Shown here: positions 1 through 64,000 of the stretch, in pieces
How positions within the stretch are numbered: position 1 is the stretch's first letter
Layout: every line of letters begins with the position of its first letter
NCBI RefSeq assembly: GCF_003334405.1
Contig: NZ_QOWM01000006.1
Reading direction: 5' to 3' (one strand)
Length of the DNA stretch: 64,000 bases
DNA from: Escherichia coli
GTDB taxonomy: Bacteria > Pseudomonadota > Gammaproteobacteria > Enterobacterales > Enterobacteriaceae
The notes under the pieces: model-generated
What the model was told of the DNA's origin: nothing
Database searches by the model: none
What the model saw: the letters and a program-made list of their open reading frames with translations, nothing else
Translations under genes and position numbers: made by a program

Positions 1-142
1 CGATATCTTCTATGCGTACCAGCCAGCGACCTTGCCGGGCGCGAGCCTGCAAATAGCTGCCGAGCGCGGCGATCAGAGAGCCAAAATGAAGCTCGCCGGA
101 AGGAGAGGGGGCGAAGCGGCCAATATACTGTGTGTCTGTCAT
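1..142 (-). CDS. gluQ: Glutamyl-Q tRNA(Asp) synthetase, N-terminal part only (gene continues beyond window start)
   Basis: Reverse complement of 1..142 translates [47 protein letters not shown] from an ATG at 142..140; class I aaRS-like N-terminus; located downstream of dksA as in E. coli. Confidence 0.85.
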
Positions 143-151
143 CTCTTTGAA

Positions 152-180
152 CAAAAAATAAGGCGGGAGCATTTCCCGCC
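152..180 (-). terminator. Intrinsic terminator downstream of dksA (stem GGCGGGA/TCCCGCC followed by U-tract on the minus strand)
   Basis: Plus strand AAAAAAT-AAGGCGGGAGCATTTCCCGCC; on the minus strand this is a hairpin followed by TTATTTTTTG. Confidence 0.55.
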
Positions 181-208
181 TGTGGTAAACGTGATGGAAC
201 GGCTGTAA

Positions 209-664
209 TTAGCCAGCCATCTGTTTTTCGCGAATTTCAGCCAGCGTTTTGCAGTCGATGCACAGATCGGCTGTCGGGCGCGCTTCCAGACGGCGAATAC
301 CAATTTCAACACCGCAGGATTCGCAGTAGCCGAAATCTTCGTCTTCCACTTTTTTCAGCGTCTTCTCGATCTTTTTGATCAGCTTACGCTCGCGATCGCG
401 GTTACGCAGTTCGAGGCTGAACTCTTCTTCCTGGGCTGCACGGTCTACCGGGTCCGGGAAGTTGGCTGCTTCATCCTGCATATGTGTAACGGTGCGATCG
501 ACTTCATCCCTGAGTTGATTACGCCATGCTTCCAGAATACGACGGAAGTGCGCCAGCTGGGCTTCATTCATATACTCTTCGCCCGGCTTCTCCTGATATG
601 GTTCCACCCCAGCGATGGCGAGAATACTCAGGGACGATGTTTTACGGTTTTGCCCTTCTTGCAT
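209..664 (-). CDS. dksA: RNA polymerase-binding transcription factor DksA
   Basis: ORF 209..682 (157 aa); internal start [11 protein letters not shown] gives the 151-aa protein; C4 zinc finger CESCG...CIDC visible. Confidence 0.95.
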
Positions 665-841
665 GTTGCTTCTCCTTAACACGCACTATCGATCCCCATG
701 TTCGGGGGAAAAATGAGGCCGCTATAAATAGCAGATGCTTTTCCGGATAGCAATTATCTAAACGTAACACTTGACAACTGTGTGAGGAAAAGCGTATTTG
801 CGCACGCGACCAGAATGTAAATTAACCAGTTACTTACTTTA

Positions 842-2091
<1,250 letters not shown>

Positions 2092-2164
2092 GTGAGGCAC
2101 TCGGTTATGAATTACCGCGATGCTACAATGTGGCGCGAAGAATGTTAACCCTCTGGAGCGTTTT

Positions 2165-4594
2165 GTGTCGTCGTTGCCCGTTGCTGCCGTCTTACCTGAA
2201 TTACTTACCGCTCTCGATTGTGCGCCGCAGGTATTATTAAGTGCGCCGACCGGGGCCGGGAAATCAACCTGGCTGCCGCTGCAACTGCTGGCGCATCCCG
2301 GCATTAACGGGAAAATTATCCTGCTGGAGCCGCGTCGTCTGGCGGCGCGTAACGTCGCGCAACGGCTGGCGGAGCTGCTTAACGAAAAGCCAGGCGATAC
2401 CGTTGGCTACCGGATGCGTGCGCAAAACTGCGTCGGGCCGAATACCCGCCTGGAAGTGGTTACCGAAGGCGTGCTGACGCGCATGATCCAGCGTGACCCG
2501 GAACTGAGCGGTGTTGGACTGGTGATCCTTGATGAATTTCATGAGCGCAGCTTGCAGGCGGATTTGGCGTTGGCGCTGTTACTCGATGTGCAACAAGGTC
2601 TGCGTGATGACCTTAAACTGCTGATTATGTCGGCTACCCTGGACAACGACCGCTTGCAGCAAATGCTGCCAGAAGCGCCTGTCGTCATCTCAGAAGGGCG
2701 CTCGTTTCCGGTTGAACGCCGTTATTTACCGCTGCCCGCGCATCAGCGTTTTGACGATGCCGTTGCGGTAGCCACCGCTGAAATGCTGCGTCAGGAAAGC
2801 GGATCATTACTGTTATTTTTACCTGGCGTCGGAGAAATTCAGCGTGTGCAGGAACAACTGGCTTCGCGCATCGGCAGTGATGTATTGCTCTGCCCGCTGT
2901 ATGGCGCGTTGTCGCTGAACGATCAGCGAAAAGCGATCCTCCCGGCACCGCAAGGGATGCGCAAAGTGGTGCTGGCGACCAATATTGCTGAAACCAGTTT
3001 AACCATTGAAGGTATTCGTCTGGTGGTGGATTGTGCCCAGGAGCGTGTGGCGCGTTTTGATCCGCGCACGGGGCTTACGCGACTGATTACTCAACGCGTT
3101 AGCCAGGCATCCATGACGCAGCGTGCCGGGCGCGCCGGGCGTCTGGAGCCGGGTATCAGCCTGCATTTAATCGCCAAAGAACAAGCAGAACGCGCCGCGG
3201 CGCAAAGTGAACCGGAGATCTTACAAAGCGATCTTTCCGGTTTGCTGATGGAATTACTGCAATGGGGATGCAGCGATCCGGCGCAGATGAGCTGGCTGGA
3301 TCAACCGCCAGTAGTGAATCTACTGGCCGCGAAACGTCTGTTACAAATGCTGGGGGCACTGGAGGGTGAACGGCTTAGTGCGCAAGGGCAAAAAATGGCA
3401 GCGCTGGGTAACGATCCGCGTTTAGCGGCAATGCTGGTTAGCGCGAAGAACGACGACGAAGCTGCTACCGCGGCAAAAATTGCCGCCATTCTCGAAGAGC
3501 CGCCACGGATGGGCAATAGTGACCTGGGCGTGGCGTTTTCGCGCAATCAACCAGCCTGGCAGCAACGTAGTCAGCAACTGTTAAAACGCTTAAACGTACG
3601 TGGCGGTGAGGCAGACAGTTCGCTTATCGCGCCGCTACTTGCCGGGGCGTTTGCCGATCGCATTGCTCGTCGCCGTGGGCAAGATGGACGCTATCAACTG
3701 GCAAACGGCATGGGAGCGATGCTCGATGCCAACGACGCGCTAAGCCGCCACGAATGGTTGATCGCACCGTTATTATTGCAGGGCAGCGCCTCGCCGGATG
3801 CGCGGATTTTACTGGCGCTGCTGGTCGATATTGATGAGTTAGTACAACGCTGCTCGCAGCTGGTACAGCAGTCTGACACTGTGGAGTGGGATGACGCGCA
3901 AGGTACGCTGAAAGCCTGGCGTCGGCTACAAATCGGTCAGTTGACGGTGAAAGTGCAGCCGCTGGCGAAACCGTCAGAAGACGAGTTGCATCAGGCGATG
4001 CTTAATGGCATCCGTGATAAAGGTTTAAGCGTGCTCAACTGGACGGCGGAAGCGGAACAGCTACGCTTGCGTTTGTTATGCGCCGCAAAGTGGTTGCCGG
4101 AATATGACTGGCCAGCGGTTGATGATGAAAGTTTATTGGCAGCGCTGGAAACGTGGCTGCTGCCACATATGACTGGCGTACATTCACTACGCGGCCTGAA
4201 ATCACTCGACATTTATCAGGCACTACGCGGATTACTTGATTGGGGAATGCAGCAACGTCTGGATAGTGAATTGCCTGCGCATTACACTGTGCCGACGGGA
4301 AGCCGGATCGCCATTCGTTATCATGAAGATAACCCGCCCGCGCTGGCGGTGAGAATGCAAGAGATGTTTGGCGAGGCCACCAATCCGACGATCGCCCAGG
4401 GGCGCGTGCCGCTGGTGCTGGAGTTGCTTTCACCTGCCCAAAGGCCATTACAAATCACACGAGATTTGAGCGCCTTCTGGAAAGGAGCGTACCGTGAGGT
4501 GCAAAAAGAGATGAAAGGGCGTTATCCCAAACATGTCTGGCCGGACGACCCGGCAAATACTGCACCGACGCGACGGACGAAAAAGTATTCGTAA
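2165..4594 (+). CDS. hrpB: ATP-dependent RNA helicase HrpB (DEAH-box)
   Basis: ORF 2120..4594; Walker A APTGAGKST and DEFH box (ILDEFHERS); start placed at in-frame GTG 2165 to give the 809-aa form (start choice uncertain). Confidence 0.88.
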   Translation: MSSLPVAAVLPELLTALDCAPQVLLSAPTGAGKSTWLPLQLLAHPGINGKIILLEPRRLAARNVAQRLAELLNEKPGDTVGYRMRAQNCVGPNTRLEVVTEGVLTRMIQRDPELSGVGLVILDEFHERSLQADLALALLLDVQQGLRDDLKLLIMSATLDNDRLQQMLPEAPVVISEGRSFPVERRYLPLPAHQRFDDAVAVATAEMLRQESGSLLLFLPGVGEIQRVQEQLASRIGSDVLLCPLYGALSLNDQRKAILPAPQGMRKVVLATNIAETSLTIEGIRLVVDCAQERVARFDPRTGLTRLITQRVSQASMTQRAGRAGRLEPGISLHLIAKEQAERAAAQSEPEILQSDLSGLLMELLQWGCSDPAQMSWLDQPPVVNLLAAKRLLQMLGALEGERLSAQGQKMAALGNDPRLAAMLVSAKNDDEAATAAKIAAILEEPPRMGNSDLGVAFSRNQPAWQQRSQQLLKRLNVRGGEADSSLIAPLLAGAFADRIARRRGQDGRYQLANGMGAMLDANDALSRHEWLIAPLLLQGSASPDARILLALLVDIDELVQRCSQLVQQSDTVEWDDAQGTLKAWRRLQIGQLTVKVQPLAKPSEDELHQAMLNGIRDKGLSVLNWTAEAEQLRLRLLCAAKWLPEYDWPAVDDESLLAALETWLLPHMTGVHSLRGLKSLDIYQALRGLLDWGMQQRLDSELPAHYTVPTGSRIAIRYHEDNPPALAVRMQEMFGEATNPTIAQGRVPLVLELLSPAQRPLQITRDLSAFWKGAYREVQKEMKGRYPKHVWPDDPANTAPTRRTKKYS

Positions 4595-4604
4595 GGTTGG
4601 TTTT

Positions 4605-4693
4605 CTCCCTCTCCCTGTGGGAGAGGGCCGGGGTGAGGGCATCAGCGCGCACGTTCACCCTCACCCTAACCCTCTCCCTCAAGGGAGAGGGGA
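4605..4693. repeat. GC-rich compound palindromic repeat: three consecutive hairpins (CCCTCTCCC/GGGAGAGGG; GGGTGAGGG/CCCTCACCC; CCCTCTCCC/GGGAGAGGG)
   Basis: Perfect 9-bp inverted repeats at 4607..4627, 4631..4666 and 4670..4691 in the hrpB-mrcB spacer; resembles enterobacterial intergenic repeat families, exact family not assigned. Confidence 0.6.
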
Positions 4694-4789
4694 CCGATCG
4701 AGCACAAATTTTGAGAGATATCTTCTTCTGTCTTGTAACAGAAGAACAGAAAATCGGGCTTTTGCGCCTGAATATTGCGGAGAAAAAGC

Positions 4790-7324
4790 ATGGCCGGGAA
4801 TGACCGCGAGCCAATTGGACGCAAAGGGAAACCGACGCGTCCGGTCAAACAAAAGGTAAGCCGTCGTCGTTACGAAGATGACGATGATTACGACGATTAT
4901 GATGACTATGAGGATGAAGAACCGATGCCGCGCAAAGGTAAGGGCAAAGGCAAAGGGCGTAAGCCTCGTGGCAAACGCGGCTGGCTATGGCTACTGCTAA
5001 AACTGGCTATCGTTTTTGCCGTGCTGATCGCCATTTACGGCGTTTATCTCGATCAAAAAATTCGTAGCCGTATTGATGGCAAGGTCTGGCAACTGCCTGC
5101 GGCAGTTTATGGCCGAATGGTCAATCTTGAGCCAGACATGACCATCAGCAAGAACGAGATGGTGAAGCTGCTGGAGGCGACCCAGTATCGTCAGGTGTCG
5201 AAAATGACCCGTCCTGGCGAATTTACCGTGCAGGCCAACAGCATTGAGATGATTCGCCGTCCGTTTGATTTCCCGGACAGTAAAGAAGGACAGGTGCGCG
5301 CGCGTCTGACCTTTGATGGCGATCATCTGGCGACGATCGTCAATATGGAGAACAACCGTCAGTTCGGTTTCTTCCGTCTTGATCCGCGTCTGATCACCAT
5401 GATCTCTTCGCCAAACGGTGAGCAGCGTCTGTTTGTGCCGCGCAGTGGTTTCCCGGATTTGCTGGTGGATACTTTGCTGGCGACAGAAGACCGTCATTTT
5501 TACGAGCATGATGGAATCAGTCTCTACTCAATCGGACGTGCGGTGCTGGCAAACCTGACCGCCGGACGCACGGTACAGGGTGCGAGTACGCTGACGCAAC
5601 AGCTGGTGAAAAACCTGTTCCTCTCCAGCGAGCGTTCTTACTGGCGTAAAGCGAACGAAGCTTACATGGCGCTGATCATGGACGCGCGTTACAGCAAAGA
5701 CCGTATTCTTGAGCTGTATATGAACGAGGTGTATCTCGGTCAGAGCGGCGACAACGAAATCCGCGGCTTCCCGCTGGCAAGCTTGTATTACTTTGGTCGC
5801 CCGGTAGAAGAGCTAAGCCTCGACCAGCAGGCGCTGTTAGTCGGTATGGTGAAAGGGGCGTCCATCTACAACCCGTGGCGTAACCCAAAACTGGCGCTGG
5901 AGCGACGTAATCTGGTGCTGCGTCTGCTGCAACAGCAACAGATTATTGATCAAGAACTCTATGACATGTTGAGTGCCCGTCCGCTGGGGGTTCAGCCGCG
6001 CGGTGGGGTGATCTCTCCTCAGCCAGCCTTTATGCAACTGGTGCGTCAGGAGCTGCAGGCAAAACTGGGCGATAAGGTAAAAGATCTCTCCGGCGTGAAG
6101 ATCTTCACTACCTTTGACTCGGTGGCCCAGGACGCGGCAGAAAAAGCCGCCGTGGAAGGCATTCCGGCACTGAAGAAACAGCGTAAGTTGAGCGATCTTG
6201 AAACTGCGATTGTGGTCGTCGACCGCTTTAGTGGTGAAGTTCGTGCGATGGTCGGAGGTTCTGAGCCGCAGTTTGCGGGCTACAACCGTGCGATGCAGGC
6301 GCGTCGTTCGATTGGTTCCCTTGCAAAACCAGCGACTTATCTGACGGCCTTAAGCCAGCCGAAAATCTATCGTCTGAATACGTGGATTGCGGATGCGCCA
6401 ATTGCGCTGCGTCAGCCGAATGGCCAGGTCTGGTCACCGCAGAATGATGACCGTCGTTATAGCGAAAGCGGCAGAGTGATGCTGGTGGATGCGTTGACCC
6501 GTTCGATGAACGTGCCGACGGTAAATCTGGGGATGGCGCTGGGGCTGCCTGCGGTTACGGAGACCTGGATTAAACTGGGCGTACCGAAAGATCAGTTGCA
6601 TCCGGTTCCGGCAATGCTGCTGGGGGCGTTGAACTTAACGCCAATCGAAGTGGCGCAGGCATTCCAGACCATCGCCAGCGGTGGTAACCGTGCACCGCTT
6701 TCTGCGCTGCGTTCGGTAATCGCGGAAGATGGCAAAGTGCTGTATCAGAGCTTCCCGCAGGCGGAACGCGCTGTTCCGGCGCAGGCGGCGTATCTGACAC
6801 TATGGACCATGCAGCAGGTGGTACAACGCGGTACGGGTCGTCAGCTTGGGGCGAAATACCCGAACCTGCATCTGGCAGGGAAAACAGGGACTACCAACAA
6901 TAACGTAGATACCTGGTTTGCGGGCATTGACGGCAGCACGGTGACCATCACCTGGGTCGGCCGTGATAACAACCAGCCGACCAAACTGTATGGTGCCAGC
7001 GGGGCAATGTCGATTTATCAGCGTTATCTGGCTAACCAGACGCCAACGCCGCTGAATCTTGTTCCGCCAGAAGATATTGCAGATATGGGCGTGGACTACG
7101 ACGGCAACTTTGTTTGCAGCGGTGGCATGCGTATCTTGCCGGTCTGGACCAGCGATCCGCAATCGCTGTGCCAGCAGAGCGAGATGCAGCAGCAGCCGTC
7201 AGGCAATCCGTTTGATCAGTCTTCTCAGCCGCAGCAACAGCCGCAACAGCAACCTGCTCAGCAAGAGCAGAAAGACAGCGACGGTGTAGCCGGTTGGATC
7301 AAGGATATGTTTGGTAGTAATTAA
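4790..7324 (+). CDS. mrcB: Penicillin-binding protein 1B (bifunctional glycosyltransferase/transpeptidase)
   Basis: ORF 4775..7324 trimmed to ATG 4790 ([14 protein letters not shown]..., 844 aa); GT51 motif [12 protein letters not shown]; SxxK motif in SIGSLAKP; single TM helix after basic/acidic N-terminus. Confidence 0.94.
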
Positions 7325-7340
7325 CATCTAAGCGTGAAAT

Positions 7341-7365
7341 ACCGGATGGCGAGTTGCCATCCGGT
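7341..7365. terminator. Perfect 10-bp stem hairpin just downstream of mrcB (ACCGGATGGC-gagtt-GCCATCCGGT); possible terminator or mRNA-stabilising stem
   Basis: Read from sequence; no strong U-tract follows, so terminator function is uncertain. Confidence 0.35.
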
Positions 7366-7483
7366 AAAATAACATCCCATCTAAGATATTAACCCTTTCT
7401 TTTCATCTGGTTGTTTATTAACCCTTCAGGAACGCTCAGATTGCGTACCGCTTGCGAACCCGCCAGCGTTTCGAATATTATCT

Positions 7484-7523
7484 TATCTTTATAATAATCA
7501 TTCTCGTTTACGTTATCATTCAC
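7484..7523 (+). promoter_or_regulatory. Fur box region of the fhuA promoter (TCTTTATAATAATCATTCTCG plus downstream ACGTTATCATTCAC)
   Basis: Matches the GATAATGATAATCATTATC Fur consensus in 13-14 of 19 positions; located 20-60 bp upstream of the fhuA ATG. Confidence 0.6.
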
Positions 7524-7543
7524 TTTACATCAGAGATATACCA

Positions 7544-9787
7544 ATGGCGCGTTCCAAAACTGCTCAGCCAAAACACTCACTGCGTAAAATCGCAGTTGTA
7601 GTAGCCACAGCGGTTAGCGGCATGTCTGTTTATGCACAGGCAGCGGTTGAACCGAAAGAAGACACTATCACCGTTACCGCTGCACCTGCGCCGCAAGAAA
7701 GCGCATGGGGGCCTGCTGCAACTATTGCGGCGCGACAGTCTGCTACCGGCACTAAAACCGATACGCCGATTCAAAAAGTGCCACAGTCTATTTCTGTTGT
7801 GACCGCCGAAGAGATGGCGCTGCATCAGCCGAAGTCGGTAAAAGAAGCGCTTAGCTACACGCCGGGTGTCTCTGTTGGTACGCGTGGCGCATCCAACACC
7901 TATGACCACCTGATCATTCGCGGCTTTGCGGCAGAAGGCCAAAGCCAGAATAACTATCTGAATGGCCTGAAGTTGCAGGGCAACTTCTATAACGATGCGG
8001 TCATTGACCCGTATATGCTGGAACGCGCTGAAATTATGCGTGGCCCGGTTTCCGTGCTTTACGGTAAAAGCAGTCCTGGCGGCCTGTTGAATATGGTCAG
8101 CAAGCGTCCGACCACCGAACCGCTGAAAGAAGTTCAGTTTAAAGCCGGTACTGACAGCCTGTTCCAGACTGGTTTTGACTTTAGCGATTCGTTGGATGAT
8201 GACGGTGTTTACTCTTATCGCCTGACCGGTCTTGCGCGTTCTGCCAATGCCCAGCAGAAAGGGTCAGAAGAGCAGCGTTATGCTATTGCACCGGCGTTCA
8301 CCTGGCGTCCGGATGATAAAACCAATTTTACCTTCCTTTCTTACTTCCAGAACGAGCCGGAAACCGGTTATTACGGCTGGTTGCCGAAAGAGGGAACCGT
8401 TGAGCCGCTGCCGAACGGTAAGCGTCTGCCGACAGACTTTAATGAAGGGGCGAAGAACAACACCTATTCTCGTAATGAGAAGATGGTCGGCTACAGCTTC
8501 GATCACGAATTTAACGACACCTTTACTGTGCGTCAGAACCTGCGCTTTGCTGAAAACAAAACCTCGCAAAACAGCGTTTATGGTTACGGCGTCTGCTCCG
8601 ATCCGGCGAATGCTTACAGCAAACAGTGTGCGGCATTAGCGCCAGCGGATAAAGGCCATTATCTGGCACGTAAATACGTCGTTGATGATGAGAAGCTGCA
8701 AAACTTCTCCGTTGATACCCAGTTGCAGAGCAAGTTTGCCACTGGCGATATCGACCACACCCTGCTGACCGGTGTCGACTTTATGCGTATGCGTAATGAC
8801 ATCAACGCCTGGTTTGGTTACGACGACTCTGTGCCACTGCTCAATCTGTACAATCCGGTGAATACCGATTTCGACTTCAATGCCAAAGATCCGGCAAACT
8901 CCGGCCCTTACCGCATTCTGAATAAACAGAAACAAACGGGCGTTTATGTTCAGGATCAGGCGCAGTGGGATAAAGTGCTGGTCACCCTAGGCGGTCGTTA
9001 TGACTGGGCAGATCAAGAATCTCTTAACCGCGTTGCCGGGACGACCGATAAACGTGATGACAAACAGTTTACCTGGCGTGGTGGTGTTAACTACCTGTTT
9101 GATAATGGTGTAACACCTTACTTCAGCTATAGCGAATCGTTTGAACCTTCTTCGCAAGTTGGGAAGGATGGTAATATTTTCGCACCGTCTAAAGGTAAGC
9201 AGTATGAAGTCGGCGTGAAATATGTACCGGAAGATCGTCCGATTGTAGTTACTGGTGCCGTGTATAATCTCACTAAAACCAACAACCTGATGGCGGACCC
9301 TGAGGGTTCCTTCTTCTCGGTTGAAGGTGGCGAGATCCGCGCACGTGGCGTAGAAATCGAAGCGAAAGCGGCGCTGTCGGCGAGTGTTAACGTAGTCGGT
9401 TCTTATACTTACACCGATGCGGAATACACCACCGATACTACCTATAAAGGCAATACGCCTGCACAGGTGCCAAAACACATGGCTTCGTTGTGGGCTGACT
9501 ACACCTTCTTTGACGGTCCGCTTTCAGGTCTGACGCTGGGCACCGGTGGTCGTTATACTGGCTCCAGTTATGGTGATCCGGCTAACTCCTTTAAAGTGGG
9601 AAGTTATACGGTCGTGGATGCGTTAGTACGTTATGATCTGGCGCGAGTCGGCATGGCTGGCTCCAACGTGGCGCTGCATGTTAACAACCTGTTCGATCGT
9701 GAATACGTCGCCAGCTGCTTTAACACTTATGGCTGCTTCTGGGGCGCAGAACGTCAGGTCGTTGCAACCGCAACCTTCCGTTTCTAA
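7544..9787 (+). CDS. fhuA: Ferrichrome outer membrane transporter FhuA (TonB-dependent receptor)
   Basis: 747-aa ORF with signal peptide, TonB box DTITVTA, C-terminal aromatic residue (terminal F) typical of beta-barrel OMPs. Confidence 0.97.
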   Translation: MARSKTAQPKHSLRKIAVVVATAVSGMSVYAQAAVEPKEDTITVTAAPAPQESAWGPAATIAARQSATGTKTDTPIQKVPQSISVVTAEEMALHQPKSVKEALSYTPGVSVGTRGASNTYDHLIIRGFAAEGQSQNNYLNGLKLQGNFYNDAVIDPYMLERAEIMRGPVSVLYGKSSPGGLLNMVSKRPTTEPLKEVQFKAGTDSLFQTGFDFSDSLDDDGVYSYRLTGLARSANAQQKGSEEQRYAIAPAFTWRPDDKTNFTFLSYFQNEPETGYYGWLPKEGTVEPLPNGKRLPTDFNEGAKNNTYSRNEKMVGYSFDHEFNDTFTVRQNLRFAENKTSQNSVYGYGVCSDPANAYSKQCAALAPADKGHYLARKYVVDDEKLQNFSVDTQLQSKFATGDIDHTLLTGVDFMRMRNDINAWFGYDDSVPLLNLYNPVNTDFDFNAKDPANSGPYRILNKQKQTGVYVQDQAQWDKVLVTLGGRYDWADQESLNRVAGTTDKRDDKQFTWRGGVNYLFDNGVTPYFSYSESFEPSSQVGKDGNIFAPSKGKQYEVGVKYVPEDRPIVVTGAVYNLTKTNNLMADPEGSFFSVEGGEIRARGVEIEAKAALSASVNVVGSYTYTDAEYTTDTTYKGNTPAQVPKHMASLWADYTFFDGPLSGLTLGTGGRYTGSSYGDPANSFKVGSYTVVDALVRYDLARVGMAGSNVALHVNNLFDREYVASCFNTYGCFWGAERQVVATATFRF

Positions 9788-9797
9788 TTTCTCTTTT

Positions 9798-9818
9798 GGG
9801 GCACGGATTTCCGTGCCC
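9798..9818 (+). other. Hairpin between fhuA stop and fhuC start (GGGCACGG-attt-CCGTGCCC), no U-tract; likely partial terminator or processing/stability element inside the fhuACDB operon
   Basis: Perfect 8-bp inverted repeat read from sequence. Confidence 0.35.
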
Positions 9819-9837
9819 ATTTCACAAGTTGGCTGTT

Positions 9838-10635
9838 ATGCAGGAATACACGAATCATTCCGATACCACTTTTGCACTGCGTAATATCTCCTTTCGTGTG
9901 CCCGGGCGCACGCTTTTGCATCCGCTGTCGTTAACCTTTCCTGCCGGGAAAGTGACCGGTCTGATTGGTCACAACGGTTCTGGTAAATCCACTCTGCTCA
10001 AAATGCTTGGCCGTCATCAGCCGCCGTCGGAAGGGGAGATTCTTCTTGATGCCCAACCGCTGGAAAGCTGGAGCAGCAAAGCGTTTGCCCGCAAAGTGGC
10101 TTATTTGCCGCAGCAGCTTCCTCCGGCAGAAGGGATGACCGTGCGTGAACTGGTGGCGATTGGTCGTTACCCGTGGCATGGCGCGCTGGGGCGCTTTGGG
10201 GCGGCAGATCGCGAAAAAGTCGAGGAAGCTATCTCGCTGGTTGGCTTAAAACCGCTGGCGCATCGGCTGGTCGATAGTCTCTCTGGCGGCGAACGTCAGC
10301 GGGCGTGGATCGCCATGCTGGTGGCGCAGGATAGCCGTTGTCTGTTGCTCGACGAACCGACCTCGGCGCTGGATATCGCCCACCAGGTTGATGTGCTGTC
10401 GCTGGTGCACCGTTTAAGTCAGGAGCGTGGCCTGACGGTCATTGCCGTGTTGCACGATATCAATATGGCGGCACGCTACTGTGATTATCTGGTCGCCCTG
10501 CGCGGCGGTGAAATGATTGCTCAGGGAACGCCTGCGGAAATTATGCGCGGCGAAACCCTCGAAATGATTTATGGCATCCCGATGGGTATTTTGCCGCATC
10601 CGGCGGGTGCTGCACCTGTGAGTTTTGTTTATTGA
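9838..10635 (+). CDS. fhuC: Ferric hydroxamate ABC transporter ATP-binding protein FhuC
   Basis: ORF 9796..10635 trimmed to ATG 9838 (MQEYTNHSDTT..., 265 aa); Walker A GHNGSGKST, ABC signature LSGGERQR. Confidence 0.95.
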   Translation: MQEYTNHSDTTFALRNISFRVPGRTLLHPLSLTFPAGKVTGLIGHNGSGKSTLLKMLGRHQPPSEGEILLDAQPLESWSSKAFARKVAYLPQQLPPAEGMTVRELVAIGRYPWHGALGRFGAADREKVEEAISLVGLKPLAHRLVDSLSGGERQRAWIAMLVAQDSRCLLLDEPTSALDIAHQVDVLSLVHRLSQERGLTVIAVLHDINMAARYCDYLVALRGGEMIAQGTPAEIMRGETLEMIYGIPMGILPHPAGAAPVSFVY

Positions 10636-11525
10636 TGAGCGGCTTACCTCTTATTTCGCGCCGTCGACTGTTAACGGCGATGGCGCTTTCTCCGTTGTTA
10701 TGGCAGATGAATACCGCCCACGCGGCGGCTATTGATCCCAATCGTATTGTGGCGCTGGAGTGGTTGCCGGTGGAATTACTGCTGGCGCTCGGCATCGTGC
10801 CTTACGGCGTGGCGGATACCATCAACTATCGCCTGTGGGTCAGCGAACCACCATTGCCGGACTCAGTGATCGACGTCGGTTTGCGCACAGAACCTAACCT
10901 TGAACTGCTGACCGAAATGAAACCATCGTTTATGGTCTGGTCGGCAGGATATGGCCCTTCACCAGAAATGCTGGCTCGTATTGCGCCGGGTCGCGGATTT
11001 AACTTCAGTGACGGCAAACAGCCGTTGGCGATGGCGCGTAAATCGCTGACGGAAATGGCAGATTTACTTAACCTGCAAAGCGCAGCGGAAACGCATTTAG
11101 CGCAATATGAAGACTTTATCCGCAGCATGAAACCCCGCTTTGTGAAGCGTGGTGCGCGTCCGTTATTGCTGACGACGCTTATCGATCCGCGCCATATGCT
11201 GGTCTTCGGTCCAAACAGCTTGTTCCAGGAAATTCTTGATGAGTACGGCATCCCAAATGCCTGGCAAGGGGAAACCAACTTCTGGGGCAGTACCGCCGTC
11301 AGTATCGATCGTCTGGCGGCGTATAAAGACGTTGATGTGCTCTGTTTTGATCACGACAACAGCAAAGACATGGATGCGCTAATGGCAACGCCGCTGTGGC
11401 AGGCCATGCCGTTTGTCCGCGCCGGACGCTTTCAGCGCGTACCTGCAGTCTGGTTTTATGGTGCGACGCTCTCGGCAATGCACTTTGTGCGCGTTCTGGA
11501 TAACGCCATCGGAGGTAAAGCGTGA
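10635..11525 (+). CDS. fhuD: Ferric hydroxamate periplasmic binding protein FhuD
   Basis: ORF 10632..11525; start at second ATG (MSGLPLISRRRLL..., 296 aa) abutting the fhuC stop; RRR-containing signal peptide. Confidence 0.92.
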   Translation: MSGLPLISRRRLLTAMALSPLLWQMNTAHAAAIDPNRIVALEWLPVELLLALGIVPYGVADTINYRLWVSEPPLPDSVIDVGLRTEPNLELLTEMKPSFMVWSAGYGPSPEMLARIAPGRGFNFSDGKQPLAMARKSLTEMADLLNLQSAAETHLAQYEDFIRSMKPRFVKRGARPLLLTTLIDPRHMLVFGPNSLFQEILDEYGIPNAWQGETNFWGSTAVSIDRLAAYKDVDVLCFDHDNSKDMDALMATPLWQAMPFVRAGRFQRVPAVWFYGATLSAMHFVRVLDNAIGGKA

Positions 11526-13504
11526 GTAAACGAATTGCGCTTTTCCCGGCGTTATTGCTGGCGCTGTTAGTGATTGTCGCTACGGCGCTCACCTGGATGA
11601 ACTTCTCGCAGGCGCTGCCGCGTAGCCAGTGGGCGCAGGCTGCCTGGTCGCCGGATATTGACGTCATCGAGCAGATGATTTTTCACTACAGCTTGTTGCC
11701 GCGTCTGGCGATTTCGCTGCTGGTGGGCGCGGGTCTGGGGCTGGTGGGCGTGCTGTTTCAGCAAGTGCTGCGTAACCCGCTGGCGGAGCCGACGACGCTT
11801 GGCGTTGCTACAGGCGCGCAACTGGGGATTACCGTCACTACGCTCTGGGCGATCCCTGGTGCGATGGCGAGCCAGTTTGCTGCGCTGGCAGGGGCTTGTG
11901 TTGTTGGCTTAATTGTCTTTGGCGTCGCGTGGGGGAAACGGCTGTCGCCGGTAACGCTGATTCTCGCGGGGTTGGTAGTGAGCCTTTATTGCGGCGCAAT
12001 CAATCAGTTACTGGTTATCTTCCATCATGACCAACTGCAAAGCATGTTTCTGTGGAGCACTGGAACGCTGACGCAAACCGACTGGGGCGGCGTTGAGCGT
12101 TTATGGCCGCAGCTGCTGGGCGGTGTGATGCTGACGTTGCTGCTACTTCGTCCGTTAACCCTGATGGGGCTTGATGATGGCGTGGCGCGCAATCTCGGGC
12201 TGGCCTTGTCGCTTGCGCGTCTGGCGGCGCTGTCGCTGGCGATTGTCATCAGTGCGCTGCTGGTGAACGCTGTGGGGATTATCGGCTTTATCGGGTTGTT
12301 CGCGCCGCTGCTGGCAAAAATGCTGGGGGCGCGGCGTCTGCTGCCACGACTGATGCTGGCGTCGTTGATTGGTGCGCTGATCCTCTGGCTTTCCGATCAA
12401 ATCATCCTCTGGCTGACTCGCGTGTGGATGGAAGTGTCCACCGGTTCGGTCACTGCGTTGATCGGTGCGCCGCTGCTACTGTGGCTGTTGCCGCGTTTAC
12501 GCAGCATTAGCGCGCCGGATATGAAGGTCAACGATCGTGTCGCGGCTGAACGCCAACATGTGCTGGCGTTTGCCCTCGCGGGCGGCGTGCTGCTGTTGAT
12601 GGCTGTGGTGGTGGCGCTGTCGTTTGGTCGTGATGCGCACGGCTGGACGTGGGCGAGCGGGGCGTTGCTCGAGGATTTAATGCCCTGGCGCTGGCCGCGA
12701 ATTATGGCGGCGCTGTTTGCGGGCGTCATGCTGGCGGTGGCGGGCTGTATTATTCAGCGACTGACCGGAAACCCGATGGCAAGCCCGGAAGTGCTGGGGA
12801 TTAGCTCCGGCGCGGCGTTTGGCGTGGTGTTGATGCTGTTTCTGGTGCCGGGTAATGCCTTTGGCTGGCTGTTACCTGCAGGCAGTCTCGGCGCGGCGGT
12901 GACGCTGTTGATCATTATGATCGCCGCCGGCCGCGGTGGATTTTCCCCACACCGTATGTTACTGGCGGGGATGGCGTTAAGCACCGCGTTCACCATGCTT
13001 TTGATGATGTTGCAGGCAAGTGGTGACCCGCGAATGGCGCAAGTGCTGACCTGGATTTCCGGTTCGACCTACAACGCGACCGATGCGCAGGTCTGGCGCA
13101 CCGGAATTGTGATGGTGATTTTGCTGGCGATTACCCCGCTGTGCCGCCGCTGGCTGACCATTTTACCGCTGGGTGGTGATACCGCCCGAGCCGTAGGAAT
13201 GGCGCTGACGCCGACGCGAATTGCGCTGCTGCTGTTAGCGGCTTGCCTGACGGCGACCGCGACGATGACTATTGGACCGTTGAGTTTTGTTGGTTTAATG
13301 GCACCGCATATTGCGCGGATGATGGGCTTTCGACGGACGATGCCACACATCGTAATTTCGGCGCTGGTGGGTGGTTTACTGCTGGTGTTCGCTGACTGGT
13401 GTGGGCGGATGGTGCTGTTTCCATTCCAGATCCCGGCGGGGCTGCTGTCAACCTTTATCGGCGCGCCATATTTTATCTATTTGTTGAGAAAGCAGAGCCG
13501 TTAA
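11522..13504 (+). CDS. fhuB: Ferric hydroxamate ABC transporter permease FhuB (fused double permease)
   Basis: 660-aa ORF, GTG start overlapping the fhuD stop by 4 nt; highly hydrophobic, two homologous halves. Confidence 0.95.
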   Translation: MSKRIALFPALLLALLVIVATALTWMNFSQALPRSQWAQAAWSPDIDVIEQMIFHYSLLPRLAISLLVGAGLGLVGVLFQQVLRNPLAEPTTLGVATGAQLGITVTTLWAIPGAMASQFAALAGACVVGLIVFGVAWGKRLSPVTLILAGLVVSLYCGAINQLLVIFHHDQLQSMFLWSTGTLTQTDWGGVERLWPQLLGGVMLTLLLLRPLTLMGLDDGVARNLGLALSLARLAALSLAIVISALLVNAVGIIGFIGLFAPLLAKMLGARRLLPRLMLASLIGALILWLSDQIILWLTRVWMEVSTGSVTALIGAPLLLWLLPRLRSISAPDMKVNDRVAAERQHVLAFALAGGVLLLMAVVVALSFGRDAHGWTWASGALLEDLMPWRWPRIMAALFAGVMLAVAGCIIQRLTGNPMASPEVLGISSGAAFGVVLMLFLVPGNAFGWLLPAGSLGAAVTLLIIMIAAGRGGFSPHRMLLAGMALSTAFTMLLMMLQASGDPRMAQVLTWISGSTYNATDAQVWRTGIVMVILLAITPLCRRWLTILPLGGDTARAVGMALTPTRIALLLLAACLTATATMTIGPLSFVGLMAPHIARMMGFRRTMPHIVISALVGGLLLVFADWCGRMVLFPFQIPAGLLSTFIGAPYFIYLLRKQSR

Positions 13505-13527
13505 TTTTTCCATATAACGGCCCTGTA

Positions 13528-13652
<125 letters not shown>

Positions 13653-13661
13653 CATGCTGGA

Positions 13662-14942
13662 TCACAACTTCGCAAACACCCGACGTGCAGCATCGATGGT
13701 GTTATTGATATCTTCCATGCTGTGCGCCACGGACATAAAGCCCGCTTCAAACGCTGACGGTGCCAGGTAAACACCTTCGCCCAGCATCATATGGAAGAAA
13801 CGCTTAAAGCGTTCCACGTCACAGGCCATCACATCCTGATAGCACGTCACGGACTCGGCGTCGGTAAAGAAAATACCGAACATGCCGCCAACGTGGTTAA
13901 CGACCAGCGGAATTCCGGCTTCTTCTGCCGCTTCCAGCAGACCTTCTGCCAGACGTGTTGTCAGCTCATCCAGCGTTTCGTGAACGCCCGGCTGCGCGAC
14001 TTCATTCAGACAGGCGAAACCCGCTGCCATCGCAATCGGGTTACCGGAAAGCGTACCCGCCTGATAGACCGGACCCGTCGGGGCCAGCGCATCCATTACA
14101 TCACGACGACCACCGAATGCGCCTACCGGCATTCCACCGCCGATGATTTTGCCGAGGCAGGTTAAATCTGGCACTACGCCGTAATAATCCTGTGCGCCAG
14201 CTAGCGCTACGCGGAAACCGGTCATCACTTCATCGATGATCAGCAACGCGCCAAATTCGTCGCACAGCGCGCGCAGACCTGGCAGGAACTCTGGCAGCGG
14301 CGGAACACAGTTCATATTGCCTGCCACCGGCTCGACGATAATACAGGCAATCTCTTGCGGGTATTGCTCAAATGCGGCGCGTACAGAAGCCAGATCATTA
14401 TAAGTACAGGTTAAGGTATGTTTGGCGAAATCTGCCGGAACGCCCGGCGAGTTTGGCTGGCCTAACGTGAGTGCGCCAGAACCGGCTTTCACCAGCAGGC
14501 AGTCAGCGTGACCATGGTAACACCCTTCAAATTTAATAATTTTGTCGCGACCGGTAAAACCACGGGCCAGGCGGATGGCGCTCATGGTCGCTTCAGTGCC
14601 GGAGTTCACCATGCGCACCATATCCATGGTCGGGACCAGTTCGGTCACCAGTTGCGCCATTTTCACTTCCATTTCGGTTGGTGCACCAAAGCTTAAACCA
14701 CGCTCGGCGGCTTCAATCACGGCATTGCGGATTGCCGGATGGTTATGGCCCAGCACCATCGGCCCCCAGGAACCGACATAATCGATATAGGCTTTGCCAT
14801 CAACATCGTACAGATAAGCGCCGTCCGCTTTTTCGATAAACAGTGGAGTGCCGCCCACGCCAGTAAAGGCGCGAACAGGGGAGTTCACACCGCCAGGGAT
14901 CAGCTCGCGCGCTGCGCTGTAAAGATTTTCAGACTTACTCAT
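13662..14942 (-). CDS. hemL: Glutamate-1-semialdehyde 2,1-aminomutase
   Basis: 426-aa [29 protein letters not shown]...; class III PLP aminotransferase fold. Confidence 0.97.
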
Positions 14943-15148
14943 GGAGGGTTCCTGATTCGTAGAAAAAGTGAATGGCTGCTATTCTATGTTATTCATAACA
15001 AGTTAAATACTCGTCAAACATCAGGCTGCTTGTACTGGTGCAATCCTGATTTCTTAGAGTATAAAAGTTTTGTGCATTTGAAACATTACGCTTTGCAAAG
15101 GATTTTCATGGAACGTGCGAGTAAAATGCCGTCATCTTATTTGTATGA

Positions 15149-16588
<1,440 letters not shown>

Positions 16589-16669
16589 ACGAAATACCAG
16601 GGTATTAGATAATGGCGATTATTATTGGGTTAGAATTTGCCCAATTGCCGATGTCGTTTGGAGCAAAAT

Positions 16670-17014
16670 ATGAGTGATGACGTAGCACTGCCGCTGGAGT
16701 TTACCGACGCAGCAGCCAACAAAGTTAAAAGCCTGATCGCTGACGAAGATAACCCGAATCTGAAATTACGCGTGTATATCACCGGTGGCGGTTGCAGCGG
16801 CTTCCAGTATGGTTTCACCTTTGATGATCAGGTGAACGAAGGCGATATGACCATCGAAAAACAGGGCGTTGGCCTGGTGGTTGATCCGATGAGCCTGCAA
16901 TATCTGGTCGGCGGTTCCGTTGATTATACCGAAGGTCTGGAAGGTTCTCGTTTCATCGTGACCAACCCGAACGCGAAAAGCACCTGCGGTTGCGGTTCTT
17001 CCTTTAGTATCTAA
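16670..17014 (+). CDS. erpA: Iron-sulfur cluster insertion protein ErpA (A-type carrier)
   Basis: ORF 16637..17014 trimmed to ATG 16670 ([11 protein letters not shown]..., 114 aa); C-terminal CGCGSSF cysteine motif. Confidence 0.93.
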
Positions 17015-17024
17015 TCTGTTGTTC

Positions 17025-17051
17025 ATGTGCCGGATAAACTATCCGGCACAT
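17025..17051. terminator. Bidirectional hairpin between convergent erpA and yadS (ATGTGCCGGAT-aaact-ATCCGGCACAT)
   Basis: Perfect 11-bp inverted repeat read from sequence. Confidence 0.5.
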
Positions 17052-17060
17052 CTTCTCTCT

Positions 17061-17684
17061 TCAACGCCCATTCTCATCCAGCGCAAACGTCGGTAGCTTA
17101 AGATGCCAACGAATAGCCGCCAGCCGAATCAATAGCGTCACGACCATGCCCATCATACTGGCTGTTTCCAGTGGTACGGAAAATGTGTAATAAGCCGTAG
17201 CGTGGACAATACCGCCGATAATACAGGCAGTTGCGTAGATTTCTGTACGTAAAATCATGGGGATTTCGCGGGCCAGAACATCACGAATGATCCCGCCGCC
17301 AACGCCAGTAATGACGCCCATACAAACCGCGATTAACGGACCGGCTTCCGCATTAAAGGCTTTATTCACGCCAATGCCGACAAACACCGCCAGACCAACG
17401 GCGTCCAGCACCGGCAACATCCATTTTGGTAAGCGTCTTGGCTGGCGCACCAGCACGATGGTCAGCATGCTGGTGACCATTGCAACGACCAGATCGGTGG
17501 GATCTTTCACCCAAAATACCGGGCCGTGATCCAGCGCCATGTCGCGAATTGTCCCGCCGCCTACTGCGGTTACCACGCCCAGTACCAGAACACCAAAAGG
17601 GTCCATACGCAATTTTCCGGCTAACAAAACGCCGGAGATGGCAAATACCGCTGTGCCGACTATATCCAGCCAATAGACGAGCAT
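17061..17684 (-). CDS. yadS: UPF0126 family inner membrane protein YadS
   Basis: 207-aa hydrophobic ORF; internal duplication with repeated G-V-x-T-[AG]-V-G-G-G-x-I-R-D motif (GVVTAVGGGTIRD and GVITGVGGGIIRD). Confidence 0.9.
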   Translation of the reverse strand: MLVYWLDIVGTAVFAISGVLLAGKLRMDPFGVLVLGVVTAVGGGTIRDMALDHGPVFWVKDPTDLVVAMVTSMLTIVLVRQPRRLPKWMLPVLDAVGLAVFVGIGVNKAFNAEAGPLIAVCMGVITGVGGGIIRDVLAREIPMILRTEIYATACIIGGIVHATAYYTFSVPLETASMMGMVVTLLIRLAAIRWHLKLPTFALDENGR

Positions 17685-17721
17685 TGTTCAATCCCCACTG
17701 AGCACCTGAAAAGGTCAGGCG

Positions 17722-18522
17722 CTAATCTACCTGTGAAAGCGCATTACAGAGCTGTTGTGCAGCGAGGATAATACGTGGGCTTGCACGTTCAAACCAGTCA
17801 CTCGTGAGAGGAATAACGGGAATTTTGAGCTGTTCACCCCAGTATTGTTTGATTTTAGGAATTTGGTCCGGTCCGCCTGTAATGACAATCGCCTGTGGCG
17901 AGCGTGCTAACACCTGTTCGCGGCTAACTTGCGGCCAGGGAACCCGGCTGTCTTTAAAGATGTTTTCTCCGCCACAAACTTCGAGTACCTGGTTCTGAAT
18001 CGACTCTTTTCCACTGGTAAATGGCGGATTAATGCCGAATTGCAGAAAAACACGTTTTTTAGGTTTATCAGCATATTGCGCTTTCAATTGCGCGTACTGA
18101 TCCAGCAGGGATTGCGCGGCTTGTTCGGCCTTGTCTGGTTGCGGACTCCAGGGGGCCAGTTGACGTAACGCATTGGCAATTTGTTCAATGCTTGTCGCAT
18201 CGACCCACATCACTTTTATTCCCAGCGAAGCCAGCTGGTCAACCTGCCGCTCGGCATTACCTCCACGCCAGGCAATCACCAGATCGGGTTTCAGCGCGAC
18301 AATGCGTTCCAGATTCATCCCCTGCCAGGTGGAAACCTGCTCAATCTTTTGCGCTTGTGGAGGATAGTCGGAATAGCTGCTGACCCCAACCGGCGTGATC
18401 CCGGCGGCAAAGGCAAGTTCAGTGTTGGCGGGAGAAAGCGTGATGACGCGCGGCGCGGCGTTGAGCCACAGTGGCGCAAGAAAAGACAGGGCGACCAGCG
18501 CCCTGAACAGTGACTTAGCCAT
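17722..18522 (-). CDS. btuF: Vitamin B12 periplasmic binding protein BtuF
   Basis: ORF 17722..18549 trimmed to ATG 18522 ([22 protein letters not shown]..., 266 aa); signal peptide; start overlaps mtn 3' end by 8 nt. Confidence 0.92.
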
Positions 18523-19213
18523 GTGCAAGTTTCTGCACCAGTGACTCAACCATCAGGCTGGACTGTTTAGCGGCAACAGCCAGGAACTCATCGAAGCTAA
18601 GATGAGACTGTTGATCGGCCACGTCGGAGATGGCGCGTACGACAACAAACGGGACGTTGAAATTGTGGCAGACATGGGCGATTGCCGTCGCTTCCATCTC
18701 TACAGCAATGGCCTGTGGGAAGTTGTGGCGGATTTTCGCCAGACCAACAGAACCGTTGATGAAAGCGTCGCCGCTAACAATCAGGCCACGTACAGCGTTA
18801 AGATTCAGTTCGGCAATGCAGGCCTCAGCGGCAGCGATCAGTTTATCGTCAGCTTTAAAGCCTGCCGGACAGCCTGGTAACTGACCGTATTCATAACCAA
18901 ATGCCGTGACATCCGCGTCGTGATAACGTGCTTCGTCCGAGACAACGATATCGCCCACTTTCAACGTTGGTGCCAGGCCACCGGCAGAACCGGTGTTAAT
19001 AATCACATCTGGCTTGCAGTGTTCCAACAGCAAAGTGGCACCCAGCGCCGCAGCGACTTTACCGATGCCCGATTTCAGAAGCGCAACCTCGGTTCCATTC
19101 AGTTGGCCGGTATAGATTTCGCAACCGCCGAGACTGATAGTTTGACGGTTTTCGATTTTGTCACGCAGCAGCGTAACTTCTTCTTCCATTGCACCAATGA
19201 TGCCGATTTTCAT
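18515..19213 (-). CDS. mtn: 5'-methylthioadenosine/S-adenosylhomocysteine nucleosidase
   Basis: 232-aa [27 protein letters not shown]...; matches Mtn (Pfs). Confidence 0.97.
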
Positions 19214-19296
19214 AGATTTACTCGCGATAAGCCCGATTTGAAGGCATAGTTTACCATGCGCTTACGGGGAAGCGTATTTCTCACGCGGGAGAGGAC

Positions 19297-20814
19297 ATGG
19301 CACAGATTGATTTCCGAAAAAAAATAAACTGGCATCGTCGTTACCGTTCACCGCAGGGCGTTAAAACCGAACATGAGATCCTGCGGATCTTCGAGAGCGA
19401 TCGCGGGCGTATCATCAACTCTCCGGCAATTCGTCGTCTGCAACAAAAGACCCAAGTTTTTCCACTGGAGCGCAATGCCGCCGTGCGCACGCGTCTTACC
19501 CACTCGATGGAAGTCCAGCAGGTGGGGCGCTACATCGCCAAAGAAATTTTAAGCCGTCTGAAAGAGCTTAAATTACTGGAAGCATACGGCCTGGATGAAC
19601 TGACCGGTCCCTTTGAAAGCATTGTTGAGATGTCATGCCTGATGCACGATATCGGCAATCCGCCGTTTGGTCATTTTGGCGAAGCGGCGATAAATGACTG
19701 GTTTCGCCAACGTTTGCACCCGGAAGATGCCGAAAGCCAGCCTCTGACTGACGATCGCTGCAGCGTGGCGGCACTACGTTTACGGGACGGGGAAGAACCG
19801 CTTAACGAGCTGCGGCGCAAGATTCGTCAGGACTTATGTCATTTTGAGGGGAATGCACAAGGCATTCGCCTGGTGCATACATTGATGCGGATGAATCTCA
19901 CCTGGGCACAGGTTGGCGGTATTTTAAAATATACCCGTCCGGCGTGGTGGCGTGGCGAAACGCCTGAGACACATCACTATTTAATGAAAAAGCCGGGTTA
20001 TTATCTTTCTGAAGAAGCCTATATTGCCCGGTTGCGTAAAGAACTTAATTTGGCGCTTTACAGTCGTTTTCCATTAACGTGGATTATGGAAGCTGCCGAC
20101 GACATCTCCTATTGTGTGGCAGACCTTGAAGATGCGGTAGAGAAAAGAATATTTACCGTTGAGCAGCTTTATCATCATTTGCACGAAGCGTGGGGCCAGC
20201 ATGAGAAAGGTTCGCTCTTTTCGCTGGTGGTTGAAAATGCCTGGGAAAAATCACGCTCAAATAGTTTAAGCCGCAGTACGGAAGATCAGTTTTTTATGTA
20301 TTTACGGGTAAACACCCTAAATAAACTGGTACCCTACGCGGCACAACGATTTATTGATAATCTGCCTGCGATTTTCGCCGGAACGTTTAATCATGCATTA
20401 TTGGAAGATGCCAGCGAATGCAGCGATCTTCTTAAGCTATATAAAAATGTCGCTGTAAAACATGTGTTTAGCCATCCAGATGTCGAGCAGCTTGAATTGC
20501 AGGGCTATCGGGTCATTAGCGGATTATTAGAGATTTATCGTCCTTTATTAAGCCTGTCGTTATCAGACTTTACTGAACTGGTAGAAAAAGAACGGGTGAA
20601 ACGTTTCCCTATTGAATCGCGCTTATTCCACAAACTCTCGACGCGCCATCGGCTGGCCTATGTCGAGGCTGTCAGTAAATTACCGTCAGATTCTCCTGAG
20701 TTTCCGCTATGGGAATATTATTACCGTTGCCGCCTGCTGCAGGATTATATCAGCGGTATGACCGACCTCTATGCGTGGGATGAATACCGACGTCTGATGG
20801 CCGTAGAACAATAA
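19297..20814 (+). CDS. dgt: Deoxyguanosinetriphosphate triphosphohydrolase
   Basis: 505-aa ORF; HD-domain motifs (HSMEV..., [10 protein letters not shown]). Confidence 0.97.
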
Positions 20815-20870
20815 CCAGGCTTTTGTAAAGACGAACAATAAATTTTTACCTTTTGCAGAAACTTTAGTTC

Positions 20871-20898
20871 GGAACTTCAGGCTATAAAACGAATCTGA
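20871..20898 (+). promoter_or_regulatory. sigma-E (RpoE) promoter of degP: -35 GGAACTT (20871..20877), 16-bp spacer, -10 TCTGA (20894..20898)
   Basis: Exact match to sigma-E consensus spacing and hexamers, about 45 bp upstream of the degP ATG. Confidence 0.75.
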
Positions 20899-20943
20899 AG
20901 AACACAGCAATTTTGCGTTATCTGTTAATCGAGACTGAAATAC

Positions 20944-22368
20944 ATGAAAAAAACCACATTAGCACTGAGTGCACTGGCTCTGAGTTTAGGTTTGGCGTTA
21001 TCTCCGCTCTCTGCAACGGCGGCTGAGACTTCTTCAGCAACGACAGCCCAGCAGATGCCAAGCCTTGCACCGATGCTCGAAAAGGTGATGCCTTCAGTGG
21101 TCAGCATTAACGTAGAAGGTAGCACAACCGTTAATACGCCGCGTATGCCGCGTAATTTCCAGCAGTTCTTCGGTGATGATTCTCCGTTCTGCCAGGAAGG
21201 TTCTCCGTTCCAGAGCTCTCCGTTCTGCCAGGGTGGCCAGGGCGGTAATGGTGGCGGCCAGCAACAGAAATTCATGGCGCTGGGTTCCGGCGTCATCATT
21301 GATGCCGATAAAGGCTATGTCGTCACCAACAACCACGTTGTTGATAACGCGACGGTCATTAAAGTTCAACTGAGCGATGGCCGTAAGTTCGACGCGAAGA
21401 TGGTTGGCAAAGATCCGCGCTCTGATATCGCGCTGATCCAAATCCAGAACCCGAAAAACCTGACCGCAATTAAGATGGCGGATTCTGATGCACTGCGCGT
21501 GGGTGATTACACCGTAGCGATTGGTAACCCGTTTGGTCTGGGCGAGACGGTAACTTCCGGGATTGTCTCTGCGCTGGGGCGTAGCGGCCTGAATGCCGAA
21601 AACTACGAAAACTTCATCCAGACCGATGCAGCGATCAACCGTGGTAACTCCGGTGGTGCGCTGGTTAACCTGAACGGCGAACTGATCGGTATCAACACCG
21701 CGATCCTCGCACCGGACGGCGGCAACATCGGTATCGGTTTTGCTATCCCGAGTAACATGGTGAAAAACCTGACCTCGCAGATGGTGGAATACGGCCAGGT
21801 GAAACGCGGTGAGCTGGGTATTATGGGGACTGAGCTGAACTCCGAACTGGCGAAAGCGATGAAAGTTGACGCCCAGCGCGGTGCTTTCGTAAGCCAGGTT
21901 CTGCCTAATTCCTCCGCTGCAAAAGCGGGCATTAAAGCGGGTGATGTGATCACCTCACTGAACGGTAAGCCGATCAGCAGCTTTGCCGCACTGCGTGCTC
22001 AGGTGGGTACTATGCCGGTAGGCAGCAAACTGACCCTGGGCTTACTGCGCGACGGTAAGCAGGTTAACGTGAACCTGGAACTGCAGCAGAGCAGCCAGAA
22101 TCAGGTTGATTCCAGCTCCATCTTCAACGGCATTGAAGGCGCTGAGATGAGCAACAAAGGCAAAGATCAGGGCGTGGTAGTGAACAACGTGAAAACGGGC
22201 ACTCCGGCTGCGCAGATCGGCCTGAAGAAAGGTGATGTGATTATTGGCGCGAACCAGCAGGCAGTGAAAAACATCGCTGAACTGCGTAAAGTTCTCGACA
22301 GCAAACCGTCTGTGCTGGCACTCAACATTCAGCGCGGCGACAGCACCATCTACCTGTTAATGCAGTAA
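20944..22368 (+). CDS. degP: Periplasmic serine endoprotease/chaperone DegP (HtrA)
   Basis: 474-aa ORF with signal peptide, trypsin-like catalytic GNSGGAL motif, two C-terminal PDZ domains; low-complexity Q/G-rich LA loop. Confidence 0.97.
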   Translation: MKKTTLALSALALSLGLALSPLSATAAETSSATTAQQMPSLAPMLEKVMPSVVSINVEGSTTVNTPRMPRNFQQFFGDDSPFCQEGSPFQSSPFCQGGQGGNGGGQQQKFMALGSGVIIDADKGYVVTNNHVVDNATVIKVQLSDGRKFDAKMVGKDPRSDIALIQIQNPKNLTAIKMADSDALRVGDYTVAIGNPFGLGETVTSGIVSALGRSGLNAENYENFIQTDAAINRGNSGGALVNLNGELIGINTAILAPDGGNIGIGFAIPSNMVKNLTSQMVEYGQVKRGELGIMGTELNSELAKAMKVDAQRGAFVSQVLPNSSAAKAGIKAGDVITSLNGKPISSFAALRAQVGTMPVGSKLTLGLLRDGKQVNVNLELQQSSQNQVDSSSIFNGIEGAEMSNKGKDQGVVVNNVKTGTPAAQIGLKKGDVIIGANQQAVKNIAELRKVLDSKPSVLALNIQRGDSTIYLLMQ

Positions 22369-22376
22369 TCTCCCTC

Positions 22377-22410
22377 AACCCCTTCCTGAAAACGGGAAGG
22401 GGTTCTCCTT
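22377..22410 (+). terminator. Intrinsic terminator after degP (AACCCCTTCC-tgaaaacg-GGAAGGGGTT followed by CTCCTT)
   Basis: Perfect 10-bp stem starting 9 nt after the degP stop. Confidence 0.6.
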
Positions 22411-22522
22411 ACAATCTGTGAACTTCACCACAACTCCATACATCTTCATCATCCTTTAGGCATTTGCACAATGCCGTACGTTACGTACTTCCTTATGCTA
22501 AGCCGTGCATAACGGAGGACTT

Positions 22523-23680
22523 ATGGCTGGCTGGCATCTTGATACCAAAATGGCGCAGGATATCGTGGCACGTACCATGCGCATCATCGATACCAATATC
22601 AACGTAATGGATGCCCGTGGGCGAATTATCGGCAGCGGCGATCGTGAGCGTATTGGTGAATTGCACGAAGGTGCATTGCTGGTACTTTCACAGGGACGAG
22701 TCGTCGATATCGATGACGCGGTAGCACGTCATCTGCACGGTGTGCGGCAGGGGATTAATCTACCGTTACGGCTGGAAGGTGAAATTGTCGGCGTAATTGG
22801 CCTGACAGGTGAACCAGAGAATCTGCGTAAATATGGCGAACTGGTCTGCATGACGGCTGAAATGATGCTGGAACAGTCGCGGTTGATGCACTTGTTGGCG
22901 CAGGATAGCCGTTTGCGGGAAGAACTGGTGATGAACCTGATTCAGGCAGAGGAGAATACTCCCGCACTTACTGAATGGGCGCAACGGCTGGGGATCGATC
23001 TCAATCAACCGCGAGTGGTGGCTATTGTTGAGGTCGACAGCGGTCAGCTTGGCGTGGACAGCGCAATGGCGGAGTTACAACAACTGCAAAACGCGCTGAC
23101 TACGCCCGAGCGTAATAATCTGGTGGCGATTGTCTCGCTAACCGAAATGGTGGTGTTGAAACCGGCGTTGAACTCTTTTGGGCGCTGGGATGCAGAAGAT
23201 CATCGTAAGCGAGTTGAACAACTGATTACCCGCATGAAAGAGTACGGCCAGCTGCGTTTTCGCGTTTCACTGGGCAACTATTTTACCGGTCCTGGCAGTA
23301 TTGCCCGATCCTATCGTACGGCGAAAACGACGATGGTGGTGGGTAAACAGCGGATGCCAGAAAGTCGCTGCTATTTTTATCAGGATCTGATGTTACCTGT
23401 GTTACTCGACAGTTTGCGTGGCGACTGGCAGGCCAACGAACTGGCGCGACCGCTGGCGCGGCTGAAAACGATGGACAATAACGGCTTGCTGCGACGAACG
23501 CTGGCGGCGTGGTTTCGCCACAATGTGCAACCGCTGGCAACGTCAAAGGCGTTGTTTATTCATCGTAATACCCTGGAGTATCGGCTTAATCGTATATCGG
23601 AACTGACCGGGCTTGATTTGGGCAATTTTGATGACAGGTTGCTGCTGTATGTGGCGTTACAACTGGATGAAGAGCGGTAG
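22523..23680 (+). CDS. cdaR: Carbohydrate diacid regulator CdaR (SdaR; PucR-type HTH activator)
   Basis: ORF 22505..23680 trimmed to ATG 22523 (MAGWHLDTKMAQDIV..., 385 aa); C-terminal HTH. Confidence 0.9.
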   Translation: MAGWHLDTKMAQDIVARTMRIIDTNINVMDARGRIIGSGDRERIGELHEGALLVLSQGRVVDIDDAVARHLHGVRQGINLPLRLEGEIVGVIGLTGEPENLRKYGELVCMTAEMMLEQSRLMHLLAQDSRLREELVMNLIQAEENTPALTEWAQRLGIDLNQPRVVAIVEVDSGQLGVDSAMAELQQLQNALTTPERNNLVAIVSLTEMVVLKPALNSFGRWDAEDHRKRVEQLITRMKEYGQLRFRVSLGNYFTGPGSIARSYRTAKTTMVVGKQRMPESRCYFYQDLMLPVLLDSLRGDWQANELARPLARLKTMDNNGLLRRTLAAWFRHNVQPLATSKALFIHRNTLEYRLNRISELTGLDLGNFDDRLLLYVALQLDEER

Positions 23681-23711
23681 GTTATGCGTTAAGGTTGAGG
23701 CGGCGCTGGCT

Positions 23712-23767
23712 CATTCCCCTCAGCCCGAAGGGTAGAGGGGAATGCCCGAATTAACCGTCAGTTCGGG
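23712..23767. terminator. Two hairpins between convergent cdaR and yaeH (CATTCCCCTC...GAGGGGAATG; CCCGAA-ttaaccgtcag-TTCGGG followed by ATTATTT)
   Basis: Inverted repeats read from sequence; second stem is followed by a T-rich run on the plus strand. Confidence 0.45.
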
Positions 23768-23768
23768 A

Positions 23769-24155
23769 TTATTTACGCGTTAGTTTTTCCAGATCGGCTT
23801 CAATCTCGCTGATCTTATTGGTTACGACTGACTCCAGGTGACGTAAGTCGTCGAGGATCTTACGCTTAAGATCAACTTCGCTGCGGTCACGCTGGCAGAT
23901 TTGATCAAGCTCATCAATGATATACCGTAGATTCGGGCTGATTTCCTGGACTTCTTTATAACCCTGACCCACACCATCAGCGACGACCGTTTTACGCTGA
24001 CGCGGATATTTAAACTTAACGCTCTTGGCGAAAAACTCGCCTTTGTCTTTCTGGAAATAGATTTTCAGAATATCGTTGTTGGCTTCCTGCCGGAGGCTGT
24101 AACGATCAATTTCTTCAGGATTGGTAATACCCAGACTTTTCAGATTGTCGTACAT
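23769..24155 (-). CDS. yaeH: UPF0325 protein YaeH (function unknown)
   Basis: 128-aa [26 protein letters not shown]...; matches YaeH. Confidence 0.9.
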
Positions 24156-24316
24156 AGCGTTACCTCAAAATGAGTCAGTAAATTGTGCTTATTTTAGCAT
24201 TTGGCCTGGCCCGCCCGGCTCGACTGTGATCGCAGAAAGCCTTTTTCTTCCAGACTTCTATCATGGCGTAAAAATCAAAAAATTACCTGCTTTATTCTGG
24301 TGATAAAATTCACGAT

Positions 24317-64000: not shown

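Follow-up and report, generated by a model that had tools for sequence, protein, structure and literature searches.

The BoxC family of repeats has been known since the 1990s. It is said to have been described by Bergler in 1992 and by Bachellier in 1996, and the PIT elements reportedly go back to Hoyne/Maher in 2000. We know of no link between BoxC and a RAYT-type transposase, gyrase, or IHF. In Holder 2015 (PMC4666352), the triplex motif TMECO is given as the former BoxC or PIT element, and five K-12 loci are named at which a type A and a type B copy form an inverted pair, the hrpB-mrcB spacer being one of them. A survey of Escherichia coli repeat families cites BoxC from the literature as a 56-bp element in 32 copies, models it at 50 bp, and recovers it as a structured family with an RNAz P of 0.99. 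In one E. coli genome, the survey found 22 BoxC copies versus 301 copies of PU-BIME. For REP hairpins, it reports that they protect upstream mRNA against 3' exonucleases.

We analyzed a window of 64,000 nucleotides of E. coli DNA (contig NZ_QOWM01000006.1), in which a 195-bp spacer between hrpB and mrcB holds a pair of such repeats. The window is K-12 DNA. By BLAST, many E. coli chromosomes, that of MG1655 among them, match positions 4595-4705 at 100% identity, and adding 159,940 to a window position converts it to NC_000913.3 numbering. The stop codon of hrpB (4592-4594, + strand; K-12 164,534) lies 12 nt 5' of the first C-block, and the mrcB start codon ATG (4790-4792, + strand; K-12 164,730) lies 98 nt 3' of the element. 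Table 1 of Holder 2015 (PMC4666352) lists TMECO no. 1 as CCCTCTCCCTGTGGGAGAGGGCCGGGGTGAGGGC (164,547-164,580, sense, type B) and TMECO no. 2 as CCCTCTCCCTTGAGGGAGAGGGTTAGGGTGAGGGT (164,631-164,597, antisense, type A); in sequence and coordinates, these are exactly window positions 4607-4640 and 4691-4657. Kaplan 2016 (PMC5100583) places HPGQ 5 (midpoint 164,569, +) and HPGQ 6 (164,608, -) between hrpB and mrcB. Because sequence and coordinates match both tables exactly, the element is, by its sequence, a BoxC repeat pair that was already known. Our preferred reading, to which we assign a probability of about 0.6, is that the pair provides a stable hairpin that acts as an exonuclease barrier and is otherwise a rearrangement-prone, dispensable dispersed repeat.

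Each BoxC repeat unit is built of a C-block, a loop, a G-block, a second loop, and a second G-block, and here two copies in inverted orientation make up an 85-nt imperfect palindrome. Unit 1, located by a regex scan at 4607-4640 (+), reads CCCTCTCCC-TGT-GGGAGAGGG-CCG-GGGTGAGGG-C and is of type B (loop 2 = CCG). Unit 2, at 4657-4691 (-), reads CCCTCTCCC-TTGA-GGGAGAGGG-TTA-GGGTGAGGG-T and is of type A (loop 2 = TTA), so that the pair combines one A unit and one B unit as is the rule for inverted pairs. Both units show the three-block pattern of a C-block CCCTC(T/G)CCC, a G-block GGG(G)AGAGGG, and a G-block GGGTGAGGG, and both retain the extended flanks of a unit of ~50 to 56 bp. The 16-nt spacer between the units (4641-4656) is ATCAGCGCGCACGTTC; it opens with CATCAGCGCGCAC, the tail that type B units usually carry at their 3' side and that is also found behind the type B unit at ilvC-ppiC. 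With its flanks, the composite spans 4601-4705, with TTTTCT at the type B side and GACCGATCGAGCAC at the type A side, and these flanks travel with the element, recurring at other K-12 copies. A G3-N3-G3-N3-G3-N3-G3 tract in unit 1 (4619-4639, +) matches the G4 regex and is HPGQ no. 5; the same tract supplies both the purine strand and the third strand of a proposed intrastrand triplex. The mirror G-quadruplex/triplex tract in unit 2 (4658-4678, -) is HPGQ no. 6. When the triplex is modeled in the purine motif, with the third block antiparallel to the purine strand of the hairpin, 9/9 triads are of a permitted type.

The original prediction described three tandem hairpins with perfect GC-rich stems, the first and third sharing their arms. 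The stems themselves are as predicted, within 4607-4691. Stem 1 pairs CCCTCTCCC (4607-4615) with GGGAGAGGG (4619-4627) over 9 bp across a 3-nt loop, and stem 2 pairs GGGTGAGGG (4631-4639) with CCCTCACCC (4658-4666) over 9 bp across an 18-nt loop. Stem 3 pairs CCCTCTCCC(T) (4670-4679) with (A)GGGAGAGGG (4682-4691), either as 10 bp with a 2-nt loop or as 9 bp with a 4-nt loop. The arms of stems 1 and 3 are identical, and the middle stem is the pairing between the third blocks of the two inverted units. This arrangement is not due to chance, because the 21-nt motif, which occurs once in the window, was found in 0 of 100 shuffles of the window and because the RNA fold of 4595-4705 (111 nt) reaches -74.2 kcal/mol, whereas shuffled sequences average -44.2 (z = -8.1). 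The opposite strand folds at -67.4 kcal/mol.

What did not hold is the architecture. An inverted-repeat scan showed that the arms are also complementary in a nested fashion, so that a single long hairpin is an alternative. For 4605-4693 as RNA, the nested hairpin was calculated at -66.2 kcal/mol and the three hairpins at -53.5 kcal/mol, a difference of 12.7 kcal/mol; as DNA, the values were -33.0 and -29.0 kcal/mol. On account of the nested complementarity and the lower energy, the ground state is predicted to be one long nested hairpin. Three tandem hairpins were rejected as the ground state, being 12.7 kcal/mol less stable as RNA; as a cotranscriptional intermediate, the three-hairpin fold is plausible. 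The RNA folding that the original prediction had proposed gave a different shape: two inverted three-block units form one palindrome. The three-hairpin picture also overlooks the published triplex and G-quadruplex folds.

That the element belongs to a dispersed intergenic repeat family had been suspected, and a search for further genomic copies proposed; the family is BoxC, and two papers list this copy by its coordinates. With a 111-nt query, matches were found in 5,332 of 5,426 complete E. coli genomes, at a median of 11 BLAST places per genome (maximum, 26). In K-12, we verified 14 units with the A/B loop signatures at 8 loci, namely the 2 units here and 12 further ones at 7 other loci, which were fetched by coordinate and are all intergenic. 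Flanks common to the K-12 loci are TTTTCT before type B, GTGCTCnnnCGGTC before type A, and CATCAGCGCGCAC after type B. An Rfam scan of 4000-5400 in E-value mode returned sub-threshold hits only (at most 29 bits against gathering thresholds of at least 58). These were to generic miRNA-precursor hairpins and were set aside as artefacts that any long GC hairpin produces; BoxC has no Rfam family. As a separate observation, TMECO 3 and 4, in the fetched stretches K-12 289,100-289,430 and 281,950-282,290, lie inside a region annotated as the cryptic prophage CP4-6, which is at odds with the published claim that there is no association with phages or mobile elements.

The element matters for gene calling. 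Mechanical ORFs run across it in both orientations (4533-4859, +; 4455-4814, -), as had been noted from the start, whereas no annotated ORF crosses it in NC_000913.3 or in 30 records among the 100% matches listed. In NC_000913.3, the hrpB-mrcB spacer is annotated without any feature. The longest mechanical ORF of hrpB is 2120-4594, compared with an annotated start at 2165, and that of mrcB is 4775-7324, starting at a TTG at 4775, compared with the annotated ATG at 4790. Both longer frames show the over-extension that is ordinary for an ORF caller.

With a 601-bp query that spans the spacer, the locus was recovered in all 5,426 genomes (5,426/5,426), in several length classes, of which representatives were fetched and aligned. 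K-12, HS, and O157:H7 carry the full composite, with no difference from K-12. The site is empty in UTI89 and KY1497, which are 102 bp shorter and read TGAAGAC-CAAAGCAAATTTGAG; the empty-site junction in UTI89 is TGAAGACCAAAGCAAATTTGAG. In N5D43, the element is collapsed, 64 bp having been deleted exactly between the direct copies of GGGAGAGGG (at 4619 and 4683), which leaves one perfect hairpin; Escherichia sp. E1V33 shows the same 64-bp deletion between the direct GGGAGAGGG copies in the K-12 orientation, and E. coli SCPM-O-B-8794 has a collapsed allele in the inverted orientation. In A11, a giraffe isolate, hairpin 1 is partly gone, the end of hrpB including the stop codon is replaced, and hrpB is flagged as a pseudogene. 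SWYHX138 has the K-12 length with the element reversed.

Junction-specific searches gave the empty site in 1,469 of the 5,426 genomes (27%), the inverted allele in 32 (0.6%), and the K-12-type left junction with a type B unit in ~3,270 (60%), the last count being slightly inflated since other loci reach the 80% coverage limit. Other rearranged forms account for the remaining ~12%. At least 80% of the 111-nt query was matched in 4,360 genomes, a figure that we did not take for an allele frequency, since BoxC composites elsewhere are able to cover that query; the junction-specific queries took its place.

In A11 (locus sequence L004, 190-300), the last ~23 nt of hrpB, stop codon included, are replaced by CACCGAG, which resembles a GCACCG type B flank, and the hrpB pseudogene is annotated without its C-terminus; gene conversion from another BoxC copy may have produced this end. 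When reverse-complemented, the SWYHX138 allele can be aligned to K-12 starting at TTTTCT and is perfect through the type B unit and the spacer segment CATCAGCGCGCAC; substitutions then appear in the type A unit up to GGGGAC, after which flank similarity fades. The whole composite lies with its flanks opposite to K-12 in SWYHX138 (L006, 236-376) and in E. coli E69 (L010, 3688-3800), and the type A unit of the inverted allele is of the "A mm" type. A simple recent in-place inversion was rejected for SWYHX138/E69, as the type A unit and the flanks differ at many positions. Because the type B unit and spacer are identical and the type A unit and flanks are not, the allele would stem from an old inversion with later conversion or else from a separate occupation of the site. 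Read on the opposite strand, the K-12 left flank GGTTGG becomes CCAACC and is then close to the CCAAACC at the empty site of E. albertii, a likeness that hints at an in-place inversion carrying along a few flank bases.

The BoxC pair at hrpB-mrcB is dispensable, since 27% of E. coli genomes and the sister species lack it, and it is prone to rearrangement. Its alleles agree with and illustrate the higher variability around TMECO loci and the "palindrome effect" described in Holder 2015 (PMC4666352).

The same instability bears on a possible role at the DNA level, in which a triplex, G-quadruplex, or cruciform would stall replication or serve as a topological or regulatory switch and in which instability would itself be selected. 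All triads of the triplex are permitted, each unit carries a G4 motif, and many rearranged alleles occur at the locus; TMECO oligonucleotides form a triplex in vitro and variability is raised around TMECO loci (Holder 2015, PMC4666352), and a K+/Mg2+-dependent switch from G4 to hairpin is seen in vitro (Kaplan 2016, PMC5100583). Nevertheless, we hold such a role to be unlikely. In Holder 2015 (PMC4666352), in vivo DMS footprinting gave no triplex protection, and no association with gene class or ORF distance emerged. Plain slippage between the 9-bp direct repeats and collapse of the palindrome explain the deletions without a triplex, and adaptive instability is speculative.

The RNA evidence comes from 3'-end mapping, which the original prediction had suggested and which we took from public Term-seq data. 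Adams 2021 (PMC7815308) reports a curated 3' end at 164,636 (+), in the context ...CCCTCAAGGGAGAGGGGACCG and of the class "orphan," from cells in M63 glucose at an OD of 0.4. The end was called in 1 of 3 growth conditions and has a low read count (987 reads). In the window, it falls at 4696 (+), 5 nt 3' of the last G-block and of the palindrome and 94 nt upstream of mrcB, and we take it as the end of the hrpB 3' UTR. Coordinate prefixes spanning 164,550-164,679 gave neither a second 3' end nor a Rho region in these data.

Ends at the base of a BoxC hairpin were found at three loci in all (hrpB, lldD, and ppiC). Both of the other two have the geometry seen at hrpB. At ppiC, the end is at 3,959,467 (-), ...GGGAGAGGGTCGG; at lldD, it is at 3,781,065 (+), ...GGGAGAGGGGACC, inside a Rho termination region and with a low intrinsic-terminator score. 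At ~13 further BoxC loci, no 3' end was seen within the windows searched, and this absence is weak evidence because those windows were narrow (10 to 100 nt). In the ilvC-ppiC spacer (K-12 3,959,300-3,959,650), we also observed that the T-run (GAGTGTTTTCT) of a bidirectional terminator doubles as the conserved TTTTCT that precedes the type B unit on its 5' side. Term-seq 3' ends of ppiC fall both at this terminator (3,959,499) and at 3,959,467, which lies 4 nt beyond the BoxC hairpin.

By analogy to the REP hairpins that protect mRNA from 3' exonucleases, we propose that the palindrome in hrpB read-through RNA would fold into one extremely stable hairpin and that this hairpin would block 3'-to-5' exonucleases, leaving a stable hrpB mRNA 3' end 5 nt past its base; the end is observed, and the block is what we infer from it. 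Transcription itself would end by another route, e.g., by Rho, or would read into mrcB. In the DNA, the direct and inverted repeats inside the element make the site a hotspot of deletion, collapse, inversion, and loss, as the natural alleles show. The barrier is most likely an effect rather than a selected function. Since the pair is dispensable, it would be best described as a neutral or selfish dispersed repeat and not as a dedicated regulator of hrpB or mrcB. A modest benefit is possible because BoxC fills the same slot in several genera.

The original prediction had offered the element as a 3'-end stabilizer or terminator for hrpB. The end at 4696 directly supports the first; the second, under which polymerase would stop at the hairpin and mrcB would be insulated from read-through, appears quite unlikely. 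It would account for the very stable GC hairpin that begins 12 nt after the hrpB stop codon, as an intrinsic terminator should have, and for the sole mapped 3' end in the spacer, 5 nt beyond it. Yet a U-rich tract 0 to 2 nt after the stem is absent; the stem is followed by GACCGATCGAGCAC, with GACCGAUCGAGCAC after the hairpin, and a scan of 4400-4900 for promoter and terminator consensus found 0 terminator-like and 0 promoter-like sites. PIT elements showed neither promoter nor terminator activity in reporter assays of the Maher laboratory, as related in Holder 2015 (PMC4666352). More than a quarter of E. coli genomes (the 27% given above) and the nearest Escherichia species lack the element, and a Rho termination region, scoring low as an intrinsic terminator, surrounds the comparable end at lldD. 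In several Enterobacter and Leclercia orthologs, a separate canonical hairpin with a T-run follows BoxC, which argues against BoxC as the terminator there. Because Term-seq cannot separate termination from processing, a noncanonical termination at the BoxC hairpin is possible.

With the HrpB C-terminus as the query, 80 orthologous loci (L009 to L088) were recovered. The ~85 nt before the mrcB ATG, from TTTGAGAGAT on, are conserved across genera, and length varies only in the slot that runs from the hrpB stop codon to TTTGAGAGAT (window 4595-4709). E. albertii, E. whittamii, and Escherichia sp. MOD1-EC7003 have an empty slot of ~10 nt, and E. coli B2 strains were also seen with an empty one. 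In Salmonella and most Citrobacter, REP-like sequences fill it, whereas Enterobacter, Leclercia, Lelliottia, and several other Enterobacteriaceae carry 1 to 5 BoxC units there. A rough regex tally sorted the 80 loci into 19 with BoxC, 16 REP-like, and 42 short or other; the remaining 3 lacked the anchor sequence. Different repeat families thus occupy the slot in different lineages. Unit 2 is identical at 34/34 positions to the type A unit of a Lelliottia ortholog (L045). In other genera, a type B unit that adjoins the mrcB leader is in the (-) orientation, with the junction GGGAGAGGGAGAAAAC-AAATTTTGAGAG. Since this matches the rare E69/SWYHX138 orientation, the K-12 orientation looks derived. 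Modular expansions were also seen: Enterobacteriaceae RIT691 (L053, 3744-4254) has 5 BoxC units, including two repeats of a module of A(+), B(-), and a terminator-like hairpin, and the metagenome-assembled genome UBA3516 (L084, 3744-4124) has three 96-bp repeats of a B(-) unit plus a hairpin with a T-run.

Such a distribution could suggest a nonautonomous mobile element resembling a MITE or REP, which a putative enzyme would insert, excise, and flip in a preferred slot just downstream of genes, using the inverted units as terminal hairpins. Presence/absence polymorphism is clean, the opposite orientation, flanks included, is found in the 32 genomes and in E. coli E69, BoxC (1 to 5 units) occupies the hrpB-mrcB slot of 19 of 77 Enterobacteriaceae species, unit-specific flanks are kept between loci, and two inverted units lie at the composite ends in the manner of MITE terminal inverted repeats. 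We still regard mobility as distinctly improbable. A comparison of filled or inverted sites with empty ones (K-12, SWYHX138, UTI89, and E. albertii) revealed short A-rich ambiguities and no clear target-site duplication. We know of no partner transposase. The copy number per genome is low, and Holder 2015 (PMC4666352) found no association with mobile elements. The right junction GGGAGAGGGAGAAAA-C/G-AAATTTTGAGAG, common to Enterobacter and E69-type E. coli, would be explained equally well by ancient orthology and losses that recurred. A more specific and equally doubtful conjecture, drawn by analogy, is that BoxC composites would be mobilized or flipped in place by a putative enzyme that recognizes DNA hairpins, as RAYT transposases do with REP, and that they would prefer slots after stop codons; if so, this would explain the presence of 1 to 5 BoxC units in one slot across genera and of both orientations within Escherichia.

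The conserved mrcB leader (4707-4792, 85 nt) lies outside the BoxC element and contains a hairpin of its own, a 9-bp stem of TTCTTCTGT (4723-4731) and ACAGAAGAA (4738-4746). In this hairpin, four pairs change on both sides, and the column pair 24/33 is GC in 24, AU in 15, UA in 7, and GU in 4 sequences (n = 52). The hairpin has no Rfam match. Shimada 2014 predicted a promoter, TTGAGA-17-TGTAAC, in the leader; its -10 hexamer lies in the hairpin loop, which is variable, and lacks conservation. Judged from its covariation, the region may be an undescribed structured mrcB leader. That the BoxC pair is instead a protein-binding element, as had also been suggested, with a nucleoid protein or a regulator of mrcB or hrpB as the ligand, is very improbable, for although the motif and its loop sequences are highly conserved across copies and an RpoD-holoenzyme SELEX peak lies within the spacer, the SELEX-derived promoter maps to ~4711-4739 in the leader and not to BoxC, the accessible BoxC/TMECO/HPGQ literature reports no binding protein, and 27% of strains lack the element, in contrast to an invariant mrcB leader.

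Taken alone, the BoxC pair matters little, having been catalogued at least twice by coordinate. Its value for annotation is that mechanical ORFs cross it and that in one natural allele the stop codon of hrpB is lost. The Term-seq ends at the base of the hairpin at three loci point to a REP-like effect on mRNA 3' ends. Because empty, full, inverted, and collapsed alleles occur across genomes, the hrpB-mrcB slot is a convenient natural system for palindrome- and repeat-driven instability.

Among known systems, MITEs, ERIC/IRU, NEMIS/Correia, and YPAL elements resemble BoxC in being small, in their terminal inverted symmetry and presence/absence polymorphism, and in forming stable RNA hairpins when cotranscribed. 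BoxC differs from the MITE type in that neither a target-site duplication nor a cognate transposase has been identified and in that its unit also occurs singly. The likeness to an intrinsic terminator lies in a GC-rich hairpin just after a stop codon, the stem of which is followed within a few nucleotides by an RNA 3' end; the BoxC pair differs by the lack of a U-tract, by a stem far longer than is typical, and by the negative published assays. With BoxC/PIT/TMECO/HPGQ, the element is the same object, identical in sequence and coordinates and with the inverted A+B pairing as described for five K-12 loci, and no differences exist at the sequence level. The whole-element inverted allele, the same slot in other genera, and the Term-seq ends at the hairpin base were not found in the accessible parts of Holder and Kaplan. 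REP/BIME (PU) elements have in common with BoxC that they are dispersed, intergenic, GC-rich palindromes, often located in 3' UTRs. They differ in lacking the three-block homopurine/homopyrimidine design, and the copy number of BoxC is far lower; the E. coli slot has no REP-like match to a consensus of the GCCGGATG...CATCCGGC type. The likeness extends to RNA, as exonuclease protection by REP is the behavior that we propose for the BoxC pair.

Follow-up and report, generated by a model that had tools for sequence, protein, structure and literature searches.

In-frame length variation in the low-complexity tracts at the ends of penicillin-binding protein 1b of Escherichia coli

Described systems and the mrcB locus

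Contingency loci of Haemophilus, Neisseria and Campylobacter contain long perfect tracts, usually of 1–5-nt units, whose frequent length changes alternately open and close a reading frame. The mrcB gene resembles these loci in having short tandem DNA repeats within a coding region, the copy number of which would be altered by slipped-strand mispairing. However, the mrcB tracts contain two perfect copies at most, their units are 3, 6 or 9 nt long, none of the changes shifts the frame, a single length is common to 94% of genomes, and derivatives are stable. No long perfect tract, frameshift or expansion of the contingency or phase-variable kind was found in the mrcB tracts. Amino-acid-repeat length polymorphism is also displayed by the disordered linkers of bacterial envelope and division proteins such as TolA, FtsK and FtsN. 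These linkers are charged or Gln/Pro low-complexity segments with conserved composition and a length that drifts by in-frame indels, as in PBP1b; unlike them, PBP1b has one tract that overlaps an internal translation start region. We know of no earlier report on the PBP1b tracts specifically, and a literature search for length polymorphism of the mrcB tracts brought up no earlier report, the hits being marker papers on plants and fungi that are unrelated to it. Phosphorylation of the tyrosine in the DDY motif was considered as well, but the literature search yielded nothing on PBP1b and this candidate was dropped.

The published PBP1b isoform system concerns the same gene and the same protein. 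The alpha and gamma isoforms and the disordered N-terminal domain were described by Broome-Smith 1985 and Chalut 2001, as cited in PMC13423804, and the two N-terminal tracts analysed here are residues 28–44 and 49–56 of the published 1–60 alpha peptide. According to the main text of PMC13423804 (Nat Microbiol 2026), the gamma isoform begins at the internal Met46 and an M46L substitution gives the alpha form alone; alpha and gamma were seen as bands of 94.2 and 88.9 kDa, respectively, and the gamma band was abolished by M46L. The same text reports that the alpha isoform fortifies the septum, and that alpha-PBP1b is brought to the division site by its N-terminal peptide, R6 included, with FtsA as the probable intermediary. 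Function was assigned there to the first ~14 residues and R6, and the PBP1b tail was termed an intrinsically disordered domain. The words "acidic", "linker" and "negatively charged" are absent from the main text of that paper. Gram-positive class A PBPs have extended cytoplasmic N-termini; according to work cited in PMC13423804, these bind GpsB. [quoted passage not shown]

The window, i.e., the whole 64-kb stretch of DNA that was analysed, contained mrcB (ponB) at 4790..7324 on the plus strand, as for all features below, with 844 codons and a stop codon. Both N-terminal repeats lie within this open reading frame, whose annotated start is ATG 4790, with the same start in RefSeq for other strains. 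The mechanical ORF listing began at TTG 4775, which was rejected as the start codon because RefSeq and the reference protein begin at ATG 4790. In the protein collection the product matched PBPB_ECOLI exactly; it is identical to K-12 PBP1b, and its residues 53–804 matched "Penicillin-binding protein 1B" in PDB entries 3VMA, 3FWL and 5FGZ at E = 0. [quoted passage not shown] The gene order hrpB–mrcB–fhuA was found in the ORFs of the window and in the RefSeq annotation of 21 E. coli genomes. A hydrophobic stretch in the translation (codons 65–87, 4982..5050), kept in orthologues, presumably forms the membrane anchor that closes the cytoplasmic tail; judging from its hydrophobicity and from the published domain maps available in PMC13423804, it is probably a transmembrane helix. 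All of the solved PBP1b structures span residues 53/58–804 only.

Repeat structure of the tracts

The tail opens with a conserved peptide present in the alpha isoform only (codons 1–27, 4790..4870), which was nearly invariant among 80 Enterobacteriaceae orthologues. It is followed by an acidic Asp/Glu/Tyr tract with an imperfect 9-nt codon repeat (codons 28–44, 4871..4921) and by the membrane-adjacent Lys-Gly tract KGKGKGKG, present in both isoforms (codons 49–56, 4934..4957). GATGATTACGACGATTATGATGACTATGAG is located at 4883–4912 and AAAGGTAAGGGCAAAGGCAAAGGG at 4934–4957. The acidic D/Y run and the K/G run after it were thus found with the DNA that the original prediction had quoted for the start of mrcB. 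The Q/P-rich C-terminus that it had also described was present at 7190..7260, past residue 804, where every solved structure ends.

Tandem Repeats Finder reported period 9/18 arrays at 4870–4917 with scores of 38–54 and a period 6 array at 4932–4956 with a score of 36. The array with a score of 54 was the top tandem repeat of the window, in which 18 rows had scores ≥30. The units are arranged head to tail, and perfect copies are minimal, never more than two: GATGAT, GGCAAAGGCAAAGG, and GCAACAGC twice. The polymorphic core of the acidic tract (4883..4899) consists of GATGAT at 4883–4888, the site of the GAT loss, and of the pair GATGATTA/GACGATTA with a 9-nt spacing, the site of the DDY loss. 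In the Lys-Gly tract, no perfect tandem is longer than the 14-nt GGCAAAGGCAAAGG (4943..4956), at which the 6-nt deletion of one KG takes place. In the C-terminal tract, the polymorphic core (7226..7251) carries the two copies of GCAACAGC 9 nt apart (7234–7241 and 7243–7250), where 9 nt are lost, and the alignment of 26 Escherichia genes placed a 12-nt deletion at 7226–7237.

Synonymous recodings of the same peptides were as periodic as the native DNA or more so. The lag-9 match of the acidic tract was 0.714 against an expected 0.733, and the lag-6 match of the Lys-Gly tract was 0.625 against an expected 0.675. The longest perfect tandem of the acidic tract was 7 nt, compared with a mean of 15 nt in the recodings, which places the K-12 tract below 97% of them in this respect (lower-tail P ~0.03). 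The DNA is no more repetitive than the peptide requires, and the repeat is a property of the peptide, not of the DNA. The proposal of short reiterated codon units was borne out as far as the period 9/18 and period 6 arrays go, but these arrays are weak and imperfect, and their repetitiveness does not exceed what the encoded peptide imposes. As the nucleotide repeats are no stronger than those of recodings, the rate of slippage must be low. Selection against slippage-prone codons was rejected, since the median lower-tail P was 0.44 over 71 distinct orthologous tracts; for this reason no selection on codon choice is claimed, despite the P of ~0.03 in K-12. No structured RNA or known family was found by Rfam within the tracts in the 5' region. 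The sole matches, sub-threshold ones to microRNA hairpin models, fell on the intergenic palindrome at 4607–4691.

Length alleles in Escherichia genomes

The census set comprised 5,425 complete E. coli genomes. Alleles lacking whole repeat units were found in the N-terminal tail (-3, -6 and -9 nt) and in the C-terminal tract (-9 and -12 nt). The -3 allele, in which one GAT is lost and DDDD becomes DDD, was present in ~195 of the 5,425 genomes (180 + 15, in two sequence versions), including strains ETEC1738, MLI121 and LR14. The sequence versions of the GAT deletion are GAT-TAC and GAC-TAC. The -6 allele, in which one GGCAAA is lost and KGx4 becomes KGx3, was detected with a junction probe in 143 of the 5,425 genomes, 11 of which also lacked the GAT; strains MS10858 and LR14 are examples. 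The 90–95% identity band of a KG-only query contained exactly the same 143 genomes, so that no further KG allele, -12 or other, exists among the 5,425. The -9 allele, in which one DDY unit is lost, was found in at least one genome, that of strain CFS3292, and an acid-only census gave 196 of 5,425 genomes as non-reference. Altogether, the N-terminal tail was shortened in ~6% of the complete E. coli genomes and had the K-12 length in 94%. The C-terminal -9 nt allele was more frequent, with ~772 of 5,425 genomes (~14%), a count that sums 205 and 567 genomes in low-identity bands in which all nine sampled rows spanned 166 nt instead of 175. A Shigella flexneri protein has a 4-residue (12-nt) deletion in the C-terminal Q/P tract. 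Complete length invariance, named beforehand as the outcome that would speak against the original prediction, was not seen at either end of the protein, and the in-frame length variation that it had suggested for the PBP1b tail exists as alleles that are all multiples of three.

A query lengthened by one GAT and one GGCAAA placed no genome ahead of those with reference-length alleles, and +3 and +6 expansions are therefore absent from the 5,425 genomes. A +9 allele is possible in at most two genomes, within the 90–95% band of the acid-only query. Simple slippage would be expected to give both gains and losses, and contractions alone were found.

In an alignment of 26 Escherichia mrcB genes, all indels were in frame and confined to the three tracts, with none in the 2.3-kb catalytic core. 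Each deletion takes out one copy of a perfect or near-perfect short direct repeat. The alleles were identical among laboratory derivatives of one strain and are stable within lineages. The term slippage-prone in the original prediction holds on an evolutionary timescale, given the whole-unit losses at direct repeats and the KG loss on at least three haplotypes, but not as hypermutability, given that only contractions occur, that 94% of genomes retain the K-12 length and that derivatives are stable.

Both tracts persist with varying lengths among 80 Enterobacteriaceae species. The acidic tract is present in all orthologues with 9–16 acidic residues, and the basic segment has 8–11 basic residues within 16–26 positions. 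Species of other genera than Escherichia usually have KGx3; KGx4 is the state of E. coli and E. albertii.

These data show repeat tracts evolving in an ordinary way within a disordered tail that was known before; the feature is real but hardly new. The finding carries little weight alone, the protein having been sequenced in 1985 and in-frame unit loss in disordered tails being familiar; a census now exists for tail regions that are missing from all crystal constructs. Because the polymorphic acidic tract lies in an isoform-specific segment tied to fortification of the division site, the natural alleles are ready-made spacer-length variants.

Origin of the alleles and the internal start

We consider it probable (about 0.8) that the PBP1b ends are low-complexity, disordered segments whose length evolves via small replication-slippage deletions. 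Selection appears to keep charge and approximate length, not the exact sequence, and would thereby leave both N-terminal tracts as reiterated GAY/TAY and AAR/GGN codons. At adjacent identical copies of 3, 6 or 8–9 nt, slipped-strand mispairing would occasionally drop one copy in frame; the shortened proteins would be tolerated, and the C-terminal Gln/Pro tract may be subject to the same process. We infer both the slippage mechanism and the near-neutrality of the alleles. KGx3 was found on at least three unrelated haplotypes, mutually 53–99 substitutions apart, as expected for slippage, the homoplasy being that of a gene tree built from 22 E. coli sequences and not of a core-genome phylogeny. 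The KGx3 haplotypes and their KGx4 partners were A37/GF130 with O18:H1, PapRG-04-4 with PNUSAE008512, and LR14 with AHM8C212RI, and within each pair no other difference was present across the first 330–700 nt of the gene. Since each KGx3 haplotype has a locally identical undeleted partner, the KG deletion appears to be recurrent.

It is considerably less probable that each length allele arose once and spread by homologous recombination, in which case the alleles would be ordinary polymorphisms shuffled among lineages and the tracts would not be intrinsically unstable. Recombination is frequent in E. coli and the mrcB gene tree is mosaic: strain 2017.09.02CC clusters with 2012C-4502 overall, yet its 5' end is B2-like. 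Many of the KGx3 genomes, moreover, look like one extraintestinal (B2-type) lineage, including NC101, M1/5, NGF1 and urinary isolates. The KG deletion of LR14, however, lies between lineage-specific substitutions (gene positions 126 and 204/208) that are also present in the undeleted AHM8C212RI, and because of these common substitutions an import would need both breakpoints inside ~80 nt. The same reasoning applies to PapRG-04-4 versus PNUSAE008512 and to A37/GF130 versus O18:H1, the last two haplotypes differing by 5 substitutions across the whole gene. A single origin is also opposed by the -3, -6 and -9 states found in separate Escherichia species and by the two different sequence versions in which the GAT deletion is known. 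The canonical GAT deletion has no upstream variable site within the gene and its nearest downstream marker is ~110 nt away; with markers so sparse, an imported patch is possible for that allele. Short-patch recombination is thus a possible source of shared alleles, especially the GAT deletion.

Adaptive tuning of the tract lengths, with shorter tracts altering the divisome reach of alpha-PBP1b or the alpha:gamma ratio and being selected, e.g., in extraintestinal pathogens, is improbable in our view. The acidic tract does separate the divisome-targeting peptide from the membrane anchor in the septum-fortifying isoform described in the main text of PMC13423804, and KGx3 is frequent in one group of extraintestinal isolates of human and animal origin. 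Tract lengths differ systematically between genera, and the presence of contractions alone could mean a selective bound on length. However, the changes amount to one or two residues of a disordered 60-residue tail, whereas species that all keep the system differ much more widely in charge and length. Furthermore, the alleles were found across isolates of many hosts and sources, and neither the GAGGA motif nor the Met46 ATG is touched by any deletion. Sequencing or assembly errors in repetitive DNA can practically be dismissed: some assemblies are long-read only and such reads make low-complexity indel errors, but all indels are multiples of three that remove whole repeat units, identical alleles occur in 143–180 genomes from unrelated laboratories and countries, the alleles track haplotype clades, and RefSeq proteins of these lengths have WP accessions common to several strains.

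The Met46 ATG (4925..4927), the start of the gamma isoform in the text of PMC13423804, lies exactly between the acidic and basic tracts. It is preceded at a distance of 10 nt by the Shine-Dalgarno-like GAGGA in codons E41–D42 (4910..4914), so that the sequence contains an in-frame start at codon 46 with a candidate ribosome-binding site upstream of it. Predicted pairing with the 3' end of the 16S rRNA was -6.1 kcal/mol for GAGGA and -6.6 kcal/mol for the Met1 site, and the Met46 site ranked second, after Met1, among 62 in-frame ATG/GTG/TTG codons. The acidic tract is specific to alpha, between the peptide targeting the division site and Met46, and the Lys-Gly tract forms a positively charged membrane-adjacent segment common to alpha and gamma. 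From the sequence, the unstructured, purine-rich mRNA of the acidic tract with its terminal GAGGA may double as the region where ribosomes bind for the Met46 start. This role may be a mere by-product of GA-rich Asp/Glu codons.

A dual purpose of the acidic tract is a speculative and rather unlikely extension of this idea. The tract would act as an alpha-specific spacer presenting the FtsA-binding peptide and as an mRNA landing pad in which GAGGA drives initiation at Met46 and sets the alpha:gamma ratio. If so, tract-length alleles and genus differences would tune the share of PBP1b devoted to fortification of the septum versus general wall repair. As the end of the acidic tract probably overlaps the gamma ribosome-binding region, heed should be paid when this part of the gene is recoded or tagged.

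Among 75 orthologues, the codon equivalent to Met46 was ATG in 65 and GTG in 6 (71/75 with either), and a GAGG/AGGA element was located upstream of it in ~70. No part of the mrcB mRNA was less structured than the acidic tract, in which 50-nt windows folded at -0.7 to -3.8 kcal/mol compared with a gene mean of -12.1 kcal/mol.

Tract layout of mrcB and the level of the repetition

The mrcB (ponB) gene (4790-7324, + strand) is flanked by hrpB (2120-4594) and fhuA (7544-9787). Its product, PBP1b, has 844 residues and is identical to PBPB_ECOLI, the K-12 reference; the solved structures 3VMA, 3FWL and 5FGZ are matched over residues 53-804. The acidic tract covers the 17 residues Y28-E44 (4871-4921, + strand). 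It is separated by P45, M46, P47 and R48 from the KG tract K49-G56, KGKGKGKG (4934-4957, + strand). RKPRGKRG follows directly, and W65 begins the hydrophobic, presumed membrane anchor. The two DNA strings on which the original prediction of slippage-prone repeats was based were found where it had placed them, at 4883-4912 and 4934-4957. With Tandem Repeats Finder, the acidic region at 4870-4917 gave arrays of period 9/18 scoring 38-54, and the highest of these (54) was the top tandem repeat of the 64-kb window; in the KG region, 4932-4956 formed an array of period 6 with score 36.

The identical amino acids were recoded 5,000 times with local codon usage as a null model. Periodicity was 0.714 observed versus 0.733 expected at lag 9 in the acidic tract, and 0.625 versus 0.675 at lag 6 in the KG tract. 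Since synonymous recodings equalled or surpassed the observed nucleotide periodicity, the repetition is a property of the peptide. Perfect tandems in the K-12 acidic tract reached 7 nt at most, versus a mean maximum of 15 nt in recodings (lower-tail P about 0.03), which looks like GAT/GAC and TAC/TAT codon alternation interrupting the repeats; as a general trend this was rejected, the median lower-tail P being 0.44 across 71 distinct orthologous acidic tracts. Perfect repeats were small in all three tracts: GATGAT at 4883-4888 (acidic tract), GGCAAAGGCAAAGG at 4943-4956 (KG tract), and two copies of GCAACAGC with 9-nt spacing at 7234-7241 and 7243-7250 (C-terminal Gln/Pro-rich tract, 7190-7260).

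As protein, the tracts are clearly beyond chance. In 80 of 80 Enterobacteriaceae orthologues, taken from contigs with one genome per species, an acidic run of Asp/Glu/Tyr preceded a basic segment of Lys/Arg/Gly. Among the 75 in which the motif was placeable, the acidic tract held 9-16 acidic residues and the basic segment 8-11 basic residues within 16-26 positions, which points to tails of conserved composition and drifting length. A contig titled Chryseobacterium sp. 18061 also encoded an enterobacterial-type PBP1b, 84% identical to that of E. coli and with the full N-terminal tail; this record is probably contaminated or mislabelled.

Length alleles in complete E. coli genomes

Of 5,426 complete E. 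coli genomes, 5,425 were hit by a 220-nt query over both N-terminal tracts, 368 of them at <99% identity. The four lowest-ranked sampled records were all shorter, by 3, 3, 6 and 9 nt, and alignment of the short alleles gave two sites, with loss of one GAT (DDDD to DDD) or of one GGCAAA (four Lys-Gly pairs to three, KGx4 to KGx3). Alleles were counted with deletion-junction probes, built so that the reference allele gives no seed match. The GAT loss was found with a GAT|TAC junction in 180 genomes and, in a second version, with a GAC|TAC junction in 15; the KG deletion junction was found in 143, and 11 genomes carried the GAC|TAC and KG deletions together. Queries of 100 nt agreed with the probes, giving 196 non-reference genomes (193 + 3) for the acidic tract and exactly 143 at 90-95% identity for the KG tract. 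The weakest acidic-tract match, CFS3292, lacked 9 nt, one whole DDY unit, lost between the 9-nt-spaced repeats GATGATTA/GACGATTA. Expansions by GAT or GGCAAA were absent, as a query with both extra units ranked no genome above reference-length alleles. Overall, about 328 genomes (6%) had a shortened N-terminal tail, so that the predicted length variation was seen across the 5,425 genomes as whole-unit, in-frame losses.

Polymorphism is highest in the C-terminal tract, ahead of both N-terminal tracts. With a 175-nt query of the 3' end, 205 + 567 genomes fell in low-identity bands (some 14% of the complete E. coli set), and nine of nine sampled rows from these spanned 166 nt versus 175. The 9-nt loss was aligned as GCAACAGCC, between both GCAACAGC copies (core 7226-7251). 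At this site, four residues (QQQP) were missing from an 840-residue Shigella flexneri protein, and Escherichia species E1V33 had a 12-nt deletion. The passing remark that the C-terminus is similarly Q/P-rich was therefore correct, and deletions of 9 nt and of 12 nt or four residues occur there.

Recurrence of the deletions

Complete mrcB sequences were aligned for 22 E. coli strains together with four further Escherichia species. All gaps lay inside the three tracts and were multiples of three, and none of the 26 genes had a gap across the roughly 2.3 kb between the N- and C-terminal tracts. The remaining 2,368 columns, of which 429 were variable, gave a neighbour-joining mrcB tree with scattered length states. 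DDD, KGx3 and the C-terminal 9-nt deletion were all present in a separate Escherichia species, SCPM-O-B-8794.

Local haplotypes are the cleanest evidence on recurrence. For the first 700 nt, A37 and GF130 (KGx3) had the same sequence as O18:H1 (KGx4), from which they differed by 5 substitutions gene-wide; PapRG-04-4 (KGx3) and PNUSAE008512 (KGx4) were identical for the first ~420 nt of mrcB, as were LR14 (KGx3) and AHM8C212RI (KGx4) for the first ~330 nt. LR14 and AHM8C212RI shared private substitutions on both sides of the KG deletion, 27 nt before it and 45-50 nt after it, and the three KGx3 backgrounds differed from one another by 53-99 substitutions. The deletion might have spread by recombination, but import would take a patch of <80 nt on three separate occasions, so recurrent loss within E. 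coli is the simpler reading. The case is weaker for the GAT deletion, with two sequence versions, at least one more background and few marker sites nearby. KGx3 was the usual state outside Escherichia; since E. coli and E. albertii both have KGx4 with identical DNA, KGx3 alleles within E. coli are best taken to be secondary contractions.

Classification as a contingency or phase-variable locus was rejected: perfect copies numbered two at most, every change was in frame, 94% of genomes held a single length, and same-strain derivatives (the NC101 and JA series, DS566 and its derivatives, and many K-12 laboratory strains) kept one allele. Assembly artefact was rejected given identical alleles in >100 genomes of unrelated origin with RefSeq protein accessions in common. 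The original interpretation was thus supported: length changes in mrcB were confined to the tracts, whole-unit, in-frame and recurrent. Low-rate slippage deletions probably act on disordered, compositionally constrained tails of PBP1b. Such change is an ordinary phenomenon in a very well known protein and of low novelty; only the allele census and the overlap of the acidic tract with an internal translation start are mildly new.

The internal start at Met46 and the surroundings of mrcB

According to PMC13423804, E. coli PBP1b has two isoforms, alpha from Met1 and gamma from Met46. Division-site enrichment and activity are described there for alpha only, requiring the N-terminal peptide (R6, conserved residues 1-14), probably via FtsA. 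The entire tail is termed an intrinsically disordered domain, and the paper's main text uses neither "acidic" nor "linker". Only alpha contains the acidic tract, which joins the targeting peptide to the remainder of PBP1b; the KG tract is a membrane-adjacent basic segment common to both isoforms. All crystal constructs start at residue 53-58 and stop at 804, and therefore both polymorphic regions are outside the known structure.

Met46 sits exactly in the gap between the acidic and KG tracts, and a GAGGA (4910-4914) is within the final acidic-tract codons. When all 62 in-frame ATG/GTG/TTG codons of mrcB were ranked by predicted pairing with the 16S rRNA 3' end, Met1 and Met46 came first and second (-6.6 and -6.1 kcal/mol, respectively). 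In predicted folding of the whole mRNA, the seven least-structured 50-nt windows all began within 4868-4892, at -0.7 to -3.8 kcal/mol versus a gene mean of -12.1 +/- 3.5. The Met46-equivalent codon was ATG in 65 of 75 orthologues and GTG in 6; valine at this position was encoded by start-capable GTG in 6 of 6 (Klebsiella, Leclercia and Silvania), representing only about three independent lineages, which suggests that the internal start is retained in these genera. It appears to be lost in Kluyvera (CGT) and Pseudescherichia (GCG). The upstream GAGG/AGGA element was conserved in about 70 of the 75, and no natural deletion among those aligned hit GAGGA or the Met46 ATG. From these features we infer that the acidic-tract mRNA may also serve as the gamma ribosome-binding region; this role could equally be a by-product of GA-rich Asp/Glu codons. 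The start overlap, together with the 2026 alpha-isoform finding (PMC13423804), makes tract length a testable variable.

The hrpB-mrcB spacer is occupied by a GC-rich imperfect palindrome of roughly 85 nt (4607-4691; arms 4613-4639 and 4658-4684) carrying CCCTCTCCCT/AGGGAGAGGG motifs. Rfam gave only sub-threshold microRNA-hairpin matches to it. By annotation coordinates in 21 E. coli genomes, the spacer was about 93, 131 or 195 nt depending on the strain, and in behaviour the palindrome resembles a mobile intergenic repeat. Plasmid-classed records accounted for three of the 5,425 mrcB matches, and one of the 5,426 genomes matched neither the 5' nor the 3' end of mrcB. Strain ETEC1738 has fhuA annotated as a pseudogene with a frameshift. 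In strain ZH193, the first gene annotated downstream of mrcB is one for a fimbrial protein instead of fhuA, which implies insertion or rearrangement in the mrcB-fhuA interval.

Follow-up and report, generated by a model that had tools for sequence, protein, structure and literature searches.

The mrcB-fhuA spacer of Escherichia coli: a Fur operator in the fhuA promoter and a U-less hairpin at the end of mrcB

The Fur boxes of E. coli iron-uptake promoters such as ryhB, entC, fhuF and cirA are clusters of overlapping 19-bp sites that cover the promoter. At the other end of the transcription cycle, Rho-dependent transcripts have been found to end at stable stem-loops that lack a U tract and are followed by sequence richer in C than in G, with REPs enriched among them (Dar & Sorek 2018, PMC6061677). 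Rho terminates downstream of these structures, and exonucleases then trim the RNA back to the stem-loop (Dar & Sorek, PMC6061677). REP325 combines two such activities, as it is both a partial Rho-dependent terminator and an mRNA stabiliser.

The intergenic region considered here lies between mrcB and fhuA in a window, that is, the whole stretch of 64,000 nucleotides of E. coli DNA that was analysed. Its gene order, hrpB-mrcB-fhuACDB, is that of E. coli K-12 MG1655; positions 7000-7800 are 100% identical to MG1655 and to many other E. coli genomes, and window positions are converted into K-12 coordinates by an offset of +159,940. According to the RefSeq annotation of the identical K-12 sequence and the list of open reading frames, mrcB ends with a TAA stop codon at 7322-7324 (plus strand), and fhuA starts at 7544 (RefSeq), which leaves a spacer of 219 bp (7325-7543). 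NC_000913.3 carries zero annotated features in this spacer, repeats included, and an Rfam scan of 6800-8000 at permissive thresholds returned chance-level matches only. Two mechanically called open reading frames, 7389-7523 on the minus strand and 7452-7601 on the plus strand, are unsupported by the conservation pattern. In our view the spacer probably holds two independent and rather ordinary elements: an mrcB 3′-end module, comprising 7340-7366 and the sequence downstream of it, and the fhuA promoter-operator, a control region of about 7389-7543 if the HypT sites are included. Further upstream, in the hrpB-mrcB spacer, an 'orphan' RNA 3′ end has been recorded at about window position 4696 (K-12 164636), 94 nt upstream of the mrcB ORF (Adams et al., PMC7815308); it could be the hrpB terminator or an attenuator in the mrcB 5′ leader.

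The operator is the better documented of the two elements. An earlier note, made from the sequence alone, had described an AT-rich, Fur-box-like dyad immediately upstream of fhuA, and such a dyad is indeed found at 7490-7508. This core Fur box, TATAATAATCATTCTCGTT (centre 7499, no strand assigned), is supported by a weight matrix, by a published site and by conservation. The matrix, symmetric and 19 bp wide, was built from 17 K-12 Fur sites with fhuA excluded, using the coordinates in Table 4 of Chen et al. 2007 (PMC2189734) after checking them against the gene starts of NC_000913.3; the 17 sites align as AATGATAATNATTATCATT. The site centred at 7499 scores 21.1 bits, the highest value of about 64,000 window positions, and falls within the 17.2-29.1 bits that the training sites reach in leave-one-out scoring, while shuffled spacers attain 21.1 bits with a frequency of 0.0002 (0.02% of trials). 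The matrix scoring of 7480-7525 that the note had proposed thus yields the top score of the window, in the validated range. By comparison, the classical 19-bp Fur consensus is matched at 14 of 19 positions at 7487-7505, a count that is tied with five other places in the window and therefore discriminates poorly, which is why the consensus was replaced by the weight matrix. Together with two weaker sites, centred at 7493 (7.9 bits) and 7505 (2.2 bits), the core forms a 31-bp cluster, 7484-7514. In all these respects the fhuA site resembles the Fur boxes of the iron-uptake promoters: a matrix match of the AATGATAATNATTATCATT type, weaker sites 6 bp apart, a location over the -10 and start region, and repression by iron. 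It is almost identical to the ryhB Fur site, AATAATAATCATTCTCATT, and nothing of substance sets it apart from the group.

The published record agrees with this assignment. A fhuA Fur cluster of 19.5 bits, with three sites spanning 31 bp, was placed at K-12 167439 (window 7499), at -45 from the ATG, and confirmed by gel shift (PMC2189734; also PMC1807945). ChIP-exo peaks for Fur were reported at 167456-167466 in MG1655 and 167456-167468 in W3110, corresponding to window 7516-7528 (PMC10164565); the MG1655 peak, 7516-7526, is displaced from the matrix centre by about 20 bp in the downstream direction and provides the Fur ChIP evidence that the earlier note had asked for. Deletion of fur raises fhuA expression by a log2 factor of 1.09 in MG1655 and 5.0 in W3110 and leaves mrcB unchanged (0.04 and 0.14; PMC10164565), an increase of fhuA transcripts in a fur deletion strain has also been seen by RT-qPCR (PMC7315122), and Fur represses a lacZ fusion to the fhuA promoter (PMC4676285). 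Gel shift, ChIP-exo, fur deletion and lacZ fusion together bear out the proposal that fhuACDB is iron-repressed, through Fur acting at the 7490-7508 site, and neither a low matrix score nor a lack of Fur regulation of fhuA, the two outcomes named beforehand as telling against it, was observed. That the Fur operator of fhuA is real is virtually certain; it is also already documented, and the present analysis re-derives textbook iron regulation independently. Mechanistically, in the presence of iron, Fe2+-Fur dimers would bind 7484-7514, probably extending to about 7526, and bound Fur would block RNA polymerase and so repress fhuACDB; without iron, the operon would be transcribed.

A sceptic might hold that the AT-rich dyad is mere promoter sequence rather than an operator. 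It does contain a perfect TATAAT (7490-7495), which serves as an alternative -10 hexamer inside the core Fur box with an implied start at 7502, and AT-rich promoter DNA can resemble a Fur box. This reading is scarcely credible in view of the 21.1 bits obtained with an independent matrix, and it is refuted by the published gel shift, the ChIP-exo occupancy and the Fur-dependent expression; in addition, the conserved block reaches well past a -10 hexamer. A promoter-like match on the minus strand, 7519-7491, was set aside as a by-product of the AT-rich, palindromic Fur box, as there is no gene on that strand.

Several other Fur signals in the window deserve mention in their own right. Two further MG1655 ChIP-exo peaks flank the operator, one at 167218-167254 (window 7278-7314) inside the 3′ end of mrcB and one at 167641-167672 (7701-7732) inside fhuA (PMC10164565); near the former the matrix finds only a weak match (centre 7319, 6.4 bits), and near the latter none. 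The second-best matrix match of the window, ATTGAGAATCATTCTGAAT at 29641-29659 (centre 29650, K-12 about 189590; 19.1 bits), is located in the map-tff/rpsB spacer, 84 bp upstream of the map start codon, and coincides with a published Fur ChIP-exo peak, 189588-189600, that was assigned to map (PMC10164565). The third-best, AATGATGCCGATTTTCATA at 19196-19214 (centre 19205, K-12 about 179145; 13.5 bits), falls on the initial codons of mtn and precedes dgt by 92 bp; no published Fur peak was found there.

The operator is conserved well beyond E. coli. A scan of species genomes for FhuA gave 78 loci, 63 of which have mrcB directly upstream with spacers of mostly 210-320 bp. In all 63 of these mrcB-fhuA species (Enterobacteriaceae) the best Fur score lies between 16.0 and 23.0 bits, with an almost invariant core, and in 62 of them the box is positioned at -43 to -55 from the fhuA ATG, the exception being Ewingella (-105). 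The 15 loci without mrcB within 1.3 kb upstream keep the position of the Fur box in all but one case. Aligned across genera, 7491-7522 forms a nearly invariant block of 32 bp.

The promoter on which the operator is superimposed is a sigma-70 promoter. On the plus strand, a promoter scan identifies a -35 hexamer TTGCGA at 7452-7457, which reads TTGC(G/T/C)A across genera, and a -10 hexamer TATTAT at 7476-7481 that is nearly invariant; the same arrangement, TTGCGA-18-TATTAT, was given by Shimada et al. (PMC3946193). Additional conserved blocks in the genus alignment are TTTCG (7468-7472) and AGAGA (7532-7536). The latter is present in all aligned genera and forms a Shine-Dalgarno-like element upstream of the annotated fhuA ATG at 7544-7546 (both on the plus strand). 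A mapped start of fhuA is available for K. pneumoniae, where the 5′ UTR is 55 nt long, and no E. coli fhuA start is listed in the same study (PMC3415461). The K. pneumoniae start aligns without gaps, its last upstream base falling on 7489, and would place the E. coli start at 7489 or 7490; from this alignment, transcription of fhuA probably begins at about 7489-7490. By contrast, Jo et al. (PMC6397515) used a start equivalent to 7502 with a -10 TATAAT at 7490-7495, taken from Huerta & Collado-Vides 2003, and in a third published prediction the -10 hexamer precedes the fhuA ATG by 29 nt; an overlapping TATAAT promoter starting at 7502 is possible. Whichever start is used, the -10/start region falls under the Fur cluster, and the Fur box lies at +2 to +20 if transcription begins at 7489 and at -12 to +7 if it begins at 7502. 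A published V. cholerae PfhuA is a different promoter and was set aside.

A second regulator, HypT, has been footprinted on the Salmonella fhuA promoter, at two sequences identical to 7508-7522 and 7391-7405 of E. coli (PMC6397515). The proximal equivalent, TTACGTTATCATTCA (7508-7522, plus strand; Salmonella +7 to +21, PMC6397515), is part of the invariant block, overlaps the Fur ChIP-exo peak at 7516-7526 and carries a Fur half-site, TGATAAC, on the minus strand; the distal equivalent, AACCCTTTCTTTTCA (7391-7405, plus strand; Salmonella -111 to -97, PMC6397515), is conserved across genera. Judged by this sequence correspondence, HypT sites probably flank the E. coli fhuA promoter as well, and the footprints account for the conserved blocks outside the Fur core. 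A structured fhuA 5′ UTR was considered and rejected (z = +1.05), and since the leader is without RNA structure, its conservation is best read as that of protein-binding DNA. Upstream of the -35 hexamer there is also a direct repeat, TATTAACCCTT, with copies 29 bp apart at 7387-7397 and 7416-7426; both copies are conserved in Salmonella and Citrobacter, and the copy at 7387-7397 shares bases with the distal HypT equivalent. Neither the promoter hexamers nor the two HypT sites figured in the earlier note, whose intervals, 7341-7523 and 7480-7525, do contain both the hairpin and the Fur box; its Fur reading stands, its reading of the hairpin is unproven, and its lumping of the hairpin with the Fur box was misleading.

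The second element begins 15 nt past the mrcB stop codon, where a hairpin occupies 7340-7366 on the plus strand with arms TACCGGATGGC (7340-7350) and GCCATCCGGTA (7356-7366) and a GAGTT loop. The hairpin had been described as perfect and 10 bp long; it is real and perfect, but its stem has 11 bp. Seven of the 11 pairs are G-C, and the predicted RNA has a dG of -20.9 kcal/mol, with z-scores of -5.0 to -6.6 and none of 200 shuffles folding as well. The structure thus has the stable, GC-rich stem-loop of an intrinsic terminator. What it lacks is the U tract, as had been noted before: the tail, AAAAUAAC, contains a single U among eight bases, and a terminator scan that requires a T run did not call the hairpin. 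Perfect hairpins of at least 11 bp number two in the 64-kb window against a chance expectation of about 0.1. The other one, at 17025-17051, ATGTGCCGGATA-aac-TATCCGGCACAT, has a REP-like CCGGAT core and sits between the convergent stop codons of erpA (17014) and yadS (17061).

Of 5426 complete E. coli genomes, 4850 carry the 39-nt segment with the hairpin. The K-12 haplotype accounts for 3170 genomes, G7353A for 362, A7338T combined with T7354C for 406, and A7338C combined with T7355A for 400; A7338C also occurs alone. The inspected haplotypes, which represent all but about 440 of the genomes with the segment, comprise at least five substitutions, all of them in the loop or at 7338 and none in the 22 stem bases; if mutations were random, placements that spare the stem would be expected with a probability of (17/39)^5 = 0.016. 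In the haplotypes inspected, variation in the loop and at 7338 combined with none in the stem suggests selection on pairing.

Comparison across genera places the hairpin in a wider context. A hairpin lies 5-20 nt past the mrcB stop codon in nearly every genus, with unrelated sequences, and under a strict rule 32 of 64 loci have a canonical intrinsic terminator after mrcB. Intrinsic terminators at the same place in half of the loci argue that an end-of-transcript function is conserved while the sequence that provides it turns over. The canonical examples, including those of Citrobacter, Kosakonia and Buttiauxella, match the Escherichia hairpin in location and have comparable stem stability. In them a GC stem is flanked by an A tract and a T tract, as in Citrobacter AAAACCCGC-ttcg-GCGGGTTTT-TCTTT. 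Both tracts are missing from the U-less TACCGGATGGC/GCCATCCGGTA hairpin that the Escherichia species have in common.

Natural variation also separates the hairpin from the fhuA promoter. About 566 of the 5426 E. coli genomes (about 10%) match the spacer only from about 7402 onward, and in these genomes a four-gene chaperone-usher fimbrial operon of 5.2 kb lies between mrcB and fhuA. The operon replaces K-12 bases 7325 to about 7385, for example in E. coli DA33135 (L093 3678-9141; also L095). The fhuA promoter and its Fur box are unchanged in these genomes, and the U-less hairpin that comes after mrcB is a different one, CGCTCTCCGC-ttat-GCGGAGAGCG. A fimbrial-type gene directly upstream of fhuA is likewise seen in 11 of the 15 species loci that have no mrcB in the preceding 1.3 kb. 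An operon that can stand between the hairpin and the Fur box shows that the two are separate modules, the hairpin belonging to mrcB and the Fur box to fhuA. The earlier placement of the hairpin in a fhuA control region does not survive this result, given that about 566 of 5426 genomes separate the place of the hairpin from an unchanged fhuA promoter.

How transcription leaving mrcB is kept out of fhuA is less clear-cut. In wild-type W3110, repressed fhuA RNA amounts to about 19 units and mrcB RNA to about 97 (data of PMC10164565), a ratio that allows at most about one-fifth of mrcB transcription to reach fhuA as stable RNA. Some insulation of fhuA from mrcB is therefore plausible. The earlier claim that fhuA is insulated from mrcB read-through is upheld to that extent by the W3110 ratio and by the Fur independence of mrcB; the hairpin itself as the insulator is unsupported, as it has no U tract and no RNA 3′ end listed in the one Term-seq data set consulted. 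The Term-seq tables of PMC7815308 contain no 3′ end at K-12 167290-167409, although mrcB is weakly expressed and the tables are perhaps incomplete, and a search of the Term-seq literature found neither an entry for mrcB nor a record of Rho sensitivity for the hairpin site.

The features of the mrcB 3′ end agree with those of the Rho-dependent class described by Dar & Sorek (PMC6061677): a stable stem-loop right past the coding region, no U tract, no strong A tract upstream, and C>G sequence downstream. The combination by which that class is recognised, a U-less stable stem-loop followed by untranslated C>G sequence (PMC6061677), is present, and the module also fits the dual role of REP325. The untranslated stretch at 7367-7444 (plus strand) has about twice as much C as G (24% C, 11.5% G, C/G = 2.1 over 78 nt) and is a candidate Rho-loading (rut) region, with the caveat that a C>G composition is common in AT-rich spacers. 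By analogy, RNA polymerase leaving mrcB would most likely be terminated by Rho in this C-rich, G-poor stretch past the hairpin, 3′-to-5′ exonucleases would trim the RNA back to the hairpin and thereby create a stable mrcB mRNA end, and the hairpin may also add to termination directly. We give a 3′-end protector coupled to Rho termination a slightly better than even chance of being the correct description; that Rho is involved and that the hairpin protects the RNA are both our inference.

Two other explanations compete with this one. The hairpin could be a weak, non-canonical intrinsic terminator that, even with no U tract, halts RNA polymerase independently of Rho. Its very stable, GC-rich stem would suit that role, a true intrinsic terminator stands in its position in half of the other species, and transition states between termination modes may exist (PMC6061677). 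Against this stand the single U among the eight bases of AAAAUAAC after the stem, the failure of a consensus scan to call it, and the absence of a 3′ end there from the PMC7815308 Term-seq tables, so that we regard a weak intrinsic terminator as quite improbable. Somewhat less improbable, but still unlikely, is a hairpin that only stabilises mrcB mRNA or acts as a processing stop and does not insulate fhuA, low read-through being due to weak mrcB transcription and decay of the spacer RNA. REP-type stem-loops are classical barriers to 3′ exonucleases, and mrcB expression is low (about 60-100 units), both of which speak for mere stabilisation; the five-fold drop in W3110 from mrcB RNA to repressed fhuA RNA, however, needs termination or decay within 219 bp. 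It is important to point out that this alternative overlaps with the favoured Rho-coupled protector, the sole difference being whether transcription really stops.

The ancestry of the hairpin can be traced, in part, by alignment. In Salmonella and C. amalonaticus, two inverted REPs, that is, a BIME, with CTAC/GTAG tails occupy the same place after mrcB. The left arm of the E. coli hairpin aligns with the left arm of the first REP and its right arm with the corresponding right arm of the second; E. coli lacks about 68 internal bases of the BIME, and homology continues downstream. Judging from this alignment, the mrcB hairpin looks REP-related, most simply as the collapsed outer arms of a two-REP BIME. 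It shares with REPs a CCGGATG...CATCCGG core and a location in the 3′ UTR a few bases past the stop codon. It differs from them in being a perfect palindrome of 27 nt, whereas a REP is imperfect, about 35 nt long and built on a GCCGGATG...CATCCGGC core; in its flanks, which are GAAA and AAAT instead of the GTAG/CTAC of REPs; and in copy number, with no more than three places in an E. coli genome when self-matches on the two strands are included, instead of the many copies of a REP. We accordingly rejected the idea of a high-copy repeat, as the hairpin is found in two contexts only, mrcB-fhuA and ygiC-ygiD, and a metagenome scan for the exact arms returned essentially just these two. The ygiC-ygiD twin lies at K-12 3181589-3181614 between the stop codons of the two genes, has identical 11-nt arms TACCGGATGGC/GCCATCCGGTA around a GAGT loop (ygiD strand), and fills the 37-bp spacer between these convergent genes, where no repeat is annotated. 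A literature search for ygiC or ygiD together with a terminator found nothing.

One interpretation of these observations, which we offer tentatively as possible rather than probable, is that the mrcB hairpin is the remnant of a collapsed two-REP BIME, belongs to a tiny, unannotated family of identical mini-palindromes, and may have been kept by selection, like its twin, as a U-less 3′-end protector or partner of Rho terminators. The opposite extreme would be a neutral relic of a decayed REP or BIME without function. Such a relic would account for hairpin arms that can be aligned to the outer ones of a two-REP BIME (C. amalonaticus, Salmonella), for the lack of a CTAC tail, for the presence of two copies only, and for the replacement of the hairpin altogether in about 10% of E. 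coli genomes. It is very unlikely, however, in the light of a stem that stays constant in the sampled E. coli variants while the loop and 7338 vary, of a replacing allele that again places a stable U-less hairpin right past the stop codon, and of the presence of a hairpin at the same place in nearly every genus.

For the region as such, all important points were already known, and the analysis matters little beyond annotation, in which the hairpin should be listed with the mrcB 3′ end and kept apart from fhuA control. The ygiC-ygiD twin and the reading as a REP relic are minor curiosities, of possible use to work on REP decay and on Rho-dependent 3′ ends. If that reading is true, it would show decaying REPs being domesticated into gene-end signals, and gene ends switching between intrinsic and Rho-dependent termination across genera. 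Overall, the end of mrcB is a clear example of turnover, with intrinsic terminators, REP/BIME elements or U-less hairpins occupying the same place across the Enterobacteriaceae.

Follow-up and report, generated by a model that had tools for sequence, protein, structure and literature searches.

Genes and features of the mtn-btuF-yadS locus

We analysed a 64,000-nucleotide stretch of Escherichia coli DNA, referred to here as the window. Between positions 17061 and 19213, the minus strand carries three genes; mtn, btuF and yadS (Table 1). Mtn scores 455.2 bits against NCBIfam model TIGR01704 (cut-off 73.8) and BtuF 510 bits against NF002894 (cut-off 234). The RefSeq features beneath the match are named btuF, mtnN and, for yadS, 'TRIC cation channel family protein'. 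This region shows 100% identity to MG1655; of 5426 complete E. coli genomes, 5424 contain it. Two sets of candidate features were discarded. A btuF start at TTG 18549 is a mechanical extension of the open reading frame; the annotated 266-residue protein opens at ATG 18522. Similarly, plus-strand open reading frames in the interval mirror the three well-supported genes on the other strand, with no RefSeq feature beneath.

Table 1. Features of the mtn-btuF-yadS locus (positions counted from the first letter of the window)
Feature	Position	Strand	Basis or remark
mtn (pfs/mtnN), 5'-methylthioadenosine/S-adenosylhomocysteine nucleosidase, 232 aa, first gene of unit	18515-19213	-	ORF; TIGR01704; RefSeq
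btuF, periplasmic vitamin B12-binding protein of the BtuCD ABC importer, 266 aa	17722-18522	-	ORF, ATG at 18522; NF002894
yadS (EcTRIC), 207 aa, predicted seven-helix inner-membrane channel protein, prokaryotic TRIC / UPF0126 family	17061-17684	-	PDB match; AF2; Foldseek; PMC5477506
mtn stop / btuF start overlap, 8 nt, ATGGCTAA	18515-18522	-	read from sequence
btuF-yadS spacer, 37 nt	17685-17721	-	GGGGA Shine-Dalgarno-like run 17692-17696, 8 nt 5' of yadS ATG; ACA abuts AUG
YadS repeat 1, residues 4-78, TM1-TM3, N-terminal triple-helix bundle	17451-17675	-	PF03458 1.5e-24; helices 2-24, 29-51, 63-79 in model
YadS repeat 2, residues 92-163, TM4-TM6, C-terminal triple-helix bundle	17196-17411	-	PF03458 1.4e-21; helices 89-111, 116-137, 151-166
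Motif copy 1, GVVTAVGGGTIRD, residues 36-48, predicted glycine kink of TM2	17541-17579	-	sequence; aligns to SaTRIC GGG48-50
Motif copy 2, GVITGVGGGIIRD, residues 123-135, predicted glycine kink of TM5 and R134-D135 gating pair	17280-17318	-	aligns to SaTRIC GGG134-136, R139-D140
TM7, residues 172-193, extra helix outside the two repeats	17106-17171	-	AF2 model; 3+3+1 architecture in PMC5477506
mtn-dgt divergent intergenic region, inferred promoter site for mtn-btuF-yadS	19214-19296	.	gene arrangement
Terminator-like hairpin CAGGGCG-CUGGU-CGCCCUG then UCUUUUCUU, in btuF signal-peptide codons just 3' of mtn stop	18487-18505	-	dG = -12.1 kcal/mol, z = -3.0
12-bp perfect hairpin between convergent erpA and yadS	17025-17051	.	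dG = -18.9 (+) / -20.2 (-) kcal/mol, z = -7.8 / -7.0

The three genes form a probable operon

A prior sequence-only reading named mtn and btuF, placed an 8-nucleotide overlap between them, put yadS 37 bp after btuF on the same strand and took the whole for an operon. Both gene identities agree with the NCBIfam matches, and the overlap (ATGGCTAA) and spacer are as described. The overlap is widely conserved; 19 of 21 Enterobacteriaceae junctions examined have the form [A/G]TGG[C/G/T]TAA. One exception (L013) reads ATGCGTAA and the other (L020) has no start codon within the overlap. The operon reading is also supported. It is borne out by the single strand, the overlap, the short spacer, the lack of a consensus promoter inside and the conserved gene order. 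Furthermore, yadS-btuF-mtn is listed as one transcription unit (PMC11731830). We are confident, if not certain, that mtn-btuF-yadS is a known housekeeping operon of E. coli K-12 and that YadS is a TRIC-family channel, EcTRIC. Transcription would most likely start 5' of mtn and run through all three genes. The ATGGCTAA overlap would couple translation of mtn and btuF, and yadS would be translated from its own Shine-Dalgarno site, 37 nucleotides 3' of btuF. The linkage would be a sign of co-transcription, not of shared biochemical function.

Simple consensus scanning found no strong sigma-70 match in the mtn-dgt intergenic region (19214-19296). On the gene strand inside mtn-btuF-yadS, the consensus scan, which weak promoters could escape, found no consensus-like sigma-70 promoter; the independent yadS promoter that might have spoken against an operon was likewise not seen. 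In a Reg-Seq preprint, yadS is merely listed among the targets.

Potential RNA structures were also considered. Hairpins akin to that at 18487-18505, with other stem sequences, occur in most Enterobacteriaceae. Compared with synonymous-codon resampling, the btuF hairpins have a mean z of -0.92, with 4 of 21 below -1.64; they exceed the expectation from amino acid sequence only weakly. When the sequences after the mtn stop were aligned with MAFFT, RNAalifold returned no pairs, and the stem register shifts between species. The hairpin at 18487-18505 is a possible, putative partial attenuator, and could uncouple expression levels within the unit. In the btuF-yadS spacer, a small hairpin is not significant (z = -1.6) and has no U-tract. 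Hence, we find no terminator between btuF and yadS. The hairpin at 17025-17051 is terminator-like for erpA, its U-rich tail being on the plus strand, and bounds the yadS unit at its 3' end. Riboswitches were sought with Rfam. Positions 16500-19500 gave one spurious lncRNA match and nothing else (E <= 1), and 12 related loci, scanned at the gathering threshold, gave only tRNAs and CsrB; no cobalamin, glycine or SAM type was found. Hence, riboswitches do not help in choosing a cargo for YadS.

YadS is an internally duplicated protein of the TRIC family

The motif G-V-x-T-x-V-G-G-G-x-I-R-D had been noted twice in YadS, and both copies are present (residues 36-48 and 123-135). No further copy of GV.T.VGGG.IRD occurs in the six-frame translation of the whole 64-kb window. 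Smith-Waterman alignment of residues 1-86 with 87-175 gave a score of 89, with 21 of 44 positions identical (z = 11.0, 0/2000 shuffles). With both motifs masked, a TM1/TM4 match, L-D-x-V-G-x-A-V-F, still reached z = 3.5 (14/2000 shuffles). Profile-profile comparison of the halves, drawn from a 51-sequence family alignment, covered 77 columns (residues 2-79 and 89-165) with 97.9% probability and E = 3.9e-13. Pfam recognises a PF03458 domain in each half. The self-alignment proposed earlier as a check therefore shows that the duplication extends past the motif. Chance or low complexity was ruled out as a source of the repeated motif, which is confined to yadS in the window and lies within similarity spanning all three helices of each half. 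We conclude that TM1-3 and TM4-6 arose by an ancient duplication within the protein. With an odd number of helices apiece, the repeats lie inverted relative to each other in the membrane.

Full-length similarity connects YadS to every solved prokaryotic TRIC (E = 2.8e-54 to 2.1e-28). The best phmmer match in the PDB was 5wuf, CpTRIC (2.8e-54, residues 3-204), followed by 5h36 (9e-40), 5wuc (2.5e-31) and 5h35 (3.4e-29). The closest characterised relatives are 50-56% identical. An AF2 model of YadS (pLDDT 95.9) has seven long helices, and Foldseek aligned it to 5wuf with TM-scores of 0.88/0.93 and an rmsd of 1.8 A. Across the prokaryotic TRICs, TM-scores were 0.85-0.89 and rmsd 1.4-2.1 A. When the sequence was threaded N-out with the model helices, 13 of 16 Lys/Arg residues fell on the predicted cytoplasmic side. 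Consistent with this, the passage of Su et al. (PMC5477506) that cites Daley et al. places the YadS C-terminus inside, by GFP tag. Su et al., in 2017, named YadS EcTRIC, described two inverted three-helix repeats with GGG kinks, and used YadS as the seed sequence of their structural project (PMC5477506). Hence, the earlier description of a pseudo-symmetric channel was apt; the PDB match, AF2 model and Foldseek all point to a prokaryotic TRIC with two inverted three-helix repeats. The topology check it called for likewise gave seven helices, N-out and C-in. By sequence and predicted fold, YadS is a member of the prokaryotic TRIC channel family (TCDB 1.A.62).

Conservation falls on positions important in SaTRIC. 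The GGG triplets of YadS are residues 42-44 and 129-131. Among 51 family members, G42-G44, R47, G130, G131, D94, R134, D135 and Y150 are invariant, and F14 and F101 are at least 90% conserved. D94, R134, D135 and Y150 align to SaTRIC D99, R139, D140 and Y155, and F14 and F101 to F20 and F106. By their roles in SaTRIC, the first four belong to the gating network of the C-terminal bundle, with the Asp in TM4, the Arg-Asp pair in TM5 and the Tyr in TM6, and the two phenylalanines are pore residues of TM1 and TM4. YadS would be a seven-helix inner-membrane protein with its N-terminus outside and its C-terminus inside. In both repeats, the motif would supply the glycine kink of the central helix, TM2 or TM5, and after it an Arg-Asp gating pair. 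Judged by homology, three protomers would make up a trimer. Each would have an hourglass pore between its repeats, shut by a D94-R134-D135-Y150 hydrogen-bond network. On the same basis, YadS would be a gated pore that lets small hydrophilic solutes through passively.

Gene neighbourhood across gammaproteobacteria

We scanned genomes with a 13-sequence alignment and analysed the best 80 of at least 598 matches. In 67 of these 80 gammaproteobacterial loci, mtn lies 5' of yadS on the same strand. All 31 Enterobacterales species among the 80 keep the order mtn-btuF-yadS, which was confirmed independently for Budvicia, with a median btuF-yadS gap of 14 nucleotides. The genes between mtn and yadS vary and include cbiB-like, btuF, DUF2721 and rhodanese genes. 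Spacing varies too. Within the same best 80, the btuF-yadS gap is 75-125 nucleotides in most Vibrionaceae and 215-277 nucleotides in Hafnia and Edwardsiella. Shewanella yadS overlaps the preceding gene by 1-8 nucleotides, and mtn and yadS overlap by 1 nucleotide in Vibrio breoganii. In these best 80 matches, the dgt flank is retained in 0 of 49 loci outside Enterobacterales, and erpA and clcA are still 3-5 kb downstream in 6 Vibrionaceae. In three Aeromonas species, yadS has moved next to flagellin genes. Six neighbourhoods of more distant family members (46-57% identity) contained flagellin, histidine kinase, DoxX, acyl-CoA dehydrogenase and similar genes. No theme of mtn, B12 or glycine cleavage recurred among these six; two of the contigs were too short to be useful. 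The linkage would descend from an ancestral gammaproteobacterial run, mtn - cbiB-like - btuF - yadS.

Shared function or shared ancestry

Why the genes stay together can be explained in opposing ways. One is that a TRIC-fold pore, Mtn and B12 genes make up an activated-methyl-cycle module, so that mtn and yadS stay co-oriented across at least four orders. For example, YadS might bring in glycine to supply one-carbon units for B12-dependent methionine synthesis. Equally, it might provide an outlet for a small by-product of cleavage of SAH, MTA or 5'-deoxyadenosine by the nucleosidase. The chain is coherent; glycine yields C1 units for the B12-dependent MetH, and thence SAM and SAH, the substrate of Mtn, in an established pathway. 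The 67 species with co-oriented mtn and yadS include Enterobacterales, Vibrionaceae, Shewanella, Colwelliaceae and some Aeromonadales. This co-orientation outlives loss or replacement of every gene between, including btuF and the cbiB-like gene, and the intervening genes are often cobalamin-related (CobD/CbiB family, BtuF). That dgt is never kept outside Enterobacterales among the best 80 points the same way. However, the V. campbellii yadS orthologue does not respond to B12 (log2FC 0.2, p = 0.92), and neither the operon nor the 12 related loci has a cobalamin, SAM or glycine riboswitch. Family members outside the yadS orthologue group sit in unrelated contexts, as does yadS in the three Aeromonas species. 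Moreover, two of the five bacteria with a glycine phenotype are Pseudomonas, a genus not known to have Mtn. Since erpA and clcA remain downstream in 6 Vibrionaceae, part of the linkage is plain inherited synteny. We regard a methyl-cycle module as a long shot.

The opposite explanation is that mtn, btuF and yadS are neighbours by descent only. Here, yadS would be expressed mainly from its own promoter, or be largely insulated from mtn by the hairpin at 18487-18505, and there would be no regulatory coupling. The terminator-like hairpin with its U-tract, directly after the mtn stop, suits this explanation and recurs in related species. Similarly, the wider btuF-yadS gaps of Vibrionaceae, Hafnia and Edwardsiella leave room for promoters, and a Shewanella study predicted a sigma-70 promoter just 5' of yadS. 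Against this, the gaps in E. coli, in Enterobacterales generally and in Shewanella are short or absent, and the consensus scan found no promoter on the gene strand. The stability of the hairpin hardly exceeds that predicted from the signal-peptide codons alone. Finally, as cited in PMC11837498, Salmonella with a polar pfs insertion no longer takes up B12, which argues for read-through at least into btuF. Descent without coupling is improbable, and we favour the operon reading.

The cargo of YadS

The substrate of YadS had been described as not evident from sequence. This view is outdated; homology points to a K+-permeable TRIC channel, and the family is also labelled a glycine transporter from mutant fitness. 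Homologues have been shown to pass K+ and other monovalent cations, and for the syntenic Shewanella orthologue genetics implicates glycine as the cargo. For the cargo of physiological relevance in E. coli, we tentatively propose glycine, at somewhat under an even chance. K+ or another monovalent cation is possible but must be called doubtful, and some other cargo is unlikely.

If YadS were strictly a channel for K+ or monovalent cations, the glycine phenotype of its orthologues would be indirect, for example through charge or ammonium balance in glycine catabolism. Direct electrophysiology of purified SaTRIC, with gating and selectivity mutants, favours such a channel. In bilayers, conductance is 159 pS with a preference of K+ > Na+ > Rb+, and D99A reverses selectivity. 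An E. coli strain deficient in K+ uptake is rescued by RsTRIC and by SsTRIC, and with RsTRIC K+ currents were recorded from patch-clamped spheroplasts (PMC5143425). The residues concerned are conserved in YadS, and no glycine riboswitch was found in the operon or in 12 related loci. Conversely, UPF0126 mutants, including Shewanella SO1319, have a specific glycine-utilisation defect that recurs in five bacteria from three genera; an ionic side effect should touch other substrates too. The glycine-transporter assignment is itself an inference from fitness data, not a transport assay (bioRxiv 072470). Furthermore, in the pore the structure authors saw no site for K+, Rb+ or Cs+, and they wrote that hardly anything is known of the physiological role. 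The K+ data were obtained with overexpression or in bilayers. In the complementation experiments, the E. coli strain used is a K+ auxotroph, which implies that native levels of YadS and YicG would not supply K+. We consider a strict cation channel possible, but would not put it at evens.

The operon, the TRIC identity and the inverted repeat of YadS are already known (RefSeq; papers of 2016-2017), and a 2025 paper describes the wider Vibrio cluster, in which the gene is wrongly labelled yeiH. The labels K+ channel and glycine transporter are incompatible, and both are attached to one family. The crystallised CpTRIC, the Shewanella gene with a glycine phenotype and E. coli YadS are syntenic orthologues, each ending an mtn-led gene run. 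In some databases, the name 'yeiH' masks this orthology. Because CpTRIC and SO1319 are both in mtn-led clusters, the two literatures would, if a methyl-cycle module were real, concern one orthologue group. E. coli is a convenient place to settle TRIC cargo.

Comparison with known systems

YadS resembles aquaporins and FocA formate channels in general design. These have a six-helix inverted repeat, a pore in each protomer and a homo-oligomeric assembly (Su et al., PMC5477506). This shows that small solutes, neutral or zwitterionic, can cross a scaffold of this kind. However, the second helix of the repeat is a broken half-helix in aquaporins and FocA, and a kinked full helix in TRIC (PMC5477506). 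Neither family was among the significant Foldseek matches of the YadS model, and we detected no sequence or close structural relationship. The eukaryotic TRIC-A and TRIC-B, K+ counter-ion channels of the sarco/endoplasmic reticulum, are closer. Their protomer is also a seven-helix inverted repeat, and they share K+ permeability with TRIC homologues. C. elegans and vertebrate TRICs match the YadS model with a TM-score of about 0.6 at only 13-20% identity. In contrast, PIP2 binding and a location in internal membranes set the eukaryotic TRICs apart (PMC5477506).

As in YadS, members of PF03458 (UPF0126, now 'Gly_transporter') and COG2860 have paired domains in a membrane protein of about 200 residues. 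The glycine-utilisation phenotype was measured for PF03458 members of species other than E. coli. SO1319 of Shewanella oneidensis is annotated yadS, with a DUF2721 gene upstream and an NTF2-like gene downstream. The sampled Shewanella loci have exactly this arrangement, 3' of mtn and a cbiB-like gene, and encode proteins 53-59% identical to YadS. A further parallel is the pfs - cbiB/cobD - btuF - 'yeiH' operon described in Vibrionales in 2025 (PMC11837498), which is the same run in order and strand. The Vibrionales 'YeiH' is the YadS orthologue; it belongs to PF03458/COG2860 and its printed sequence carries both motifs. The authors of that study do not describe the fourth gene as encoding a TRIC channel. 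We recovered pfs - cbiB/cobD - btuF - yadS in 19 of 22 Vibrionaceae loci among the best 80 of at least 598 matches. Unlike the Vibrionales operon, E. coli and other core Enterobacterales have no cbiB-like gene. According to PMC11837498, only Vibrionales and some Alteromonadales show the four-gene arrangement. In our sample, Plesiomonas, Oceanisphaera and Aeromonas schubertii have the full form as well, and reduced forms occur in Enterobacterales, Shewanella and Colwelliaceae.

The nearest known systems are the prokaryotic TRICs of solved structure; CpTRIC (5wuf), RsTRIC (5h36), SaTRIC (5wuc/d/e) and SsTRIC (5h35, 5wtr). All four are homotrimers (PMC5477506, PMC5143425). YadS has the same predicted seven-helix fold, arranged 3+3+1 with GGG kinks in TM2 and TM5, and has the C-terminal gating network and pore phenylalanines in common with them. 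Briefly, some residues differ from those of SaTRIC. The SaTRIC site for cations at the three-fold axis, N144, is R139 in YadS, and L148 is M143. In the N-terminal bundle, YadS has D7-R47-D48 where SaTRIC has N13-S53-N54. Given D7-R47-D48, YadS is more symmetric than SaTRIC, and these residues suggest that it may have a lock at both ends. Hence, from R139 and D7-R47-D48, gating may differ between the two proteins. The gene for CpTRIC also lies in the same mtn-led cluster (L080).

The mtn-btuF-yadS unit

Across the 2.5 kb around the unit, the sequence shares 100% identity with E. coli K-12 MG1655, and the region was found in 5424 of 5426 complete E. coli genomes (coverage at least 80%). RefSeq labels the genes erpA, yadS ('TRIC cation channel family protein'), btuF, mtnN and dgt. 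Mtn and BtuF score well above the cut-offs of their NCBIfam equivalog models (Mtn: TIGR01704, 455 bits, cut-off 73.8; BtuF: NF002894, 510 bits, cut-off 234). The sole NCBIfam match to YadS is NF007874, 'hypothetical protein' (438 bits; cut-off 326). As the sequence-only reading described, mtn and btuF overlap by 8 nt, with the mtn stop and btuF start both within ATGGCTAA, and the btuF-yadS spacer is 37 nt. This spacer contains GGGGA, 8 nt 5' of the yadS ATG. TTG starts for btuF at 18549 (17722-18549) and erpA at 16637 (16637-17014) were rejected as mechanical ORF-caller extensions; the conserved proteins begin at ATG 18522 and ATG 16670, respectively.

Features of the mtn-btuF-yadS region
Feature	Position	Strand	Details
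mtn	18515-19213	minus	232 aa; ORF list and sequence
btuF	17722-18522	minus	266 aa counted from the ATG at 18522 (MAKSLF...)
yadS	17061-17684	minus	207 aa; ORF list and sequence
Terminator-like hairpin	18487-18505	minus	In btuF signal-peptide codons, directly past the mtn stop
ACA triplet	17685-17687	minus	Abuts the yadS AUG on its 5' side
Perfect 12-bp hairpin	17025-17051		Between convergent erpA and yadS

YadS is a duplicated protein with a TRIC fold

The motif G-V-x-T-x-V-G-G-G-x-I-R-D occurs twice in YadS, at residues 36-48 and 123-135, with no further match in six frames of the 64-kb window. Self-alignment of residues 1-86 and 87-175 scored 89, with 21 of 44 positions identical (z = 11.0); none of 2000 shuffles reached this score. 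When the motifs were masked the halves still aligned (z = 3.5) via a second common element, L-D-x-V-G-x-A-V-F, in TM1 and TM4. A profile comparison, built on a 51-sequence family alignment, matched the halves over 77 columns and all three helices (probability 97.9%, E = 3.9e-13). Pfam places two PF03458 domains in YadS. What had been observed from the sequence for mtn-btuF-yadS is confirmed in full.

YadS is similar, over its full length, to every solved prokaryotic TRIC: CpTRIC (5wuf, E = 2.8e-54), RsTRIC (5h36, 9e-40), SaTRIC (5wuc, 2.5e-31) and SsTRIC (5h35 and 5wtr, about 1e-28). An AlphaFold2 model, with the family alignment as input, has seven long helices (pLDDT 95.9, pTM 0.90). Using Foldseek, the model superposed on CpTRIC with a TM-score of 0.88/0.93 and an rmsd of 1.8 Å. 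The top nine matches were prokaryotic TRICs, followed by eukaryotic TRICs with TM-scores of about 0.6. According to Su et al. (PMC5477506), who name YadS EcTRIC, its membrane orientation was fixed by GFP-tag topology. With the model helices threaded N-terminus outside, 13 of 16 Lys/Arg residues are predicted to be cytoplasmic, in agreement with the published C-in topology. Given this N-out/C-in threading and three helices per repeat, the two repeats must be inverted. The duplicated motif is the glycine kink described by Su et al. plus the Arg-Asp that follows it. Hence, with its prokaryotic TRIC similarity and two-repeat fold, YadS was correctly interpreted as a pseudo-symmetric small transporter or channel.

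We mapped YadS to SaTRIC by pairwise alignment and scored conservation in 51 diverse family members. The network locking the cytoplasmic pore end of SaTRIC (D99/R139/D140/Y155) corresponds to YadS D94/R134/D135/Y150. Likewise, pore phenylalanines F20 and F106 equate to F14 and F101, and GGG48-50 and GGG134-136 to G42-44 and G129-131. Each of these positions is either invariant or conserved in 90% or more of the members. In contrast, YadS has R139 in place of N144 at the three-fold-axis cation site, and M143 in place of L148. In the N-terminal bundle, D7-R47-D48 take the place of N13-S53-N54 of SaTRIC. This last replacement makes YadS more symmetric than archaeal SaTRIC, and YadS may be lockable at both ends. 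By homology, YadS would be a trimer, each protomer having its own hourglass pore between two bundles, gated by the Asp-Arg-Asp-Tyr network.

mtn is the most persistent partner of yadS

We examined the best 80 loci, from at least 598 matches in species-representative genomes, for E. coli neighbour genes and the intervening genes found there. All were from Gammaproteobacteria (47-100% identity to YadS). In core Enterobacterales, mtn-btuF-yadS with divergent dgt was kept in 31 of 31 and convergent erpA in 29 of 31; the median btuF-yadS gap was 14 nt. Outside Enterobacterales, dgt was never kept within the 80 loci, and erpA and clcA lay 3-5 kb downstream in six Vibrionaceae only. The order mtn - CobD/CbiB-family gene - btuF - yadS was found in Plesiomonas, 19 of 22 Vibrionaceae, Oceanisphaera, a gammaproteobacterial MAG (L066) and Aeromonas schubertii, the last with an extra rhodanese gene. 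The CobD/CbiB-family gene matches NCBIfam NF006476 (544 bits) and Pfam PF03186 (1.2e-32). The order in Aliivibrio and Colwellia is mtn - cbiB-like - yadS; in Thalassotalea a rhodanese gene lies between the last two of these. In nine Shewanella species it is mtn - cbiB-like - DUF2721 - yadS - NTF2-like, with a DUF2721/yadS overlap of 1-8 nt. In two Vibrio species (L054 and V. breoganii L055) the cbiB-like gene and btuF are both lost and mtn abuts yadS; the V. breoganii genes (L055:5294-6609) overlap by 1 nt, with mtn at 5294-5995 and yadS from 5995.

Overall, 67 of the best 80 loci have mtn upstream of yadS and co-oriented with it. Flanks were too short to judge in three of the remaining 13, and ten truly lacked mtn (three Aeromonas, Aliagarivorans, Bowmanella, Psychromonas, Bisgaardia, Paraglaciecola, Endozoicomonas and Alkalimonas). 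Hence, mtn rather than btuF is the most persistent yadS partner. The mtn-yadS run outlasted loss or replacement of every intervening gene, and in the two Vibrio species it outlasts the B12 genes.

The cbiB-like gene lies between mtn and btuF or yadS in Vibrionaceae, Plesiomonas, Shewanella, Colwelliaceae and some Aeromonadales, and is absent from core Enterobacterales. It encodes a membrane protein of about 320 aa (L036:4114-5064, L059:4570-5556 and L080:4875-5837, in related loci). The protein matches NF006476 but scores under the threshold of TIGR00380, the model for true CbiB; it is a divergent CbiB relative with a resemblance to AmpE as well. In Shewanella, the gene for the DUF2721 membrane protein (L056-L072, e.g. 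L059:5615-6615; Pfam 2.3e-35) runs into the start of yadS. In S. oneidensis, formate tolerance arises from point mutations in SO_1320, its DUF2721 gene (bioRxiv 2024.06.28.601276). In three Aeromonas species (L062, L064, L067) the yadS orthologue lies outside the mtn cluster; A. schubertii keeps the ancestral cluster. A published Aeromonas study (PMC2724415) puts yadS beside flaA, a polar flagellin gene. Flagellin genes also lie beside the YadS homologue of an Aeromonas relative (L001).

Transcription of the operon

No consensus sigma-70 site was found on the gene strand (16900-19400), and no riboswitch of any kind was detectable at the mtn-btuF-yadS region. There was no terminator in the btuF-yadS spacer, only a small hairpin (z = -1.6) without a U-tract. 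PMC11731830 gives 'yadS btuF mtn' as a single transcription unit. A pfs (mtn) insertion in Salmonella abolishes B12 uptake, according to earlier work as relayed by PMC11837498, implying read-through into btuF.

The hairpin between erpA and yadS has a GTGCCGGATAAACTATCCGGCAC core and is stable on both strands (z about -7). Its U-rich tail is confined to the erpA side; for erpA the hairpin is thus clearly a terminator, and for yadS it marks, at most, a 3' end by structure alone. The hairpin past the mtn stop reads CAGGGCG-CUGGU-CGCCCUG, then UCUUUUCUU (U-tract), with dG = -12.1 kcal/mol and z = -3.0. A hairpin recurs at the equivalent site in most Enterobacteriaceae, although the stem sequences differ. 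We resampled synonymous codons in 21 species, holding each btuF signal peptide fixed. The excess in stability was weak (mean z = -0.92; below 0 in 18/21 species and below -1.64 in 4/21). RNAalifold, applied to a codon-driven alignment of this hairpin, gave no consensus structure. The hairpin may be a partial attenuator setting mtn above btuF-yadS or a by-product of the Arg-Ala-Leu-Val-Ala-Leu codons.

The ACA triplet abutting the yadS AUG is in the context GAACAAUG. The MazF-regulon paper (PMC5001579) places yadS among MazF-processed transcripts; together these are compatible with ACA cleavage giving a leaderless yadS mRNA.

Cargo and the meaning of linkage

Purified SaTRIC has a conductance of 159 pS and prefers K+ > Na+ > Rb+ > Mg2+ ~ Ca2+; gating mutants alter its behaviour. 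An E. coli strain deficient in K+ uptake is rescued by either RsTRIC or SsTRIC, and giant spheroplasts with RsTRIC show K+ currents (PMC5143425). Authors of the TRIC structures described a pore without a K+, Rb+ or Cs+ site and the prokaryotic physiological role as almost unknown. Price et al. (bioRxiv 072470) reported UPF0126 (PF03458) mutants of five bacteria specifically defective in glycine utilisation (PGA1_c00920, SO1319, Sama_2463, Psest_1636 and AO353_13110). Their proposal of a glycine transporter gave the Pfam family its present name, 'Gly_transporter'. The CpTRIC gene of Colwellia psychrerythraea (L080) is a syntenic YadS orthologue. So is Shewanella SO1319, one of the glycine-phenotype genes; its published neighbours, SO_1320 (DUF2721) and SO_1318 (NTF2-like), match our Shewanella loci exactly. 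Hence, the conflicting K+ channel and glycine transporter labels fall on one orthologue group. On balance, glycine as the physiological cargo in E. coli would come close to an even chance, K+ or another monovalent cation would be a serious possibility, and anything else seems unlikely.

Glycine cleavage yields one-carbon units, which B12-dependent MetH uses for methionine; SAM-dependent methylation then produces SAH for recycling by Mtn. The B12 cofactor of this chain would come from BtuF and the CbiB-like protein. That mtn, the B12 genes and yadS form a functional module around it is coherent with established pathway knowledge, but we consider it improbable. There is no common riboswitch in the E. 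coli region and 12 related loci, and two of the five glycine-phenotype bacteria are Pseudomonas, which are not known to have Mtn. Family members beyond the orthologue group occupy unrelated gene contexts, and Aeromonas yadS has apparently moved to a flagellin-gene neighbourhood. Furthermore, the Vibrio orthologue, called 'YeiH', had no B12 response in the transcriptome of PMC11837498 (log2FC 0.2, p = 0.92).

Relation to the published cluster

Both the observation and the interpretation in the sequence-only reading are correct, and the operon and YadS identity are already in databases and literature. What value the result has rests on the question of the physiological role of bacterial TRICs and on the tidy experimental handle of the E. 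coli operon. IMG/JGI calls YadS orthologues (COG2860, PF03458) 'uncharacterized membrane protein YeiH', a name that belongs to another E. coli protein family; this mislabel was carried into the operon figure of a 2025 paper (PMC11837498). That paper describes the Vibrionales run pfs - cbiB/cobD - btuF - 'yeiH' and confines it to Vibrionales and some Alteromonadales. The supplementary 'YeiH' of that paper is COG2860/PF03458 with both motifs, and is therefore a YadS orthologue under a misleading label. Our distribution and TRIC identification are an incremental refinement of this published cluster rather than a discovery. The range of the full four-gene form is widened to Plesiomonas and Aeromonadales, reduced forms are traced to Enterobacterales, Shewanella and Colwelliaceae, and the fourth gene of the Vibrio cluster is identified as a TRIC channel.

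Follow-up and report, generated by a model that had tools for sequence, protein, structure and literature searches.

Conserved sequence architecture upstream of degP in Escherichia coli: a classical sigma-E promoter and an almost invariant block at its CpxR box

RESULTS

The dgt-degP locus and its conservation set

The window, by which we mean the whole 64,000-nucleotide stretch of DNA that was analysed, carried a 129-nt gap (20815-20943) between two plus-strand open reading frames of 505 amino acids (19297-20814) and 474 amino acids (20944-22368). RefSeq annotates this pair as dgt and degP (htrA), the latter as 'serine endoprotease DegP'. A 501-nt query spanning the gap matched 5425 of 5426 complete E. 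coli genomes, with at least 99% identity in 5416, and the sequence upstream of degP was 100% identical to that of many E. coli chromosomes. These matches and the dgt/degP annotation together identify the window as E. coli chromosome and the region described here as the upstream region of degP (htrA). A terminator scan of 20500-21100 returned no intrinsic-terminator-like site in the dgt-degP gap; read-through from dgt into degP is therefore possible.

Conservation was assessed on 80 degP loci from different Enterobacteriaceae species which, together with the window, yielded 79 distinct upstream sequences for alignment. Column invariance is given for all 79, while motif variants, spacers and distances were scored in 77 species. 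The depth of the comparison is that of the Enterobacteriaceae, a search for DegP homologues having returned relatives of at least 89% identity only.

The sigma-E core promoter

Positions 20871-20898 read directly as GGAACTT-N16-TCTGA, which is the classical sigma-E promoter of degP/htrA, long known and ordinary. Its parts, all on the plus strand, are a -35 element identical to consensus (GGAACTT, 20871-20877; -33 to -27 relative to A20904), a 16-nt spacer (20878-20893) and a -10 element, TCTGA (20894-20898; -10 to -6). The exact motif occurred once on both strands of the 64-kb window against 0.01 occurrences expected from shuffles. When it was relaxed to GGAACTT-N16-TCNNA with one mismatch there were five matches against 3.1 expected, and the degP copy alone stood out. 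Across the alignment, the -35 core GAACT and A20898, the last base of the -10 element, were invariant (79/79 each). The -35 heptamer was GGAACTT in 60 of the 77 species scored, GGAACTA in 12 and TGAACTT in 5, and the spacer was 16 nt long in 71 of 77. The -10 element was TCTGA in 66 species, TCTTA in 6 and TCTCA in 2, keeping its T, C and final A while position 4 was G, T or C.

The sigma-E promoter model of Rhodius et al. 2006 comprises a GGAACTT -35, a TCAAA -10, a 15-19 nt spacer for which 16 nt is the strong preference, a discriminator whose 5-6 nt lead to an A or G start, a -35 to +1 distance of 26-27 nt, and an A/T-rich upstream region whose peaks generally lie near -48/-49 and -57/-58 (PMC1312014). 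The degP element shares its -35, N16 spacer, 5-nt discriminator, A start and A/T-rich upstream sequence with that consensus and follows the -35, spacer, discriminator and start rules; it deviates at the -10, where TCTGA, the older 'textbook' form, matches TCAAA at 3/5 positions. The first-pass annotation, made from the window's letters, had described a perfect, textbook sigma-E promoter of degP. The promoter itself was borne out by the dgt-degP locus, by conservation of the -35, the N16 spacer and the TC..A of the -10 in 79 species, and by its geometry; 'perfect' was too strong, since the -10 matches at three of five positions, and 'textbook' holds in the historical sense only. The TCTGA form of the -10 is common to rpoH P3.

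The element is the known E. coli degP (htrA) sigma-E promoter itself, the equivalent of Salmonella htrAp3, with the same gene, GGAACTT, N16, TCTGA and 40-nt leader, and it differs from that known promoter in nothing. Its response to sigma-E is documented: degP was up 56-fold in a sigma-E regulon array (PMC2731931) and DegP was up 7-fold in an rseA mutant (bioRxiv 10.1101/2021.05.16.444350). In E. coli, positions 20878-20880 read CAG, which creates an E. coli-specific inverted repeat, CTTCAG/CTGAAG (20875-20880 and 20895-20900), across the -35 edge and the -10. Nearly all other Enterobacteriaceae, other Escherichia species included, have CGC or AGC at these positions, and the repeat was rejected as a functional element on that ground.

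Predicted start site and RNA thermometer leader

The predicted sigma-E start is A20904 (plus strand), which lies 5 nt past TCTGA and 26 nt past GGAACTT, within the sigma-E rule, and which would give a 40-nt leader (20904-20943). A20904 was invariant in 79/79 species. The leader matched the HtrA fourU RNA thermometer (Rfam RF02700; 20904-20949, plus strand) over the full model (1-46), at 77 bits, above the gathering score of 52 (E = 1e-16), and with 20904 as the first base. In Salmonella htrA, the leader from the 'standard' start (htrAp3) is 40 nt (PMC5602114). The assignment of +1 to A20904 is thus supported by the invariance of that base, by the RF02700 match that begins there and by a Salmonella leader equal in length to 20904-20943.

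Within the leader, UUUU (20911-20914) pairs with the Shine-Dalgarno sequence GAGA (20931-20934), which was near-invariant (78-79 of 79 species). This thermometer structure accounts for how strongly the leader is conserved and is independent support for a start at 20904. The degP leader resembles the thermometer of the Salmonella htrA leader in matching the full family model above its gathering score; the thermometer sits downstream of the promoter motif and is no part of the first-pass annotation, and thermosensing by the E. coli copy is predicted from the sequence match. In many genera, Klebsiella, Kluyvera, Atlantibacter and Franconibacter among others (loci L012, L027, L044, L070, L077 and others), an insertion of 6-7 nt of the TAGTCAC or CTGTCAC type directly follows the 3' end of TCTGA, so that their sigma-E start and leader length must differ from those of E. 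coli.

Other possible promoters

Salmonella htrA has further starts with leaders of 47 nt and 215 nt (or 449 nt) (PMC5602114), and the 47-nt and 215-nt leader starts correspond to about 20897 and about 20729 in the window. A sigma-70 promoter scan of 20500-21100 gave nothing on the plus strand. The sigma-E spacer nevertheless holds a sigma-70-like -10, read either as TATAAA (20883-20888) or as TAAAAC (20885-20890), the latter becoming TAAAAT in the 43 of 79 species in which 20890 is T, and an invariant G20881 occupies the extended -10 position before TATAAA. TATAAA may be the -10 for the 47-nt start, in which case a housekeeping promoter would overlap the sigma-E promoter. Further upstream, TATTAT (20716-20721) could be a plausible -10 for the 215-nt start, the equivalent of Salmonella htrAp1 at 20729. 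In the literature examined, use of the 20897 or 20729 start in E. coli was not found documented.

CpxR boxes of degP

A compilation of 41 known CpxR sites, all direct repeats with N5 (or N6) spacing, includes two boxes for degP (PMC9600279 Table S1, citing De Wulf et al. 2002). Box degP1, GTAAAGACGAACAAT (20825-20839, plus strand; -79 to -65, centre about -72), consists of GTAAA and ACAAT flanking GACGA, and box degP2, GTAAATTACCGTCAG (20675-20689, plus strand), lies inside the dgt coding sequence (PMC9600279 Table S1). The first-pass annotation had named GTAAA at 20825-20829 and a complementary TTTAC as possible CpxR half-sites. The first of these stands as the first half of a documented box, given that degP1 occupies 20825-20839. 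TTTAC is without a documented CpxR role, and it lies at 20845-20849 rather than at 20846-20850 as annotated, an error of 1 nt. The annotation also missed the curated partner of GTAAA, which is the direct repeat ACAAT at the canonical N5 distance, and its low confidence in a GTAAA/TTTAC pairing was appropriate.

ACAAT is a degenerate repeat that matches GTAAA at 2/5 positions, and a search for GTAAA-N5-GTAAA with at most two mismatches found none in the intergenic region, the nearest match being that at 20675-20689 in dgt. We built a CpxR weight matrix from 39 curated sites, with degP1 and degP2 left out. Against this matrix degP1 scored 6.4 bits, a value equalled or exceeded at 154 window positions, with GTAAA contributing 8.9 bits and ACAAT -1.9 bits (range for ACAAT, CCAAT and TCAAT, -1.9 to -2.7). 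By matrix, then, the degP1 box is weak, and because its second half is negative the whole score comes from the first half. In 56 of 79 species the degP1 position was all the same where the intergenic region matched the CpxR matrix best. Position 20835, where the consensus has G, was A in 44, C in 23 and T in 10 species, with G in none of the 77 scored. This first base of the 'second half-site' and 20834, the last base of the spacer, are the variable positions of the block in which degP1 lies.

Box degP2 scored 12.3 bits and fell within the top 10 of the window; its second half was not conserved across genera, and it lies outside the conserved core. Relative to 20729 it occupies -54 to -40, and it may belong to a promoter further upstream, inside dgt, and not to the sigma-E promoter. 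A predicted N6 reverse box, CTAAAGTTTCTGCAAA (20851-20866; PSSM tables of PMC9600279), was given low weight, as it falls mostly within 20854-20870, the least conserved part of the region. The best CpxR matrix match of the window was GTAAATCTATGAAAA (19207-19221, minus strand; 16.6 bits). It overlaps the start codon of mtnN, lies on the strand opposite to dgt and 76 nt upstream of that gene, and is given as a prediction in the supplement of PMC9600279. The window also contains the curated CpxR site of skp, GTAAAACCTGGTAAG (40407-40421, plus strand), at the extreme end of the bamA open reading frame (37988-40420) and upstream of skp (40542-41027).

Compared with canonical CpxR boxes (those of cpxP, ppiA, psd and yccA), degP1 likewise has a perfect first half and N5 spacing, is no more than about 80 nt from the start and appears in the curated list. 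It differs from canonical GTAAA-N5-GTAAA in its nCAAT second half and in the invariant inverted TTTAC that follows 5 nt further on. Published expression data link degP to Cpx: it was up 26.6-fold in cpxA24 and 32-fold with pNlpE, the latter falling to 6.4-fold in a cpxR deletion (PMC9600279). Overproducing CpxR by itself failed to induce degP in one study, a result that its authors explained by limiting sigma-E, and a ChIP-exo study did not have degP among the direct targets of CpxR (PMC7657598). Full-text literature searches yielded no useful account of a degP footprint or of a sigma-70 start.

A conserved upstream block

Upstream of the promoter, the alignment delimited a 32-nt block at 20822-20853 with a mean information of 1.75 bits and 56% invariant positions. 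It was more conserved than the first and second codon positions of dgt (1.65 bits, 38% invariant), and the corresponding values were 0.76 bits and 6% for third codon positions of dgt and 0.32 bits and 0% for 20815-20820, just past the dgt stop. Invariant patches within the block were TTGTAAAG (20823-20830), CAATA (20836-20840) and TTTAC (20845-20849, plus strand; -59 to -55), followed by a highly conserved TTT (20851-20853); GTAAA, CAATA and TTTAC were each invariant in 79/79 species. TTTAC, the inverted copy of GTAAA, belongs to no curated CpxR box. GTAAA and TTTAC were 20 nt apart, start to start, in 77/77 species scored, and the distance from GTAAA to GGAAC was 46 nt in 63 species and 45 nt in 14. 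Conservation remained high over 20840-20853 and was much lower over 20854-20870 (mean 0.87 bits).

The invariance of the three patches (79/79) and their fixed register (77/77) mean that the whole 20822-20853 block is functional. For GTAAA and TTTAC, invariance at a fixed register demonstrates function rather than binding by CpxR. Because single pentamers are common, sequence statistics alone give the upstream part no significance, and its reality rests on conservation; GTAAA-N15-TTTAC occurred once against 0.04 expected, a figure that carries little weight, since the spacing was picked after the fact. Reverse-strand CpxR boxes using TTTAC scored 1.1-2.5 bits in the E. coli matrix scan, and an inverted GTAAA...TTTAC pair with a 15-nt gap is unlike the compiled CpxR sites in arrangement and spacing. 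The pairing in the first-pass annotation therefore finds no counterpart among those sites, whereas the invariance and fixed register of both pentamers stand in its favour. The three patches lie about one helical turn apart and fit neither the canonical tandem box nor a simple inverted pair. With the 31-nt footprint of CpxR~P on Yersinia ppiA as a yardstick, the block runs about 7 nt past the downstream edge of a single-dimer footprint with its centre on 20825-20839, so that a third CpxR contact or another factor is possible. TTTAC could be a docking tract for the RNA polymerase alpha subunit or a further point of contact for CpxR.

A 9-nt sequence, GAACAATAA, is exactly and directly repeated: one copy (20806-20814) is formed by the last codons and stop of dgt, while the other (20833-20841) covers the CpxR box's second half. 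The repeat is probably due to chance. The direct repeat CTTTTGTAAAGAC / CTTTTGCAGAAAC was weaker in the cross-species consensus. In Intestinirhabdus alba (locus L011), a GC-rich insertion of about 82 nt with inverted repeats, REP- or terminator-like, lies just past the dgt stop and separates dgt from the conserved CpxR block, leaving block and promoter intact. Three possible resemblances to the sites of other proteins are leads: TTTACnTTTT may be like the OmpR half-sites of ompF/ompC, CAATAAATT may be like the H-NS high-affinity motif, and AACAATAAATTT may in part match the IHF consensus.

A/T tracts between the CpxR box and the -35

The stretch that separates the CpxR box from the -35 (20840-20865, plus strand) holds phased, UP-element-like A/T tracts, namely AAATTTTT (20840-20847), TTTT (20851-20854) and AAA-C-TTT (20859-20865). 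Alpha-CTD subsites of sigma-E UP elements are centred at -63, -53 and -43, and alpha-CTD makes no direct sequence-specific contacts there (PMC3326320); the degP tracts fall on these positions, which correspond to 20841, 20851 and 20861. The degP region therefore shares with the sigma-E UP elements its A- and T-tracts at those centres. Unlike in those elements, invariant positions containing G/C (the C of TTTAC) break up its tracts, and conservation is far above what alpha-CTD binding would presumably need. A pure alpha-CTD role for TTTAC is disfavoured, because G/C-containing positions are invariant while the region of the proximal subsite is the least conserved.

DISCUSSION

That the stress-inducible promoter of degP, which encodes a periplasmic protease, is read by the envelope-stress factor sigma-E (RpoE) and boosted by CpxR is already known, and the reading that we prefer, with a probability of about 90%, joins a sigma-E promoter, a CpxR~P upstream activator bound at GTAAA, an alpha-CTD contact and a thermometer leader. 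RpoE polymerase would recognise GGAACTT (-33 to -27) and TCTGA (-10 to -6) over the 16-nt spacer and start at A20904, and the mRNA would begin with a 40-nt leader which doubles as a fourU RNA thermometer. CpxR~P would occupy a site within 20822-20853 composed of the perfect half-site GTAAA (-79 to -75) and the degenerate nCAAT one helical turn downstream, and would serve as an upstream, class-I-like activator of E-sigma-E. Most probably it would do so by touching alpha-CTD seated on the A/T tracts between box and -35, and degP output would thereby bring together envelope-stress signals from sigma-E and from Cpx. Observed here were the motifs with their uniqueness, geometry and conservation, and the sigma-E and Cpx dependence and the curated boxes come from the literature; the exact +1, the alpha-CTD contact and a role for TTTAC are what we infer. 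Counting against this model are the low matrix score of degP1 with its negative second half, the lack of a G at 20835, the failed induction of degP by overproduced CpxR, the ChIP-exo result, and the invariance of CAATA and TTTAC, which is more sequence-specific than alpha-CTD docking normally requires.

The strongest competitor denies that the invariant AAATTTTTAC-TTTT is a CpxR contact: it would be a UP-element-like alpha-CTD dock, or intrinsically curved DNA, that raises basal sigma-E promoter strength with no need of CpxR. This we hold to be possible, though on balance doubtful. Its A-tract and following T-tract motifs sit exactly at -63, -53 and -43, the degP promoter is one of those that show activity at basal sigma-E levels (PMC3326320), and A/T-rich upstream peaks near -48/-49 and -57/-58 are general in sigma-E promoters (PMC1312014). 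Docking of alpha-CTD without sequence-specific contacts is, however, a poor fit to an A and a C of TTTAC that are invariant in 79/79 species, and the region of the proximal subsite (20854-20870) is the least conserved. The two pentamers can also be taken at face value, as an inverted CpxR site in which GTAAA (20825-20829) and TTTAC (20845-20849) hold facing protomers or dimers two helical turns apart. They are the sole perfect pentamers of the region, invariant and in a constant 20-nt register; ACAAT scores negatively and never has the consensus G; and the block extends beyond the single-dimer footprint known from ppiA. Yet all characterised sites in the compilation are direct repeats spaced by N5 (or N6), the TTTAC reverse boxes score 1.1-2.5 bits in E. 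coli, the box at 20835 on the minus strand averages 2.3 bits across species, and the invariant central patch CAATA is left unexplained. OmpR/PhoB-family regulators, moreover, bind head-to-tail. We therefore regard the inverted site as unlikely, and its corollary, that the tandem GTAAA-N5-ACAAT is a database artefact, seems to us equally improbable. Much the same small chance attaches to the related proposal that the tandem box at degP is mis-drawn in databases and that the true architecture is GTAAA/CAATA/TTTAC on one face of the DNA. Were this so, it would mean either non-canonical binding of CpxR~P, by two inward-facing protomers or dimers held on the inverted perfect pentamers, or a second factor sharing the site.

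CpxR might instead act mainly on a sigma-70 promoter embedded in the sigma-E promoter, with a start near 20897. This seems rather unlikely to us, and no greater likelihood can be given to the choice of TATAAA (20883-20888) or TAAAAC (20885-20890) as its -10. The Salmonella htrA start with the 47-nt leader maps to 20897, beside the sigma-E start with the 40-nt leader (PMC5602114), within the sigma-E spacer TATAAA and G20881 show good conservation, and pNlpE induces degP 6.4-fold without CpxR (PMC9600279). It follows from this residual induction that the sigma-E and Cpx inputs are at least partly separable. Cpx induction of degP was reportedly found by Danese and colleagues in 1995 to be only partly sigma-E dependent. 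Against an embedded promoter stand the absence of a -35-like hexamer, the empty plus-strand sigma-70 scan of 20500-21100, an E. coli start at 20897 that was not found documented in the literature examined, and the attribution of failed degP induction by overexpressed CpxR to limiting sigma-E. To the view that the upstream pentamers are functionless products of chance and that the sigma-E core alone matters we give next to no credence. Single GTAAA or TTTAC pentamers are indeed frequent, and by matrix the box is nothing out of the ordinary, given that 154 window positions score as well or better. The block is nonetheless more conserved across 79 species than first and second codon positions of dgt, while the adjoining 20815-20820, between the dgt stop and the block, is essentially unconstrained at 0.32 bits; conservation of block and pentamers across 79 species effectively refutes chance.

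The preferred reading, a sigma-E promoter with CpxR~P bound upstream at GTAAA, thus restates what is known of degP, and confirming the promoter adds nothing new and serves only as a positive control. The sole point of some interest is the unexplained invariance of CAATA and TTTAC. What selection preserves upstream of degP is GTAAA / CAATA / TTTAC, not the tandem GTAAA-N5-GTAAA that is used to annotate CpxR sites, and this difference in the conserved pattern may explain why CpxR matrices predict regulation poorly.

Follow-up and report, generated by a model that had tools for sequence, protein, structure and literature searches.

The distal part of the LA loop of Escherichia coli DegP contains a short peptide, SPFCQ, that occurs twice and is encoded each time by the same DNA. 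The question raised by this locus is what such a repeat records: whether its visibility at the DNA level reveals how the segment arose, as was proposed in an initial annotation that ascribed it to local duplication, or whether the identity of the copies has another history and other consequences. Our analysis leaves little doubt that the segment is the distal part of the E. coli DegP LA loop, and we hold with high confidence the overall explanation developed below, in which an ancient loop core is combined with slippage alleles in present-day E. coli.

Gene identity and architecture of the loop

The loop is encoded by an open reading frame of 474 codons plus stop on the plus strand, at positions 20,944-22,368 of the window, by which we mean the whole 64-kb stretch of DNA analysed. 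The product scored 935.4 bits on the curated DegP equivalog of NCBIfam (NF008189, cut-off 720) and remained below the cut-offs of the DegQ model (653 against 756) and of the DegS models (276-283 against 408 and 423), which identifies it as DegP within the HtrA/Do family; PDB DegP chains matched it with an E value of about 1e-287. The DNA is 100% identical to degP in many E. coli genomes, and a degP match was present in 5425 of 5426 complete genomes; one complete genome gave no match, and three matches were on plasmid-labelled records. The gene order is also that of degP carriers, with dgt upstream and a cdaR-type regulator downstream. The pre-protein residues H131, D161 and S236, which DegP, DegQ and DegS all share, become mature His105, Asp135 and Ser210 after subtraction of 26, and the cluster identical to the window protein has precomputed Pfam assignments to trypsin and PDZ families, which are listed twice for the allelic products; the catalytic triad and the two C-terminal PDZ domains of DegP are thus both present. 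The 26 residues subtracted are the signal peptide (20,944-21,021, plus strand), delimited by the PDB chains 1ky9 and 2zle, which start at query residue 27. Its length sets the offset between pre-protein and mature numbering and converts C83 and C95, the only cysteines of the 474-residue protein, to C57 and C69, in agreement with the literature.

Conversion of published residue ranges by the codon table places the LA loop, mature residues 38-79 (PMC4339722; 36-81 in PMC4434178), at 21,133-21,258 on the plus strand. The segment under study, 21,175-21,267 in degP frame +1, encodes a 31-residue peptide, DDSPFCQEGSPFQSSPFCQGGQGGNGGGQQQ. The initial annotation had recognised the regulatory loop of DegP correctly, including its two cysteines in repeated SPFCQ units, and its limits of 21,178-21,275 covered the right loop, although they began one codon late and ran 8 nt past the end of the tract into K-F-(M).

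Three short units, all on the plus strand, can be read in this peptide. Units 1 and 3 (S54-P55-F56-C57-Q58 and S66-P67-F68-C69-Q70), each extended by the first base of the next codon, form an exact 16-nt direct repeat, TCTCCGTTCTGCCAGG, at 21,181-21,196 and 21,217-21,232 (repeat search, 100% identity), so that the repeat is indeed visible in the DNA, as had been stated at the outset. Between them lies unit 2, S61-P62-F63-Q64 (21,202-21,213), which has no cysteine and uses the same TCT CCG TTC codons as the others, reading TCTCCGTTC-CAG. One 36-nt period (21,181-21,216, plus strand) encodes SPFCQEGSPFQS; rare natural alleles of E. coli, that of strain ETEC4079 and others in public data, have one such period more or less. 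The units are followed by a Gly/Gln-rich tract, GGQGGNGGGQQQ, at 21,232-21,267 on the plus strand, which forms the return limb of the loop. The two cysteines, with 11 residues between them and Pro-Phe flanks, have the arrangement of the Enterobacterales-type disulfide loop.

This repetition exceeds chance at both levels. The 16-nt pair is the sole exact direct repeat of at least 12 nt with a spacing of at most 100 nt in the window, and block shuffles of the window (n = 30) gave 0.2 such repeats of at least 12 nt and none of at least 16 nt. A repeated 5-mer within 12 residues occurred in 0.9% of DegP shuffles, and a non-homopolymer 3-mer present three times within 17 residues in 0.25%; with SPFCQ twice and SPF three times within 17 residues, the peptide is therefore repetitive beyond chance, as a duplicated segment would be. 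Given the peptide, the probability of identical codons in both SPFCQ copies is about 0.013 under the codon usage of the window, and about 0.05 by a hand estimate with the more biased usage of degP itself. With 7, 5 and 7 residues, the units are too short and too uneven for Tandem Repeats Finder, which reported nothing in degP.

Two other candidates at this position were rejected. Antisense reading frames over the loop (20,925-21,299 and 21,094-21,441, minus strand) were regarded as by-products of mechanical ORF listing, degP being the only gene annotated there in 5425 genomes. An RNA-level reason for the repeat was discarded in view of the folding of the loop region, which is no better than that of shuffles (z = 0.08), and of the Rfam search, which returned no family over the loop region. 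The only Rfam match nearby was HtrA_thermometer (RF02700; 20,904-20,949, plus strand, 77 bits against a gathering score of 52), which covers the degP 5' UTR through the start codon at 20,944 and is a known cis-regulatory RNA thermometer (Rfam). Downstream of the loop, a 13-nt inverted repeat in degP (21,321-21,349, plus strand; 85% complementary with a 3-nt gap, CGTCACCAACAAC / GTTGTTGATAACG) corresponds to VTNNHVVDN, the peptide around the catalytic His, and probably results simply from the Asn-Asn and Val-Val codons.

The function of the loop has been described by Skorko-Glonek, Koper, Figaj and colleagues (PMC4339722) for the same protein, with the same residues and numbering, and their object is identical to the feature in the window. 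DsbA forms the C57-C69 disulfide (PMC4339722), and removal of this bond activates the protease (PMC4339722; bioRxiv 10.1101/2025.11.03.686187). In the resting hexamer, a subunit inserts its LA loop into the opposite trimer, with N45, Q47 and Q70 contacting loop L1' and with F56, F68 and C69 contacting hydrophobic residues of loop L2' of that trimer (PMC4339722). [quoted passage not shown] When the bond is reduced, or removed by C57A/C69A, residue 63 becomes exposed, the balance between oligomers changes and proteolysis increases (PMC4339722; bioRxiv 10.1101/2025.11.03.686187). Much of the loop is missing from all crystallographic and cryo-EM structures (PMC11642142).

According to this literature, the contacts at L1' and L2' and the hydrophobic cluster jointly hold the active site inactive, and the C57-C69 bond closes a 13-residue ring that stiffens the inhibitory plug; loss or reduction of the disulfide loosens the loop, favouring trimers and 12/24-mers and raising protease activity. 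The repeated S-P-F(-C-Q) units supply the contact residues of this plug, which explains the strong purifying selection acting on them. Autocleavage of DegP may occur after C69 and after Q82. Identification of the LA loop and its disulfide is thus correct, was already known, and in itself adds nothing new; the three-unit repeat, its behaviour at the DNA level and natural indel alleles are not mentioned in PMC4339722, and a literature search found nothing relevant on them.

Paralogues and distribution across bacteria

The same residues in all HtrA-family paralogues would, according to the initial annotation, have indicated an ancestral rather than a duplicated segment. The family looks otherwise: DegQ is devoid of the cysteines, DegS of the loop, and about 140 of 150 HtrA representatives of the cysteine pair. 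DegP, DegQ and DegS have in common the protease fold and the catalytic residues. E. coli DegQ also resembles DegP in the FFGDD at the start of the loop and in the PF before LGSG; its loop reads only FFGDDLPDQPAQPFE, continuing after FFGDD with LPDQPAQPFE-GLGSG, and it is about 30 residues shorter, contains no cysteine and, unlike the DegP loop, has no Gly/Gln tract. DegS, aligned with both, has no loop extension at all.

A C-x11/12-C loop was found in about eight of the best 150 HtrA representatives clustered at 50% identity. The carriers that were looked up comprise two Buchnera aphidicola, beetle endosymbionts, Candidatus Dasytiphilus and one Neisseriaceae-labelled MAG, and the remaining representatives have shorter, cysteine-free loops, in many cases with '...DPFFRRFF...'. 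A degenerate DNA pattern for FFG[DE]xSPFCQ matched at least 120 loci in a sample without Morganellaceae and Budviciaceae; since the pattern requires an intact unit 1, its matches speak for the presence of the motif and not for its absence. All 120 listed matches were DegP loops, distributed over Enterobacteriaceae, Yersiniaceae, Erwiniaceae, Pectobacteriaceae and Hafniaceae, with Samsonia placed in Pectobacteriaceae according to NCBI.

Of the residues that the pattern leaves free, G12, S13, P14, F15, P19, C21 and Q22 show little or no variation among these 120 listed species. The C-x11-C spacing is found in every one of the species, and Buchnera and other endosymbionts have it too. The matches listed have three units in every species. 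The hydrophobic residue of unit 3 (residue 20) varies, being F in 71, M in 39, L in 7 and I in 4 of the listed species, and a second SPFCQ in exact form is in essence confined to Enterobacteriaceae. The comparison shows a loop extension specific to the DegP lineage of Enterobacterales, with the three-unit core and the C-x11-C spacing conserved across at least five families and Buchnera; conservation of the loop in 'Enterobacteriaceae' and its absence elsewhere had already been reported (PMC4339722). Among 120 close homologues, the loop core is invariant and the Gly/Gln tract variable in length. This tract has 10-20 residues and 108 distinct sequences in the 120 listed Enterobacterales species (39% Gly, 20% Gln), and to judge from these sequences it behaves as a flexible linker, free to vary in length as well as in composition.

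Some individual records deserve mention. In the Neisseriaceae-labelled MAG (GCA_017984955.1; P0136, L006:1501-2691), a 396-residue HtrA shares 53% identity with E. coli DegP, and its LA loop, APMCQSGAPFFNTPMCA, shows both the C-x11-C spacing and the arrangement in three units. Such a loop would not be expected outside Enterobacterales; convergence, gene transfer or an error in binning could account for it. The Buchnera aphidicola from Melaphis rhois (P0124, L004:1501-2940) carries SPL three times, a parallel change from Phe to Leu at three contact positions, and Buchnera of Artemisaphis (P0121, L002) carries SPF three times. Three Asn/Lys/Ile-rich sequences (P0133, P0135 and P0140), probably from endosymbionts, have long LA loops without the cysteine pair, which suggests that the disulfide was lost in some reduced genomes. 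A record labelled Enterobacter cancerogenus M004 (JRUP01000034.1; L075) has a DegP loop of Pantoea/Erwiniaceae type, SPMCQ...TQQQKFRALGSG, with core codons identical to those of Pantoea sp. alder81 (L098), and its genome label is probably wrong.

DNA identity between units and the origin of the segment

Across 69 Enterobacteriaceae species, the two SPFCQ copies matched at 11-15 of 15 nt, with a mean of 13.22. When unit 3 was permuted among species, the mean was 13.18 +/- 0.08 of 15, indistinguishable from the value within genomes (P = 0.35), and complete identity (15/15) was found in 5 of the 69 species against 3.5 expected. The copies match at 13/15 in E. albertii and likewise in Salmonella enterica arizonae. 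Similarity at synonymous sites between units is thus not above the level set by codon usage, a result that is uninformative on an ancient event. Since identity within genomes equals the permuted expectation, the perfect match in E. coli is a lineage-specific synonymous coincidence; and since the three-unit peptide predates the split of the Enterobacterales families and Buchnera, where the copies differ synonymously, DNA identity is no evidence for the origin of the segment. The local duplication originally proposed consequently holds in one respect and fails in another: an ancient amplification is plausible, though unproven, and the DNA identity cited for it carries no weight. More generally, a repeat that is visible in the DNA is not by itself evidence for the origin of a peptide repeat, random synonymous drift being sufficient to give an E. 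coli-like match in about 5% of species (69 compared).

Our preferred reading, the simplest one and held with modest confidence, is that the loop core arose once, before the radiation of Enterobacterales, when a short S-P-F-x-Q unit beside an ancestral FFGDD was amplified locally in tandem. Synonymous sites would then have been randomised after the amplification, and a chance coincidence in the E. coli lineage would have yielded the perfect 16-nt repeat. All 360 serines at unit positions (360/360) use TCN codons, a result that is compatible with common descent of the units and is not significant, since chance alone would give it about 20% of the time. Lineages with one or two units were not found in a scan that favoured an intact unit 1.

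A less probable explanation, which nevertheless has to be taken seriously, involves no duplication: the three Ser-Pro-hydrophobic motifs would have been acquired by independent substitution, converging on the Pro/Phe contacts of the lock. It would be consistent with the individual function of the P and F of every unit as contact residues (PMC4339722), and with the chance level of DNA similarity between units. Parallel replacements without homogenisation of the DNA also fit this explanation. The three SPL units of Buchnera from Melaphis rhois use different codons (TCC/TCT/TCA for the serines and TTG/TTG/TTA for the leucines), and units 1 and 3 of the Neisseriaceae-labelled MAG both read xPMC, again with differing codons; such parallel amino-acid changes imply joint selection on the units and not gene conversion. 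Convergence would nonetheless have to produce a degree of peptide repetition that is rare in shuffled DegP (the 0.9% and 0.25% given above), as well as a loop with a net gain of about 30 residues over DegQ, and insertions of this kind usually grow by tandem amplification. It would also have to do so at a site where duplication is seen today, in the form of +36-nt alleles. These indels within E. coli show that a duplication mechanism operates at the site, and not how the segment originated.

Very improbable, and largely refuted, is the view that a recent duplication, or gene conversion in the manner of concerted evolution, keeps the SPFCQ copies identical. The exact 16-nt identity in E. coli, with its conditional probability of about 0.01-0.05 given the peptide, would agree with this view, but a recent event is contradicted by the three units already present in five Enterobacterales families and Buchnera, and concerted evolution by the permutation results for units 1 and 3, by the mismatches in E. 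albertii and by the differing SPL codons of Melaphis rhois Buchnera. A possible sign of homogenisation is the sharing of identical SPF codons by units 1 and 2 in 17 of 69 species against 9.7 expected (P = 0.008), a statistic that ignores kinship among species; the excess may be due to relatedness among those sampled, and it is absent for units 1-3 and 2-3 in the same 69 Enterobacteriaceae species.

Natural loss and gain of one period in E. coli

Within E. coli, the copy number of the units varies only as rare alleles in which exactly one 36-nt period has been lost or gained. Among 40 E. coli genomes sampled across the identity ranking, the loop region measured exactly 151 nt in all but the one duplication carrier, ETEC4079, whose genome gave two matches to the region, and apart from this strain no change in the length of the Gly/Gln tract was observed. 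Even the most divergent of the E. coli alleles sampled retain both 16-nt copies unchanged, and of the close relatives in the sample E. coli alone has the perfect repeat. The degP of ETEC4079 is 1461 nt long and contains a perfect in-frame tandem duplication of the 36-nt period, with SPFCQEGSPFQS twice and three cysteines, in a DegP otherwise identical to the window protein. A corresponding deletion allele was predicted from this duplication and then found: its protein of 462 residues, reading FFGDDSPFCQGG... and containing one cysteine, has an exact counterpart in public E. coli data, as does the 486-residue protein of the duplication allele. A triple-copy allele (498 residues) was not present in the public protein collection searched.

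For the deletion allele, the public data contain 23 contigs, which derive from independent isolates and from gut metagenomes, as well as two NCBI isolate proteins; for the duplication allele, they contain 9 contigs, four NCBI isolate proteins and two complete chromosomes. Carrier runs include SRR32527772, SRR19442198 and SRR12183832, and the contigs of both alleles all show the normal dgt-degP-cdaR synteny. Outside the loop, carriers differ by up to 24 of 1323 nt, representing at least eight deletion haplotypes and at least four duplication haplotypes, and this spread over several distinct degP haplotypes implies that the -36 and +36 events recurred independently. For complete genomes, we used 36-nt junction queries, which leave the wild type without a 28-nt seed, longer junction queries being unable to separate the alleles. 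The duplication junction, whose query served as the positive control, was detected in 2 of 5426 complete genomes, both pig ETEC from one study, and the deletion junction (two 36-nt queries) in none of the 5426; the deletion allele is known from draft, Logan and metagenome assemblies. Both alleles are rare.

These results show that the 16-nt repeat mediates rare, recurrent in-frame events of -36 or +36 nt that leave one or three cysteines in the loop. Slippage between short direct repeats is an established source of deletions and duplications, and replication slippage is the probable mechanism here. The locus would in this respect resemble the classic lacI hot spots: exact 16-nt copies lie 36 nt apart, one period is gained or lost, and the junctions fall inside the repeat. 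It differs from them in that the degP events are in frame, alter the number of cysteines (1, 2 or 3) and the Pro-Phe contacts, and come from natural isolates instead of a mutation screen. No report of these degP alleles was found in the literature searched, and they represent a minor new observation, a small population-genetic footnote.

Sequencing or assembly artefacts are an unlikely source of the two alleles. The deletion junction is absent from the 5426 complete genomes and occurs only in short-read draft, Logan and metagenome assemblies, some of low coverage, as would be expected of an artefact; a count of zero is equally expected for an allele at a frequency of about 1e-4 or lower. Assembler k-mers are typically 21 or more. 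The 16-nt repeat is shorter than such k-mers (the names of the metagenome contigs indicate k = 119-141), so that graph collapse at the repeat would not be expected. The duplication, moreover, is present in complete chromosomes and isolate proteins, and the number of contigs, isolate proteins and haplotypes that carry the deletion, all in normal synteny, also argues against an artefact.

Removal of one period eliminates P62, F63 and one cysteine, and published results on delta-Cys and F63 variants suggest that the hexamer lock should be weakened, and basal activity raised, in the deletion variant. We consider it a speculative and rather doubtful extension of this prediction that the perfect repeat makes degP an in-frame mutational hot spot whose shortened and lengthened lock variants alter hexamer stability and redox control and may be selected in particular niches, such as that of a pig ETEC clone, instead of being mildly deleterious noise; if so, the shortened lock would have one cysteine and neither P62 nor F63, and the lengthened lock three cysteines. 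That the repeat is a contingency locus, a phase-variation switch toggling DegP activity, is scarcely credible: gain and loss are recurrent, in frame, repeat-mediated and located within a regulatory loop, but frequent reversible length change is not what was seen, with the duplication in 2 of 5426 genomes from a single pig ETEC study and the deletion in 0 of 5426, there are two copies only and no long array, sister species have no perfect repeat, and nothing indicates reversion or benefit of the variants. The natural alleles with 12 residues deleted or duplicated are ready-made variants for relating loop length, F63 and the number of cysteines to the balance between hexamer and active cage and to redox control.
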